Shown piece after piece: positions 1 through 64,000 of a DNA stretch of 64,000 bases. A program made the translations under genes and the position numbers. This DNA comes from Coleofasciculus chthonoplastes F2-STO-03 (GTDB lineage: Bacteria > Cyanobacteriota > Cyanobacteriia > Cyanobacteriales > Coleofasciculaceae). Positions within the stretch are counted from its first letter, which is position 1; the number at the start of each line of letters is the position of its first letter. The notes under the pieces were generated by a model. It was not told the DNA's origin and did no database searches. It saw only the letters and a list, made by a program, of their open reading frames with translations. The DNA is taken from assembly GCA_040222015.1 (NCBI GenBank), contig JAVJWO010000153.1:32001-96000 (forward strand), in the 5' to 3' direction.

Positions 1-630
1 ATTGAGGACGTAGAAACGGTGATTGAAACCTATCACAAGCGCTACGTCTCACTCATGCAAGTCCATAAGAATATGATGGCAATCATCTTTCGCAATCACG
101 GGATGAAAGCCGGTGCATCCTTAAGTCATCCCCATTCTCAAATGATTGTAACGGGCATGGTTCCTCAAAATATTCGAGTGCGAGAACAAGAAGCCCAGCG
201 ATATTATGATCAATGGCAACGATGCGTGTATTGCGATATTTTAGAGTTTGAACAGCATCACCGGAGACGGGTAATTGCTGAAAATGAATCATTTCTGGCG
301 TTTATTCCTTTTGCGGCTGATGTGCCGTTTGAAATTTGGATTATGCCGAAAGAACATGAGGCAGATTTTGGTAGTATCTCCCCTATTGAAAAGTCACATT
401 TTGCGTTAATTCTCAAAAATGTCTTGACCCGCTTGTACGAAAAGCTAAGTGATCCCGATTATAATTATGTTATTAATACGGCTGCCCGTTACAAAGCCGA
501 AGAACCCCAAATTCATTGGTATTGCCAAATTAGTCCTCGGCTAACTACCCCAGCCGGATTTGAACTGGGTTCTGGGATTAGTATCAATCCTTCTTTACCT
601 GAAATTGATGCCGATTTTTTAAATTCTTAA
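1..630 (+). CDS. galT: Galactose-1-phosphate uridylyltransferase, 5'-partial
   Basis: Frame open from base 1; GASLSHPHSQ catalytic HxHxQ motif; C-terminal AGFELGSG..IN motif. Confidence 0.9.
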   Translation: MEDVETVIETYHKRYVSLMQVHKNMMAIIFRNHGMKAGASLSHPHSQMIVTGMVPQNIRVREQEAQRYYDQWQRCVYCDILEFEQHHRRRVIAENESFLAFIPFAADVPFEIWIMPKEHEADFGSISPIEKSHFALILKNVLTRLYEKLSDPDYNYVINTAARYKAEEPQIHWYCQISPRLTTPAGFELGSGISINPSLPEIDADFLNS

Positions 631-747
631 GTTTATTGGTCATTCGTCATACTCGCTTCGCGAGAAGCAAGCTACGTCATTCGTCATTTGTTATTAGACA
701 GAGAATAACGATAAATACAGCCATTCCGTAACAATTACAACTGGAGC

Positions 748-808
748 GGGGCGGGTTTAGTTGCATCTGGGTGAAGAAGAAACGATAATAGTAAAACCCG
801 CCCCTACA
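748..808. repeat. Dispersed REP-like palindrome GGGCGGGTTT...AAACCCGCCC
   Basis: Related copies near 4113, 5723, 14381, 16612, 32036, 34971, 53866 and 57044. Confidence 0.85.
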
Positions 809-917
809 CAGATGCCAAACTACGTCATTTTTCCTTTATCATCCGCGATCGCACTAGGGAGCATTTCAGGGACAGTACACTATTTATGGAATAGATCTTT
901 AACTGCCATTATTGGTT

Positions 918-1790
918 CTACAAATTCTCGGACTCTTTCTCGCGCAGTTCTCGCACGGCTTCCCAACTTAATCCTGTTGTTGCCGCGATCGCTTCGTCAT
1001 CTAGTAGGGTGAGTAGCTTTTTAGCAATAGCGCGTTGTTCTTCTTTTTTGCCTTCTTCCCGACCTTCTTCCCGACCTTCTTCCCGACCGAGAGTAACCGC
1101 TCCTTGCTGATCATAAATAAACATTTCTCGACGCTCCAAATCTTCGATTTCTTCGATGGTTAGGTTGGCTTGATTGGCAATTTCAAAGGCTCGGTGAAGT
1201 TCCGGGATATTGTCCATATTTGTGGGAACTTCATCGAGCGATCGCGCTGATTTGATAAAGTAAATCCATTTGTCAGTAATCGTTTCTAGTTCTTCAATTT
1301 CTTTGGTAAACTTGGGTAATTCAACAAAAATCATTTCAATATCGTTTTCGGGATAAACATAGCCCTCCGATACTTCTCGATAAACGAACCGGGAGGTAAA
1401 CGGATGGCGACCTGGGAACATCTCAAAATCAGTTAAGGTTAGAGCAATAACGGGTTTAAGCATTCGGTAGCCTTCTCCTTTTTGCAGTTGAAAGGCGTAG
1501 GTCTTGGCGGCGTTAAACAAGACTCTCTTCCCAAAGGATTGCACATTCAGCACTTGCATTTCAATGATTACTAGTGTGCCGTTTTTCAGTCTAGCTTTGA
1601 CATCCAGGTAAGTGTCTTTTAAGCCTTCAACTTTCGGGGGCAAGTTGGGATTAATGATTTCTAAGTCTTCAATAGTAGAGTTACCATCATAAATCAAGGC
1701 ATTGAGAAAACTAATCAAAATGTCTTTACTTTCAGCGGAACCAAAGATTTTCTTGAAGGCGTAGTCAGTTTTAGGATTGATAAATGTCAT
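918..1790 (-). CDS. Rpn family recombination-promoting nuclease / PD-(D/E)xK putative transposase
   Basis: FINPKTDYAFKKIFG, LDVKA..IIEMQ, FVELPKF..WIYF motifs and GREEG repeats; start at MTFIN preferred. Confidence 0.9.
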   Translation of the reverse strand: MTFINPKTDYAFKKIFGSAESKDILISFLNALIYDGNSTIEDLEIINPNLPPKVEGLKDTYLDVKARLKNGTLVIIEMQVLNVQSFGKRVLFNAAKTYAFQLQKGEGYRMLKPVIALTLTDFEMFPGRHPFTSRFVYREVSEGYVYPENDIEMIFVELPKFTKEIEELETITDKWIYFIKSARSLDEVPTNMDNIPELHRAFEIANQANLTIEEIEDLERREMFIYDQQGAVTLGREEGREEGREEGKKEEQRAIAKKLLTLLDDEAIAATTGLSWEAVRELREKESENL

Positions 1791-1858
1791 CGTTTGGGTC
1801 AAAACATGAGGGTTAAACTATTATAGCTTAGCTAGGGCTTCATGGCATTAAAACTTAC

Positions 1859-4012
1859 CTAATTCCTCATATTGGCTTGTTCAAAACTGGCGCTCGCTTC
1901 CTCTTCTCGTCCTAAATTCCGTAGCGCTAACCCTCGATTATTCCACGCTTCTGGGTAATCTGGCTGTAATTCTAATGCTTGATCAAAAGACAGAATGGCT
2001 TCGTCTTCTCGTCCTAAATTCCGTAAGGCTAACCCTCGATTGTTCCAGGCTTGGGCATAATTAGATTTTAATTCAATCGCTTGTTCAAAACAAACAATTG
2101 CTTCTTCATACCGCCCTAAATAATCCAAGGCTAACCCGCGATTATTCCAGGTTTCTGGGTCATCTGGCTGATTGTCTAAGGCGTGGCTGAAACTGATTAA
2201 CGCTTCCTGATAACGTCCTAACTGGATGAGGGTAACTCCGTGATGATTCCAGGTTTGGGCATCATCAGATTGTAGGGCTAAGGCTTGATCATAACTCTCT
2301 AAAGCCTCTTGGTAGCGTTCGACACTCTCTAAGGCAATTCCTCGATTCGCCCAGGCTTCAGCAAAATTAGGTTGAATGGCTAAGGCTTGATCATAACTGG
2401 CGATCGCAGCGTCCCAGCGCCCTTCTTGTAATAATAAATTGCCTCGGTTTACCCAGGCGGGATACAAATTCGGTTGGAGTTCTAGGGCGTTATCAAAGGT
2501 GGTAATGGCAGCCTCTGGGCGGTCTAAATGCATGAGGAGTAATCCTTTATTATACCATGCCTGGAAATAGTCCGGCTTGAGGGTAATTGCCCGATCAAAA
2601 CTGCTAATTGCGTCCTCTAAGCGTTCCAACTGACACAGCACTGTTCCCCGATGTTTCCAAGCCTCCGGGTGTTCCGGATACAATTCAACCACCCGATCCA
2701 AACAAGCGATCGCCTCTTGGGGACGTTGTAACTGCATCAAGGCGGTGCCTTGAATATACCAAGCATCCACATAGTCGGGTTGAATTGTCGTCGCTTGCTG
2801 ACAACTGGCGATCGCGTCTGCTAAATGCCCTAATTGAAATAATAAATGACCCCGATAAAACCAGGCTTGGGCATAATCAGGTTTCAACCTTGTCGCTTTA
2901 TCCAAACAAGCGATCGCGGCGTTGGGTTGTTCTCCCTGCATCAACGCCATTCCCTGCATGTACCACGCCTCGGCATAATCGGGATTAAAATAGGTAGCAT
3001 TCTGGCAACTCGAAACCGCTTCTCGATACCGTCCCAAATTATATAATGCACTACCCCGATTGCCCCAGGTAGAATAATCATCGGGTTTAAGCTGCAACGC
3101 TTGATCATAAGACGCGATCGCATCCTCTAAACGTCCTAAGCTAAAGAGGGCATTACCGCGATGAAACCAGGCTTCTGGGTAATTGGGTTGCAGTTCAGTT
3201 GCCTTTTCGCAGCTTGTCACGGCTTCAGCATAGCGAGTTAAATGAAACAGAACCAATCCCCGATTATTCCAAGCTTCTGGGGCGTTTGCTTGTAAGGTAA
3301 TGGCTTTTTCATAACTTGCTAAAGCATCTTCTAACCGTTCCAATCGATAAAATGTATTTCCTTGCTGAAACCACACCTCGTAATCATTGGGCTGTAGTGA
3401 AACCGCTTGTTGCCAATTCTCTAATGATTCATTATAACGGTTTAAATTAAACATAATCCAGCCTTTATTTTTCCAAGCATTAAGATAGTTATTATTTAAT
3501 CTTGTGGCTTGATCAAAGCTAGTTAATGCTTCCTCTTGGCGTCCCCCATTCATCAATACTAACCCTTGCATATACCAGGCTTGCACATAATCTGGTTGGC
3601 AGTGAGTCGCCCGTTGACAACTGGCTAACGCTTCTTCATAGTGTCCCAAATTATACAGCGTACTTGCCCGATTTCCCCAAGCCAATGCAAAATCAGGATT
3701 GAATTGTGTCGCTTGGTCATAGCTAGCTAAAGCATCCTCTAGGCGTCCTAATTTAAACAGAATATTCCCCTGATTAAACCAAGCTTCTGAGTAATCCGGT
3801 TTCAGCGTAATCGCTTTCTCATAGTGCGTCAATGCCGCGTCGAACCATCCAAGATGAAAACAAGTATTCCCCCAATAAAACCAAACTTCTGGCATATTGG
3901 GGTGTAATTGGGCAGCCTTCTCAAAACTCGCGATCGCTTCTCCATAGCGCCCAATCTTAAAGTATTCAATTCCCTGTTGCAACCACTGATTGGCTAAATA
4001 ATCATTTGTCAT
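1859..4012 (-). CDS. All-TPR protein (about 20 repeats of 34 aa)
   Basis: Repeated AWxxxGxxLxxLGRxEEAxxxFDxAxxLxP pattern over the whole length. Confidence 0.9.
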   Translation of the reverse strand: MTNDYLANQWLQQGIEYFKIGRYGEAIASFEKAAQLHPNMPEVWFYWGNTCFHLGWFDAALTHYEKAITLKPDYSEAWFNQGNILFKLGRLEDALASYDQATQFNPDFALAWGNRASTLYNLGHYEEALASCQRATHCQPDYVQAWYMQGLVLMNGGRQEEALTSFDQATRLNNNYLNAWKNKGWIMFNLNRYNESLENWQQAVSLQPNDYEVWFQQGNTFYRLERLEDALASYEKAITLQANAPEAWNNRGLVLFHLTRYAEAVTSCEKATELQPNYPEAWFHRGNALFSLGRLEDAIASYDQALQLKPDDYSTWGNRGSALYNLGRYREAVSSCQNATYFNPDYAEAWYMQGMALMQGEQPNAAIACLDKATRLKPDYAQAWFYRGHLLFQLGHLADAIASCQQATTIQPDYVDAWYIQGTALMQLQRPQEAIACLDRVVELYPEHPEAWKHRGTVLCQLERLEDAISSFDRAITLKPDYFQAWYNKGLLLMHLDRPEAAITTFDNALELQPNLYPAWVNRGNLLLQEGRWDAAIASYDQALAIQPNFAEAWANRGIALESVERYQEALESYDQALALQSDDAQTWNHHGVTLIQLGRYQEALISFSHALDNQPDDPETWNNRGLALDYLGRYEEAIVCFEQAIELKSNYAQAWNNRGLALRNLGREDEAILSFDQALELQPDYPEAWNNRGLALRNLGREEEASASFEQANMRN

Positions 4013-4226
4013 TTGTCTTATGTCTTATGTCTTATGTCTTATGTCATTGTTTACATCCATGACCTGATTGGTTGCCCCATTCTCAGATTTTCTTATATTT
4101 TAAAACTCGGTCAGGGCGGGTTTTGCACAAACGTTACCATCCATAACCACGCATAAAATCCCTAAACCCGCCCCTACAAACCAGGTTCCCTTAAAGGTCG
4201 TGAAGGGTCAACACTCAACACTTTTC

Positions 4227-5621
4227 CTAACGGCGATCGCGAAACAGAAGAATAAAGGCAATCACTACAGCTATCACTCCTGTGCTAATACTCCCCCAAA
4301 ATACAGGAGTGAACAAGAATGGCGTCTCTTTCGCTGGGGGCAGTTGTTCGACCAAAACCGTCGCGGCGATACTGCTGACAATTAATCCGATACCAATTAA
4401 CGCGACGGTTGTATTCAGCGTGCGATTACTTTTGGTTTGTTCAATACCACTCACGCTTCCAATCGTGCGAATCAAATTTTCCATCAATGGTAATCCGGGA
4501 CGAAATGTCGCGCCATCCGTAGCGACTTGTTGCAGATATTTTTCATCCGCTACTTCACTAAAGTGGTTCAAAAATTTTAAATAGCTGCTTGTTTCTCGTT
4601 CCAGCTTTTGAATCCGCTTTTGATAATTTTCTAAATTCCCCTGAATCGTTGTTGTATAGTAATCTAGGTCATTTAAATTCATGGCATAATCTGATAATAT
4701 GGGCAAGGTCTGGATTAAAGTTGATTGCAGTTCTTTTAAATTTAAGCCTTGAGCAGGAATCGGATTAGGCAAGGTACGGACACTGGCAACTAAACGTCGA
4801 ATTTCATAAGACTGAAGTTTTAACTCTTGAGTACGACAACGACTTTGCCAGTATGCCCAAATAATTTTATGGCGATAGCTAAATAAGCGGATTAAATCCA
4901 AGTGAATATCATACATATTTTGCCGAATTTCCGTAACTTTTTTGCCAGCGGGAAACATGCAAATTATCAGATGATAGTTTTCCTGACTAAACGACTCCCA
5001 GTCTTGCTGCCAATTATCGGGAGAATGCCAATATTCAAATACCCTTGCCCCCAACAATCGTCCTTGTTCTCTAAATTCAGGAGTCCATTTAGAATTGGGG
5101 GTGAGCTGTTTATAACAGTCTTTAGCCAGTTGCTTTGGGTCTTGATTACTATCAGCAATTTGCACCGACACTAACCAGGTTTGACCAATTGTGCATTGCT
5201 GGGTGGGGAGCAGTTCCCAGGTATCCAACTGATGATTAATGTGAGACGCAATAATTTGCTTGAGTTTGTTTAAGGTTTCAATGCGTTGGGTCGCATCATT
5301 CGGTTGTTTCGTTTCCGCATCTTTATAATCTCCCGAACAATTAACTTGCAGGGCGTAAGCATCTCCGAGTTGCAGCGCTCGATAGTATCCATCTAAGGGA
5401 GATTCAAATGCCTTAATCAAGAGTTGGACATAATCCGCTTCGGGATTTTCTATGGCTGCTAATTGGTTGAGTTTGTCATCGTCTAAGTTGGGATCGATTT
5501 TTTGCCAAAATTGTTTACGGTAGTGATGTTTTTCCGGTAGAGAGTGACCGAAACTCTCGCGCAGGTCATATAAGAATAGATCGACGGTAGGGTAGATTAG
5601 CTGAGTCGGTTTGTTCATCAT
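4227..5621 (-). CDS. Hypothetical protein with helical stalk and two C-terminal TM helices
   Basis: 464-aa ORF; hydrophobic segments VALIGIGLIVSSIAATVLV and ISTGVIAVVIAFILLF. Confidence 0.75.
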   Translation of the reverse strand: MMNKPTQLIYPTVDLFLYDLRESFGHSLPEKHHYRKQFWQKIDPNLDDDKLNQLAAIENPEADYVQLLIKAFESPLDGYYRALQLGDAYALQVNCSGDYKDAETKQPNDATQRIETLNKLKQIIASHINHQLDTWELLPTQQCTIGQTWLVSVQIADSNQDPKQLAKDCYKQLTPNSKWTPEFREQGRLLGARVFEYWHSPDNWQQDWESFSQENYHLIICMFPAGKKVTEIRQNMYDIHLDLIRLFSYRHKIIWAYWQSRCRTQELKLQSYEIRRLVASVRTLPNPIPAQGLNLKELQSTLIQTLPILSDYAMNLNDLDYYTTTIQGNLENYQKRIQKLERETSSYLKFLNHFSEVADEKYLQQVATDGATFRPGLPLMENLIRTIGSVSGIEQTKSNRTLNTTVALIGIGLIVSSIAATVLVEQLPPAKETPFLFTPVFWGSISTGVIAVVIAFILLFRDRR

Positions 5622-6002
5622 TGATGACCGTGGGAACGGGAGTGAGGGAGATGAGGGAGATGGGAAAGATGAGGGAGATGGGGGAGATAGGGAAGATGAG
5701 GGAGTTAACTCACCATTTGGTCAGGGCGGGTTTTGTAGAAACGTTATCATCAATAGCGAAAAGAAAGTCTCTAAACCCGCCCCTACACAATCAAAACTCA
5801 CGCGCCATGCACTCGAACGCCGTGAATGGTTCCCCAATCCCCAGAGGTGGCGGTCTAAAGATAGCAGATTTTTTTCCTCCACCCCTCTGCCTCTGCACCC
5901 CTGCGCCCCCGCACCTCCGCTTCTCCACCCCCCGCCTCTTCGCTAATTCTAGGAAGTCGGCGACAGTTTTGACCAAATGTAACGGATTGCAAAGTATAAT
6001 GA

Positions 6003-7484
<1,482 letters not shown>

Positions 7485-7783
7485 GAGAAAAATTCATTAT
7501 CCTAACCCCACTATCCGTCTTTACCGTAACTATCCCAGCTAAAGCCCTGGAACTAAAATCGGCGAGAAGCTGTTTTTTGTCTATGGGCTGGAAGCTGGCG
7601 TTCCGTTGAACTGGGTTCTAAGACTGACCCGCTAAATTTTAGCGTACTTGAGCTTGGGTTCTGGGAAACATGTTTCTCGACTATAGGAGTCAGTACCATT
7701 CTTTTGACTTCTTTTGACGGTTAACTGCTATGACTTAATCCAGGATCTACTCCGCAAGCCCCTAACCGAATTACCTGCAACGA

Positions 7784-8710
7784 ATGCTTCAATTGCCTAA
7801 ATCTCCGCCCATGAGAAAGCTGGTTCCTGAATCTGAGGCTTATGAAATCTGTCGTCAGATTACAGCAAAATATGCCAAGACGTTTTATCTGGCTACCTTA
7901 CTTATGCCAGAACAAAAGCGTCGTGCTATATGGGCAATCTATTTCTGGTGTCGGCGAACCGATGAACTGGTGGATGGTCCCCAAGCCCGTTTAACCACGC
8001 CGGAAACCTTGGATCGCTGGGAACAGCAGTTAGAATCTGTTTTTGCGGGACAGCCGATCGAGGACGCGGATGTGGCGTTAGTGGATACGTTGCAACGATT
8101 CCCGATGGATATTCAACCGTTTCGGGATATGATCGCGGGTCAGCGGATGGACTTATTCCGCAGCCGTTATGAAACCTTTGAAGAACTTCAGCTATACTGC
8201 TATCGTGTGGCGGGTACGGTGGGATTAATGACCAGTCCGGTGCTAGGATTTGACTTGGATTGGAGTCAAACGCCCTGGAATAGTAAGTTTGGGACGAATC
8301 CGGTAGAGGAAGCGATCGCGTTAGGGATTGCTAAACAGTTGACCAATATCCTCCGCGATGTTGGCGAAGATGCTCAACGGGGTCGAATTTACTTGCCATT
8401 AGATGAATTAGCGCTATTTAATTATACAGAAGAGGATTTATTTAAGGGAGTGGTTGACGAGCGCTGGCAGGAATTAATGCGCTTCCAAATTCAACGGGCG
8501 CGTAAGTTTTATACTTACGCAGAAAAGGGTATTGGGGCGCTGAGTCGGGATGCGCGTTGGCCCGTCTGGGCGGCTACGATGCTGTATCAAGGGATTTTAG
8601 ATGTCATTGAGCGTAATAATTATGATGTATTTACGCAACGGGCTTATGTGTCTAAGGGGCGGAAGTTGCTTTATTTACCAGTAGCGTGGTTAAGGGCGCA
8701 GGCGCTTTAA
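7784..8710 (+). CDS. crtB: Phytoene synthase
   Basis: [32 protein letters not shown] motifs. Confidence 0.97.
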
Positions 8711-8810
8711 TCGTCATTTGTCATTCGTCATTGGTCATTTGGCTTTTTCATGAGTTCCTGGTAGGGGCGCACCGACGTGCGCCCAAAAAACTATATTCAT
8801 GTTTATCCAA

Positions 8811-9904
8811 TTAAGCACGAATTGGCTTCTGTGCAAAACACCAATTGGTAATCTCCTGTCCCAGATTCTCCCATTGCGAACGTAACGATGGCTCAACCAT
8901 ATTGGCAACTTTATGTAGCGACTTTTTCTCAAGCCAGCTAATAGTGTTATCTAATATATTCTTTCCCAAACCCAAAGACACATGGCAAGTACATTGACTA
9001 CTTGAATTGCAGACCCAATCACTAAGACAATGAATATCAATTCTACCTAAAATATTAGGTTCATTAGGAATACTGTTTTGCCAGAATTTACATACATTAG
9101 CATCAGTTTTACTAATTACATTTTGCAGTGTTACACCTTCTTTGATATCTAAAAATAATTTTAAATCATTATTTTTAATCTCATCTAATACTTTTAATGC
9201 TGCTTGCCTTTCTTTACTTTGTGATAATTCAGGTAAATCAGATAAAATGGAGATAGGGATTAAATTTTCTATTTCGCGTACACCTAAAATTATAAATCCA
9301 GCATTCATTTTATTGGAATTAGCTGGCTTTTGAATTAATTTAGCAGTATCACCGAGACTAGCATTTGGAGAAAACGGTTTTGGTTTTGCTGTATTTTGCT
9401 GTACTCAGTGGCAATTGTACTTCCCCCGCCCCCTCTATGCTCACAAGCTAATTGTATTCTTATATTGTTCCATATCAGGTAAACCTTAGCGATTGTTTCA
9501 TACAAAACGGCATCATTAGTATTTTCACACAGCAGTATAGTCTTCTGTACTATTTCTGAATCATTGAAAAATTTTGGAGGAACCTTAATAACTGTTTTAC
9601 CCGAGTCATAGTAAATCTTTTGTGTTGTATACTGATTGTTAACTTCAATGTACTTAGTTACAGTAGAACGATATGACTGAAACTTTGTGAAATTATTAAA
9701 TGCTTTGTTGTATACAGCTCTATCTGATGAAGATAAATCTGGACATTTCCTAATTTTATCTAAAGTAAATCGATCAGAAATTACTGCATGTTTACCCTCT
9801 GTTTGTGCAAGTGCAAGCATTTTAAGGGCTTTGATTATGTCATCAGACCAAGTATTTTGTTGTTCATCTTGGCTGATCAAAGAACTATGGATATCAATCA
9901 GCAT
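8811..9904 (-). pseudogene. TOPRIM/OLD-like nuclease partner of the upstream ATPase, split by a frameshift near 9370
   Basis: ORF 9335..9904 has ILLCENTND and GGGGST; another frame continues from about 9371 as SPNASLGDTAK...VREIENLIP into ORF 8811..9308; the expected DxD segment is absent. Confidence 0.6.
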
Positions 9905-9905
9905 T

Positions 9906-11507
9906 TTATTCAAATTCCATCTCGAAGAAACCTAGGGGCCAATCAATAAGATAGCCATCTGAATCAAATTTAGAAGTTCTTGTTATTATTGATTCGTTAT
10001 CTTTAGATGGCTCAAACAAAACAATATTTATATCCTCAGAATTAATTTTTTTGTCAGCAACTAAATGCCCTAGTCTGTTTACTAATACTTCACTATGGGT
10101 TTCAATTACCAAACGAAAATTGATATTTTTATCCTTAGCGGCTTTAACCGAAGCAACCAACACATCTGTTAGGATTCCCTGCAAACGAGGATGAAGATGC
10201 AACTCAGGCTGTTCTATAGCAAATACCACAGGAGTTTGACTTAATTGTCGGCGTAGATTGCCTTCTGCGCGACGTTCTGGAGCTTCACACAGCAGCCAGA
10301 GTTGAGTAATTATAGGAAGAAGTTGAGAAAAACCAAAGCCAGTATCCGCGACATTTACGGGTTTATCTGAATCTCTAGGAATTATTTCTATAGAAATATG
10401 ACCAAGGCTAGACTTAATTGACGGCTTAAATCCAAAATTCCGAAAAGTCCAGTCGGCAAAGTTTTTCATTTCTGATTCTGTTAGATTTCGCAAGAACATG
10501 GATAGATTACGTCCTTGATAGTCTACTTCATCGACTGCTAGATCTTGAGTGCGGTAATAACGTTCCGCTATAGCTCGTACTGGACCCATATATCTAATCT
10601 GCCTTGAAATTTTTCCTATAATACTATCACAATCCTCAATAATAAGTGGCACTGCATTAGCAATTATCAGATTCCTTAATCTTTTAAAAATTTCAGTATC
10701 TATTGTCCAGTTTTTAGTTTTAGTTTTCCAAGAGTTTTTAGCATATTGATTATCCTGAATGTCTTTTAACATTTCTTCAGAACTTCCCAGACCAAACGAA
10801 CGTGCCATTTTCTTGATGGTTTTTTCAGAAGTACGGGGATCAGCTATTCTCTTAGTTTCCTTTATGAGCATATCCGGGATTTTGCGAAACCTCGGCAAGC
10901 GTCCTCTAATGTAAATAGGTAGACTTTCTATTTCCTCCGAAGCAGAATCTATTTCGGATTGGTATTCAGTAATGATTGGCAAAATATAGCTGTTGCTTAA
11001 TTGTTGATATCTATACTTAGTTTCTGCCTTTAAAAAGTTCTCATTGTTTACATAAAATTTAGACAAATATTCATGCTCTCCAAATTCTATTTCAATAGTT
11101 GAATCTGCAAAAAAGATAGATAATCTTCTAGGTTTATTTGTTTCATTGATTTTAAAAATTTCTAAATCAATGCGAATTTCAATGGACTCTAAATATTCTT
11201 TGGTGTAAACTAACTTAGATCTAGTGTAAGGATAAAACAAATCAGATTGAAATTTAAATGAAAATAAAATACCTTGTTGTGCATTTTTTCTATGTGCATC
11301 TTCATATACGCCAAAATCCACTAGATGACCATTCCATAGAATTGGACCTGTTGTTCTAGATTCAACACTTTGCTTAAGTAAAGGTAAAACACGAAGAAAA
11401 GTACTCTTGCCTGAGCTATTTTGTCCAAGCAGAACAGTAATAGGCTTTATCTGAATAAAACCAGTATCAGATAAACAACGTAGATTTTTAATTCTGATGG
11501 AATACAT
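9906..11507 (-). CDS. ABC-type ATPase (AAA_21/AAA_15) with DUF3696-like C terminus
   Basis: Walker A GQNSSGKS, signature GFGFSQLLP, Walker B IEQPELHLHP, H-loop IETHS, C-terminal DWPLGFF; AT-rich. Confidence 0.85.
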   Translation of the reverse strand: MYSIRIKNLRCLSDTGFIQIKPITVLLGQNSSGKSTFLRVLPLLKQSVESRTTGPILWNGHLVDFGVYEDAHRKNAQQGILFSFKFQSDLFYPYTRSKLVYTKEYLESIEIRIDLEIFKINETNKPRRLSIFFADSTIEIEFGEHEYLSKFYVNNENFLKAETKYRYQQLSNSYILPIITEYQSEIDSASEEIESLPIYIRGRLPRFRKIPDMLIKETKRIADPRTSEKTIKKMARSFGLGSSEEMLKDIQDNQYAKNSWKTKTKNWTIDTEIFKRLRNLIIANAVPLIIEDCDSIIGKISRQIRYMGPVRAIAERYYRTQDLAVDEVDYQGRNLSMFLRNLTESEMKNFADWTFRNFGFKPSIKSSLGHISIEIIPRDSDKPVNVADTGFGFSQLLPIITQLWLLCEAPERRAEGNLRRQLSQTPVVFAIEQPELHLHPRLQGILTDVLVASVKAAKDKNINFRLVIETHSEVLVNRLGHLVADKKINSEDINIVLFEPSKDNESIITRTSKFDSDGYLIDWPLGFFEMEFE

Positions 11508-11689
11508 TTATGCCTCTTGAAAGTATTTAAAATGCCTTGTAGACCAATCGACTATCTCTTTATTTATAAAAAATAGGGGTTGTCTTAGTGTTGATCATTT
11601 TGAGTATAATGTGGGCAAACTATAGCTTAACATATCAACTAAAATACTTGATCGCTTAAACCATAAAACACCTACCGTTGACACAAAAT

Positions 11690-11860
11690 GGGACTTAATC
11701 CCTATAGCCCGCCTTCCACGCCTGTACGCTAAATTGCTGACATCCAGCTTCTGAGACAATAGGGACAAAGTTTGCCATGTCCTCGTAGCGATCGCACTCA
11801 TCGATACCAATGCAATGCTTGACGGTTACAGCATTTTAACCACCGCTACACATCGATCAG
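11690..11860 (-). pseudogene. dusA: Degenerate internal fragment of tRNA dihydrouridine synthase A
   Basis: Minus-strand translation VTVKHCIGIDECDRYEDMANFVPIVSEAGCQQFSVQAWKA, then a shifted WL*GLSP-like segment; matches the DusA PVTVKHRIG...HARKAWLQGLSP region. Confidence 0.75.
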
Positions 11861-12098
11861 GGCGGGTTGAGTTGCATCTGGGTGGGGTAAGCCAATAGAT
11901 TGCGGAATTACACGATGCGATCGCACGGTTGACATCCTCAGGCTGACTGGATAAGAGTTTGAGTCGTCTTTAGACGACTTGAGCTTTTAGCCAAGAACTT
12001 GATTGGCTGGTTGGCGGGTGTTAGGGCTTACTGAAAACGGGTTCAAAGACTTACTTTAGCGTAAAGACAATAAATTTATTTCATGATTTTATCTCGAC

Positions 12099-12797
12099 TT
12101 ACAAATCTCGCATTTGTTGCTCCACACTCATCGCAATTTGCAGCGCTTCATCGAGCAAATAACCATACTGATCTGTTGGCGGATCAAGTTCTCCCGCAAC
12201 CAAACTGGTTAAATTATTCTCTAATGTAACCATCAATTCATCTGGTCGTGCGATCACCCCTTGTTTCGTGCGAATAATTTCTATCTTAATTGCTTGCAGT
12301 AAACTGTTTTTTGTCACCCGCAAAGCCTTCAATACCTTTTCACCTTCTAACGAGTTATCCCCTTGCAGATTATTTTCAGTCCGACTCAGTTGATTCAGCA
12401 TGGCTAGTGATTTAACTACACGATTGTACTTATCCACTTGCCGTAACAACTTAGCTACAGATTTCCAGCGTTTTGCCTGATTCACAAGCCAAATATTTCC
12501 CAATGCCAAAATTAAGACTGATCCCGCCAAAAATAACAGAAATAAATTGGTAATGTCCGCCCCATCACTTGGTAAATTCCCCGATCGCTTCACCGCCAGA
12601 AACCCCACAGGCATAACAAAAATCAGAATTAGACCTAAACTAAAGACCTCAATAAACAGGAGCGATCGCAGATGTTGCGGATTTCGCCAAAATACCCCAC
12701 GGTAAACCGTTGTCACCAGTCCCGCACTTAGATCTAAACCCCCACTTTGCTCTAATTCCGCTGGAGTAATCGGCAATTCTGCTACATCATTTAGCAT
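12099..12797 (-). CDS. Hypothetical membrane protein (2 TM plus helical domain)
   Basis: 232-aa ORF with two hydrophobic helices, 33 bp downstream of the co-oriented membrane protein gene. Confidence 0.7.
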   Translation of the reverse strand: MLNDVAELPITPAELEQSGGLDLSAGLVTTVYRGVFWRNPQHLRSLLFIEVFSLGLILIFVMPVGFLAVKRSGNLPSDGADITNLFLLFLAGSVLILALGNIWLVNQAKRWKSVAKLLRQVDKYNRVVKSLAMLNQLSRTENNLQGDNSLEGEKVLKALRVTKNSLLQAIKIEIIRTKQGVIARPDELMVTLENNLTSLVAGELDPPTDQYGYLLDEALQIAMSVEQQMRDL

Positions 12798-12830
12798 GAA
12801 CGTATCTCCTGGATAATGAAATTATTTGGC

Positions 12831-13514
12831 TTAGTTTAATCCTAGAGCGTGAGTCAACGTTTTAAAAATATGCACATAGAAATTACTCTCTAAGGGACGA
12901 AACAGCGCAAAGTCTTTTCCTGGATTACCAAAAAAGGGTCGCAGTGACCAACCCAACTGACTGCCAACAAAGCCGTATAGAAATAACCAAGCTTGCACAA
13001 CCTTCAAATTACGGGATTTATCCGTATCTTGAGAATGAGAATGCAGCGATTTCATGCTTTGGTAGAAAAACTGGACACCGATCACGCCAGTTAAGGCAAA
13101 AATGACGACATTGAGTAACTTGAAAAACTCGTAATCATTCACCGAGAGCAGGAAAAACAAGACCACGGGAACAAACGCCAAAAGCATGACACTGATCACT
13201 GACGTGGTGGCTAAAAGCAACACCAAATATTGGCGAAAGTTGCGCTGTGAACCCGTCACCACCTCGAAAATATATAAACTGGGTAGACAAACCAGCAGTG
13301 TGATTAAATAAAGACCCGGCAACTTAATCGCTGAACTAATCGCCTGAAGCCAATGACTCGACGCCCCAATCACCAAGCCGTACAACGCCAGAAAGGAGGC
13401 ACTACACACTAACAATGAAACAATTTTACGGTCGAGTCCGATTTCCTTCTCAACCTCGGTTAAAAATGCCTTGCGATCGCGTAAAAAAGACATCAAACTA
13501 GCAAAGTGATTCAT
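12831..13514 (-). CDS. Conserved multi-pass membrane protein (family often labelled 'actin-binding WH2 domain protein')
   Basis: SAIKLP.LYL.TL..CLPSLY and YGFVGSQLGWSLRPFFG motifs; about 5 TM helices. Confidence 0.75.
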   Translation of the reverse strand: MNHFASLMSFLRDRKAFLTEVEKEIGLDRKIVSLLVCSASFLALYGLVIGASSHWLQAISSAIKLPGLYLITLLVCLPSLYIFEVVTGSQRNFRQYLVLLLATTSVISVMLLAFVPVVLFFLLSVNDYEFFKLLNVVIFALTGVIGVQFFYQSMKSLHSHSQDTDKSRNLKVVQAWLFLYGFVGSQLGWSLRPFFGNPGKDFALFRPLESNFYVHIFKTLTHALGLN

Positions 13515-13644
13515 CCTGTCCTCCAGGTATACCCGTCGCATCTCTACATTCCTAGACTATAACAGGAGCGCAGGGAGAGCGAGTTTTGCTGACAAGTGGG
13601 TCCCCCAAACTCGCCTCTACAGCTACGGGTCAATCAGACTCTTG

Positions 13645-13911
13645 TTACTCGGAACGAAAAGAAATTTGCCGAATCAGCATACTCACAAATTCACCCGGTT
13701 TACCTGTCGGTTGTAAGGTACTCCACGCTGTCACTTCAGCAAACTGGAGACGGTACAACAACGTGTAAATGATACTTTTGACGCCTCGACGAGAGCCAAT
13801 AATCGAGATTTTCACAGGTTCACGGCTAGCGGTAGATTCTGGTGTCGCTGATGGGGCGGGAGGTACTTTTTCTAGGTTATTTGGAACAAATTCTTGAGAC
13901 ATTGGATTCAC
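13645..13911 (-). CDS. Small conserved cyanobacterial hypothetical protein
   Basis: REPVKISIIGSRRGV...FAEVTAWS motif; divergent from an XRE regulator. Confidence 0.7.
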   Translation of the reverse strand: MNPMSQEFVPNNLEKVPPAPSATPESTASREPVKISIIGSRRGVKSIIYTLLYRLQFAEVTAWSTLQPTGKPGEFVSMLIRQISFRSE

Positions 13912-13928
13912 CTAATTGTTGCTGATAT

Positions 13929-13985
13929 TGTTGCCAAACTTGATAACGTTTAAAAGATTAGCAGATGTTACCATACTTGGCAACA
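13929..13985. promoter_or_regulatory. Two 20-bp imperfect palindromes, putative XRE operators
   Basis: TGTTGCCAAACTTGATAACG (13929-13948) and TGTTACCATACTTGGCAACA (13966-13985) in the divergent intergenic region. Confidence 0.55.
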
Positions 13986-14046
13986 TTTACGAGGTCATGC
14001 TCCTCTGACACGATTGTCCGCAGGACAAGGTAAGCGCGACAGAAGC

Positions 14047-14289
14047 ATGGGAAGAGCAGGACAAGCCCTCAAACAGACGCTGGAATCCTATAAAATCAGC
14101 CAAAATAAATTGGCGGTAGCTTTAGGGATTGAGCGAAATAAAGTGTTTCGTTGGTTTCATGAAAAAATAGACCCAACAGCCGAAACCGTTGCGGATATTG
14201 TCAAAGCGCTGAATACAATCAATCCCGTCGCCGCCGAGATGTTCATTGAACTCTATCTCGGCGATTTAGTGGATAAGGAGGAAGAGTAG
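14047..14289 (+). CDS. XRE/HTH_3 family transcriptional regulator
   Basis: MGRAGQALKQTL..ISQNKLAVALGI....VFRW helix-turn-helix. Confidence 0.85.
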   Translation: MGRAGQALKQTLESYKISQNKLAVALGIERNKVFRWFHEKIDPTAETVADIVKALNTINPVAAEMFIELYLGDLVDKEEE

Positions 14290-14553
14290 GACTATTTTTT
14301 ATCAATGACGATAGAGTAGGTTGGGTTGACGAAAGGAAACCCAACGCAAGCAGGCTAGGGTGAACATTGTGCAGGAGTCAGGGCGGGTTTAGTTACATTT
14401 ACTCCCATTACGGCATAAAACTATGGAACTAAAATCTAGCACTGATCAGGATTTCAGCCATTAACATTACCTAATCTTATAGTGGGAAGGGAGTAGGTGA
14501 GGTAAGAAACGATAGTCGTCAAACCCGCCGCTACACAATCAAAACGTTCTCCT

Positions 14554-16587
14554 TCAGCTAATCGTGGGAAAATGTACGACAATGATAGAGGTATCTTGCT
14601 GGGTTCGTGCGATCGCCTCTGGTTCTCCTCCCAATGTAGGAATCGCCAAAAGGTAACTAGGATGGGTACTCGCCGTCAAAATCAGTAAATCATGACGTTG
14701 CACCATCCGCGACACATTCTGTACAAAATTCCCCCGCACCTGTACCAACCCACTCGTACTTGCCAACCCCCACTCTCGCGGCTGACAGTCAAACTCACCC
14801 ACTCCCGTCACCACAATCACCAATCGAAACGTCGCTTTCAACGCCCCTGCTAAGGTTTGCGCCAACATCACCGTCGGTTTAAAGGTTACCGATACCGTCT
14901 CTTGATCCGTCGCCGCTAATACCACTCGTGCGGTATTCTCAATCGGCTGCGAAAATCGGGCAATTAATACCGGAACCTGAGAGCGCCAGATAACATTATC
15001 AATCACACTGCCAAAAAAGCTCTCACGAGTCGTGGAATACCCCTTCCAGCCGCAAATAATCAACGTCGCCTCTCGTTCGGCTGCCGTGCGGGTAATCCCT
15101 CGGTCAATCGTATCATCCACCCGCCCAATCGGTTCTACTTTAGTTACGGTTGCATGGGCAATTCGTTCCGCCGCCGCTAAAAGTTGGCTTTGTAACATCT
15201 TCGCCTCTGGGGAAATGAATCCGGTTTTATCCGATAAAACATGCAGCGGAAGTAAGGTTCCCTTGGCTGTTTTTGCCAAAATTAATGCCAATTGTAATAA
15301 ATTATCTTCCGTCTTGGGATTCGCTACCGGAACTAACACCCGCTTTGCCAACGATGGCGGTTTTCCTTGATTTCCTCCCTCCTGTTGTCCGTGAGGTTTC
15401 ACCTGTTTTCCCCAGCGTTCGGTAATCCAAGGCGAGGCGACACAGGTGACTAAAATCATGGCAATTATTCCATTTACGGTTAATTGATCCACCAGTTTAA
15501 TTTCATAAGCTACTGTAATCGCTGCCAAGGTAGACGCCGCCTGTGCCATGGACAACCCAAACATGACCATAATACTAGGAAATTGAAACCCAAACAGCTT
15601 CCCTGGTATCCAAGCCGCGCCAAACTTACTCACCATTTCCGCGCCAATCATCACTAACGCCACCAAGATTGATTTCGGCTGCTTGACTAAAATTAACGGG
15701 TCAATTAACATTCCCACGGAAATCAAAAAGAATGGCACAAATAAGGTATTGCCAATAAACTGAATCCGATTCATGAGCGGACTCAATTGAGGAATGATTT
15801 GGGTAATCGCAATTCCGGCTAAAAATGCGCCAATAATCGGTTCAATTTCAATTAAACCCGCCGCGTAAGACACCACAAACAACGTGGCGAGGACAAAAAT
15901 AAACTCCGCCCCTTCATCATGTCCAAATTGGCGAAAGAACCAGCGCCCCAGTTTAGGAACGCCCCATAATGTCGCTACAGTATAGATGGTAAGGGCGGGA
16001 ATCAGAAACAACCAGAATCCTAGGGTCAGATTTCCGCCATCGGCTTTCACGACTACCGCCAGAACTAAGAGTCCCAAAACATTAGTAATTAATGTTCCGC
16101 CCAAGGTTGTGGTTACGGTTTGTGTCCGCATTAATCCCAACTTGGTGAGGATAGGTAATGCCAAAAGTGTATGGGTGGCAAAACAGGACGCGACTAGAAT
16201 GGAGGCTAGCCAACTATATCCCAGGAGTAACATTGCCACCGTACCCAGAATCATCGGTAAAGAGAATGTGGCTAACCCAAAAATTGCGGCTTTATCGGCG
16301 TTATATTTTAGGTCATCCAGGCTGGTTTCGAGTCCCGCCATGAACATTAAAAATAACAGTCCTACCGTTCCCAAGAGGATAATCGTACTATCCCGTTCCA
16401 ATAACCCCAGGACATTGGGTCCAACAATCACACCCGCCAGAATTAAGCCGACAATACCCGGAAGTCGCAACCGTTCAAACAGGAGTGGCGCGACTAACAT
16501 AATTGCCAAAATGGTTAAGAAGACGGCAACAGGGTCAGTAATTGGACTTGAGAATAAAGCAACCGCCGTTAAGGTAGGATACATCAT
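14554..16587 (-). CDS. CPA2 cation:proton antiporter with C-terminal USP-like domains
   Basis: LPGIVGLILAGVIVGP, FLMFMAGLE, IGAFLAG, FVPFFLISVG; soluble tail RVLVPVANP. Confidence 0.9.
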   Translation of the reverse strand: MMYPTLTAVALFSSPITDPVAVFLTILAIMLVAPLLFERLRLPGIVGLILAGVIVGPNVLGLLERDSTIILLGTVGLLFLMFMAGLETSLDDLKYNADKAAIFGLATFSLPMILGTVAMLLLGYSWLASILVASCFATHTLLALPILTKLGLMRTQTVTTTLGGTLITNVLGLLVLAVVVKADGGNLTLGFWLFLIPALTIYTVATLWGVPKLGRWFFRQFGHDEGAEFIFVLATLFVVSYAAGLIEIEPIIGAFLAGIAITQIIPQLSPLMNRIQFIGNTLFVPFFLISVGMLIDPLILVKQPKSILVALVMIGAEMVSKFGAAWIPGKLFGFQFPSIMVMFGLSMAQAASTLAAITVAYEIKLVDQLTVNGIIAMILVTCVASPWITERWGKQVKPHGQQEGGNQGKPPSLAKRVLVPVANPKTEDNLLQLALILAKTAKGTLLPLHVLSDKTGFISPEAKMLQSQLLAAAERIAHATVTKVEPIGRVDDTIDRGITRTAAEREATLIICGWKGYSTTRESFFGSVIDNVIWRSQVPVLIARFSQPIENTARVVLAATDQETVSVTFKPTVMLAQTLAGALKATFRLVIVVTGVGEFDCQPREWGLASTSGLVQVRGNFVQNVSRMVQRHDLLILTASTHPSYLLAIPTLGGEPEAIARTQQDTSIIVVHFPTIS

Positions 16588-16762
16588 AGAGGAGGATGTT
16601 TTGAGGGTTTAGGGGCGGGTTTCCACGACTAAGGTTTTTGGTGACCCTGATGTCCCTAAACCTGCCCTATCTGAATTATGAATGATTCTTGATGAAATGG
16701 ATTAGGTGAGTAATAACATTGCTGGCTGCTTAATAAAGGATTAATGACAAAGGACAATTACT

Positions 16763-17371
16763 ATGGCATATAGTGACTTCAAAACTTTGGCTCACGTTAG
16801 AGAATCATTTGGGTTAAGTCTGGAAGAACCTGATAACTTATTTGCGGGCATTCCTGAACTGCTGCCCAGTGAGTATCTGCAAATGACGTTAACAGAAAAT
16901 GTTTCGCTGGCGACTGCAATCAATACCGAAAAAGCACGGGCTGAGTTAATTATTACTCCTGTGCTTTTGGAGGTGCGGCGACACTTTGGGTTTAAAATTG
17001 GCTTTTTCTCGGGGTCGGAGTTCAATGTGGCTCCTAGCGCAGGTTTAAATGGATATTGTGATTATATTCTGACGGCTTCCCCAGAGTCTTATGAAATTCG
17101 GACTCCTGTGCTTACCCTGGTTGAAGCTAAGAATGAAAATATTAAGTCGGGTTTAGCGCAGTGTATTGCTGAAATGATTGCGGCTCAATTGTTTAATCAA
17201 AGCAACGAGGAACCGATGGAGAGTATTTCTGGGGCGGTAACTACGGGAACGGAGTGGAAATTTCTGCAGTTACGCGATCAGACTGTTTTTATTGATAAAC
17301 GCGACTATTTTATTAATGAGGTGAGCCGGATTTTGGCAGTTTTAGCTATGCCGTTTCAGGCTATCCAGTAA
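16763..17371 (+). CDS. Cyanobacterial PD-(D/E)xK-fold hypothetical protein
   Basis: EKARAELIITPVL, GYCDYIL..LVEAK, GAVTTGTEWKFL motifs. Confidence 0.7.
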   Translation: MAYSDFKTLAHVRESFGLSLEEPDNLFAGIPELLPSEYLQMTLTENVSLATAINTEKARAELIITPVLLEVRRHFGFKIGFFSGSEFNVAPSAGLNGYCDYILTASPESYEIRTPVLTLVEAKNENIKSGLAQCIAEMIAAQLFNQSNEEPMESISGAVTTGTEWKFLQLRDQTVFIDKRDYFINEVSRILAVLAMPFQAIQ

Positions 17372-17446
17372 ACCTACGTTTTGATACAGGAAATTGAGTA
17401 AAGGGCGACTCGAACGGGAGCATGTCAACGCAAGTAGGTTGGATAT

Positions 17447-17769
17447 GTTTTCTGGATAATGATTTTCTACCTGTATTTGGCAACAAGCCGAAAGGGTGGA
17501 AATCGAGTGGGAAACGGGTAAAGCGCGGAATGTTTCGGACTGCCCCTGGGTATATTATCAATGCCGATGGAAACGGCGCGGCTAATATATACCAGAACAG
17601 TAGAGATACAGCTAAGGTTAAACTTAGCCAAGGTTTGTAGGGCGTCATTGACTGCGCCATCCAGATTATTTATCTGGAACTCTCAAAAGACACTCTAGGA
17701 ACGGTGTTTCAACCCCCTGAAGAAGTATCCTTTGAGAATCCTCGGTCATTTATGCCGAGGAGAAGTCAA
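17447..17769 (+). mobile_element. IS200/IS605 remnant: tnpB 3' fragment plus right-end hairpin
   Basis: FLDNDFLP..GKRVKRGMFRT..INADGNGAANI (RuvC-III); right end GAATCCTCGGTCATTTATGCCGAGGAGAAGTCAA. Confidence 0.8.
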
Positions 17770-17801
17770 ACACAAAAGATGACTATAGGCGACTTTATCG
17801 A

Positions 17802-19871
17802 ATGGTTCAATCTATTCTCTATGTCAACCCAACAACGGGTCAGAATACGAATACCGGCTCTGCGGATGATCCCTTCCGTACCTTAACCCACGCCATCGGA
17901 CAAGCTAAGGCTGACACCATGATTCTCTTGGCATCGGGGATGTACAATGCAGCTAACGGGGAGCGATTCCCGATTGTGATTCCGTCGGGGATTATTGTTA
18001 TTGGTGACGAGTCGAGTAAAGGTAAGGATATTATCCTGGTGGGTAGTGGTGATTATAGTAGCCCCAGTTTTGGCAGTCAATCGATTACCGTTAGAGCCGA
18101 TTCTCAAGCTGAACTGCGCGGGGTGACGGTGACGAATCCTGTGGCGAAGGGAACCGGGATTTGGATTGAATCCAGCGCCCCGATTATTGCTAATACTACT
18201 TTAACCCGTTGTGGTCGTGAGGGGATTTTTGTCACGGGGACGGCAAAACCGCTGATTATGGATAATGAATTAAGCGAAAATGCCTCTAGTGGTATTTTCC
18301 TGGTGCGAAATGCCAAAGGGGAACTGCGGCGCAATCGCTGTCAACGGACGGGGTATGGGATTGCTCTGAGTGATAATGCGGCTCCGTTAATTGCTGATAA
18401 TACGTTAATTAATAATAAGGCAGGAATTGTTCTCTCTCGCCAAGCTAAACCCGTTCTGCGCCGTAACCGGATTGAAAAAAATACCAATGGCGGGCTAATT
18501 GTCAATGGGTCTGCCCAACCCAATTTAGGCAGTCGCCAAGACCCAGCCGGGAATATCTTACAAGATAATGGGGATGTTGATTTACAAAATAGTACGTCAT
18601 TGACCTTGGTTTCTGTGGGCAACTGGTTAAATCCTGCCCGTATTTCTGGTGCCGTTACCTTGAGTTCGGCAGAGGTTCCCGCATCAGCCCTGGGTCCGAT
18701 TCAGTTTAGTGATTTGGGCAATCATTGGGCAAGTCGGTTTATTCAGGAATTAGTTAAACGGGAGTTAATTAGTGGTTTTCCCGATGGCACATTTAAGCCA
18801 GAAGCGAATATTACCCGCGCCCAGTATGCGGCGATTATTGCCCAAACCTTTAATTTACCCCGCCAAGTGGGGGCGACATCGGGATCATTTCGCGATGTGG
18901 CGGAGAATTTTTGGGCGGCGGCGGCGATTCGTAAGGCGGCGAGTATGGGATTTATCTCTGGATTTCCTGATGGCACCTTTCGCCCCCAACAAAATCTGAC
19001 CCGAACCCAGGCGCTGGTTTCGGTGGTGAATGGGTTGGGATTAGGGAGTGGGAATGGCAACCTACTTTTGTTTTACCGCGATCGCGCCCAGATTCCCAGC
19101 TATGCTACAGATGCTATTGCTACGGCGACACAACGGCAATTGGTGGTGAATTATCCCCGCCCTCAAGAACTTGCCCCTATGCAACCGATTAGCCGCGCCG
19201 AAGTCGCTGCCTTAATTTATCAGGCGTTAGTTTCAACTGGCGAAGCCTCGGCTATCTCATCCCCTTATATTGTTAACCCGGAGGGGTATGTTCCCTCGTT
19301 TACCGATATTCAAAATCATTGGGCGGCTGATTTTATTCGCCCTCTCGCCGGATTAAACTTAATTAGCGGCTTTGCCGATGGTAGCTTTAAACCGGATGCC
19401 CCCTTAAATCGGGCGCAATATGCGGCGTTAGTGGTGAAAGTCTTTAATCCCACACCCATCCGCCCCGCCACTCAATTTAGCGATGTTCCCGCCAACTTCT
19501 GGGCGTCAGCCGTAATTAGCCAAGCCTATCGCGGTGGCTTCCTTTCCGGCTTCCCCGACCAAACCTTTCACCCTCAACAAAGTTTACGGCGGGTTGAGTT
19601 GATTGTCTCCTTAGTCCAAGGGCTTTCTTTACCGGAGGCAGAGGAAAACCCCTTGGAAATTTATCAGGATCAAGATAATATTCCCATTTACGCCCAATCT
19701 GCTGTAGCCGCAGCTACTCAAGCCGGGATTATCGTCAATTATCCCAAACCCACCTGGTTAAACCCGAAAAAAGCCGCTACCCGCGCCGATGCCACGGCGT
19801 TTCTGTATCAAGCCTTAGTGCAACAAGGGCGTGTCAATGCTATCAATTCCCCGTATATTGTTCAAGAATGA
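17802..19871 (+). CDS. DUF1565 beta-helix plus multiple SLH-domain protein
   Basis: LYVNPTTG.N...G....PFRTLTHA N terminus, parallel beta-helix repeats, ISGFPDGTFKP SLH repeats. Confidence 0.9.
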   Translation: MVQSILYVNPTTGQNTNTGSADDPFRTLTHAIGQAKADTMILLASGMYNAANGERFPIVIPSGIIVIGDESSKGKDIILVGSGDYSSPSFGSQSITVRADSQAELRGVTVTNPVAKGTGIWIESSAPIIANTTLTRCGREGIFVTGTAKPLIMDNELSENASSGIFLVRNAKGELRRNRCQRTGYGIALSDNAAPLIADNTLINNKAGIVLSRQAKPVLRRNRIEKNTNGGLIVNGSAQPNLGSRQDPAGNILQDNGDVDLQNSTSLTLVSVGNWLNPARISGAVTLSSAEVPASALGPIQFSDLGNHWASRFIQELVKRELISGFPDGTFKPEANITRAQYAAIIAQTFNLPRQVGATSGSFRDVAENFWAAAAIRKAASMGFISGFPDGTFRPQQNLTRTQALVSVVNGLGLGSGNGNLLLFYRDRAQIPSYATDAIATATQRQLVVNYPRPQELAPMQPISRAEVAALIYQALVSTGEASAISSPYIVNPEGYVPSFTDIQNHWAADFIRPLAGLNLISGFADGSFKPDAPLNRAQYAALVVKVFNPTPIRPATQFSDVPANFWASAVISQAYRGGFLSGFPDQTFHPQQSLRRVELIVSLVQGLSLPEAEENPLEIYQDQDNIPIYAQSAVAAATQAGIIVNYPKPTWLNPKKAATRADATAFLYQALVQQGRVNAINSPYIVQE

Positions 19872-19990
19872 GGGAGCTGGGGAAGCTGGGGAAGCTGGGG
19901 AAGCTGGGGAAGCTGGGGAGCAAATAACCAATGACAAATAATCAATGACAAATGACAAATGACCAATGACAAATAACGAATGACCAATGA
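19872..19990. repeat. Short tandem repeats (GGGGAAGCT-type and STRR-type CAAATGA)
   Basis: Visible tandem short units. Confidence 0.85.
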
Positions 19991-20627
19991 GATAGATTCA
20001 GCCATTATCTATGCCGTGGAGTTACTCAGTCACTATGGATTTGAACTGAGGGGGTATTCTGCGGCAGAATTAGTTGAGTTTTGGTTGGAAGACTATCCCG
20101 CCCAGTGGATTCGTTTGGCGGTCATTGAAGCCTTGTATCAGGGACGGTATAAGGCGATTTCGGTTGAACAAATTTTAGCCGTTTGGGGGCGACGAGAACA
20201 GCCTATCTATCGCTTTAATCATGAGTTTGAACGGTTGATTTGTCGCAAACTGCCGCAAGATTTGAACGCCCCCGTTGATACGACGTCCGAATCGATGTCC
20301 TTAATGGGGAGTTTCCCGGATATGTTTGAGTCAAGTTCTACGGTTGCGGTGGCGGAGTCAGAGGAATTTGTTGTTACTGAATCGGTGACAGAATCCATTG
20401 AAGCCTTACCGCAAACGCCCGCCCAGCCTGAACCAGAAACGGAACGGGTTAGGGAACGCGATCGCACACCTCCAGACCTACCTTCTCCCGATCATACCAG
20501 TCTTCCTGATCCAGTGGATGGGTCTCGTCGCGAAGCTAGTCACCACCCCATTGATCAATTTACGCCACCGCCTGATGATTCGGACTTTTATCTGAAACTC
20601 AAACAAGTCGCCCAACCGCTAGTGTAG
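19980..20627 (+). CDS. ftn6: Probable cell division protein Ftn6 (N-terminal DnaD-like domain, disordered tail)
   Basis: WIRLAVIEALYQGRYKAISVEQIL conserved cyanobacterial motif; assignment from memory of the family. Confidence 0.55.
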   Translation: MTNEIDSAIIYAVELLSHYGFELRGYSAAELVEFWLEDYPAQWIRLAVIEALYQGRYKAISVEQILAVWGRREQPIYRFNHEFERLICRKLPQDLNAPVDTTSESMSLMGSFPDMFESSSTVAVAESEEFVVTESVTESIEALPQTPAQPEPETERVRERDRTPPDLPSPDHTSLPDPVDGSRREASHHPIDQFTPPPDDSDFYLKLKQVAQPLV

Positions 20628-20844
20628 CGCTGCGGAAATACTTGAGCAGCTTTGTCGATACGATGAAGCTGGGGGAGCTGGCGAAGATATTAGCGGTTGG
20701 CGTTATTTCTGCCTTCTTGCACTAGAGTGTCAATCATCATAAGTCATAATCAAGGAACAACATTTATTGTCACAATTCCATTAACTATTCTGCCTTACTC
20801 TCCGATAAAATATCAAGATAGCCGAGGGTGAGAGATAATGACCA

Positions 20845-21789
20845 ATGAAACAATTTTTTCCAGAAAAATTTCTAATTTTGATTGTTGATGATAATCCCAA
20901 TAATTTACAAATTCTTCATGTCATTTTAGAAGCCGAAGGCTACAAAACAATTGTTGTCAGCAACGGACAGGATGCGATTGAGCGTGTAAGCATTGATAAG
21001 CCTGACTTAATTATTATGGCTTTAACCATGCCCAAAATGAGTGGATTAGAGTTGTGCGACTATCTTAAGTCTCCACCTCCCCTAACAACAAGTCCAATTA
21101 TCCTGATGCGGACGATTCGTGAACAAGAGTATTTAATTGAAGCATTTGAGAAGGGCGCAGCCGATACAATTACTCACCCCTTTAATCCAGCAGAAATTAT
21201 TGCCCGTGTCCGAACCCATTTAGAATTGAAGCAGACTCAAAAGCAATTGAATCGATTGGTTAAAGAACACGACAAATTAACGAATTTGTTGAGAAAATTA
21301 GCGATTACTGATCCCCTGACTGGACTCTGGAATCGCCGCCATTTTTTAACGGTTGGCTATCAAGAATTTAATCGAGCTTCTCGTTACAAACGTTTCATGT
21401 CTATCCTAATGATTGACATTGACAACTTTAAGCAAATCAATGATGAGTATGGGCATACGATGGGAGATGAAGTGCTTAAGGGTGTGGCAAAAAGCATCGT
21501 TGGTTCATTGCGTGAGGCAGATTATTGTGGACGATTTAGCGGTGAAGAGTTTGTCACATTACTTCCCGAAACTGATAGTACTGGGGCGGTGCGTGTGGCT
21601 GAACGTTTGAGAAAGCGGATGGAACAAATTACCATAGGGATTGGCGATAAACAGGTACAAATGACGGTAACAGTTGGTGTGGCTAGTTATCAATTAGACG
21701 ATGCCAACATCGAGGTAATTATTCAACGAGCGAATAAAGCACTCTATCACGCCAAAAGTCAGGGATACAATCGGGTTGTATTGCATTAG
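20845..21789 (+). CDS. REC-GGDEF (PleD/WspR-like) protein with degenerate motifs
   Basis: ILIVDD receiver, TDPLTGL, DIDNFKQIND, RxxD I-site, SGEEF. Confidence 0.9.
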   Translation: MKQFFPEKFLILIVDDNPNNLQILHVILEAEGYKTIVVSNGQDAIERVSIDKPDLIIMALTMPKMSGLELCDYLKSPPPLTTSPIILMRTIREQEYLIEAFEKGAADTITHPFNPAEIIARVRTHLELKQTQKQLNRLVKEHDKLTNLLRKLAITDPLTGLWNRRHFLTVGYQEFNRASRYKRFMSILMIDIDNFKQINDEYGHTMGDEVLKGVAKSIVGSLREADYCGRFSGEEFVTLLPETDSTGAVRVAERLRKRMEQITIGIGDKQVQMTVTVGVASYQLDDANIEVIIQRANKALYHAKSQGYNRVVLH

Positions 21790-21820
21790 GTATCCCTGAA
21801 TCGCATATCATGATTATCTG

Positions 21821-22075
21821 ACACCGCCACATTTGACAGGGCGAGTCGAAATAGGTTAATCCTCACACCATCATATTTGACAGGGCGAGTCGAAATAGGT
21901 TAATCCTCACACCATCATATTTGACAGGGCGAGTCGAAATAGGTTAATCCTCACACCATCATATTTGAAAGGGCGAGTCGAGATAGGTTAATCCTGACAC
22001 CATCATATTTGACAGGGCGAGTCGAGATAGGTTAATCCTCACACCATCATATTTGTGCGGCGACTCGCCCCTACA
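21821..22075. repeat. Five tandem 44-bp units closed by an inverted REP arm
   Basis: ACACCATCATATTTGACAGGGCGAGTCGAAATAGGTTAATCCTC at 21821, 21865, 21909, 21953, 21997, then CGACTCGCCCCTACA; a one-unit copy lies at about 22330-22410. Confidence 0.95.
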
Positions 22076-22465
22076 GACGACAACCGACAACCGACAACCG
22101 ACAACCGATAACCAAACCGCGATAATTTCTATCCCATCAATTTAATCAGTATTCATGGAACTGTAGGGGCGACCCGCTGCAAAAAATAACAGAACCAATC
22201 CATAAATCTTATCGGGTCGCCCTGTATCAGGTATCGCCAATTAAAATAAAAATCGTCATGAACCATCACCCAAAATCAAGCCATTAATTGTATTGGCGTC
22301 ACCCTGAATCACATATCATTAATTATCTGACACCATCATATTTGGCAGGGCGAGTCGAGATAGGTTAATCTTCACATCATCATATTTGTGCGGCGACTCG
22401 CCCCTACAGACGACAAACGATAACCGACAACCGATAACCAATAACCGATAACCCTGGATTGATAT

Positions 22466-22594
22466 GCACCCCAGATTGAGGTTTTTTTTCTCATTCCTAC
22501 GGATACAATATCAATGAAAGCTGAAAATTGGTTTCAGTTGCAGATTGTCTCAGTTGCCCCTCTTATTGCCCAAATGATCAGAAAGGATGAATAA
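22466..22594 (+). pseudogene. Possible C-terminal fragment of ribose-phosphate pyrophosphokinase
   Basis: Translation TDTISMKAENWFQLQIVSVAPLIAQMI resembles the Prs C terminus; no 5' part present. Confidence 0.4.
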
Positions 22595-22622
22595 TGTTAC
22601 CCTACCAAATCCACTTTTGATA

Positions 22623-25124
22623 TCATTTTCTCCTACCCAGCAGCCAATAGGTAATCATATCACCTTTCCCCTTAACTTTGATGGCACCTCGCTGTTCAAA
22701 GATAAACTGGTGCTGTAACTGTTGGTATGTAGCAGCGGTGACTTGAATTTTACCCGGTTCTCCTGATGATTCCATGCGAGAGGCGACATTAACCGCATCT
22801 CCCCATAAATCATAGATAAATTTTTTCCGACCAATCACACCAGCCACAACTGATCCGGTGTTAATCCCAATGCGAATTTCAAACGACTCCCCCTGTTGCA
22901 CTTGGAACTCATGAATCGCTTGTTGCATATCCAACGCCATCTGCGCGATCGCTGTGGCATGATCGTCTCTAGGACTGGGTAAACCGCCAACAACCATATA
23001 AGCATCACCAATGGTTTTAATCTTCTCCAATCCATAGTGATCTGCAAGTTGGTCAAATGTGGAAAAGATTTGATTAAGCATATTCACCAGTTCAATCGGT
23101 TGCAGACGTGCCGATAACGGCGTAAACCCGACAATATCGGCAAAAAGAATCGTCACCTGATCAAAATGTTCAGCAATCGCCCGTTGATCCTGTTTAAGAC
23201 GATGGGCAATCAGTTGGGGTAAGATATTCAGTAATAACTGCTCTGACTTGTCTTGCTCTAACTGTAATGCCGCTTCTGCCTGTTTGCGATCAGTAATATC
23301 ACGCGCTACCCAGATAACCGATTGTTCAGACATCGCCGAAATACTGGCGGCAAACCACACCGTATTTTTCCCACTTTCTAGACTGTAATCAAAATAGATC
23401 GTTTGCTGAGTCGTTAACACCTGTTGAATTTTTTTAAGCCAATTTTGTGCTATTTCTTCTTGAAATAAATATTCAATAGTTTGGCTAATTGGGTCAATAT
23501 AAAAGTCATAGAATCGCGTAGGATTGGTCGGCGCGATTTCGATATTCGCTATTGTACTATCTTGAACATCAATAATTAGCACAACAGCGTTCATAGCCTC
23601 AAAAAATAGGCGCATTTTGCTTTCTGAGGTTCGCAGTTTATGTTCGAGTAATTTACTTTCACTGATATCTCGGGCTGCCCAAATCACGCTATCATTAGAA
23701 AGTGGTGATAAATTAGCCGCAAACCAAATATCTCGTCCGGCAACCGTCAACTGATACTCAATACTCACGGTTTGCTGAGTTAAAAGAGCTTCTTGGACGG
23801 CTTGGAGAATAAAATCGGCTTGCTCGGCTGGGAAATGTTCGTGTAAGGTTTTACCCACGATTTCGGCTGAAGGTTTGTAGTCACTCAGAGGATTAGTGGG
23901 GGCAATTTTTAGGCATCGTCCTGAGGCATCAATCACCAGCACCACATCCGTCATCGCGGCGAAAATCGCTTGCATCTCTGTGACCGCTTTCTTCTGCTGC
24001 ATCACACTACCTAACTGATGAGAAATAACCGTGACGAGCTCAAAGAAATGATGATCGGGTGGGTATTTTTTTGCCATAAAAAACACCAGCACAGCTAAGA
24101 CTGAAACGGGTTCTTGAGCAGCGGTTGGTGTCACTATAGGGACAGCAAATGCTGAGTTAAATCCGCATTGAACCGCGAGTTCTAATCTCAGAAAAATGTC
24201 ATCTGGAAACGTCGCTAAATCATCAACCCACTCCGGCTGAATTTGATGCCATACTCGTCCAGGTAGTTCTTCATTCGGTAAGATGGTTAAGGCAGCACTG
24301 TACTCTCGAAATTGGTCGAATCTTGCGGCGTCTGGAGAATCGATATCTGTACATTTACCATACCAATTATGGCTACATTCTAATGCCATACCATCCGTCG
24401 CGGGAATCCACACTTCGCCATAACTCCAGCCTGTAATTTCGCAGACTTGATGTAAGGCGATGTCCAATGCCGTCTGAAAATCCGTCGCACTACTAATGGC
24501 TTGACTCATTTTAGCTAGACGTGTTACTTGTTCCTCAGCATGCTTGCGTTCAGTGATGTCGTTAATGATACTGAGTAAGCAGTATTGTCCACTAAAGTTA
24601 ATAATATTTGCTGATAATAACCCCGTTTTTATCTGTCCTGACTTGAGACGAAAATCAAATTCATAATTGTGAATGGTTCCCTGAGTTTGTAATTGCTGGA
24701 TAAAGCGAGTACGATCCTCTGGATGTAGCCAAAACTTTAATTCGACTGTGCTTGTGCCAATCAGTTCGTCTTTTTGATACCCTACCAGGTTAAGTAACCG
24801 ATCATTGACCGCCAACAAGCGTCCATCCGCTAGGGTGCTGATTGCCATGGCGTTGGGAGACAAGCGGAAGGCGAGGGCAAATTGAGCTTCGCCTAAGCCT
24901 CCTGTGGCGCTTGGGGGTTGGATGGGCTGGTCTAATTCCTCGTTCCTGGGTTCCAAAATGGTCAAAGAAGAATGTAACAACAGGGCAAGGGGTTCAGGGA
25001 AAAGTTTTATTATATCGCTATTTACCGGAATCGGATCAGGGGCTTTGATGTTTGGATTCAATTCCCTGGATGGGCTGGTAATGGAGGTTTGATTCCTCAT
25101 CCCGTTAGAGTTCATTGTTAGCAC
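22623..25124 (-). CDS. Class III adenylate cyclase with PAS/GAF sensor domains
   Basis: PAS PAC DITERK motifs, GAF, ILFADIVGFT, KIKTIGDAYM, YDLWGDAVNVASRMES. Confidence 0.93.
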   Translation of the reverse strand: MLTMNSNGMRNQTSITSPSRELNPNIKAPDPIPVNSDIIKLFPEPLALLLHSSLTILEPRNEELDQPIQPPSATGGLGEAQFALAFRLSPNAMAISTLADGRLLAVNDRLLNLVGYQKDELIGTSTVELKFWLHPEDRTRFIQQLQTQGTIHNYEFDFRLKSGQIKTGLLSANIINFSGQYCLLSIINDITERKHAEEQVTRLAKMSQAISSATDFQTALDIALHQVCEITGWSYGEVWIPATDGMALECSHNWYGKCTDIDSPDAARFDQFREYSAALTILPNEELPGRVWHQIQPEWVDDLATFPDDIFLRLELAVQCGFNSAFAVPIVTPTAAQEPVSVLAVLVFFMAKKYPPDHHFFELVTVISHQLGSVMQQKKAVTEMQAIFAAMTDVVLVIDASGRCLKIAPTNPLSDYKPSAEIVGKTLHEHFPAEQADFILQAVQEALLTQQTVSIEYQLTVAGRDIWFAANLSPLSNDSVIWAARDISESKLLEHKLRTSESKMRLFFEAMNAVVLIIDVQDSTIANIEIAPTNPTRFYDFYIDPISQTIEYLFQEEIAQNWLKKIQQVLTTQQTIYFDYSLESGKNTVWFAASISAMSEQSVIWVARDITDRKQAEAALQLEQDKSEQLLLNILPQLIAHRLKQDQRAIAEHFDQVTILFADIVGFTPLSARLQPIELVNMLNQIFSTFDQLADHYGLEKIKTIGDAYMVVGGLPSPRDDHATAIAQMALDMQQAIHEFQVQQGESFEIRIGINTGSVVAGVIGRKKFIYDLWGDAVNVASRMESSGEPGKIQVTAATYQQLQHQFIFEQRGAIKVKGKGDMITYWLLGRRK

Positions 25125-25254
25125 CGTGGCAACATGTATGATGATTCTTCTCTATTTTTCCTTGATGAATGTGAAAAAAAGTCAACCTCAATTAAAAATT
25201 TAAAGGCTAAAGCCTTTACTACGAAACCACTTAATTCGAGTAACTTAAGGCAAC

Positions 25255-26637
25255 CTACTTGCCAATACAAAAGCGACTAAAAATCCGGTCAAGCACGGAT
25301 TCCGTTACCTCTTCTCCAGTAATTTCACCTAAGGCTTGAATCGCGCCACGTAAATCAATTGTCCAAAAATCTAAGGGTAACTGCTGGGTAATGGTTTCTT
25401 GTACCTGTTCCAGCGCTATCTTGGCTTGGGTTAAGGCGGCGGCTTGCCGCTGGTTAATGGCTAAATCTAAGTCAGCGGCGTGTAGGGTTCCCGTTTGTAC
25501 CGCCTCAAGAATCTCTTGTTCTAATGCCTCAATGCCTTCATTTTTGGTAATGGCGGCTGTAATTACTCGGTCAATACTATCCGGATAGGAGACAGAATCG
25601 GCAGGGGCGAGATCGGTTTTATTAATGACTAAAATTAGGGGACGGTGTTTGACTTGGGTATAAATTTCTTGGTCGTCTGCACTCCATCCCTCTGTGGCTT
25701 CAATCACCAATACAATTAAATCAGCCGCCTCCGCCGCACGGCGCGATCGCTCAACGCCAATTTTCTCGACTTGATCCACGGTTTCCCGGATTCCGGCGGT
25801 ATCTAGCACCTGTATGGGGATGCCACCGACGACTAACTGCGACTCTACCACATCACGAGTTGTACCGGGTAAATCAGTAACGATCGCGCGATCGCTACGA
25901 CTCCAGGCGTTCAATAAGCTGGATTTGCCCACATTCGGACGCCCGACTATGGCGACGTTTAAGCCGGTTCGCAATAATTGACCGCGATCGGCGGTGGCGA
26001 GAATTTGCTTAATATCGGTTAATATTTGTTGAAGTTGGGCAATGATTCCGGCTTCATCTAAGGGGGGTAAATCCTCCTCAAAATCGATTCGGGCTTCAAT
26101 TTCTGCCAAACTATCTAAACACGTCGCCCGGAGTTCGCGAATCGGTACAGCCAGTTTCCCTTGTATTCCCGCTAATGCAGCTTGGGCGGCGGCGGGGGAA
26201 CGAGAACCCACTAAGTCAGCGATACTTTCGGCTTGGGTTAAATCTAACCGCCCGTTCAAAAATGCTCGCAGGGTAAATTCTCCCGGTTGGGCTAATCGTG
26301 CGCCTAATTCTAGGCATAATTGCAACACCTGCTGCACAGGCATAATCCCGCCGTGACAATGGAACTCCACGACATCTTCACGAGTATAAGAGCGAGGGGA
26401 TTGCATAATGAGGAGTAGGGCTTCATCCACAATCTGTTGGGTTTGAGGATGACGCACATACCCATAGAGAATGCGGTGAGTCTGCCACAGTTGACGCCCT
26501 GGTGCGTGGAAGAGTTGACGGGCGATTTCTAAGGCATTTTCACCCGACACCCGCACAATCCCCACACTCCCTTGTTGGGGAACTACAGCCGTTGCGATCG
26601 CGGCTATTGTTTCACCTTGGACAAACTGTTCAGACAT
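25255..26637 (-). CDS. mnmE: tRNA modification GTPase MnmE
   Basis: [32 protein letters not shown]-terminal FCIGK. Confidence 0.97.
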
Positions 26638-26724
26638 CGCTTGCTTACCCTACCCTCATCTCCTCGTCAGGGATGCGATCGCGTAAAATAGTCTTTAACT
26701 CTATCAATTCTTTTATATCTTGCT

Positions 26725-27303
26725 ATGACAGCCGTTACGATTAACTTCAACCCAATTTTTCAACTGACTCAAGAGCAATTTTATCATCTTTGCCGAATCA
26801 ATCCCGATGTAAAATTTGAACGTAATGCGAAAGGAGAATTAATCATCGTGTCCCCCACAGGCGGAGAAACGGGAAAACGCAATGCCAAGCTAACCACTCG
26901 ATTTTGTTTGTGGAATGAGCAAACGAACCTGGGAGAAGTTTTCGACTCTTCCACCTGTTTTCATCTACCCAATGGGGCGAACCGTTCTCCCGATGTGGCT
27001 TGGATTCAACGTGAACGATGGGATTCACTGACAGAGGAACAGAAAGAAAAGTTTCCACCCATTGCCCCGGATTTTGTTTTGGAGTTAATGTCACCCAGCG
27101 ATACGTTATCAGAAACCCAAGCTAAAATGCAGGAATACATGAATAATCAAGTCAGACTGGGTTGGTTACTCTATCGACCAACTCGTCGGGTTGAAATTTA
27201 TCGCCAAGGACAAACGGTAGAAATACTGGAAAATCCGACCCAGTTATCTGGAGAAGATGTTTTACCCGGTTTTATTTTAGATTTACAAATTGTTTGGAAT
27301 TGA
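26725..27303 (+). CDS. Uma2 family endonuclease
   Basis: FERNAKGELII, RSPDVAW, PDFVLELMSPSD, LSGEDVLPGF. Confidence 0.92.
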   Translation: MTAVTINFNPIFQLTQEQFYHLCRINPDVKFERNAKGELIIVSPTGGETGKRNAKLTTRFCLWNEQTNLGEVFDSSTCFHLPNGANRSPDVAWIQRERWDSLTEEQKEKFPPIAPDFVLELMSPSDTLSETQAKMQEYMNNQVRLGWLLYRPTRRVEIYRQGQTVEILENPTQLSGEDVLPGFILDLQIVWN

Positions 27304-27394
27304 ATCCTTATCTAATTAGGGTTATTGATAGAAGGTTTGTAGGGGCACGGCAATGCCGTGCCCCTACAGGTGGTGTGACTCAGCTCGCATCCGA

Positions 27395-28687
27395 TTACAG
27401 TGTCAACGATTGCGGATTTGTTTCAATCAACTTCGCCAAATCTTGCAGGAAAGCTGCTGCATCAGCACCGTAAACAATCCGGTGATCACAGGTCATATTC
27501 ACCTGCATCTGATTCCGTACACCCATCATGCCATCCGTTGTCGCCACAACTTGCGGACGTGATGCGCCAATGGCTAGGATTGCCCCTTGTCCCGGCGGTA
27601 AAATCGCATCAAAACGGTCAACACCGTACATCCCTAAATTCGAGATGGTAAACGTACCGGAACTATATTCCTCCGGTTGCAACTGCTTGCGTCGGGAGCG
27701 TTCTACCAACCCTTTCCAGGTGCGAGATAAGGAATAAATATCCACCTCATCGGCTTTTTGTAACGTCGGTGTAATCAGTCCTCCATCTGCCATAGCCACA
27801 GCGACAGCCACATTGATGCCAGCGTGATACTGAATCCCCTTTTCCGTATAACAAGCATTGATCGTGGGATGTTGTTTTAATGTCACAGCGACGGCTTTCG
27901 CTAATAGGGCGGTCATGGTTACGCCCTTAGGCTTAATTTGTTTATACAGCTTATCCAATTCATTGGTAGTGATAGTATACCCTACCCGGAAAGCTGGCAC
28001 CTGAAGACTCGCCACCATATTCCGCACCACGGCATTTTGCAGGGTGTTGAACGGAACCACTTCACCGAGGGGGACAGAAATCGGTGTCGTGGGTGTCGCC
28101 ATCGGTTGAGCCGCAGGCTGAGATGGTGAGTGTTGCGGTGCGGCGCTGGGTTCGGGTTGGGGAGTTTTGCCAGCAGCGGCTTCCACATCTTCTGCCACAA
28201 TGCGTCCGTGAGGACCACTACCCGTCAACGTATCAAGTTCAACCTTCAACTCCCTGGCTAATTTCTTAGCCCTAGGAGAGGCGACAGTGCGTCCATTACG
28301 GCGACTGGGGGTATCTTGCGCTTGGGGAGCGGCTGAGACAGTAGCAGGTTCAGGTTCAGGTTTTGGCGTTTGATCAGGTGGAGTACTGGCTGGGGCTGAG
28401 GCGGAACTGGATTGGGAGGCTTGTTGTTTAGCCGTCTCAATTTCGTCAGGAGTTTCGGCTAGTAGGGCAATTGCCTCCCCGACAGGTACGGTTTGACCTG
28501 CGGGTACAGTAATGACGGCTAGATAGCCTTCATAGAACGACTCCACATCCATATCCGCCTTGTCAGACTCAACCACTACCACGGTTTCGCCTTTCTCTAT
28601 TTTGTCCCCTGGGGATTTCACCCAAGAGACAATTTTGCCTTCGGTCATGGTGGAGCTAAGGGCGGGCATGAAAACTTCGTGGATCAT
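27395..28687 (-). CDS. pdhC: Dihydrolipoamide acetyltransferase (pyruvate dehydrogenase E2)
   Basis: Lipoyl VESDKADM, E3-binding ASPRAKKLA, catalytic DHRIVYG. Confidence 0.96.
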   Translation of the reverse strand: MIHEVFMPALSSTMTEGKIVSWVKSPGDKIEKGETVVVVESDKADMDVESFYEGYLAVITVPAGQTVPVGEAIALLAETPDEIETAKQQASQSSSASAPASTPPDQTPKPEPEPATVSAAPQAQDTPSRRNGRTVASPRAKKLARELKVELDTLTGSGPHGRIVAEDVEAAAGKTPQPEPSAAPQHSPSQPAAQPMATPTTPISVPLGEVVPFNTLQNAVVRNMVASLQVPAFRVGYTITTNELDKLYKQIKPKGVTMTALLAKAVAVTLKQHPTINACYTEKGIQYHAGINVAVAVAMADGGLITPTLQKADEVDIYSLSRTWKGLVERSRRKQLQPEEYSSGTFTISNLGMYGVDRFDAILPPGQGAILAIGASRPQVVATTDGMMGVRNQMQVNMTCDHRIVYGADAAAFLQDLAKLIETNPQSLTL

Positions 28688-28909
28688 GAGGTGGTATTCC
28701 CAATGAACTAGGCGTTAAATAACAATAGCATTTGCCAGATCGCATTTTAGCGTGATGACGGGTTCTCAAACTATAAAGGTCGAAAATAGGGAACAGGGAA
28801 TGGGGAACTCTTAACAGGGAACAGGAAACAGGGATTACCCACCCGCCCCTAAATCTGGGTGCTTCTCCATACCAACCTACAATAGAATTAGCCGCTTACT
28901 AGAAAGCTG

Positions 28910-29482
28910 ATGGATTGGATGGTCAAGTCGGGCAAAATTTCTTTGATGAGTCTCGCTAGTATGATATTCATGCTGACGGCTTGCACAGGCGTCAGTAATC
29001 GCCCAGAAACGACAGTTACAGCCGCTAAGCCTTCACCTGATGAAACGATTTCCTCATCGACTGAGCCAGCCCCCGATTCTCCAGGTAACTCGACTCCCCA
29101 GCAAAATTTTTCATCGGCTCAGACTCCGGCGGCTAACCGGGAAGATTATCGTTCCATTGATCTATCCCAACAAGCAGATAGGATGAGTTTAACCGGTAGC
29201 AATCCAAACGCGATCGCACTCTCGGCGTTTGGCAATACTGAGTCGAACACGGATTCAGCCACCGTGGATGTCTCCTATCCTCAACCGGATCAGGCAATTG
29301 TGATTCTGACTCAAACTGGATTAAAGGATGATTCTGTGCAAGATATCCGATATCGCGTTGAGTTTCAGAAAAATCCCTCTGCTCAAGCTAATGAACAATG
29401 GCAGATGATTTGGGCAGGATCTCAGTTCAAATGTTACCCTGGGCGCGGTCATCAAGACTGGGCACCTGAACTTTGTTTGTGA
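28910..29482 (+). CDS. Putative lipoprotein
   Basis: Lipobox LTAC, low-complexity linker, GLKDDSV..RYRVEF...C.PGRG conserved domain. Confidence 0.75.
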   Translation: MDWMVKSGKISLMSLASMIFMLTACTGVSNRPETTVTAAKPSPDETISSSTEPAPDSPGNSTPQQNFSSAQTPAANREDYRSIDLSQQADRMSLTGSNPNAIALSAFGNTESNTDSATVDVSYPQPDQAIVILTQTGLKDDSVQDIRYRVEFQKNPSAQANEQWQMIWAGSQFKCYPGRGHQDWAPELCL

Positions 29483-29527
29483 GCGGGTTTTCTGGGCGCA
29501 CGTCGGTGCGCCCCTGCAGTAGACAAA

Positions 29528-30064
29528 TTATCGACATCCTAATGATTCGCGAGTCTCTACCCCCGTTTTCGAGTTAACGCCACTGGCTTTAGTGCAGAGA
29601 TTTTGGACTTGTAAGCGATCTAAAACAGCATCGCTGAAATCAGCACCGGTGATATTAACATCATCCAAGCGAGAACCTAATAAAATTGCTTCCACTAAAA
29701 CGGCATCACTCAAATCCGCCCCTTTGAAGTTAACTTTATAAGCAATGCTGTATGAAAAATCTGCACCCTGTAGATTAGCGTCAGTCATCGTGGAATCACT
29801 AATTACCACACTGCGTAAATCGGTATTGTTTAAATTGGTTTGGGTTAGATTCATATTAGATATCTCCAGTTCAGCTAAATTTTGACCGGAGAAATCCATG
29901 GCACTTAGATCAGATACACCGTCATTAATAAGCTGTCTGGCAGAGGAATTAGCAGCTTGGGCAGATAGGGGAACTAAAACCAAAACCAACGCCAGAATTA
30001 GAGCAGCGAGTCCTTGAATAGACTTAATAATACTTACTTTCATTACCACGGTTGCCGAAAACAT
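29528..30064 (-). CDS. Exported pentapeptide repeat protein
   Basis: Signal peptide AQA, A(D/N)LxG repeats, C-terminal GVNSKTGVETRESLGC. Confidence 0.9.
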   Translation of the reverse strand: MFSATVVMKVSIIKSIQGLAALILALVLVLVPLSAQAANSSARQLINDGVSDLSAMDFSGQNLAELEISNMNLTQTNLNNTDLRSVVISDSTMTDANLQGADFSYSIAYKVNFKGADLSDAVLVEAILLGSRLDDVNITGADFSDAVLDRLQVQNLCTKASGVNSKTGVETRESLGCR

Positions 30065-30079
30065 CTTTTCTGGTGTAGC

Positions 30080-31807
30080 TTACGCCAAATCTTGACCACA
30101 TCGGTATAACTGATAAGGAATACCAATCCGGTAATGTTGACTCGGATCAAGGATACAGCTTTTTTGGTTCGCGATCGCAAGATGTTGGGGATAGTCTCGC
30201 CGCTTCAAACCGGGAGCGATTACCCAGAGATTCAATTGAGACACGGAGGGTATAGCTAATTTGGATAACTGCTGCCAGACTTGATCATATCCCTGTTGGC
30301 GACTTAAAAATGCGATCGCGCGATCGCTCTCCTGACTACCAACCTCTGGTAAATTCTCTAATGCCAAGGCAAAGCTCAACCCTAATCCGATATCCTGAAG
30401 ATCGTCATATCCCATCACCATCATCAGGGGAACAGTGGGTTCAATTGTCATATTCTCTGCCACCTGCTGAGGATAATAGGGTTTGAGAAACACCAAATTA
30501 GCCACGACACAAACCGTACTCACGACAGAGATAGCCAACGTTAAGACGATTGCCCATCTCCCCTGCATCCCGACACCCCGGCGCCCAGACGCGCCATGAG
30601 ACGCGCCATGAGACGCGCCATGGCGCGTCTCTACATTTACGGTTAAACTCGCTGCCAATAGCGCACAAATCGCTGGATAATAAACAAAGTTATAACGGGG
30701 AACAACAGAGATATCCTTACCGAGCAGGTAAATAATTGCCAAAAATTGCAGCAATACAGCCAAAGTAAACCCTAATAGAGTAAACGTCGCTAACTGGGTT
30801 GCAGGCTTCTGTAGCAATCGCTTAACTCCCACGCCTCCTTGCCAAATAATCCACCCCCCCAACCCCAGCGTTAATCCTCCCATGGGTATCACAATCCACC
30901 AGGGTTGATTTTCCACGGGTAAGGCAATTACCATGAGTAACCAACCCACGAGTAATTGCAGCACAGGTGTAATACTATTCGGTGATGGTAGCCAATTGGT
31001 TTCTTGTCGCCCCATATCTGCCAAAAGCATACCCCACCACGGCAGATAGCTAACTGCCATTCCCGCCATTACCAGCGCCACAGCACTCCAACTCCCACTC
31101 GGTAAGCGCCGACGATACCAAATCATCCCGGAAATTAGGGTTAAAAATTGGGCAATGACAGCCAGAAGAAAAAAGTAGTGGACATAACAACCGATACTGT
31201 TCACCATACCCCAACCTAGCCATAGCCAAGGGGAAGGCAATTGCTGATCATAAAGACGCTGCTGAATCGGGATTAATGCCAAAAGTGCCAGAATAATCAG
31301 CAACATCGGCAACGTGTAGTGACGCGCTTCCTGAGACAAGTAAACCGCAAAAGGAGACACCGCCATTAACGCAGCGGCGATTAATCCCGCGATTGGCGAA
31401 AAGATGAGACGATTGAGAACGTAGATTGCCGCGATCGCACTAACTCCAATTAATGCTGGAAATGAACGCAACACCCACGCCAGCGGTTCGGTTCCCGTAA
31501 ACCTTAGCCACGAATGCATTAAGCAAAAGAATAAGGGGGGATGAGTCGATTCTTGGGCAAGGGTTTGGGCAATATCTCTACAGCTAGCCTCCGGTTGCAG
31601 AGTGAAGAGTTCTTGGAGGGTGGACAAAGAAAATACCACATCTAATGGTAAATCATTATACTCCCGTCCCAGACTAAAGAAAGCCGTGAGAACTTCATCC
31701 AGCCACAGAGGTTTTAAATCAAGATGCCAAAATCGGAGCAGGGTTCCCAGAAGAATGATTCCAGCAAGGGCGAAATAGTGATGAGTTAGTTTTTTGCGTA
31801 GGTTCAT
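30080..31807 (-). CDS. GT39/PMT-like membrane glycosyltransferase
   Basis: LWLDE, THPPLFF, SQEARHY motifs; multiple TM helices. Confidence 0.85.
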   Translation of the reverse strand: MNLRKKLTHHYFALAGIILLGTLLRFWHLDLKPLWLDEVLTAFFSLGREYNDLPLDVVFSLSTLQELFTLQPEASCRDIAQTLAQESTHPPLFFCLMHSWLRFTGTEPLAWVLRSFPALIGVSAIAAIYVLNRLIFSPIAGLIAAALMAVSPFAVYLSQEARHYTLPMLLIILALLALIPIQQRLYDQQLPSPWLWLGWGMVNSIGCYVHYFFLLAVIAQFLTLISGMIWYRRRLPSGSWSAVALVMAGMAVSYLPWWGMLLADMGRQETNWLPSPNSITPVLQLLVGWLLMVIALPVENQPWWIVIPMGGLTLGLGGWIIWQGGVGVKRLLQKPATQLATFTLLGFTLAVLLQFLAIIYLLGKDISVVPRYNFVYYPAICALLAASLTVNVETRHGASHGASHGASGRRGVGMQGRWAIVLTLAISVVSTVCVVANLVFLKPYYPQQVAENMTIEPTVPLMMVMGYDDLQDIGLGLSFALALENLPEVGSQESDRAIAFLSRQQGYDQVWQQLSKLAIPSVSQLNLWVIAPGLKRRDYPQHLAIANQKSCILDPSQHYRIGIPYQLYRCGQDLA

Positions 31808-31919
31808 AGTTAGGATTTTCGCGCAAAAACCACTCTAGCGAGAATTGGGTTAATTTGAGCGATTGAAATCGCAGCTACACAAACAAAGTCCGCCTGCGCG
31901 GACTGGGTTATAAGTATTA

Positions 31920-32015
31920 GTAGCGAGCAAGATGCTCAATGTAGCGAGCAAGATGCTCAATGTAGCGAGCAAGATGCTCAATGTAGCGAGCAAGATGCTC
32001 AATGTAGCGAGCAAG
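31920..32015. repeat. 21-bp tandem repeat (about 4.5 copies) of a REP half
   Basis: GTAGCGAGCAAGATGCTCAAT repeated. Confidence 0.95.
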
Positions 32016-32219
32016 GTATGGCACGTAAATGTGTAGGGGCGGGTTTCACTACTATCTCTTCGGTTGCACCCAGATGCAACTAAACCCGCCCCGATTCGCC
32101 GATTTCGTTATTTCCCGTGAGACGTCAGGGTTATAAGGGGGGTAGCTAACCTAGATTTGGTATTAGTCCTAGATTGATTAACATGGTGAGAGTAGACGGT
32201 AATTTGAGAGATAAAGAAC

Positions 32220-32484
32220 TTGGACTGGTCTAGATTTAATCTTCATGGTGATGCTCCTGAACATGCCTTTGAAGCACTGACTGGAACGTTATTTGAGCGC
32301 TGGTGTTATCGGGAGTATGCCGATCAAATTAGGCGAGTCGTCTTCGTTAATGGTGCAGGTGGCGATGGTGGTGTTGAGGCATATACTCAACTGAAGGATG
32401 ATCAGGTTATCGGATTGCAAGCGAAGTGGTTTAGAGAACCTCTGGAGTCTTCTCAGATAGAACAGATTAGAACGTCTTTAAAGA
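32220..32484 (+). pseudogene. N-terminal restriction-endonuclease-like domain truncated by an IS1634 end
   Basis: AFEAL..GAGGDGGVEAY...GLQAKWF (PD-QxK type); cut at CCACATTCCGCA. Confidence 0.65.
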
Positions 32485-32660
32485 CCACATTCCGCACTTA
32501 AACTTGAAGTGTGTTTTGTAGTACAATGAGGGATAGTAATCGCCCCCTAAAATAAGTATAAATACTTATTTTTTTTGCAAATAATAAATCAGCCAAAACA
32601 ATGGGTAAAAACTGTCAAAAAATCGAAATAAAAAACCTTGATCATTTAGGGATAATAGCC
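32485..32660 (+). mobile_element. IS1634 family left end and first codons of the transposase
   Basis: TIR-like CCACATTCCGCA; IEIKNLDHLGIIA (DUF4277-type N terminus). Confidence 0.7.
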
Positions 32661-32964
32661 ATTACCTCCAATAGGCGTAGATCTAGCGAAGCTGACACCA
32701 GGGGCAATCTAGCTCAAAACCCTTGTCCTATAAGCGTTCCAGAAACCTTAATGCTCTGTCGTTTCAGTTCGTCTAGCCCGTCCATTGTCACCTTCTAATC
32801 AAAATGTTTGAGTTATTACTTAATTATCAAGTACTATTAGTGGGCTATCGCCCATCACCATAGGGACGCTTCGCGGCGGCGCGAAGGCAAGCTCCGCGCC
32901 GAGCCTGCGGTACGCTCCCCCTCGCGTTGCTAGTTTCTGCAAAAGGAGTACAAGGAGTATACAG

Positions 32965-33117
32965 ATGCGCTTACCAGATTTTCTAATTATTGGAGCAGCC
33001 AAGTCTGGAACAACAACACTTTATAAATACTTGTGCCAGCATCCTCAAATATATATGAGTGTACCTAAGGAACCTAATTTTTTTGGAGATGACGGATGTT
33101 ATGCTAAAGGATTAGAA
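32965..33117 (+). pseudogene. Sulfotransferase N-terminal fragment
   Basis: LPDFLIIGAAKSGTTTLY..L.QHP....KEPNFF PAPS-binding motif; similarity ends at YAKGLE. Confidence 0.8.
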
Positions 33118-33468
33118 ATGACCAAAATTTTTAGGCAAAAATATGACGGATGCCTTTTGCGTTTCTCTTATCTTTCTCAATAAGTATAGGGTATTATTAT
33201 CATCAGAACAGTTATCAAAAATAATAGGTTTTATACCAAATTTTTGTAATTGATTAATAATGTTTTATACATAACTACCATTGTTATATGATATTACGAT
33301 AACAGGTATTTTATTCGGGTTTTCTTTAATTGATAATTTTATATTTTCTAAATGTAGTATAGACAATAGAAATATATAAATCTTTGTATGAATATTACTC
33401 AACCATTTATTGACACGATACTTCATAAATAAACGGATACGCTGGATAGTGTGTAAATATAGTCGCAT
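33112..33468 (-). pseudogene. GT2-like glycosyltransferase fragment with internal stop
   Basis: IPVIVISYNN...V*NIINQL...IIFDNCS...KNFGH; very AT-rich. Confidence 0.6.
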
Positions 33469-33692
33469 ACTGATACTTAATCACTCAATTTTGCAAAAAG
33501 CGATAGTCTTCATTGAATACTCTGATTTTGCTTATTTGTTTTACGCCAAGTAGTGCGAGCATCTTGCTCGTTACTAATACCCAATTTAAATGCATAAAAG
33601 CTTATCACTTTTCTAGTTCAGTCCGCGTAGGCGGACTTTGTTTGTGTAGCTGCGATTTCCAATCGCCCTTTTATCCCTTTGTTTGCGCCCTT

Positions 33693-34709
33693 TTATCCCC
33701 TCTGCACAATACCATCCTGGACACTGGCTCTACGATAACCCCTGGAGGGTAAATTTTTCAGGTCAAATTCCTCACCGTTTTCGCGTCTCCAAATCTTGTA
33801 ATTAGAAAACGTAAGCGGGGTTTGGGGTTCGCACTCTTCCGGGATATGATCGGCTAAAATAAAATACACTGCACCCTCTCCCATTACCTGGGCGATACCA
33901 TTCCGGTTCACTACCAGCGAGGTATCCTCATCAATTCCTATCCCCAAGACACTATCAGTGATACCATCCCGAAGCTGACGCGCCATAAACGTCATCAATC
34001 GACCCATGCGATCGCGTTGACTAAAATGGGTATCTATTACAGTACCCTTCATCAGCGACCAGTTGAACAAGTCATAACTAAACAGAATGTCTTCGTAGGG
34101 ATCATTTAAGGCATACTCACTATCAACCGCATCCGAACAAGCGTTATAAATAAAATCACTTTGAATCATCGCCCCAGCACTGGTTCCACCGATACCACCG
34201 CCTTTAGCGCCAACGGATTTAATCGCGTCTGCTGTCGCTGTATGCTTAAAATTGCGGGTATAGTCGCACTGATCACCACCTGCAAAAAATACCACCTCAG
34301 CTTGACGAATTGTATCCGCCACATCTGAAGAATTGGCATCATCTCGACTACGAATAACTAAGGTTTCAACCGAATCCACCCCATTCATCGCCAGAATCGG
34401 TTCATTATAGCCAGCCGAACCCGATGAGCGAATCACAACCACATCAATCTGAGCCGAACAGTCGGTGCAACCTCTCGCCTGATTAATCATCCACTGAATC
34501 GCTTCATCCACATCAGCCCCCCCGCCACCTAAGTCAAAAGCAATACCTGCGGGAACATTGATATCAGTCGAATTGCCATCAAAATAGCGGATAACCTTGG
34601 CAGATACTGGTGCAACCCAGAGCGACAAGCACACAAATACTATTGCCACCAGCTTGATGACTTTAGCAAAGGGCAAGCCGGAGGTAGATTGAAAAGGACG
34701 AGAACCCAT
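33693..34709 (-). CDS. Cyanophycinase-like peptidase S51 with signal peptide
   Basis: FFAGGDQ, GGTSAG nucleophile, DTHF..RDRMGRL, GIDEDT. Confidence 0.88.
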   Translation of the reverse strand: MGSRPFQSTSGLPFAKVIKLVAIVFVCLSLWVAPVSAKVIRYFDGNSTDINVPAGIAFDLGGGGADVDEAIQWMINQARGCTDCSAQIDVVVIRSSGSAGYNEPILAMNGVDSVETLVIRSRDDANSSDVADTIRQAEVVFFAGGDQCDYTRNFKHTATADAIKSVGAKGGGIGGTSAGAMIQSDFIYNACSDAVDSEYALNDPYEDILFSYDLFNWSLMKGTVIDTHFSQRDRMGRLMTFMARQLRDGITDSVLGIGIDEDTSLVVNRNGIAQVMGEGAVYFILADHIPEECEPQTPLTFSNYKIWRRENGEEFDLKNLPSRGYRRASVQDGIVQRG

Positions 34710-35153
34710 AGAATTATTGGAAGATAAAACCCGATATCAATAGTGGCACGAGTAAAAGGGCAGATATAACCGCCACAACCGTGACTGGATCTACATTGAT
34801 AACGTTTTTGTCAGGTTTATTGCTCATCGAACACCCTCCCAAATTGACTAAATACTGCTTTACCACCCGACTGGGTAAACTGCTGTCCCTATCTTACTGC
34901 CAAGTGGGTGATCAAGATGGCAGATGAGTTTGGTACAGAGATCTAGAATAGTACGTTTGTTTGTCATGTAGGGGCGGGTTTCACGGCTCACATTTTTTTC
35001 CCGCCCTGATGTAACTAAACCCGCCCCGAAAGTGCGAGGATTCTTTCACGAATGACGAATGACAAATAACAAATGACTAATAGGGGTCTTGCTGGATACA
35101 AGTGTCTCTCTGTATCCTACTGATGGAACGGTTTGTCAATAAAAGGTGCTATC

Positions 35154-35531
35154 ATGACTAATGCAAAAAACGTCTTGGGTACAGAACTAGAAACCTGTTG
35201 CACATCTCCCATGACCGGATTTTACCGGGATGGCAAATGCAGTACTGGAGCCGGAGACTTTGGCGCCCACGTTGTTTGCGCTCAAGTTACCGAAGAGTTT
35301 CTGGAATTTACCAAACAGCGTGGGAATGACTTGAGTACACCCCTTCCCGGATTTAACTTTCCCGGTTTAAAACCAGGCGATCGCTGGTGTCTATGTGCCT
35401 CTCGCTGGCAAGAAGCCCTAGAAGCTGGCGCTGCACCTCCTGTGGTTTTGTCTGCTACTCATGCATCGGCGTTAGAATATGTTTCCTTAAGTGAACTGAA
35501 ACAACATGCTCAAGATGCTCAAGATGCCTAA
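35154..35531 (+). CDS. DUF2237 family protein
   Basis: NVLG..L..C...PMTGFYRDG.C, GLKPGDRWCLCASRW. Confidence 0.92.
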   Translation: MTNAKNVLGTELETCCTSPMTGFYRDGKCSTGAGDFGAHVVCAQVTEEFLEFTKQRGNDLSTPLPGFNFPGLKPGDRWCLCASRWQEALEAGAAPPVVLSATHASALEYVSLSELKQHAQDAQDA

Positions 35532-35684
35532 AAAAAAATTGTGGTATTTTAATCCAAATGTATTTGATAGTTTGTGATATTATGTCCGTTTTTATTTAAC
35601 TTGTTTAGACATTTCAAGCCCTTGAGAAACGGTGCGTTAGCGAAGCGTAACGCACCCTACAATTCCCGACAATTAACTCATGAA

Positions 35685-36275
35685 TTATGACTTATCAGTT
35701 TTGGAGTTTTGTACCGATGAAAGAACCGGATTAGAATTAGTATCAACATTGTCTAAAGCGGGTTTTAGAATCTGCCAAGCTTGTTGCGCTTCGGGTAAAA
35801 ATTGATCCCGTGCGGCTTTAGCTTCGGCAAACTTGATTAACGTTTTGGCAAAACTCTTATCTGTCGCCTGCTGCATTTGTTCGGGAGTTAGGGGTTCGGG
35901 GCGAAAGAGTGCCTCAATTACCGGACGCAACTCCAACGCCTGCTGCTGTATCTCTTCTAGGGTAACTCGTAAGCTGGCTAAATTCGCGATCGCCTTCACC
36001 GCCTGAATGATTTCCGGCTCATCTTCTGGCGATTCAACGGCTGATGGGGGTCCAACCACAATTAAATCTTCACTGCTTAACCCATCGGCAAAACTATTCT
36101 CATCTAAGCTGGTATCCTCTGGGTCATCCATCCGGCGTTCGATTTCTTCCAGCGCCTTTTTGCGACTGCGCTCACTATCCGTTCTGCCGCTGACTTCGAT
36201 AAATAAACCCAGTTCCTTTAAATGTTTGGTGGTGTACTGAATAGTCGATTTGGTCATAATCGTTTCGATAAACAA
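35685..36275 (-). CDS. Hypothetical protein, last gene of the NAD salvage operon
   Basis: 196-aa helical ORF co-oriented just downstream of nrtR. Confidence 0.65.
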   Translation of the reverse strand: MFIETIMTKSTIQYTTKHLKELGLFIEVSGRTDSERSRKKALEEIERRMDDPEDTSLDENSFADGLSSEDLIVVGPPSAVESPEDEPEIIQAVKAIANLASLRVTLEEIQQQALELRPVIEALFRPEPLTPEQMQQATDKSFAKTLIKFAEAKAARDQFLPEAQQAWQILKPALDNVDTNSNPVLSSVQNSKTDKS

Positions 36276-36306
36276 TAATTATAAACTACGATAAACTGTT
36301 ATATCT

Positions 36307-37041
36307 TCAAAGAAAAACCAACGGCTTATCCTTCAACGGCGCAAACGCCTCAGCATCAAACCGATATAAAGAGGCTGGACGCCCTGCTCCCCGTGAGGCT
36401 TTTAGACCAGTATCGGCTAAAAAACCCAACTTTAACAAACGGGTGCGGAAGTTAGAATAATCTGAGAAGTTTTCGCCTAAAACAGTAGTATAGAGTTGAT
36501 ACAAATCACTCAGCGTAAAAACATCGGGTAATACGTCAAACGCGACAGGACTATACTCCAACTTATTCCGCAAACGCTGATATCCATACTCGATAATTTT
36601 GCCATGATCGAAGGCTAGGGAAGGTATTTCCTTAACCGGATACCACGCAATACCACTCACTCCCTCAGCAATGAACTGTGCTTCTTCAAACCGAACTAAG
36701 GCAAAGTAGCTAACCGATAGGTAACGAACGCCAAAGCTTTTTGGGGATTCCCTAGGATCGCGATTCGGACCACCAAAGGTGTAGAGTTGTTCCAAGTAGA
36801 GATTATTCACCCGAATTTTTTCTACCAGAACCCGATGGGCGGCATTTTCTAGGGATTCTCCCTGGCGCACCAGTGTTCCCGGCAAACTCCACTGACCGGA
36901 AAAAGGTTCATCCCGGCGCATGATTAACAGCACCAAGACGCGGTTTTGTTGAGTATCGACAGAAAAAATAACAGTGTCAACACTGACTTTGAAGTCAGCT
37001 AACGCTGGTTGGTTGCTCGGTTTGATGCCGCGTTCTGACAT
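36307..37041 (-). CDS. nrtR: Nudix-related transcriptional regulator NrtR
   Basis: Nudix domain YLEQLYTFG..RDPR, LAFDH, C-terminal wHTH GRPASLYRF; in NAD operon. Confidence 0.9.
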   Translation of the reverse strand: MSERGIKPSNQPALADFKVSVDTVIFSVDTQQNRVLVLLIMRRDEPFSGQWSLPGTLVRQGESLENAAHRVLVEKIRVNNLYLEQLYTFGGPNRDPRESPKSFGVRYLSVSYFALVRFEEAQFIAEGVSGIAWYPVKEIPSLAFDHGKIIEYGYQRLRNKLEYSPVAFDVLPDVFTLSDLYQLYTTVLGENFSDYSNFRTRLLKLGFLADTGLKASRGAGRPASLYRFDAEAFAPLKDKPLVFL

Positions 37042-37134
37042 GGTTATCCAAAACTGTGACGTTTTGAACTTAAAACAGTGATAGTCCCCCTAAAAGTATA
37101 GCTAAGAACGTCCATCTTCCGGAGTCACCGTTGA

Positions 37135-37701
37135 TCAAGCATATAATTTTTCTCGATTGATATAGTCTTTGACAGAAGGTGTTATGACATCTAGGTCTCC
37201 TTTTTCACGATAGGCTGTGGAGGAAACTCCAGGAACATTCAGATCCGCGATCGCAACGTGAGTTCCAAGCTGCCTCAATCTCTCTAAACCTGCCTTGTCT
37301 ATGTCATACCCGGGACGCGGTACAATCAGTAACTGTACCTGGCTGAGTAATTCTTCAATCCGATACCAACGGGGTATCTGATTGACTAAATCCGAACCCA
37401 CCACGAGAGTATAGTTCACCTCATCCCCCCAAATTTCCTTGGCTTTGGCTAAGGTTTCTAGGGTTCTGCTACGACTCAACTCCTCATGTACGACAATATT
37501 ATTAGGCTGTGTTTCAATTTCGGAAATTAACACCTCTAACATCCGCTTGCGGTGTTCTAGGGAGGTTTGGTGAGACTTAAACGGATTATCTGACGCCCAG
37601 ACAGCGACTTTGTTGTAATGGTTGGACAACCATTCGAGAATGGTCTGATGGGCTGCCGTGGGGGGATCAGCACTCGTTCCGAATAAGGCAATAGTGGTCA
37701 T
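37135..37701 (-). CDS. nadD: Nicotinate-nucleotide adenylyltransferase
   Basis: IALFGTSADPPTAAH, VGSDL, VSSTAYR; start at MTTIAL preferred. Confidence 0.9.
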   Translation of the reverse strand: MTTIALFGTSADPPTAAHQTILEWLSNHYNKVAVWASDNPFKSHQTSLEHRKRMLEVLISEIETQPNNIVVHEELSRSRTLETLAKAKEIWGDEVNYTLVVGSDLVNQIPRWYRIEELLSQVQLLIVPRPGYDIDKAGLERLRQLGTHVAIADLNVPGVSSTAYREKGDLDVITPSVKDYINREKLYA

Positions 37702-37920
37702 ATCAAGTCCAATAGCATCGTCATTATAGATTGGGCAGGGGGATACAGATACAAGAAACAAGCATGTTATCTTCGACCCTCGTGTAGGGGCGCGACCCGC
37801 TTGCACAAATCAACAATTATATCCACTCAATTTGCTCGGGTCGCCCTTTACTCAAATGTCTGTTTCAGAAAGTGTTTTTGTCGTTATTTTTTTTCTTTAA
37901 ATACTACATCATATCTAAAT

Positions 37921-39297
37921 TTAGACATCGGCGGCTTTTTGCTTTAATCGTTTTTTCGTCTGTTGAGTAAGCTGTTTTAATGCATCAGAAACGTCTACTT
38001 GTAGAGGCTGGGAATCATCAAGTTTACGGATTGAATCAGGAATCATTTTCACCGTCATCGCTGTACGTTTTTTGATGTCCGCTAACAGTTCCGGTGGGTT
38101 TAAGCGTTTACCCTCTTTAACCATCAGTTGAAGCAGGGGCTGTTCATTTTCTTGAGGGGATTCGGATGCCGTTGCCAGCCGATCTTTGATAATCTTTCCT
38201 TCAACGCAATTGCGGAAAACTTGTTTGCGCCCAGGATAGGTTTCTTTGCTACTCGACTGCTTCATGGTGGGAATGCCATCCATTTCCACCAGTTTGTACA
38301 CCCCATTAACCGGTTTACCTGTCACTAATCGTGTACCGACGCCATAACCGTCAATAATACCACCCGCCTGTTTAATTTTAGCAATCTCCCATTCATCCAT
38401 GTCACCACTGGCAAAGATTTTCGCATCCGGTAGCAGCGAGTTCACTTGTTTAGAGAGATCAGCAATATCTCCAGAATCTAAGCGCACACCTGCAACCTTT
38501 GTCTGATTTGCTTTAACCTGTTCTGCCAGACGTTGAGCCGCCGCAACTGTATCATAAGTATCAATTAACAGAGGCGCAGTCGGAAAATAGCGTTGAAATG
38601 CACTAAATGCCTCATCCTCACTCCCAGATACAGCCGCAATTGCCATCACCAGGGAATGTGCCATTGTGCCACTGGGTTTTTGGTTTAACTTCAGCGCGGC
38701 AACCACATTTGAGGTAGCATCAAACCCGGCGGCTAATGCTGCCCGTGCTGCCCAAATTGCGCCTTGTGGACTAAACGCACGGCGAGTGCCAAATTCCAAT
38801 AGCTTGACATCCTCTCCAGCGACATCTCGCATTCGCGCTGCCCGAGTCGCAATCAGGGTTTGGTAATTAATTGTATTGAGAATATAAGTTTCTACCAGTT
38901 GGGCTTGCCATAGGGGGGCTTCTACCCGCATCAGGGGTTCATGGGTGAATACGGCGGTTCCTTCGGGTACAGCCCAAACATCGCCAGCAAATCCTCCTGA
39001 CTTGAGAACTGACCAAAAGCGTTCGGGGACTTGATCAAATAGTCCTGTTGCCTGCAACGCCTCTATATGGGATTCGGAGAATTGAAGCTTTTCCAGATAA
39101 TCTAATGCCTGTGCTAAACCCATGGCAATTAAATAGCCAAAGCCGTTAGGCAAACGTCGCACGAATAACTCAAAGCTGGCGCGTCGATTCTCTAACCCTT
39201 CACCAACATAGCAAGCTGCCATGGTCAGTTCATAGAGATCGGTTAATAGGCTGTAATCGCTTGGGGTGAGGGTGAGTTGCTGATCTTCCTGTGGCAT
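37921..39297 (-). CDS. pncB: Nicotinate phosphoribosyltransferase
   Basis: LLTDLYELTM, EFGTRR, GTMAHS, LIDTYD, VRLDSGD. Confidence 0.95.
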   Translation of the reverse strand: MPQEDQQLTLTPSDYSLLTDLYELTMAACYVGEGLENRRASFELFVRRLPNGFGYLIAMGLAQALDYLEKLQFSESHIEALQATGLFDQVPERFWSVLKSGGFAGDVWAVPEGTAVFTHEPLMRVEAPLWQAQLVETYILNTINYQTLIATRAARMRDVAGEDVKLLEFGTRRAFSPQGAIWAARAALAAGFDATSNVVAALKLNQKPSGTMAHSLVMAIAAVSGSEDEAFSAFQRYFPTAPLLIDTYDTVAAAQRLAEQVKANQTKVAGVRLDSGDIADLSKQVNSLLPDAKIFASGDMDEWEIAKIKQAGGIIDGYGVGTRLVTGKPVNGVYKLVEMDGIPTMKQSSSKETYPGRKQVFRNCVEGKIIKDRLATASESPQENEQPLLQLMVKEGKRLNPPELLADIKKRTAMTVKMIPDSIRKLDDSQPLQVDVSDALKQLTQQTKKRLKQKAADV

Positions 39298-39329
39298 AAG
39301 TTTCAAAAGAGTATTGTAAAGTTTCAATA

Positions 39330-39990
39330 AGAATATAGTCAGATGTAGTCATGTTGTGTAATATATAGACATGAAACTCTCAGACTATGCCAAAAAAGCA
39401 GGAATCAGTTATCGAACTGCTTGGAGGTGGTGGAAACAAGGAAATTTGACAGGTCATCAATTGCCGTCTGGTACGATTATCATAACGTCGGAGGCGATTG
39501 AGGACAACTTGAAACCTGACTTGATAGCTTGTATTTATGCAAGAGTTTCCAGCGCCCAAAACAAAGATGATCTAGATCGACAAGCAGAGCGGTTAAAAGA
39601 TTATGCAATTGCCAGAGGCTACAAAATTTATAAAATTGTCAAAGAGATTGGAAGTGGTTTAAATGACAATCGAAAACAATTGGCTAAAATTCTAGTAGAC
39701 CCAAACTACAATATTTTGATTGTAGAACATAAAGACCGTTTGGCTAGATTTGGAACGAATTATATAGAAATACTCCTCAAAGAATTAAATAAAGAGATTG
39801 AAATTGTTAATCAGAGTGACGAGAAACAAGATGAATTAATGGACGACTTAATAGCAATTATTACCTCGTTTTGCTCGCGAATTTACGGATTAAGAAGGTC
39901 GAAAGGAAAAACCGAAAAGATTGGGCCCGAGTTAAAATCTCACGGACAATAATGCGACTAGCGGAAAGACATACTATATTTGACTATACT
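39330..39990 (+). mobile_element. IS607 family element with deleted tnpB
   Basis: tnpA followed by only MRLAERH of tnpB; TATAGTC-like repeats at left end and inverted GACTATA at right end; boundaries approximate. Confidence 0.75.
39371..39952 (+). CDS. tnpA: IS607 serine transposase TnpA
   Basis: N-terminal HTH, IYARVSS, EIGSGLN, EHKDRLARFG. Confidence 0.93.
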   Translation: MKLSDYAKKAGISYRTAWRWWKQGNLTGHQLPSGTIIITSEAIEDNLKPDLIACIYARVSSAQNKDDLDRQAERLKDYAIARGYKIYKIVKEIGSGLNDNRKQLAKILVDPNYNILIVEHKDRLARFGTNYIEILLKELNKEIEIVNQSDEKQDELMDDLIAIITSFCSRIYGLRRSKGKTEKIGPELKSHGQ

Positions 39991-40635
39991 TTTACCAACT
40001 ATTGTGCAGTTTGTTCTGTCTGTATTCAATAACTTTCAGTTGGATAGCTAATGGATTAGGAAAACTAGCAATAAACGCTAAGTAGGTAGGGACAATAAAA
40101 GTTAACGGCACAGATCGTCATTCGTCATTCGTCATTCGTTTATGTAAGCATTCAGGGGCTAACTGATCCAGTTCAGAAGGGTTGTAGTGAACATCCAACC
40201 GCTGTCGAGACAATGCCCGCAGAAGTCGGCGCAAATTTTTCGGCTGCATAACTATACCTAACAAATCAAAACAACTTGCCTTAATCAATGTGGAGCGTTT
40301 GGCAGACTTCGGTGCAGCAGCCGCAGTTAAGCCTGCTTATGCCATTATACGATCAGGCGTTTAAGTTTGCTGGACTCTCGTAGCGAATGTTGGGGTTTCC
40401 CTCCATGAGTGCAACAAATTATTACAGAATGTCAAGGATGTAAACGAAAATTTATACAAATAGGGAATAATCGGGCGTTTGACTGAACCTTGAGAAAAGT
40501 ATTGCAAACATAATCAAATAAATGTTGCAAAATACTGTTTTTGTGTGGTGTATCCCTCATAATTAACAAGTGAATTGCATACCAATACACCAATTTAAAT
40601 CTGATTGAGATTTACTCTATTAGGAGGACAAGGTT

Positions 40636-40788
40636 ATGAATATTTCCAAACTGTTTGCAGAAATGACCCAATATATATCAGAAGCGGTTGTGAGAATTTT
40701 CGGTCCCAGTGACGATGCTTATCCGTCTACGGGCGTGCAACCCTTCAGTGGTGAACCTTTCCACGAACCCAGAAGAGCGGATTGGTAA
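40636..40788 (+). CDS. atpT: Small protein resembling AtpTheta, the ATP synthase inhibitor (50 aa; not in the ORF track)
   Basis: MNISKLFAEMTQYISEAVVRIFGPSDDAYPSTGVQPFSGEP..., strong AGGAGG RBS; family assignment from memory. Confidence 0.65.
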   Translation: MNISKLFAEMTQYISEAVVRIFGPSDDAYPSTGVQPFSGEPFHEPRRADW

Positions 40789-40851
40789 CCTCCGATAACA
40801 ATCGGCAAAAAAATCGGTTTGGTAATTGTTCTTATGTTCATTCCAAGAATT

Positions 40852-40890
40852 AAGTTGGTGAAGATAGGTTAAACTACTTCACCAACTTTT
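40852..40890. terminator. Hairpin between convergent genes
   Basis: AAGTTGGTGAAG...CTTCACCAACTT followed by T. Confidence 0.6.
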
Positions 40891-40920
40891 ATTTAGGTAT
40901 TTTTTATAAAGGAATATTCA

Positions 40921-41745
40921 TTATTCATTAAAGATTCTAAAAATTTTTACGCAGTCTTGTAAATTAGTCTTAGCAAAATCAGGAGTTTTATCCCAACTAA
41001 TCGGCTGAAATTCACTTATTTTTATCGGCTTCATATCTTCAAATGACCATTGTACATCTTCCGCCTCTAGAGAGGGTTGGCGATAAGCAATTTTAACATT
41101 TTTGACCGTATTTTCATTGACTATTCCCTTAAAACAACGACTATGCTCAGTTTGCCAAAAATACTCCTGTCCAATTAGTACATCATCAGTTTTGACAAAC
41201 ACTAAATACCGACTACCCGGACGGTCAAACTCGGCTGATTCGCCATAAAAATAATTGCCATCGGGTAAATTTGTAATCGTCGGCTTACGGTTATCAACGC
41301 CTGGTGGTTTAGGTAAAGGGGGTGGGACAGCTTTAGAAGCGTCTGGAGTGGGCGAAGGAGGTATCTCTGGGGAGACAGAGGGTGTATTAGGGACTTGTTC
41401 AGGAGTCGGTAAGACAACTATCTCTGGGGACACAGATGAAATCGTGGGCGTGGGGAGGGGTGAAACCGTTGGTGTTTCTGTGGGAAGGGGTGAGACATTC
41501 GGGGTAATCAGGGGAAAGGAAAAATCAGCGGGTGTTTCTGATACAGGGGGTGAGGGACTCTGGGCATTTTCAGGGGATTTAGAGGACTTACAGCCAAACA
41601 AACCCAGTCCCACAACCGTGAGAATCACCAACCACTGAATCCTGGGGATACTCCGCCAGTAAGCCTTTCGGGTGTCAGAGTGAGAGTCCTGGATATAAAT
41701 ATGACCCCCTTTCGAGTCTATCGTTGTCGTCAAGTCCTTTGTCAT
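40921..41745 (-). CDS. Proline-rich putative lipoprotein
   Basis: Hydrophobic stretch ending LFGC, P/S/T-rich linker, LPDGNYFYG domain; true start may be downstream. Confidence 0.65.
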   Translation of the reverse strand: MTKDLTTTIDSKGGHIYIQDSHSDTRKAYWRSIPRIQWLVILTVVGLGLFGCKSSKSPENAQSPSPPVSETPADFSFPLITPNVSPLPTETPTVSPLPTPTISSVSPEIVVLPTPEQVPNTPSVSPEIPPSPTPDASKAVPPPLPKPPGVDNRKPTITNLPDGNYFYGESAEFDRPGSRYLVFVKTDDVLIGQEYFWQTEHSRCFKGIVNENTVKNVKIAYRQPSLEAEDVQWSFEDMKPIKISEFQPISWDKTPDFAKTNLQDCVKIFRIFNE

Positions 41746-41763
41746 CCTGTCAACTCGAATCGT

Positions 41764-42303
41764 TTACCCTGCAACTCCGGGGGAGAAGTTGGTAAACACA
41801 AACACAATAACTGTCGCCAGCGCCAATGCTCCCTGAATTAAATTCCCCACCAGGGAACCCACCACAATCCCTAAACTAGCCTTAAACGCAGCCTTTAACC
41901 GTAGCTCTAATTCCAACTGACGGCGAGATAAAAACTCACCGATAAATGCTCCTAACAGAGGACCAATTAAAATCCCTAACAAAGGACCTCCCACAGGTAA
42001 AGCGGGAAGTAGCCCTAAAATCCCCAAGACTAAGCCAATAATCGCACCAATTTGCCCCCACTTGCTCGCCCCTGCCCGTTTTGCTCCCCAGTAGGTGGCT
42101 AAAAAATCAATGCCGACACTGAGCAGTAATACCCCAACAGCAACGCCCAACGCCAAACTTATCGTACTTAACCCTTGGACAAATCCCCAGACTAAAATTG
42201 CTACAACAATTACGCTAGAACCAGGAAGACCAGGGACTACAGCACCCACTACACCCACGAGCATCAGGGCAATTAATATCCAGTAGAGCAAAGTGATAGA
42301 CAT
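41764..42303 (-). CDS. DUF456 family membrane protein
   Basis: VPGLPG, GAKRAGASKWG, GPLLGAFIGE motifs. Confidence 0.88.
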   Translation of the reverse strand: MSITLLYWILIALMLVGVVGAVVPGLPGSSVIVVAILVWGFVQGLSTISLALGVAVGVLLLSVGIDFLATYWGAKRAGASKWGQIGAIIGLVLGILGLLPALPVGGPLLGILIGPLLGAFIGEFLSRRQLELELRLKAAFKASLGIVVGSLVGNLIQGALALATVIVFVFTNFSPGVAG

Positions 42304-42323
42304 CTAAACTTAACGATATTAAG

Positions 42324-42986
42324 CTAACCGTTGACGTTCGACTGTACTGACTGACTCAACGTATTTCCTAGTTTATCAGCTAGCCCCTCAATCCAGCGCT
42401 CATCTTGTTTGGTGTAACTGCGGGGAGCATTCGCGCCTAGAATTAAAGCACCCTGATTGCCCAGAGGTTGACAGATGAGTCCTTGGGTATTTTCTGGTAA
42501 GTAGTCAAATTCGATTCGTCCGGGATACAGTTTCATGTCAACCAGATAAATAGGTTTTTGTTGCTCCAGAACCCGCTTCAAGATAGCACCCGGTTTCACC
42601 TCTGAGTTTTTTCCCAATACTCCCCGCCTTAGTAGCACTTTTCCCTGATAAAACACAACCAGCGATCGCGTCACGGTATTGGTTAATAATAAATGTGACG
42701 CCCAAGCCAGTTCCGTTTTTGCCGCCTCCGGTAACTCTGGTGTCAGTTCAAAGCCTTCTGAGCCAACCAAATCTACCGCATCTGGCGATCGCGGCTGCAC
42801 TTGCTGCCACAGCAAACCTGTCAAAATCAATATGGCACTCAGAATAACCCCCAGTGCGTCTGAACGCGCCTGAGATTCCGTAAGTTGGGGAGTCAGCAAG
42901 CGATTGATTAACAATAGCGTCCCGCCTAATCCCCCAACAATAAACGGTAATTGTCGCAACACAGAATTTTGATCAGGTTTAGCCAT
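42324..42986 (-). CDS. Cofactor assembly of complex C subunit B (CCB2/CCB4-like)
   Basis: SQARSDALG, ELAWAS, LYPGRIEF, RSYTKQDERW. Confidence 0.8.
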   Translation of the reverse strand: MAKPDQNSVLRQLPFIVGGLGGTLLLINRLLTPQLTESQARSDALGVILSAILILTGLLWQQVQPRSPDAVDLVGSEGFELTPELPEAAKTELAWASHLLLTNTVTRSLVVFYQGKVLLRRGVLGKNSEVKPGAILKRVLEQQKPIYLVDMKLYPGRIEFDYLPENTQGLICQPLGNQGALILGANAPRSYTKQDERWIEGLADKLGNTLSQSVQSNVNG

Positions 42987-43091
42987 TATTTGCACAGCGT
43001 TTATTGTTTCAATGGACGCAAGCCTGTCCTAACTGTTGTAGCGGTTGCTACAACACTCAACATTCACAACTCAAAACCCAAAACTCAACAC

Positions 43092-43829
43092 TTATTCCTC
43101 CCCTGCTTCGAGTATCCGTTGAAATAAATACCCTGTCCCTCGTGCGGTGAGAATCAACTCTGGATTGCTGGGATCATCTTCCAGCTTGGCTCGCAGTCGA
43201 GAAATATGAACATCGACAACGCGGGTATCGACGTGGCGTTCTGGGGTATACCCCCACACCTCCTGTAAAATTTCTGACCGAGAGAAGGGTTCCCCAGAGC
43301 GACTGACTAATAACTCCAGGAGACTGAATTCCATCCCTGTGAGCCGAATCCGTTCGTCTCCCTTATAAACCTGTCGTTTGTTCGTATCAATTTTGATACT
43401 GGCGACATGGATTACCCCAGAACTGGGAATCCCGGAAGCACCCACCTTGTCTACCCGCCGCAATACCGAACGAATCCGGGCTTCTAACTCTTTGGGAGAG
43501 AAGGGCTTGACCACATAATCATCCGCGCCCAACTCTAACCCGGTAATTCTATCGGCAACATCACCCAATGCCGTTAGCATGATGATGGGGATATCCGATT
43601 CCTTTCGCAACTCTTGACAGACGCCGTAGCCATCCAGCTTGGGCATCATCACATCTAAAACCACTAAATCGGGTTCACTCGTGCGGAAGGTTTCTAAGGC
43701 TTCTTCCCCATCGGCGGCGGTGACGACATCGTAGCCAATCATCGACAGGCGAGTTTCCAAGATCCGGCGGATACTCGCTTCATCATCAACAACTAGAATT
43801 TTTTCCTTATGAGTTTCCAATGGATTCAA
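43092..43829 (-). CDS. rpaB: OmpR-family response regulator RpaB (Ycf27)
   Basis: KILVVDDEASIRRILETRLSMIGY and DTRVVDVHISRLRAKLEDDPSNPELILTARGTGY; divergent from radA. Confidence 0.95.
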   Translation of the reverse strand: MNPLETHKEKILVVDDEASIRRILETRLSMIGYDVVTAADGEEALETFRTSEPDLVVLDVMMPKLDGYGVCQELRKESDIPIIMLTALGDVADRITGLELGADDYVVKPFSPKELEARIRSVLRRVDKVGASGIPSSGVIHVASIKIDTNKRQVYKGDERIRLTGMEFSLLELLVSRSGEPFSRSEILQEVWGYTPERHVDTRVVDVHISRLRAKLEDDPSNPELILTARGTGYLFQRILEAGEE

Positions 43830-43994
43830 GACTCCTAATTTACAGTCAACGAAATGTTAATTTATCAGTAGCTTATCTCTAAGATATAACGTTATACGAA
43901 GCTTTTTTAAGCTATAACCGTTCAATCTGACATTTGCTTACGACTTTTTAAGATTGGTTTAATTATTGAAAATTCCTAGCACCTTGAGATCAGG

Positions 43995-45578
43995 ATGCCT
44001 AAAACTAAATCCATCTATGTTTGTAATCAATGTGGGGCAGAACACTCCCAGTGGTTCGGCAGATGCTCCTCCTGCGGCACGTATAACTCCTTAGAGGAGA
44101 GTATGCTGTCAACGACTGCCAACATGAGAAGTGGGGGAAGGCAATCAAATGCCCGTGCCTACACTCCGTCTCCTACCTCTGGACGCGCTCAACCGAGGTC
44201 TTCACTCAAGTTCTCAGAAATTTCCAATAATGTCCAGATCCGATTTGCTTCCGGGTATAGTGAACTGGATCGAGTGCTGGGGGGAGGGATCGTCCCTGGC
44301 TCCTTGGTATTGATTGGCGGTGATCCGGGGATTGGCAAATCCACGTTGCTGCTACAGGTGGCAAATCAACTGGCACAGGAGCATCGTATTCTTTACGTCT
44401 GTGCCGAAGAGTCGGGACAACAGGTGAAACTGCGAGCCTCTCGCCTGGGTATTGGTGCTGCTCCGATTCAGGAGGAGGCAGATAATAATAGTGAGCAGAC
44501 GAATAATGGTGCGCCCAAAAAGCGAGGGAAGTCGGCAAAGTCGAAAACGGCGAATGGGGGTAAAGTCTCGGAGGAGCAAGAGCCAAATCTGTATGTGTTG
44601 GCAGAGACTGACTTAGAGGAGGTGTTACGGGAGTTGGAGTCCCTAAAACCCCAAGTCGCCGTCATTGACAGTATCCAGACGCTGTATTTTGCGGCGTTAA
44701 CCTCTGCACCCGGTTCGGTGGCGCAAGTGCGGGAATGTACCTCAGCCCTGATGCAGGTGGCAAAGCGGGCAAATATTACGTTATTCATTGTCGGACATGT
44801 GACTAAGGAAGGCGCGATCGCAGGACCAAGGGTGCTGGAACATTTGGTGGATACGGTATTGTATTTTGAGGGCGATCGCTTTGCCTCCCATCGTCTGTTG
44901 CGATCGGTAAAAAATCGGTTTGGCGCCACCCACGAAATCGGTATTTTTGAAATGGTGGATAAGGGATTGCAGGAGGTGCTGAATCCGTCGGAGTTATTTT
45001 TGGGCAATCGGGATGAAATGAGTCCGGGTACGGCGACTGTGGTGGCTTGTGAGGGGACTCGTCCGATTTTAGTTGAGTTACAGGCGTTGGTTTCCCCAGC
45101 CAGTTATGGTGCGCCACGTCGCTCAACCACTGGTGTTGATTACAGTCGATTACAGCAAATTTTGGCAGTCTTGGAAAAACGGGTAGGGATTCCCCTGTCC
45201 AAATTAGATGCTTATGTGGCTACGGCTGGTGGGTTGGGAGTCGAGGAACCGGCGGCTGATTTGGGAATTGCCATTGCTGTAGTGGCTTCATTTCGCGATC
45301 GCATGGTTGATCCCCGCACCGTGATGGTTGGTGAAGTGGGATTAGGGGGACAAGTGCGGCTGGTGTCGCAGATGGAACTGCGGTTAAAGGAAGCGGCAAA
45401 ATTAGGATTTAAACGCGCGATCGTTCCCAAGGGTCAAGTGTTACCGGATCTGGATATTGAGGTGATCCCGGTTTCCAGGGTGCTGGATGCAATTATTGCT
45501 GCTTTACCGGGAGGATTGCGCCAGAATTCAGCAAATGAGGCAAATGAGGCAAATGAGGAAGAGGAAGATGACTTTTAG
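43995..45578 (+). CDS. radA: DNA repair protein RadA/Sms
   Basis: Zn finger CxxC..CxxC, GDPGIGKST, KNRFG, Lon-like C terminus. Confidence 0.97.
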   Translation: MPKTKSIYVCNQCGAEHSQWFGRCSSCGTYNSLEESMLSTTANMRSGGRQSNARAYTPSPTSGRAQPRSSLKFSEISNNVQIRFASGYSELDRVLGGGIVPGSLVLIGGDPGIGKSTLLLQVANQLAQEHRILYVCAEESGQQVKLRASRLGIGAAPIQEEADNNSEQTNNGAPKKRGKSAKSKTANGGKVSEEQEPNLYVLAETDLEEVLRELESLKPQVAVIDSIQTLYFAALTSAPGSVAQVRECTSALMQVAKRANITLFIVGHVTKEGAIAGPRVLEHLVDTVLYFEGDRFASHRLLRSVKNRFGATHEIGIFEMVDKGLQEVLNPSELFLGNRDEMSPGTATVVACEGTRPILVELQALVSPASYGAPRRSTTGVDYSRLQQILAVLEKRVGIPLSKLDAYVATAGGLGVEEPAADLGIAIAVVASFRDRMVDPRTVMVGEVGLGGQVRLVSQMELRLKEAAKLGFKRAIVPKGQVLPDLDIEVIPVSRVLDAIIAALPGGLRQNSANEANEANEEEEDDF

Positions 45579-45706
45579 GGGTTCCGGTTTTGTTCTGAGT
45601 TGTTGGGAAAAAGAAGTTTGTTATTATCAACAACAATAATTTCCCAGGAAATATCCTCTGTCCCTTCCTGCGATCGCAACCTATCCAGAACCACTCTAAA
45701 AGACTG

Positions 45707-46453
45707 TCACTCAGTATGCAAAAATTCTAGATATGCCTGACTCATTTCCTTCACTGCCACCTCATACAACTGCTGACCATGTTCCGGTTTGGCTAAGGCG
45801 GGATTAGACCCCATGCGTCCATCAGGATAGTGGCGGCGAAAGTCTGTAGCCCCGTAAATTGGATGTCCAGATGCTATATTAGCCGCTAAGGGGGCTTTCT
45901 TGATCGCTTCAGGATAAAGGTATTGAGTTACAGCCACTTCGCTGGGTGTGGCGTGAGATCCTTCCTGATCACCATATAGTTGTTTGGCTAACTGATACAC
46001 CGATTTACAGGTAAACCAGTTGGCAAGGCGACATCTGACTTGATCGCTGTTGGGAATGTTGAGATCCCAGAGATAGGCGTAACTCTCAGAAAACGCTGCC
46101 TTTAGCGTCGCCACGTTACCACCATGACCATTAAGAAAGAAAAATCGGCTAAATCCAGCCCGGGTTAAGCTGATTAAATAATCTTGGATGACATGAATTA
46201 AGGTACTAGGTTTCAGGCTCATCGTACCCGGGAAACCCGTGTGATGCAGCGCCATTCCCACACTAATCGTTGGACTAACGATCGCATTCGTCGCTTCACC
46301 CACCCCTCGCGCGATCGCTTCGGCACAAATCGCATCAGTACCAATTAATCCCGTTGGTCCATGTTGTTCAGTTGAACCAATCGGCAGAATAATTCCCGGC
46401 GATCGCTTTAAGTACTCCTCAACCTCGATCCAGGTCATTAAATGTAGCAGCAT
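45707..46453 (-). CDS. Creatininase family protein
   Basis: PIGSTEQHG, NGHGGN, HA..SE; start at MLLHL preferred. Confidence 0.9.
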   Translation of the reverse strand: MLLHLMTWIEVEEYLKRSPGIILPIGSTEQHGPTGLIGTDAICAEAIARGVGEATNAIVSPTISVGMALHHTGFPGTMSLKPSTLIHVIQDYLISLTRAGFSRFFFLNGHGGNVATLKAAFSESYAYLWDLNIPNSDQVRCRLANWFTCKSVYQLAKQLYGDQEGSHATPSEVAVTQYLYPEAIKKAPLAANIASGHPIYGATDFRRHYPDGRMGSNPALAKPEHGQQLYEVAVKEMSQAYLEFLHTE

Positions 46454-46761
46454 TATCCCTTCTAAAAAAGTGAAAGCAGGTGGACTAGGGTGACCAGCCT
46501 CCTGCTTTGTTTCTGTAAGACCCCTCATTCTGTCATACTTGCGTATGACATGTATTACACTATCTTTAGTGTATGTCACCATGGGGAAATCGGCAATAAA
46601 GTTACGCAAATTGTTTCAAAAATTCACCGGGTATAGTCACACCAGCCGAATCTTGTGTCACTCTAGACGTAGAGTTCTATTTCTATATCGTTTCAACACC
46701 ATGATTTTGGTGTATATCTTGGCTTAAACGTTCAGATACCCAAATTCCTTACCATTTATTT

Positions 46762-47514
46762 ATGCTTTCTGTCGATCTACCGCAAAGCCCTTCTACTCCA
46801 GAACTGGCACAATCTAACCGCATTCTGGTTGTAGAAGACGAGGATCTCATCCGAGAAATGCTGATGTTGTCCTTACAAGAGGAAGGTTATGACGTGGTGA
46901 CGGCTGCTGATGGTCGTACTGCTTTAACGCTTCTGTCTGAGGGCGACTCCAATGACCAGGAGAACCACTTTAGCCTGTTGATCCTAGATTTGATGCTGCC
47001 TCAGGTTAACGGACTCGATCTATGTCGCTTGATCCGGTATCAGGGAAATTCTATCCCCGTCTTGATTCTCAGCGCCAAAGCTAGTGAAACGGATCGGGTT
47101 TTGGGTTTGGAAGTCGGTGCCGATGACTACTTGACCAAACCCTTTAGTATGCGGGAATTAATTGCCCGTTGTCGCGCCCTGCTGCGTCGCCACCGCTATA
47201 GTTCCATACCGCAAACGCCGACGTTACAGTTACGGGACATTACCCTCTACCCCCAAGAATGCCGCGTCACGGTGCGTGGCGAGGAGGTGAATCTCTCGCC
47301 CAAGGAATTCCGACTGTTGGAATTGTTTATCGGGTATCCCCGCCGGGTGTGGTCTCGCGAACAGTTAATTGATCAGGTTTGGGGACCAGATTTTCTCGGC
47401 GATACCAAAACCGTCGATGTTCACATTCGCTGGCTGCGGGAAAAATTAGAAAAAGACCCCAGTCAACCGGAATACCTAATTACCGTTCGTGGTTTCGGCT
47501 ATCGGTTTGGCTAA
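46762..47514 (+). CDS. sphR: Phosphate regulon response regulator SphR/PhoB
   Basis: REC plus OmpR wHTH (KTVDVHIRWLREK); operon with the histidine kinase, near phoU and phoX. Confidence 0.88.
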   Translation: MLSVDLPQSPSTPELAQSNRILVVEDEDLIREMLMLSLQEEGYDVVTAADGRTALTLLSEGDSNDQENHFSLLILDLMLPQVNGLDLCRLIRYQGNSIPVLILSAKASETDRVLGLEVGADDYLTKPFSMRELIARCRALLRRHRYSSIPQTPTLQLRDITLYPQECRVTVRGEEVNLSPKEFRLLELFIGYPRRVWSREQLIDQVWGPDFLGDTKTVDVHIRWLREKLEKDPSQPEYLITVRGFGYRFG

Positions 47515-47635
47515 TTAATTTTAGATGCGACACCGGCGATCGCATCTTACCCAAATCAGTACCGACATCGCTCTGTCTGTCGAAAGGTTACAATGTCTAG
47601 ACCATCGCTCGGCAATAGTCTCATTGATCACACCC

Positions 47636-48928
47636 ATGACCCTCTTGACATTTCTCTTGGGTCTAGCTCTAGGAATTGGGGTTGGCTTATGGTTACAACA
47701 CCGCACCAAACAGCAGCTCAAGCAAACCTTGGAGTTGTTACCAGCCAATTCGACCAGTAACTCGTTTCCCTTAGAGTCTCGTCTACGGGGAGCGATTGTC
47801 CAAGCGAATCAGCAGCGCCTTGTCTTAGAAGACCAACTCAACACCATTCAATCCCTTTTTCAAGTCGCGCCCGTTGGGTATTTACAAGTCGATGAAGACA
47901 ATCACTTAATTTGGTGTAATCAGCAGGCGCGTCAGTTATTACAAATTGACCGATGGGAACCCGGACAGATTCGCTTACTTCTAGAGGTGGTGCGATCCTA
48001 CGAACTGGATCAGTTAATCGAGAAAACGCGCAAACAGCAACAATCGACGAGCCAAGAATGGGTATTTCATCCCGCCTGTATGGATGGTGCAGCCATGAGC
48101 GAAGTGCGATCGCTCACGGTGCGGGCGTATGGTTGGCCCCTCGCTAATGGGCAAGTTGGGGTGTTTCTGGAGAATCGACAACCTTTAATTGAACTCTCGG
48201 AATCTCGCAATCAGTGGGTGTCTGACTTAGCGCACGAATTGAGAACCCCACTCACGTCGATTCGCTTAGTCGCAGAAGCGTTACAAGGACGGGTTAATCC
48301 TCCAGAAAGCCGTTGGGTTAATCAACTCCTGCAAGAAATTAATCGGTTAATTGACTTGATTCAAAATTGGCTAGAACTCAGCCATCTTGAACAAGATCCA
48401 AACAAGAGTCTTACGTATAAATCCCTCGACCTAAACACTTTAATCCAATCGGCTTGGCAACGATTGGAACCTTTGGCAGAGCAAAAACAGTTACATCTTG
48501 CCTATCGTGGACCCGATACTCTGCCCATCAAGGCTGATGAGTCGAGACTCATCCAAGTGTTTTTGAATTTATTAGATAATAGTATTAAACATAGTCCCCC
48601 CCAAGGATTGATTCGAGTTGAAGTAACCACTTCAACACAGGTTGATCCAACCGAAAAAGTGCTGATGCAAATCGATATTATTGACGAAGGCGCGGGGTTT
48701 TCGGGTAATGATTTACCTCGTGTATTTGAGCGACTTTATCGAGGAGATGCTTCGCGGTATCGGCAACCTACATCTGAGAATGTAACCACATTGGGGCGCA
48801 GTAGTGGGAGTGGTTTAGGTTTGGCAATTGTTCAGCAAATTGTTCAGGCTCACGGTGGTACAGTTAATGCTAAAAATCACCCGGAAACAGGGGGGGCTTG
48901 GTTACAGATTCAATTACCTTGTAATTAG
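47636..48928 (+). CDS. sphS: Phosphate sensor histidine kinase SphS/PhoR
   Basis: N-terminal TM, PAS-like region, HELRTPL, NLLDN, GSGLGL. Confidence 0.88.
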   Translation: MTLLTFLLGLALGIGVGLWLQHRTKQQLKQTLELLPANSTSNSFPLESRLRGAIVQANQQRLVLEDQLNTIQSLFQVAPVGYLQVDEDNHLIWCNQQARQLLQIDRWEPGQIRLLLEVVRSYELDQLIEKTRKQQQSTSQEWVFHPACMDGAAMSEVRSLTVRAYGWPLANGQVGVFLENRQPLIELSESRNQWVSDLAHELRTPLTSIRLVAEALQGRVNPPESRWVNQLLQEINRLIDLIQNWLELSHLEQDPNKSLTYKSLDLNTLIQSAWQRLEPLAEQKQLHLAYRGPDTLPIKADESRLIQVFLNLLDNSIKHSPPQGLIRVEVTTSTQVDPTEKVLMQIDIIDEGAGFSGNDLPRVFERLYRGDASRYRQPTSENVTTLGRSSGSGLGLAIVQQIVQAHGGTVNAKNHPETGGAWLQIQLPCN

Positions 48929-49322
48929 TCATTCGTCATACTCGCTTCGCGAGAAGCAAGCTACGTCATTCGTCATACTCGCTTCGCGAGAAGCAAGCTA
49001 CGTCATTCGTCATTCGTTAGGGAACAGGTAATTCATACTATTGTTTTATCTTATCTTCTCCCCTCTACTTTATAAAACCTTCTCTCTAATACGTTCAATC
49101 CCTCTGCTACCTGGAGCGGAAACCTCTGCGTACTCTGCGTTTAAAAAAGATTATCGTCATGGCATTGGGGCGCAAGGCTTGCGCCCCTACCAGGATGGAA
49201 TAGGGTTTGGGTTGGGTTGATGGCTGTTAAACAAAATAGGGCTAAAGCCCTTACTACGAACTACGAACTACGAACCGATTCCCCTATCTTAAAATTGATG
49301 TGTACTAGATTAGCCGATAAAC

Positions 49323-49646
49323 ATGACAACAGCCGTTCAAGTTGCGATCGCGGGGGAGGCTGCTGAACCCGCAGTGTCTGAGTTGATGGGGATTCCGGGG
49401 TTGTCGGTATCCTATGAGGCACAAACTCAAAAAGAGGGGACAATGGCAGTTATTGCCACGATTGTCGGCATTGCTGGCGGAACCGTGGCGCTAGCCGAAC
49501 AAATTCGCAAGTGGTATCAGGAATGGAAGCAATCCCAGTCAGGTGAAACCTTTGATGTGGTGATTCAAAGTCCCACGGGGCGAATTGTCCTGGAAAATGC
49601 CACAATTGAGGAAATTTGTCAAGTCCTAAAAGCCTTGGAACCGTAG
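49323..49646 (+). CDS. Small EACC1-like protein with central glycine-rich hydrophobic helix
   Basis: AVIATIVGIAGGTVALAEQIRKW followed by a beta-hairpin and helix; stop is 2 nt before the CHAT gene start. Confidence 0.6.
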   Translation: MTTAVQVAIAGEAAEPAVSELMGIPGLSVSYEAQTQKEGTMAVIATIVGIAGGTVALAEQIRKWYQEWKQSQSGETFDVVIQSPTGRIVLENATIEEICQVLKALEP

Positions 49647-49648
49647 TC

Positions 49649-52600
49649 GTGCAAACCCTTTATCTGAATATTACCGACATTGACGGCGATTATGCCCAAC
49701 TCCGCTATTCCTGGGGTCAACCGGGAGGGTATGAATCTCAGGACTTGGATTTGGGGATAATTGAGGATTTGATTCAGCAGGCGCGGCGAGACTATTATAT
49801 GCCACTGCCAGACTTGGTGGGCATGGGTCAACGGCTGTTCTTTTGGCTGGATGGAGACGGGCGCTGGTTGAGTCGGGGGATTCAGAGTTGTCGCGGTTCC
49901 GGGTTGGTGTTGGCAATTCAGACGGGACAGAAGTTGGCGCATTTACCCTGGGAAGTGTTGCATGATGGGCAGACGTTTTTAGTGCAGCGGGTGAATCCCG
50001 TGGTTGTCCCCATGCGTTGGGTGGATCATCCGGGGGAGGTGGGGGATACAGAAGCGCGTCCCTTGCGGGTGCTGTTTATGGCGACTGCCCCCCAGGGGGT
50101 TAAGCCTGCGTTGGATTTTGAGCAAGAGGAGGGGACAATTTTACAGGATACGGCTGATTATCCCATCACCCTGCGCGTGGAGGAAAGTGGCTGTGTGGCG
50201 GAGTTGGGTAAGCTGTGGGGGCGGTATCGGGAACCCTTTGATGTCTTCCATTTGACGGGTCATGCGTCGATTAATCAGACGGAACCCTATTTTATTACCG
50301 AGACAGAAACCGGGGAACCCTTGCAAGCGAAGGCGGCGGAGATTGCCGAGGCGTTACAGTTTCGCTTTCCCCCCTTGGTGTTTTTATCCGGATGTCGTAC
50401 TGGGGAGGCGGGGAATCAGGGGGCGATTTCCTCATTGGCGGAGGCGTTGATTGGTTATGGGGCGAAGGCGGTATTGGGTTGGGGACGCCCGGTGACGGAT
50501 ACGGGGGCGACAGTGGCGGCGGCGTATTTGTATGGACGATTGGCGGCGGGGTTTCAGGTGGCTGAGGCGCTGGCGAGTACGTATCAAAAGTTGTTGAAAG
50601 ATAAAATAGCAGATTGGCATTTATTACGGTTGTATAGTCAGGGCGAATGTCCCGGCGCGTTGGTGGAACCCTTGGGGGATGCGGTGTGGTGTGCGCCAGA
50701 ACCCGCCTATTCTGATTTTTTAGACCCCAGAACCCAGTTTATCCGGGTGGCGACAGCCGAGGAATTTGTCGGGCGGCGGCGGGTATTACAGCGCTGCTTG
50801 CGGATGCTGCGGAGTGGGGGGAATTTGGGGGTGTTGATGTATGGCTTGGGGGGTGTGGGGAAAAGTAGCGTGGCGGCGCGATTGTTGGAGAGGTTGGTGG
50901 GATATGACCGAATTGTGGTTTATCGGGGATTGGATGAGGATAAACTGGTGCGGCTATTCTCAGAACAATGTACGTCAGAGGCGGGGTTGGAGATATTGCA
51001 GGGGAAGTTACCTCTGATGCAGCGATTGACTAAGTTTTTCCAGGCGGGATTGAATCAGCTACAGCAACGGTTTGTGGTGGTGTTGGATGATTTTGAGGCA
51101 AATCTGGAAATGCGCGGGGATGGGGTGGCGGTATTAAAGCCGCAGGTGGTGGATGTGTTGCAGGCGCTGCTGAAGGGGATGGTGAATTCTAAGTTACCCC
51201 ATCGGGTGATTATTACCAGTCGCTATGAGTTTAGATTAGGGGATGCCATGGTGAATCGTCGCCTGCATCGAGAACCCTTGGCGGGGTTACAGGGGGCGGA
51301 TTTAGCTAAGAAATATACCCGGTTGGCGGCGTTTAGTCGGGAGTCTCAGGTAGAGGCGGCGATACAGGAGAAGGCGAAGCAGGTAGCGGATGGGAATCCG
51401 CGTCTGTTGGAGTGGTTGAATCAGATTTTGGCAGATGAACAGGTGGATGAGGAGACGATTCTCCAGCAGATGCAGGGGAAAGCCGCAGAGTTTCGCGAGA
51501 GTATTTTAGCTGAGGAGTTGTTGAAGCAGCAGCCATCTGGGGTGAGGCAAATCTTGGGGATAGGGTTGGTGTATGAGTTACCGGTGCCTTATCCGGCGAT
51601 GGAGGCGGTTTGTCAGGGGATTGGGAATTTTGATAATGGGGTGCAACGGGCGATAAGTTTGGGGTTGTTGGAGGTGAGTGAGTTTCAGGGGGAGGAGTCT
51701 TATCGGGTGTCGCGGATTCTGGCACCGTTATTGGAGATTCCGGAAAATAGGGAGGATTTGGATAAAACGGCGGCGCAAACCCTGTATCATCTCTGGTGGG
51801 AAGTGGGGAAGAGTGAGATAGAAGAACAACGGCGGGAGATTCATCGCTTGGCGTTGCGGGGGAATTTGCCAGAGATAGCGGCTGAAATGGCACGGGTTCT
51901 GTCAAATAGTTGGCAAAAACAGAGTCGGTTTCGGGAAGCATTGCAGTTATGTGAATCCACGCTAACTCTGACCCAAGATTATCGGGTGATGCATCAGTTA
52001 GCTAGAGCTGAAGCAGAATTGGGTGAGGTTTCCGCAGCTAAGGAACATTATCAGCAGGCATTAGCCAGTTGTCCAGAGGCGGAGGAACAGACAAAAGCGG
52101 CGATTATTCACAATCTGGCTGGTAACTATCTCCGACAGGGGGAAATCGACGAAGCTATTTCCCTGTATCAGCAATCGATGGAAATCACACAGCAGATTGG
52201 GGATGTGGAAGGGGCAGCGACGGCGTTACATAATCTGGCAGATATCCACGCCCAACAGGGAGAAATCGAACAAGCCATTTCCCTCTATCAGCAATCGATG
52301 GAAATCAAACAGCGGATTGGCGATGTGCAAGGGGAAGCGGCGACGTTAAACAAGCTGGCAGATATCTATCTCAAACAAGGACATATCAAAAAAGCCATTT
52401 ACCTCTATCAGCAGTCACTGGAATTCAAACGGCGGATTGGCAATGTGCAAGGGGAAGCGGTGACTTTACAAAATCTGGCATATATCCACGCCCAACAGGG
52501 GGAAATCGAGGAAGCTATTTCCCTGTATAAGCAATCGTTGAAACTCACACGGCGGATTGGGGATGTGAAAACAGAAGCGACGGCGTTACATAATCTGGCA

Positions 52601-53218
52601 GATATCCACGCCCAACAGGGAGAAATCGAGAAAGCCATTTTCCGGTATCAGCAATCGATGGAAATCACAAAGCGCATTAGGTATGTGCAAGGGGAAGCGG
52701 CGACTTTACACAAGCTGGCATATATCCATGCCCAACAGGGGAAAATCGACGAAGCCATTTCCCTGTATCAGCAATCCCTGGACATCAAACGGCGGATTGG
52801 GGATGTGCAAGGGGAAGCGGCAACTTTACAAAATCTGGCATATATCCATGCCCAAAAGAGGGAAATCGACGAAGCCATTTCCCTGTATCAGCAATCCCTG
52901 GACATCACACAGCGGATTGGCAATGTGCAAGGGGAAGCGGCGACGTTACACTGTCTGGCAATTATCCACGCCCAACAGGGAGAAATCGAGTCAGCTATTT
53001 CCCTGTATCAGCAGTCACTGAAACTCACACGGCGGATTGAGGATGTGAAAACAGAAGCGGTGACGTTAGCCATGCTGGGACAACTCTTAGCCGATGAGAA
53101 AGGAGAGGTTGAAACCGCGATTGACTATTTGCAGCAATCCTTGGCTATCTTACAGCACCTGAAATCCCCCGATGCGGAGACGGTTAGGGACATTTTGAAT
53201 GATTTGAGGCGGATGTAG
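49649..53218 (+). CDS. CHAT (caspase-like) protease - STAND NTPase - TPR protein
   Basis: LPWEVL, catalytic HLTGH and LSGC, FVGRR, Walker A GLGGVGKS, Walker B VLDDFE, GNP motif, 40-aa TPR repeats; GTG start preferred. Confidence 0.9.
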   Translation: MQTLYLNITDIDGDYAQLRYSWGQPGGYESQDLDLGIIEDLIQQARRDYYMPLPDLVGMGQRLFFWLDGDGRWLSRGIQSCRGSGLVLAIQTGQKLAHLPWEVLHDGQTFLVQRVNPVVVPMRWVDHPGEVGDTEARPLRVLFMATAPQGVKPALDFEQEEGTILQDTADYPITLRVEESGCVAELGKLWGRYREPFDVFHLTGHASINQTEPYFITETETGEPLQAKAAEIAEALQFRFPPLVFLSGCRTGEAGNQGAISSLAEALIGYGAKAVLGWGRPVTDTGATVAAAYLYGRLAAGFQVAEALASTYQKLLKDKIADWHLLRLYSQGECPGALVEPLGDAVWCAPEPAYSDFLDPRTQFIRVATAEEFVGRRRVLQRCLRMLRSGGNLGVLMYGLGGVGKSSVAARLLERLVGYDRIVVYRGLDEDKLVRLFSEQCTSEAGLEILQGKLPLMQRLTKFFQAGLNQLQQRFVVVLDDFEANLEMRGDGVAVLKPQVVDVLQALLKGMVNSKLPHRVIITSRYEFRLGDAMVNRRLHREPLAGLQGADLAKKYTRLAAFSRESQVEAAIQEKAKQVADGNPRLLEWLNQILADEQVDEETILQQMQGKAAEFRESILAEELLKQQPSGVRQILGIGLVYELPVPYPAMEAVCQGIGNFDNGVQRAISLGLLEVSEFQGEESYRVSRILAPLLEIPENREDLDKTAAQTLYHLWWEVGKSEIEEQRREIHRLALRGNLPEIAAEMARVLSNSWQKQSRFREALQLCESTLTLTQDYRVMHQLARAEAELGEVSAAKEHYQQALASCPEAEEQTKAAIIHNLAGNYLRQGEIDEAISLYQQSMEITQQIGDVEGAATALHNLADIHAQQGEIEQAISLYQQSMEIKQRIGDVQGEAATLNKLADIYLKQGHIKKAIYLYQQSLEFKRRIGNVQGEAVTLQNLAYIHAQQGEIEEAISLYKQSLKLTRRIGDVKTEATALHNLADIHAQQGEIEKAIFRYQQSMEITKRIRYVQGEAATLHKLAYIHAQQGKIDEAISLYQQSLDIKRRIGDVQGEAATLQNLAYIHAQKREIDEAISLYQQSLDITQRIGNVQGEAATLHCLAIIHAQQGEIESAISLYQQSLKLTRRIEDVKTEAVTLAMLGQLLADEKGEVETAIDYLQQSLAILQHLKSPDAETVRDILNDLRRM

Positions 53219-53364
53219 GTTTTTGCAACGGTATCTTTTTGCAACGGTATCCAGAAGCGTCCGCGTAGGGGCTTGGTTTCCAAGCCCTTGGTTTCCAAGC
53301 CCTTAGTTTCCAAGCCCGTACAGGTGGGGAAGTGGTGTTTAGTTGTCGCTAAATACGGTAATAA

Positions 53365-53774
53365 GAGATCCCCCCTAACCCCCCTTCAAAAGGGGGGAAC
53401 AAGAAATTGCCTGCTTTGAGAACCAGAAATTGTATTCTTTGTCAGGGGGGAACAAGACATTTTACCCTTTGTTAGGAAAGAACCAGAAATTGCACCCTTT
53501 GTTAGGAAAGAACCAGAAATTGCACACTTTGTCAGGAGTGAATCAGAAATTAAGCCCAGTCATTTAAGGGGACAATAAAACATCAATCAAAGTCTCCCTT
53601 TCAATGAATCAATTACTCAAAGTCCCCCTTTCATCCCAAATCCGGGTTAGCTACCCCCGTTATAAACCAGTCCGCGCAGGCGGACTTTGTTTGTGTAGCA
53701 GCGATTTCAATCGCCGTGGCAAAAGGGGGTAATAAAGGCGGATTTGGTATCAAAGGAGGATTTAGGGGGATCTC
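53365..53774. mobile_element. MITE-like element with terminal inverted repeats, internal 30-bp VNTR and nested smaller element
   Basis: GAGATCCCCCCTAA...TTAGGGGGGATCTC ends; GAACCAGAAATT.. units at 53420-53550; nested CCAAATCC...GGATTTGG at about 53634-53750. Confidence 0.6.
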
Positions 53775-53971
53775 AACCTTAATCGCGTAATCACAAGCTT
53801 AAATAAACCCCAATGGCAAACGGTTTACTCTCACAGTAAAGAAACCCACCGAAATTCTGGGGAAGGGCGGGTTTTGTATAGAAGTTATCGGATTTCCCCT
53901 CAATATTTTGGCTAAACCCGCCCCTACAAGTTTTCGGATTGATAGCGCTGCAAGAGAGAGAGTACGAATGA

Positions 53972-54265
53972 CTAATGACTAATGACTAATGACAAATTTC
54001 CTTCTTGGCGTAATTGCTTATGGGTTTGCCGATCCGCTTCCAAGTCCGCTTCATTATAATGTAACTCGACACCTTTGGCTTTGAGGAATGTATCAACCTC
54101 CAAGCGGGTAGACATTCCCAGTAATTCTCGCACTTTACCGACACTAATCGAACCCTCACGATAGGCGGCAATGACAATCATTTCCAGTAGCCTGCGTTCC
54201 AAGCTACCCCATTTAAGTTCTAACGAATGCGCGACATCATCGGGTAGGGCGATCTGAATTTCCAT
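53972..54265 (-). CDS. UPF0175 family protein (putative antitoxin, orphan)
   Basis: AYREGSISVGKVRELLG..R.E...FL...GV.LHY...DLE.D motif. Confidence 0.85.
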   Translation of the reverse strand: MEIQIALPDDVAHSLELKWGSLERRLLEMIVIAAYREGSISVGKVRELLGMSTRLEVDTFLKAKGVELHYNEADLEADRQTHKQLRQEGNLSLVISH

Positions 54266-54350
54266 GAGTGGCTTGCTGTTAAAGGTTATTCGGATTGAAT
54301 CTGTTTAGATTATCCAGATGCTGTGGGCTATTCGGATACTATTATTTGGC

Positions 54351-54726
54351 GGATGAGGGGATACCGTTCGGAATTTTTGCCAGGGAAAGCAGTCAATTGC
54401 ATCAACTAGAGTCTATGGGCGCACACCTTTTCCAATTATACTGTTTATTGAATCATAGAAACTGTTTTTTTGTCAACCCGTTTAATCCTAAGAAATTAGG
54501 TTCTGATACCAACAGGTGAGGACAGGGCGGCGATCAGGCAAATTAACAGGATGAAGGGAATATTCAAGAATTCTTTGCCAGGGAAGGTAGGCAATTGAAT
54601 TAACCAGAGTCTATAGGCGTACACCTTCTCCGACTATACTGTTTATTGAATCATAGAAACTGTTTTTTTGTCAACCCGTTTAATCCTAAGAAATAGGTTC
54701 TGATACCAACAGGCGAGGACAGGGCG
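54351..54726. repeat. Tandem duplication with 198-bp period
   Basis: CTGTTTATTGAATCATAGAAAC at 54441 and 54639; flanks align with divergence. Confidence 0.9.
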
Positions 54727-55043
54727 ACCCGACCCAATTTAGTGAATAGATTTGTTCATTGATGCCAGCGGGTCGCCCCTACATGGCGGCTATTAACCTT
54801 CTGCATTTTGCCCTACATTGGGTGACGCGATCGCACAAAATTTAAGAAAGATCTAACGCTTGGTTAACAAAGATCTAAATAGAGAAGCCAGTAAGATTTT
54901 TGACCTGTTGGCGATTAGGGTAAAATCTGAAGCAAGATACAAGATTTTTGTGTCAACTCATGGTAATAAGACTATTCCGGAGGTATCGCGCCAAGTGGTG
55001 AACGACTATCAGCTAAGTTATGAGCGAAAACCAGTATAAAACG

Positions 55044-55441
55044 TTGACACTCCCCCGGCTGAAAGCACGGGGGATTCTTCGTTCATCCAATCACCTTAGA
55101 GTATTGACTCTCGTCAATGCAGAAGAGGGCGAGTTGTCCCGAAGCGTTTATCCAGTATTCCTGGAACGTTCCTGTGTGCCCCACAGTACGGAGTGCTTCC
55201 TTGAGTATGTTAATTGCAGCGTTCCAATCACGATCTAAAACACACCCGCACTTACACCTATGCGTTCGAGTTGATAGTGATTTGTTCACCACACAACCGC
55301 AATTAGAACAGTTCTGGGAGGTGTAGTGAGGCTTAACGGCAACCGTCGCCACCCCAAACACTTTCCCGAAATACTCAAGCCACCGCCTAAATTCAGACCA
55401 GGCGGCATCGCTAATTGATTTAGCTAGATGGTGGTTTTTGA
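55044..55441 (-). mobile_element. IS200/IS605 remnant: tnpB 3' half plus right end
   Basis: LAKSISDAAW, YTSQNCSNCG, RTHRCKCG, DRDWNAAINI; right end hairpin TTGACACTCCCCCGGCTGAAAGCACGGGGGATTCT. Confidence 0.88.
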
Positions 55442-55465
55442 CGCTTCGGCTTCGCTCAGCGTCAA

Positions 55466-55928
55466 CCATATTCCGCACTTGCAAGTCCATTACATGCAGC
55501 GAACCTCCCACGGTTCCACGCTCAGCCGGATGGTGCATTCCTGGGTATTATCTCGATCTGACCGAGAAAAAGCTTGGAAATTCTTTAAAGAGGCTCTCCA
55601 TAGCGATATTGATGACATTCAGGGAGGTACAACACCTGAAGGCATCAACTTAGGGGCGATGGCGGGAACGGTGGATCTGATGCAACGGTGTTATACAGGG
55701 TTGGACATTCGCGATCAGGTATTGTGGTTGAATCCGTCTCTACCCCAAGAACTATCTGATACACGCCTGCGATTGCGCTATCGAGGACATTGGTTATCGC
55801 TGCGGTTTACGGATGAAAAGATAACCGTTTCATTTGATCGCGGCTAGTCCAAACCTGTCTGCGTTGGCTTCCAGGGTGAGGTGTATGAGATGGTAGAAGG
55901 GGAGACAAGGGAGTTTGAATTGGCTTGA
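55466..55928 (+). pseudogene. GH65 glycoside phosphorylase C-terminal fragment with internal stop
   Basis: RTSHGSTLS, DIQGGTTPEGINLGAMAG; TAG at 55845 followed by more homologous-looking codons. Confidence 0.8.
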
Positions 55929-56116
55929 GGGAGATAGGGAGCAGAGGTGCGGGGGAGCGGGGGCAGAGGTGCGGGGGAGCAGAGGTGCGGGGGAGCAAAG
56001 GTGTACAGATGAGTACAGATGAGGACTTCCCCTCTTGCCAGCAGGGTACTTTACTCCAATTTAACCTAGATCTGCTATCAATAGAAGTAGACATAATTGA
56101 ATTTGTCCTAGGGCAA

Positions 56117-56312
56117 GTCAACTACCTCGCCCATACCAAGTATGGACGAGGCTAACTGTACCCCGTACAGGGGAGACGCCTAAAACTATTAGGCAATTGG
56201 GTAAAAACTAACTGTACTTCTTTCTACCCACCACTTTGTATCAGTAAATTGAGTTAGGAGGTGTGGCTTTCCTCCGGAACCCATACCCAGTATGCAGGAG
56301 GTATCCAGCCAC
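56117..56312 (+). mobile_element. Non-autonomous IS200/IS605-type MITE (IscB/HEARO-like ends)
   Basis: Starts GTCAACTACC; two subterminal hairpins share CATAC-C(A/C)A-GTATG. Confidence 0.5.
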
Positions 56313-56325
56313 AAATTAGAATGAG

Positions 56326-56994
56326 GTGAGTCTATCTTCTACAAACCGCCCTTGCGATCGCAATCACTTTAAACGCTGTCTTAACCGCTTAGAGCAGGAC
56401 GTGCTGCGGATGGGCGCATTGGTGGAAAATTCATTCCGCCTTGGTCATCAAGCTTTATTTTACCAAAATCTGGAGGCAGTCCAGGAAATTACCTCAGTTG
56501 AGAAACGAATTGATCGCTACTACCGCCATATAGAAATAGAGTGTGCCTCTCTCCTCACACTTCAATCGCCAGTAGCACAAGATCTACGTCTGGTCAGTGC
56601 ATTTATGCAGTTAATCCGAGATTTGGAACGTATTGGTGATTATGCTGAGGATTTAACGGAGATTTCGGTAAAACTATTCGCTTACCCACCTCATCCTTGT
56701 ATACCCGAAATTGAAGAAATGTCCCACCATGCTCAAGCGATGTTAGCTTCAAGTTTAGCTTCATTAGCAGACTTAGATGCGACGGCAGGACAAGCGGTTA
56801 AAGTATTAGATGATAAAGTCGATAATGCTTACGATAAGCTTTATCAAACCTTAGCCTTTCAACGAGATATTACAGGCGTAGTTGAGCCAATTGTACTCTT
56901 GGTCTTGGCGATTCGTCATATCGAGCGCATGGCTGATCATGCCACCAACATCGGTCAACGAGTGACCTATATTGTTACAGGTCATCGTTCCTAG
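56326..56994 (+). CDS. phoU: Phosphate signalling protein PhoU (SphU)
   Basis: PVAQDLR, DLERIGDYA, ERMADHATNI. Confidence 0.95.
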   Translation: MSLSSTNRPCDRNHFKRCLNRLEQDVLRMGALVENSFRLGHQALFYQNLEAVQEITSVEKRIDRYYRHIEIECASLLTLQSPVAQDLRLVSAFMQLIRDLERIGDYAEDLTEISVKLFAYPPHPCIPEIEEMSHHAQAMLASSLASLADLDATAGQAVKVLDDKVDNAYDKLYQTLAFQRDITGVVEPIVLLVLAIRHIERMADHATNIGQRVTYIVTGHRS

Positions 56995-57018
56995 AGAAGA
57001 AAGCAGGAGGCAGAAAAT

Positions 57019-57192
57019 TGTAGCGGCGGGTTTAGGAACTGTAGGGGCGGGTTTAGGAACTGTAGGGGCGGGTTTAGTAACTAGCGCTAGCTTTTTACTA
57101 ATAACGGAACAACAAAACCCGCCCTGCCTCACCGATAACGGAACAACAAAACCCGCCCTGCCTCACCGATAACGGAACAACAAAACCCGCCC
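57019..57192. repeat. REP element with tandemly amplified arms
   Basis: Three GGCGGGTTT left arms (21-bp period) and three AAACCCGCCC right arms (34-bp period). Confidence 0.9.
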
Positions 57193-57215
57193 TTGTTCAT
57201 CGTTATTAGAAGCAG

Positions 57216-57256
57216 CTTAACCCAAAGATTACCTTAACCTTACCCTTTTCTAACCT
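57216..57256 (+). promoter_or_regulatory. Pho box (SphR site) upstream of phoX
   Basis: CTTAACCC, GATTACCT, CCTTACCC, TCTAACCT at 11-bp spacing. Confidence 0.7.
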
Positions 57257-57336
57257 GTACACTTTAGGATATCCTTGCATTGCATCTAGGATATTCCTCT
57301 AACAAAACCCAAATCTGAAAGGGGGAAGCGTGAGCT

Positions 57337-59547
57337 ATGGCTCTCAAACGTCGTAATTTTCTGCTATTTCTGGGAGCTAGTGCAGGAACGGTAGCACTGG
57401 GTTCTTGTCGTACTCCGGCTCAGAAGGGTTCTGGGTCATTAACCCAAATTAACCCGAATACAGATAATCTGAGTTTTAAACCCGTCAAGAGTCCCTTACC
57501 GTTAGAAACCGATCGCGTGCCATCGACGAAACAAATCGAAGCCTACAGCCGCTATGAGGTGGTCGATGATTTGGTATTACCAGAAGGCTTTACTTACGAG
57601 GTGATCGGCGCTTGGGGAGATCAGATAGGGGAGTCTCGCTTTGGTTATAACAATGATTATTTATCATTTATTGAAACAGGTCAGAATGAAGGATACCTGA
57701 CGATTAATTTTGAATATATCAGCGGTGGCACTTGGATGCAAACCTATTCTCAGGTCATCGGTGAGTCATTGCCCTTTGAAGAAGTTAAAGCGGTTGCGGC
57801 GAAGAGTGATGATACGATTAATGCCTTCGCTTTGCCTGATTCTGACCCCCTAAAAGCGAAAATTCGCCAGATTTCCCAAGCGGGTTTGATTGATCAGGGA
57901 TTAGGTGTGATTTCAATTCGCCGAACGGCTGATGGAACTTGGATGCGAACGAATTCTGCGGCTGATCGGCGGATTACCGGAATCTCTGGATTAGAAGACG
58001 ATCGCTATCTTAAAGCAACCGGTCCTGCTGTCGCAGTTTTCCAGAAAACTCAAGGACAAGGATATACGGATGGCTTAGGCGATCGCATTATTGGTACGAT
58101 GCAAAATTGTGCGGGTGGAACCACGCATTGGGGAACGGTACTGAGTGCGGAGGAAAATTTTCAAGATCAAGTCCCAGAACCAGTTTACGCCGATGGAACT
58201 TCCTTTGACCCCGCCACGCTTCCGTTTATGATTAATGATGAATTTGTCGATGGGCGAGGTAATGTGTTTGGCTTAGCTGGAAATAAATATGGCTGGATGG
58301 TGGAAGTTGATCCGGCTGACGCCAATGATTATGGCACAAAGCACACTTGGCTAGGTCGATTCCGTCATGAAGCCGTGGCGTTTAAAGTTGTATCTGGGAA
58401 ACCCTTAGCGATATATTCGGGATGCGATCGTCGAGGGGGTCATCTGTATAAGTTTGTCAGTAAAGACACAGTTAGTGATCCGACAGATAAAGCCAATTCC
58501 CGTTTAATGGCAGAGGGAATGCTGTACGCGGCGGTATTTGCACCCGATGGCACAGGGCGCTGGATGGCATTAACACCCAATACTCCCGTCAACCCCGTGT
58601 TACCCAGTACCGTGGAAGGCAGCTTAGTCCCCTTACCCAAACGTCCCCAGGGAGGCATTGTTGAGGTAACAACCGATGCGGAAGCCTTGGCGTTTAAACA
58701 GCAGTTTGCCACACTGGGGGATCTATACCAAGGGAATGACATCGAAAAACAGGGAGCAATTTTAATCGACGCCCACTTTGCCGCCAATGCAGCAGGTGCA
58801 ACCACCACCGCCCGTCCTGAAGATACAGATATGGCGGCGGATGGTTCCCTCTATATCGCCTTTACCTCTGGTAGTCCAGGGGGAGATGGCGGACCCGACA
58901 AGCGCGTCTTTAAAGGACCCCAGGGAGAAACACCCTGGGAATATGGCTGGATTCTGCGTCTAGTAGAAAACCAAGATGATCCAGCCGCGATGACATTTCG
59001 GTGGGACTCCTTTGCCATGGGAGGCGAACCCGCTGAAGGAGGCGCTGGATTTTCTAATCCCGATAATCTGGAATTTGACAAAAATGGCAATGTGTGGATG
59101 GTGACCGATATGTCTACCTCCAAGCACAATCAACCTGTGACCAGTCGTGTCAATGACCAAGGTCAACCCATAAGTCAAGCTGATATCCAGGGAATTTTTG
59201 GCAACAATTCAATCTGGTGTATGCCTACCTCTGGAACAATGGCGGGTAATGCTTATTTATTTGGCATTGGACCGATGGAGTGTGAAACCACCGGACCCTT
59301 TTTTAGTCCCGATCAAAAAACCCTATTCCTCGCCATACAACATCCCGGAGAACGATACGGTATTCGTAAGAATAACCAGGCTGAAACTCGTAAGTTTGTG
59401 ATAAAAACCCTCGATGGGCAACAATTTCTGCAAGAACGTTATGTTCCTTTAGGGTCTAACTGGCCCCATCAAGGTACAACCGAGCCACCCAAGCCAGCCG
59501 TCGTCGCAATTCGGCGATTAGATAACCAACCAATTACTATGGCATAA
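57337..59547 (+). CDS. phoX: Tat-exported PhoX-family alkaline phosphatase
   Basis: KRRNFL Tat signal, GYNNDY, NCAGG.T.WGT.LSAEEN, GRFRHE, RPED, NPDN, QHPGE. Confidence 0.93.
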   Translation: MALKRRNFLLFLGASAGTVALGSCRTPAQKGSGSLTQINPNTDNLSFKPVKSPLPLETDRVPSTKQIEAYSRYEVVDDLVLPEGFTYEVIGAWGDQIGESRFGYNNDYLSFIETGQNEGYLTINFEYISGGTWMQTYSQVIGESLPFEEVKAVAAKSDDTINAFALPDSDPLKAKIRQISQAGLIDQGLGVISIRRTADGTWMRTNSAADRRITGISGLEDDRYLKATGPAVAVFQKTQGQGYTDGLGDRIIGTMQNCAGGTTHWGTVLSAEENFQDQVPEPVYADGTSFDPATLPFMINDEFVDGRGNVFGLAGNKYGWMVEVDPADANDYGTKHTWLGRFRHEAVAFKVVSGKPLAIYSGCDRRGGHLYKFVSKDTVSDPTDKANSRLMAEGMLYAAVFAPDGTGRWMALTPNTPVNPVLPSTVEGSLVPLPKRPQGGIVEVTTDAEALAFKQQFATLGDLYQGNDIEKQGAILIDAHFAANAAGATTTARPEDTDMAADGSLYIAFTSGSPGGDGGPDKRVFKGPQGETPWEYGWILRLVENQDDPAAMTFRWDSFAMGGEPAEGGAGFSNPDNLEFDKNGNVWMVTDMSTSKHNQPVTSRVNDQGQPISQADIQGIFGNNSIWCMPTSGTMAGNAYLFGIGPMECETTGPFFSPDQKTLFLAIQHPGERYGIRKNNQAETRKFVIKTLDGQQFLQERYVPLGSNWPHQGTTEPPKPAVVAIRRLDNQPITMA

Positions 59548-59784
59548 AATACTCTTAATAGAGATGTAATATGCTATATCTCTACATTTCTCTATTAATT
59601 GATTCAGATAAATAATTCTAATCTTTTCTTGGTATCCAGCTCAACAGCTTTGATTTAGAATCTATTTCTTAGAGGATAAAAACGTGTAACCGTTAAATCG
59701 TAAGTTTAGGGATATGTCTTGAGCAAACGCCAAAAAGCTATTGCTCATTCAGTCCAATTGGTTTACAGTTTTGGCATGGAAATA

Positions 59785-59794
59785 GGTGTGAGGA
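59785..59794 (+). promoter_or_regulatory. GGTGTGAGGA 5'UTR motif (Yfr1 seed complement)
   Basis: Overlaps the RBS; the same motif precedes the second porin. Confidence 0.6.
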
Positions 59795-59800
59795 TTATTC

Positions 59801-61558
59801 ATGATTATGTCAACTCTATTCTGGAAAACGGTAAAGGCAAGTCCTGTCCTGTTATTTGCCTGTTTATTCGTGGCGAGCGGTGCATCTGCGGCTGAGTCAA
59901 ATCCCCATCAGATGGCTGAAGGTTTGTCTATAGCTACTATAGATTTAGACGCTGAACCCACAGCCTCAAGCAGTCCCAGGTTTCAACTCGCCGATAGTAC
60001 CTTCCCTGAACCTGTTCCAGGGGCTGGAACTCCCTCGGTTGAATCAAATCAAGAGATACTACAGCAAATTCAGCGCTATGGCAACCAAGGCTCTACCTCT
60101 CTTGACCAAGTAACCAGCGTGGGTCAGTTGCGAGACGTTTCCCCAGGTGACTGGGCGTATGAAGCGCTGCGAAGCTTAGTTGAACGCTATGGCTGTATTG
60201 CGGGATATCCAGATGGTACCTATCGAGGCAATCGCGCCTTGACTCGTTATGAGTTTGCAGCGGGTTTGAATGCCTGTTTACAGCAAATTGAGCGGTTACT
60301 TGTTAACGGGGATGGTCCTAATGGTCCTGATCTAACAACCCTGCGGCGGTTAATTCAGGAGTTTGAGGCAGAATTGGCAACCCTGGGTGCGCGGGTGGAT
60401 AACCTGGAAGGGCGTGTGGCGTTCTTGGAAGACAATCAATTCTCCACAACAACCAAGTTGAAAGGGGAAGTCATCTTTGCCTTGGCTGACACCTTCGGTG
60501 ATTCCACTGAAGATTTTGGTAGCGATGATGAAACGAATCTAATTTTCGCTGACCGGGTGCGCTTGAACTTGGAGACGAGTTTTACCGGAAGAGATCGCTT
60601 GAGAACTCGTTTGCAAGCCCGCAATATCAGTTCATTTAGCGGGGATTTAACGGGTACCAACATGACCCGCTTAGGGTTTGATGGCGATAACGGTAACGAT
60701 GTTGAAATTGATGAGCTGTGGTATCGCTTCCCTCTCGGTGAAAAAATTTCCGTGCAAATAGACGCTACTGGGGTAGAGTATCAGGATACCGTTATTGATC
60801 CGATCAATCCTTACTTTGCTAGTAGTGGAAGCGGTGCTATTTCTCGCTTTGGGCGTTTCAATCCCATCTATCGCGCTGAAACAGGTGGTCCTGGAATAAC
60901 TGCAACATTTAACGTGAGCGACGCCTTGTCACTGTCTGCTGGTTACGTTGTTGATGGGGGCGGCAGCGATCCTGCTGATGAGAATGGTCTATTTGATGGC
61001 AATTATGCAGCCCTAGGTCAGGTTGCCTTTACACCGACTGAAAATATTTCCTTAGCAGCAACCTATCTGCACTCCTACTACAATGGCGGTGAGGTTAACG
61101 TTACAGGAAGTACAGGAAGTAGCTTCGCATCTGCTCCTTTTGGTAACAACGATACCGCGACTTCGGTTGATGCCTATGGAATCCAAGCAAACGCACTATT
61201 TGGCAAGTTTTCTGTTGGTGGTTGGGTTGGATATCAAGACGCTGAAGCCGAATCGGGTGCTAACGAAGGAGCTGACGCTGATATTTGGAACTGGGCTGTC
61301 AACTTAGCCCTCTTAGACATTGGTGGTGAGGGTAATAAGCTGGGCTTTATATTTGGAATGCCACCCAAAACAACAGGCAACGATATAGCTACTCGTGAAG
61401 ATGACAACACTTCCTATCACCTAGAAGCCTTCTACCGCTATCAACTCACTGATAATATCGCTATCACTCCGGGTGCTTTTGTTATCTTCAATCCTGAACA
61501 TGATGATGACAATGATACCCAGTTTGTCGGTACGCTGCGAACAGTCTTTAGTTTCTAA
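59801..61558 (+). CDS. SLH-domain OprB/Som-type outer membrane porin
   Basis: WAYEALRSLVERYGCIAGYPDG SLH, QFSTTTKLKGE, terminal LRTVFSF. Confidence 0.95.
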   Translation: MIMSTLFWKTVKASPVLLFACLFVASGASAAESNPHQMAEGLSIATIDLDAEPTASSSPRFQLADSTFPEPVPGAGTPSVESNQEILQQIQRYGNQGSTSLDQVTSVGQLRDVSPGDWAYEALRSLVERYGCIAGYPDGTYRGNRALTRYEFAAGLNACLQQIERLLVNGDGPNGPDLTTLRRLIQEFEAELATLGARVDNLEGRVAFLEDNQFSTTTKLKGEVIFALADTFGDSTEDFGSDDETNLIFADRVRLNLETSFTGRDRLRTRLQARNISSFSGDLTGTNMTRLGFDGDNGNDVEIDELWYRFPLGEKISVQIDATGVEYQDTVIDPINPYFASSGSGAISRFGRFNPIYRAETGGPGITATFNVSDALSLSAGYVVDGGGSDPADENGLFDGNYAALGQVAFTPTENISLAATYLHSYYNGGEVNVTGSTGSSFASAPFGNNDTATSVDAYGIQANALFGKFSVGGWVGYQDAEAESGANEGADADIWNWAVNLALLDIGGEGNKLGFIFGMPPKTTGNDIATREDDNTSYHLEAFYRYQLTDNIAITPGAFVIFNPEHDDDNDTQFVGTLRTVFSF

Positions 61559-61745
61559 GCCTGTCTCGGCTGTCGTTGACAATGTAATTATCTGGTGTAG
61601 GGGTATAGCATTGCTATACCCCGATTAATCTTAACCTTTATGAATAAGCGCGATCGCTTAAGTAATTGCCTATGCTAACGTTCCTACTTAGTTATTGTTA
61701 ATAGCTGCAATGGTGTTGTATAGTTTTCCCGTTAACCGTTATTTC

Positions 61746-61755
61746 GGTGTGAGGA
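61746..61755 (+). promoter_or_regulatory. GGTGTGAGGA 5'UTR motif (Yfr1 seed complement)
   Basis: 10 nt upstream of ATG 61766. Confidence 0.6.
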
Positions 61756-61765
61756 ACGTGGATAA

Positions 61766-63505
61766 ATGAAATCAACGCTCGTGTGGAAAACACTGCAACT
61801 CAGTTCCGCCCTACTTGGACTCTCCCTATTTGTTGCTAACAATGCTGATGCAGAGATTCCTAACCCAACAGCAAGCACTCGCGAATCTACAGTAGAACTT
61901 AATCACCAGTTATCTGAAACGTCAGTAGAAATTGATTCTATTCAAATCGCTTCCGATGTTAGTCCAGCCTTAAGTCCGACCGATACTACTGCTGATTCTA
62001 ATCGGGAACTCTTAGAACAAATCCAACGCTACAGTGGTGAAAATGGAGTCGAATCCCTCGACCAAGTAACCAGTGTCGGTCAACTGCGAGATGTGTCTCC
62101 GGGGGATTGGGCGTATGAAGCGCTGCGAAGTTTAGTAGAACGCTACGGTTGTATTGCTGGGTATCCAGATGGCACCTATCGGGGTAATCGCGCCCTGACT
62201 CGTTACGAATTTGCGGCGGGTTTAAATGCCTGTTTAAACCAAATTGAGCGTTTGATTGGTACGGGTGGTTTTGATGAAACTGAGTTAGAAACCCTGCGGC
62301 GGTTAATTCAGGAATTTGAAGCGGAATTGGCAACCTTAGGCGCACGGGTAGATAACCTGGAAGGGCGCGTGGCATTTTTGGAAGACAATCAGTTCTCTAC
62401 TACCACCAAACTGAAAGGAGAAGTTATTTTTAACCTGGCGAGTGCCTTTGGAGATGAAAAAGCGGATAGCGATGAAGATGTGGATGACAATCTTACCTTC
62501 AGTCATCGGACTCGTTTAAACTTTGATACCAGCTTCATGGGAGAAGATCGCTTAAGAGTTCGCTTACAAGCAGGAAATACGCCTGAATTTGATGTAGCGA
62601 CGGGAACAGAAATGGCTCGTCAAGGGTTTGAATCGTTTACTGGTGATGATGGTAATGATGTTATCGTCAATGATTTATATTACCGTTTCCCTCTGGGCGA
62701 TAAAATCCGGCTTTTGGTCGGTGCTAATGGCTTTGATTTCAATGACATCGCAGAAATTCACAACCCTATTCTTGAAAGTAGTGGCACAGGTGCTTTAAAT
62801 CGGTTCAATCGCCGCAATCCTTTTGTCTTCCGGAATAATGCTGAACAAGGCGTGGGTGCCAATATTCAGCTTAGCGATTCCCTGAGTTTAGATTTGGGGT
62901 ATTTGACGGGTGAAAGTAACAGTCCACTCGATAAGGATGGATTGTTTAATGGGGACTTCACCGCCATGTCTCAGTTGAATCTAGCACTGGGAGAAAAACT
63001 AGATTTAGGGTTTGCCTTTGGCTATTCCTACTATCCGGGAGAAGATGTCAATTTGTCAGGTAGTACAGGTAGTCCACTGGCAAAAGAACCATTTGGCGAA
63101 ATTGCCACTTCTGCTCTACGTTTCGGCATTCAAGGTAGCTGGCGGGTGGCTCCGAAGATCAACATTGCTGGTTGGGGTGGTTACATCAATGCAGAAGCTG
63201 AAGCGGGTGACCGAGAAGGGGATAACGCTGAGTTATGGACTTGGATGGGGAATGTCTCTTTCCTTGACTTAGGTAAAGAGGGTGCTGCTTTTTCAGTTGC
63301 TGCAGGTATACCGCCTAAACTTACTGATGTCGATGGTGGTCTTGATGATGATGATACCTCTTTCTTAATTGAGGCACAGTATCAGTATCCGATTACCGAT
63401 AATATCTTGTTTACGCCAGGAGTTTATGTGATTTTAAATCCAAATCATGATGATGGAAATGATGATATTTGGGTCGGCACAATCCGCACGACGTTTAGTT
63501 TCTAA
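61766..63505 (+). CDS. SLH-domain OprB/Som-type outer membrane porin (tandem paralogue)
   Basis: Same SLH and coiled-coil motifs; terminal IRTTFSF. Confidence 0.95.
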   Translation: MKSTLVWKTLQLSSALLGLSLFVANNADAEIPNPTASTRESTVELNHQLSETSVEIDSIQIASDVSPALSPTDTTADSNRELLEQIQRYSGENGVESLDQVTSVGQLRDVSPGDWAYEALRSLVERYGCIAGYPDGTYRGNRALTRYEFAAGLNACLNQIERLIGTGGFDETELETLRRLIQEFEAELATLGARVDNLEGRVAFLEDNQFSTTTKLKGEVIFNLASAFGDEKADSDEDVDDNLTFSHRTRLNFDTSFMGEDRLRVRLQAGNTPEFDVATGTEMARQGFESFTGDDGNDVIVNDLYYRFPLGDKIRLLVGANGFDFNDIAEIHNPILESSGTGALNRFNRRNPFVFRNNAEQGVGANIQLSDSLSLDLGYLTGESNSPLDKDGLFNGDFTAMSQLNLALGEKLDLGFAFGYSYYPGEDVNLSGSTGSPLAKEPFGEIATSALRFGIQGSWRVAPKINIAGWGGYINAEAEAGDREGDNAELWTWMGNVSFLDLGKEGAAFSVAAGIPPKLTDVDGGLDDDDTSFLIEAQYQYPITDNILFTPGVYVILNPNHDDGNDDIWVGTIRTTFSF

Positions 63506-63536
63506 TCATTCAAGAGATTGTTAGCAATATTAAATA

Positions 63537-63569
63537 AGATACCCGACTTCTTGAAGAAGTCGGGTATCT
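63537..63569. terminator. Palindrome between convergent genes (REP or terminator)
   Basis: AGATACCCGACTTCTT-G-AAGAAGTCGGGTATCT. Confidence 0.65.
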
Positions 63570-63657
63570 AGTAGAATTTTCTTAACAAAGGACGTAGCTT
63601 GCTTCACGAGAAGCAAGTATGACAAATGACAAAGGACGAATGACAAAGGACAATACT

Positions 63658-63999
63658 TTACCTAACCGCCATACCCTTAATAAACCATTGACCGTCTTGA
63701 CGCACCAACTCATACTGAACCCGCAGATTCTCATCGTATGAAAGTGCCTGATTAATTTCACCATTTTGATAGAAACGGGCTTCTTCTTTAACCGCTGCTT
63801 CTACCTTCGCTTGGTCAGAATTAGCCGGATTTGTTTGCACAGATGTTACTTTAACCTGGTGATTATACTGTGTATAAATGTTCCGTTGCTGATTGGTTTG
63901 CGCCCGTCTCCGCCAAACAGACAAAATCGGATTGACTAGAATTTGATCTAATCGATCAATTTGGTAATCGGGTCCGAACGCTTGAGATTTCGTCGAAAG
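63658..63999 (-). CDS. ARC6/Ftn2-type IMS (DUF4101) C-terminal domain, 5'-partial
   Basis: Frame open to the window end: LSTKSQAFGPDYQIDRLDQIL...VEAAVKE...LRVQYELVRQDGQWFI. Confidence 0.75.
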   Translation of the reverse strand, partial: LSTKSQAFGPDYQIDRLDQILVNPILSVWRRRAQTNQQRNIYTQYNHQVKVTSVQTNPANSDQAKVEAAVKEEARFYQNGEINQALSYDENLRVQYELVRQDGQWFIKGMAVR

Positions 64000-64000
64000 C

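Follow-up and report, generated by a model that had tools for sequence, protein, structure and literature searches.

The 64,000-nt stretch of Coleofasciculus chthonoplastes F2-STO-03 DNA analysed here (the window) carries a two-gene unit in which a small gene ends with TAG and is followed, after 2 nt, by the GTG at 49649 that opens the frame of a large gene. A first-pass annotation had described a 107-aa ORF placed 2 nt before a protein of roughly 1190 aa; this layout was confirmed, the second product being 1189 aa long. GTG 49649 was taken as the start, since the homologues start at this residue too; the upstream TTG at 49616 was dropped. The features of the locus are as follows:

49323..49646, + strand: small gene for a divergent EACC1-like protein of 107 aa, predicted to be a latent pore-forming toxin
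49428..49442, + strand: loop residues 36-40 of the small protein, joining strands 2 and 3; predicted site of cleavage, conserved and exposed in the model
49431-49433, + strand: Lys37; basic (Arg/Lys) in 96% of the 286 relatives aligned
49440..49496, + strand: hydrophobic Gly-rich segment, residues 40-58; predicted membrane segment after cleavage
49649..53218, + strand: large gene for a 1189-aa protein with, in order, an alpha/beta N-terminal part, a CHAT protease, a STAND NTPase and a TPR sensor
49907..50608, + strand: CHAT (caspase-fold) protease domain, residues 87-320; Pfam CHAT E 8e-22
50261-50263, + strand: catalytic His205, present in 72/72 aligned sequences
50393-50395, + strand: catalytic Cys249, present in 72/72 aligned sequences
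50498-50500, + strand: Asp284, acidic in 72/72 aligned sequences
50762..51748, + strand: STAND NTPase module of NB-ARC/AP-ATPase-like type, about residues 372-700, from Pfam, motifs and model
50843-50866, + strand: Walker A; Lys405 in 72/72
51074-51097, + strand: Walker B; Asp480 in 70/70
51392-51400, + strand: GxP motif; Gly582 in 65/66
52091..53050, + strand: eight 40-residue (120-bp) TPR units, then a capping repeat; predicted diversifying sensor

As judged by its profile score (78.5 bits against a cut-off of 24), His/Cys dyad and modelled caspase fold, the large protein is a CHAT protease, with an alpha/beta domain of 85 residues preceding the CHAT domain. A PDB sequence search with the CHAT region returned one weak CHAT match (E 0.96) and one chance match, and a fold search with the model of residues 1-780 retrieved SAVED-CHAT, Csx29, archaeal STAND-TPR and Apaf-1 structures at E 1e-8 to 1e-7. 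The STAND part matches AAA_16 at residues 372-510 (33.8 bits, cut-off 32.6), two homologues pass the NB-ARC cut-off, and the model resembles Apaf-1, CED-4 and 6MFV. Walker A, Walker B, a sensor-1 Arg, GxP, helical and winged-helix parts and C-terminal repeats are all present, as in STAND proteins. The intact dyad and the STAND motifs read in the first-pass annotation are conserved in 65-72 aligned sequences per motif, and its TPR sensor is borne out by Pfam TPRs over about residues 770-1125.

Relatives of the small ORF number 59 among 71 candidates, and 232 cluster representatives matched it at E<=0.001; given these relatives, it is a real gene. No precomputed Pfam domain was found on the small-gene relatives checked, and no sigma-70 promoter match was found upstream of the pair. 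The AlphaFold model (pLDDT 85.7) shows a monomeric alpha/beta fold that lacks a free tail. Residues 40-58 have a mean Kyte-Doolittle value of 1.97 over 19 residues (family median 2.13, canonical EACC1 set 1.92), and Gly49, Gly52 and Gly53 are conserved in the alignment of relatives. The Gly-rich hydrophobic character of this segment, described earlier as a helix, was thus upheld, but in the model residues 41-50 form a beta-strand and only 54-71 a helix, the uncut segment comprising the strand and the start of the helix; its helical form is probably the post-cleavage state. Neither gasdermin nor Csx30 matched the small protein in Pfam and fold searches, and Pepco, looked for by Pfam profile, gave no match to it or its relatives; a Pepco protein, by definition, forms a beta-barrel and is activated when its C-terminal tail is lost. 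A complex prediction for two CHAT domains and the small protein scored 0.14 (mark 0.32) and carries no weight for or against the pairing.

The kinship of the small protein with EACC1 is remote. It scores 15 bits (E 0.025) against PF19953, below the gathering cut-off of 23.6 bits, although its best relative reaches E 8.4e-5. At E<=0.01, PF19953 is matched by 13/107 relatives and the next family by 2/107; in a close set (n=43), weak matches are to Avian_gp85 (15/43), GP57 (11/43) and EACC1 (8/43). Alignment by hhalign with 44 canonical EACC1-type proteins gave E 4.7e-4 and 1.8e-4, a score reached by 0/150 column shuffles and 1/150 block shuffles, at an HH probability of 32-48% (3% for the close alignment) and with coverage of the C-terminal 65 columns. 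Among named language-model (Atlas) neighbours, 27/30 are EACC1-bearing clusters at 0.90-0.92, and the small protein shows the single hydrophobic segment with a small-residue patch and alpha+beta flanks by which the EACC1 system was defined (PMC7159879). A PF19953 search of this genome gave no match, and one of the class found it at E<=0.001 in 6/301 genomes; the family profile of the small protein scores those canonical genes weakly (best E 0.012, small set). The canonical cyanobacterial EACC1 genes (loci L112-L116) adjoin caspases with C14-like motifs. TRADD-N appears among the fold matches of the small-protein model, with Z 5.6.

The EACC1-like identity proposed in the first-pass annotation therefore holds in part: a divergent EACC1 relative is supported by the profile-profile alignment, by the language-model neighbours and by the modelled fold, but it falls under the Pfam cut-off. 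That the two are unrelated, their likeness being a hydrophobic Gly-rich stretch set in a common ferredoxin-like fold, seems very improbable. Such a reading could draw on the sub-threshold Pfam score, on the one block shuffle that exceeded the real hhalign score and on the generic nature of the ferredoxin-like structure matches (best Z 7.5, none >=8, none at E<=0.001); however, sequence, language-model and gene-context evidence all favour EACC1, and the aligned Trp, two strands and last helix shared with canonical EACC1 lie outside the hydrophobic stretch.

The small gene and the CHAT-STAND gene are a conserved cyanobacterial pair, and their linkage in the genomes compared is near-obligate. Homologues of the small ORF unlinked to CHAT/STAND genes were looked for; a CHAT gene lies downstream in 78/79 loci fetched from genome contigs, and in 28/30 loci of a phylum sample overlapping that set. 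The gap between the two genes is <=20 nt in 73/106 cases. From the other side, 35 of 37 same-clade CHAT matches adjoin a small-gene match and two are cut by contig ends (coordinates compared by eye), and all five orphan small genes fetched (5/5) are damaged. Identities of the two proteins co-vary (Spearman 0.78 over 68 pairs; best of 500 shuffles 0.28), and 6/13 supported splits of the small-protein tree recur in the CHAT tree; the co-variation is compatible with partnership or with shared descent and does not separate them. A sister CHAT-STAND-TPR clade has no adjoining small gene in 9/9 loci, with the dyad intact in 4/5 aligned sequences, so such proteases can exist without the partner.

The pair lies in accessory DNA, as first described: within the genus, a small-gene match occurs in 5/9 genomes, this one included, three congeners show deletions here or an empty site, and in one congener the large gene is full-length but the adjoining small gene is broken. 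Other copies reside on conjugative plasmids (e.g., Nostoc plasmids with GUN4-like ends), and cultured Nostoc punctiforme PCC 73102 carries NPUN_RS35065 with NPUN_RS35070. The pair had no match in phage records. A metagenome scan with a divergent member yielded one locus (L140), which was rejected, as the match sits inside an unrelated long ORF. A known defence system was sought with PADLOC and not recovered: no model matches the small protein, the large protein gives TPR-level or weak matches, and the Avs models of PADLOC 2.0 do not match it. Among 81 neighbour families scanned with no control set, few gave matches, either to Uma2-like PDC-S03 or partial ones, and the most frequent families gave none; the neighbours are mostly not defence genes, and no defence-island context is apparent. 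Five clade accessions are absent from seven supplements of PMC13581612, its large tables aside. No paper on the clade was found in the literature, although it may figure in the EACC1 source data of PMC7159879, in the figures or supplement of a 2025 preprint or in the large tables of PMC13581612.

The TPR array is the variable part of the large protein. Its eight units are 71-92% identical to one another in DNA, and unit number ranges from 0 to 15 in 60 genes; two copies on conjugative plasmids carry a GUN4-like domain instead of TPRs. Across 43 genes (median pN/pS 0.41), the ratio exceeds 1 at TPR positions -1, 2, 6, 9 and 31, each with an interval that excludes 1, in a crude test that uses pairwise counts over related genes and ignores recombination. 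The ligand-contact positions of TPRs are 2, 5, 6, 9, 12 and 13 (PMC1261162). By this crude measure, amino-acid changes are in excess at groove-facing positions, and the array appears to be reshuffled and diversified. Near-identical repeats have been noted in bacterial NLRs, and that such TPR sensors diversify as fungal ones do, for which the array offers sequence evidence, had been suggested (bioRxiv 10.1101/2020.01.06.895854). As a tentative extension, the receptor might make its own repertoire by recombination of 120-bp units and selection on the groove, feeding a fixed Arg/Lys-specific, separase-like protease and an EACC1-type pore. The parallel would be the het-type NLRs of fungi. A self-made repertoire of this sort, if true, might help filamentous cyanobacteria to keep up with fast-changing phage proteins or to tell filament self from non-self.

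The loop before the hydrophobic stretch, earlier named as the likely cut site, remains a prediction, backed by the conservation and modelled exposure of residues 36-40. Position 37 is its most conserved residue, and canonical EACC1 proteins carry Lys/Arg in the corresponding alignment column. Separase has been modelled to hold a P1 Arg by an acid after strand 1 and the Asp opening helix 4 (PMC4626109, the modelling paper on which the S1-pocket analogy rests); the invariant Glu158/160/161 and Asp284 of CHAT occupy analogous places. Because Lys/Arg37 is the most conserved position and separase-like acids are kept, the CHAT domain is predicted to cut after Lys37 more likely than after Glu38. A cut after Glu38, with an acid at P1, is possible though doubtful; it would concern only this step, leaving module and outcome the same. 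Residue 38 is acidic in 90% of 273 relatives (Glu 79%, Asp 11%), usually followed by Gly, and the KrEACC1 site was placed at Asp49 (bioRxiv 10.1101/2025.11.14.688446). Yet that Asp was assigned from a model, with no mapping by sequencing in the text consulted, position 38 tolerates Gly, Ala or Ser, with Arg-Gly, Lys-Gly or Arg-Ser at 37-38 in many relatives, and the separase-analogous CHAT positions hold acids and no arginines. The earlier reading had noted neither the probable preference for Lys/Arg nor the diversifying repeats of the sensor.

From sequence, models and analogy, the two genes are likely to form an abortive-death module of EACC1-caspase type. The resting small protein would be a soluble ferredoxin-like monomer, in which the N-terminal 37 residues cover segment 40-58. 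The groove of the TPR array would bind a non-self molecule, most probably a phage protein, and STAND oligomerisation would bring the CHAT domains into active form. Active CHAT would then cut the 36-40 loop, more probably after Lys37 than after Glu38, and the freed 7.6-kDa C-terminal piece would insert in the membrane, oligomerise and kill the cell. Groove-facing repeat changes would alter recognition and leave the killing arm untouched.

The small protein might instead be a membrane-linked sensor, adaptor or protease inhibitor, with the protease cutting itself or a host protein. This is improbable, although it lies near the original EACC1 proposal of a sensor role (PMC7159879), and partner-less sister proteases exist; a partner-less caspase gave defence in bioRxiv 10.1101/2025.11.14.688446, where, however, the tested EACC1 was a toxin. 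The congener with a full-length large gene and a broken small one counts for this reading, but speaks against an essential inhibitor, and the decay of orphan small genes also disfavours a non-killing role. With the proposed chemistry kept, the trigger could be other than phage (filament non-self, predators, plasmids, stress or developmental death), which we regard as unlikely. The absence of a defence-island context would suit it, as would the plasmid-borne copies, two with GUN4-like domains replacing the TPRs, and the similarity in repeat behaviour to NLRs of fungi, a group that includes regulators of non-self recognition (PMC4986451). On the other hand, thirteen more STAND families were reported to sense phage proteins (PMC13581612), and patchy presence, repeated loss and positive selection fit a host-parasite race better than development.

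If the death-module reading is true, the EACC1 pore mechanism would operate with a further class of protease, and current libraries miss a death module widespread among cyanobacteria, since its small genes lack family annotation. The pair yields a cut-site prediction, after Lys37, and the copies in cultured Nostoc punctiforme PCC 73102 make the killing arm readily accessible to tests.

In gasdermin systems, a caspase-fold or CHAT protease activates a dedicated neighbouring substrate. The pair resembles these and Csx29-Csx30 in its dedicated neighbour substrate, and its CHAT domain matches the Csx29 fold, whereas the substrate here is a 107-aa ferredoxin-like protein. With fungal NLRs bearing highly conserved TPR repeats (PMC4986451) it shares near-identical units, repeat-number polymorphism and concave-face selection, but it comes from a bacterium, and here the effector is a CHAT domain and the partner is EACC1-like. 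It likewise has the effector-STAND-TPR layout and expected ligand-driven oligomerisation of Avs and bacterial STAND pattern receptors (PMC13581612); unlike in Avs, whose PADLOC models it does not match, the sensor consists of tandem near-identical repeats of variable number. The EACC1 two-gene conflict system (PMC7159879, system 4; PF19953) also combines a 5' small gene, encoding one hydrophobic segment with a small-residue patch, with a 3' caspase-superfamily gene with variable C-terminal domains (here TPR, or GUN4-like on Nostoc plasmids), and both occur in multicellular hosts; system 4 is mainly actinobacterial, whereas this clade is cyanobacterial and under the Pfam cut-off.

The closest parallel is EACC1/KrAvs12 of Ktedonobacter racemifer, whose demonstrated mechanism the NLR-caspase-like scheme of the first-pass annotation matches. 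EACC1-caspase-STAND pore toxins were demonstrated experimentally in 2025 (bioRxiv 10.1101/2025.11.14.688446): cleavage of KrEACC1 yields pieces of 5.7 and 7.1 kDa, toxicity resides in the C-terminal piece alone, cut KrEACC1 makes liposomes leak, and the trigger of KrAvs12 is a tail connector. There, too, a small gene immediately precedes a gene in which a caspase-fold protease is joined to a STAND. KrEACC1 (114 against 107 aa) has an alpha/beta N-terminal part and a loop before the hydrophobic segment; its cut site, by eye, is in the same place, and its C-terminal piece is of 7.1 kDa against a predicted 7.6 here. KrAvs12 opens with a C14-type caspase (motifs read from Table S1), whereas here CHAT stands behind the 85-residue alpha/beta domain, and the cut is assigned to Asp in KrEACC1 and predicted at Lys/Arg here. 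The mechanism proposed is therefore known in kind; new here are the CHAT-type protease, the predicted Lys/Arg37 cut and the variable array of near-identical TPRs.

The candidate toxin-protease pair is encoded by two genes on the same strand, the GTG codon of the large frame lying 2 nt after the end of the small ORF; the first-pass reading of a 107-aa ORF ending 2 nt before a gene for about 1190 residues is thus confirmed.

49323-49646, + strand: small ORF of 107 aa (P0001), from ORF reading
49649-53218, + strand: large frame with a GTG start, 1189 aa (P0002), from ORF reading
49649-49903, + strand: 85-residue alpha/beta region ahead of the CHAT match, conserved in the clade (model, Pfam)

The pair is real and tightly linked. 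Downstream of the small gene there is a P0002-like CHAT gene in 78 of 79 loci (genome-contig set, best 80 of 242 matches) and in 28 of 30 loci (phylum sample plus own genome; the two sets overlap, and the duplicate L024 was removed); the intergenic gap is at most 20 nt in 73 of 106 cases. Among the 47 matches listed in the reverse search from CHAT (at most five candidates scored per genome), 37 belong to the P0002 clade, 35 of them adjoining a small-gene match and two lying at contig ends; one of the 47 represents the latter half of a gene split by a frameshift. None of the nine CHAT matches of a sister CHAT-STAND-TPR clade (L117-L125) has the small gene beside it; there, the catalytic dyad is kept in four of five aligned proteins and lost in L125. 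Where a small gene lacks an intact partner (five fetched), it is itself damaged in every case, by truncation, a frameshift, or loss of the hydrophobic segment. Identities of the small protein and CHAT over 68 pairs correlate at 0.78 (best of 500 shuffles, 0.28), a relation that shared descent alone could explain; of 13 supported splits in the small-protein tree, the CHAT tree recovers only 6.

Some loci deviate in arrangement. In L068, L085, L090, L101, L108, and L110, small inserted genes that look, by sequence, like toxin-antitoxin-type modules separate the two genes. Where the genes are spaced apart (L003, L012, L078, L084, L091, L103, and L106), a conserved TGnTAGACT-containing motif, read by eye, lies just 5' of the CHAT start and resembles an extended -10 promoter. 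L126 (5700-7136) has a truncated small gene placed downstream of a gene for a Peptidase_C14 caspase rather than 5' of one for CHAT. P0146 (368 aa) is a longer protein, without a Pfam match, that carries the small domain as a C-terminal fusion (269-367).

The small protein, first annotated as EACC1-like, is probably a divergent EACC1: the remote likeness holds, whereas its Pfam score of 15 bits (cut-off 23.6) places it outside the family as formally defined. Weak Pfam matches in the close set name EACC1 in 8 of 43 cases and unrelated families in 15 and 11 of 43; in the wide set, EACC1 is the commonest (13 of 107; runner-up 2 of 107). Profile-profile comparison with canonical EACC1 (an alignment of 44 of the 67 relatives of one cyanobacterial gene, itself above the cut-off) gives E 4.7e-4 and a probability of 32%, or 1.8e-4 and 48% after realignment. 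The match begins at the loop, extends over 65 columns to the final helix, and has a score reached by 0 of 150 column shuffles and 1 of 150 block shuffles; the close alignment alone gives E 0.014. Of 30 named neighbors in the Atlas, 27 are clusters showing EACC1 as family (in the three rows listed, 10-30% of members carry it). The P0001 model (pLDDT 85.7; three of five models >83) consists of a strand (5-11), a helix, a strand (27-35), a loop (36-40), a strand (41-50), a helix (54-71), two strands, and a helix, which fold searches identify as a ferredoxin-like arrangement. In other cyanobacteria, canonical EACC1-like genes (L112-L116) each lie immediately 5' of a caspase-like gene; a PF19953 search found none in the own genome.

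The motifs first reported for the large protein (His/Cys dyad, STAND Walker and GxP motifs, TPRs) are all present. Pfam places CHAT at residues 87-320, AAA_16/STAND from 372, and numerous TPRs. His205, Cys249, and the Walker A Lys405 are invariant in 72 aligned sequences, the Walker B Asp480 is kept in 70 of 70, and the GxP glycine in 65 of 66. An AlphaFold model of residues 1-780 (pLDDT 77) matches SAVED-CHAT, Csx29, an archaeal STAND-TPR protein, Apaf-1, and CED-4. Positions 50001-52000 have a GC content of 0.52-0.56 and the highest GC skew of the window (0.34-0.39).

The EACC1 system was defined, and a sensor role proposed, in PMC7159879. According to a preprint (bioRxiv 10.1101/2025.11.14.688446), EACC1 of Ktedonobacter racemifer is cleaved by the caspase-STAND protein KrAvs12, toxicity of the system depends on EACC1 and the catalytic Cys and is confined to a 7.1-kDa C-terminal piece, and the cleaved protein causes liposome leakage; the site, Asp49, was placed by structure modeling, and shifts of it are tolerated. 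This site aligns by eye with the P0001 loop 36-40, and an Arg lies three residues ahead of it. Across 299 aligned relatives (a redundant set), position 37 is Arg (59%) or Lys (37%; n=286) and position 38 is Glu (79%) or Asp (11%), with Gly, Ala, or Ser making up most of the remainder (n=273); the canonical EACC1 set has Lys or Arg at the place aligned with position 37. In the separase model of PMC4626109, two acidic residues surround the P1-Arg, one following strand 1 and the other, an Asp, opening helix 4. P0002 has the invariant Glu158, Glu160, and Glu161 and, at position 284, an acidic residue in 72 of 72 sequences; their equivalence to the separase acids is one of sequence position, not of superposition. 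If cleavage occurs, the cut would fairly likely fall after Lys37, leaving a C-terminal piece of a predicted 7.6 kDa, in which a stretch of 19 residues has a hydropathy of 1.97. In a ferredoxin-like fold, strands 3 and 4 are flanked by strands 1 and 2, so that removal of residues 1-37 would, on the model, bare a hydrophobic strand, consistent with the published EACC1 autoinhibition model. A pore-toxin mechanism is likely for the pair.

The sensor of the window copy comprises eight 120-bp TPR units (DNA identity 71-92%) and a cap. The number of window-like units varies from 0 to 15 among 60 genes of at least 800 aa, the zero-unit genes including truncated ones and full-length ones whose TPRs are unrelated and degenerate; identity between units is 81% inside a gene and 76% across genes (45 genes, 380 units). 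A metagenome contig, X4, matches the small gene, CHAT, and STAND at ~96% identity, and its array is shorter by about 480 nt (four units); a repeat joint of 240 nt is seen in X1 and X2. Repeat assembly may err. The ratio of pN to mean pS is 2.3 at TPR position 9, 2.2 at 6 and 31, 1.6 at -1, and 1.3 at 2; the bootstrap interval lies above 1 at each of these five, and the median over 40 positions is 0.41 (units compared within 43 genes, first unit omitted, register set by the Pfam TPR_1 match, relatedness and recombination ignored). TPR ligand contacts lie at positions 2, 5, 6, 9, 12, and 13 (PMC1261162). The same repeat pattern is described for fungal NLRs in PMC4986451, and such diversification in bacterial NLRs was suggested earlier (10.1101/2020.01.06.895854).

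The pair is flanked on one side by a response regulator-histidine kinase pair and on the other by phoU; further features around it are as follows.

48928-49013, 53220-53551, and 53967-53997: short tandem repeats on both sides of the pair
53972-54265, - strand: UPF0175 gene, downstream
55083-55538, - strand: TnpB-like fragment, downstream
55428-55847, + strand: glycosyl hydrolase 65 fragment, downstream

Its placement in accessory DNA, also claimed at first pass, holds at genus level. Five of nine genus genomes, own genome counted, have a small-gene match, and the closest named relatives, at 95-96%, carry the label Coleofasciculus. At the corresponding site, G631 lacks window positions 49262-53121 and G633 lacks 49510-53126, with differing breakpoints and the 3' end of the large gene retained in both; G632 has no trace of the pair there. 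In the phylum sample, small-gene matches at E<=0.001 occur in 48 of 401 genomes (26 of 45 in one family), the final 13 of the 54 listed rows being weak or partial. The own genome carries a second pair of another sub-type on contig C26 (L001 5959-9486), 44% identical in the small protein and 53% in the CHAT region, with an in-frame stop in the large gene (L001 7573-7575); a UPF0175 gene likewise follows this copy. The C26-type pair is damaged in three congeners (shortened, small gene broken, or partially deleted). Among the large genes at 79 loci, 49 reach a stop at 950 aa or later, 15 stop sooner, 10 exceed the locus edge, 3 are interrupted by assembly gaps, and 2 are broken in other ways; assembly errors or short intact forms may account for some of the 15.

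A plain anti-phage role would accord with the many STANDs that sense phage proteins (PMC13581612). However, PADLOC, to which the first-pass annotation had looked for a defense assignment, gives nothing for the two genes other than TPR-level and weak matches, and the few hits among the neighboring families (84 from 63 loci, 81 scanned with PADLOC, no control set) are to Uma2-like PDC-S03 or cover partial domains. Five copies of the pair are on plasmids, and four were viewed. In two of these, from Nostoc punctiforme PCC 73102 (L137 6001-9230 and L139 6001-8963), the large gene ends GUN4-like and the same small gene and CHAT-STAND are kept; an Acaryochloris copy has an annotated TPR protein, and the other has a short ORF followed by an insertion sequence downstream. 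A ParG-annotated gene lies just upstream in L136, L137, and L139.

The accessible parts of PMC8195603 and 10.64898/2026.10.19.760177 contain nothing on the P0001/P0002 clade, and no paper on it was found, while supplementary data of earlier surveys may include it. The kind of system is already known and tested, and the pair is a variant of it; the new points are the pairing with CHAT, the predicted basic cut site, and the predicted diversifying sensor.
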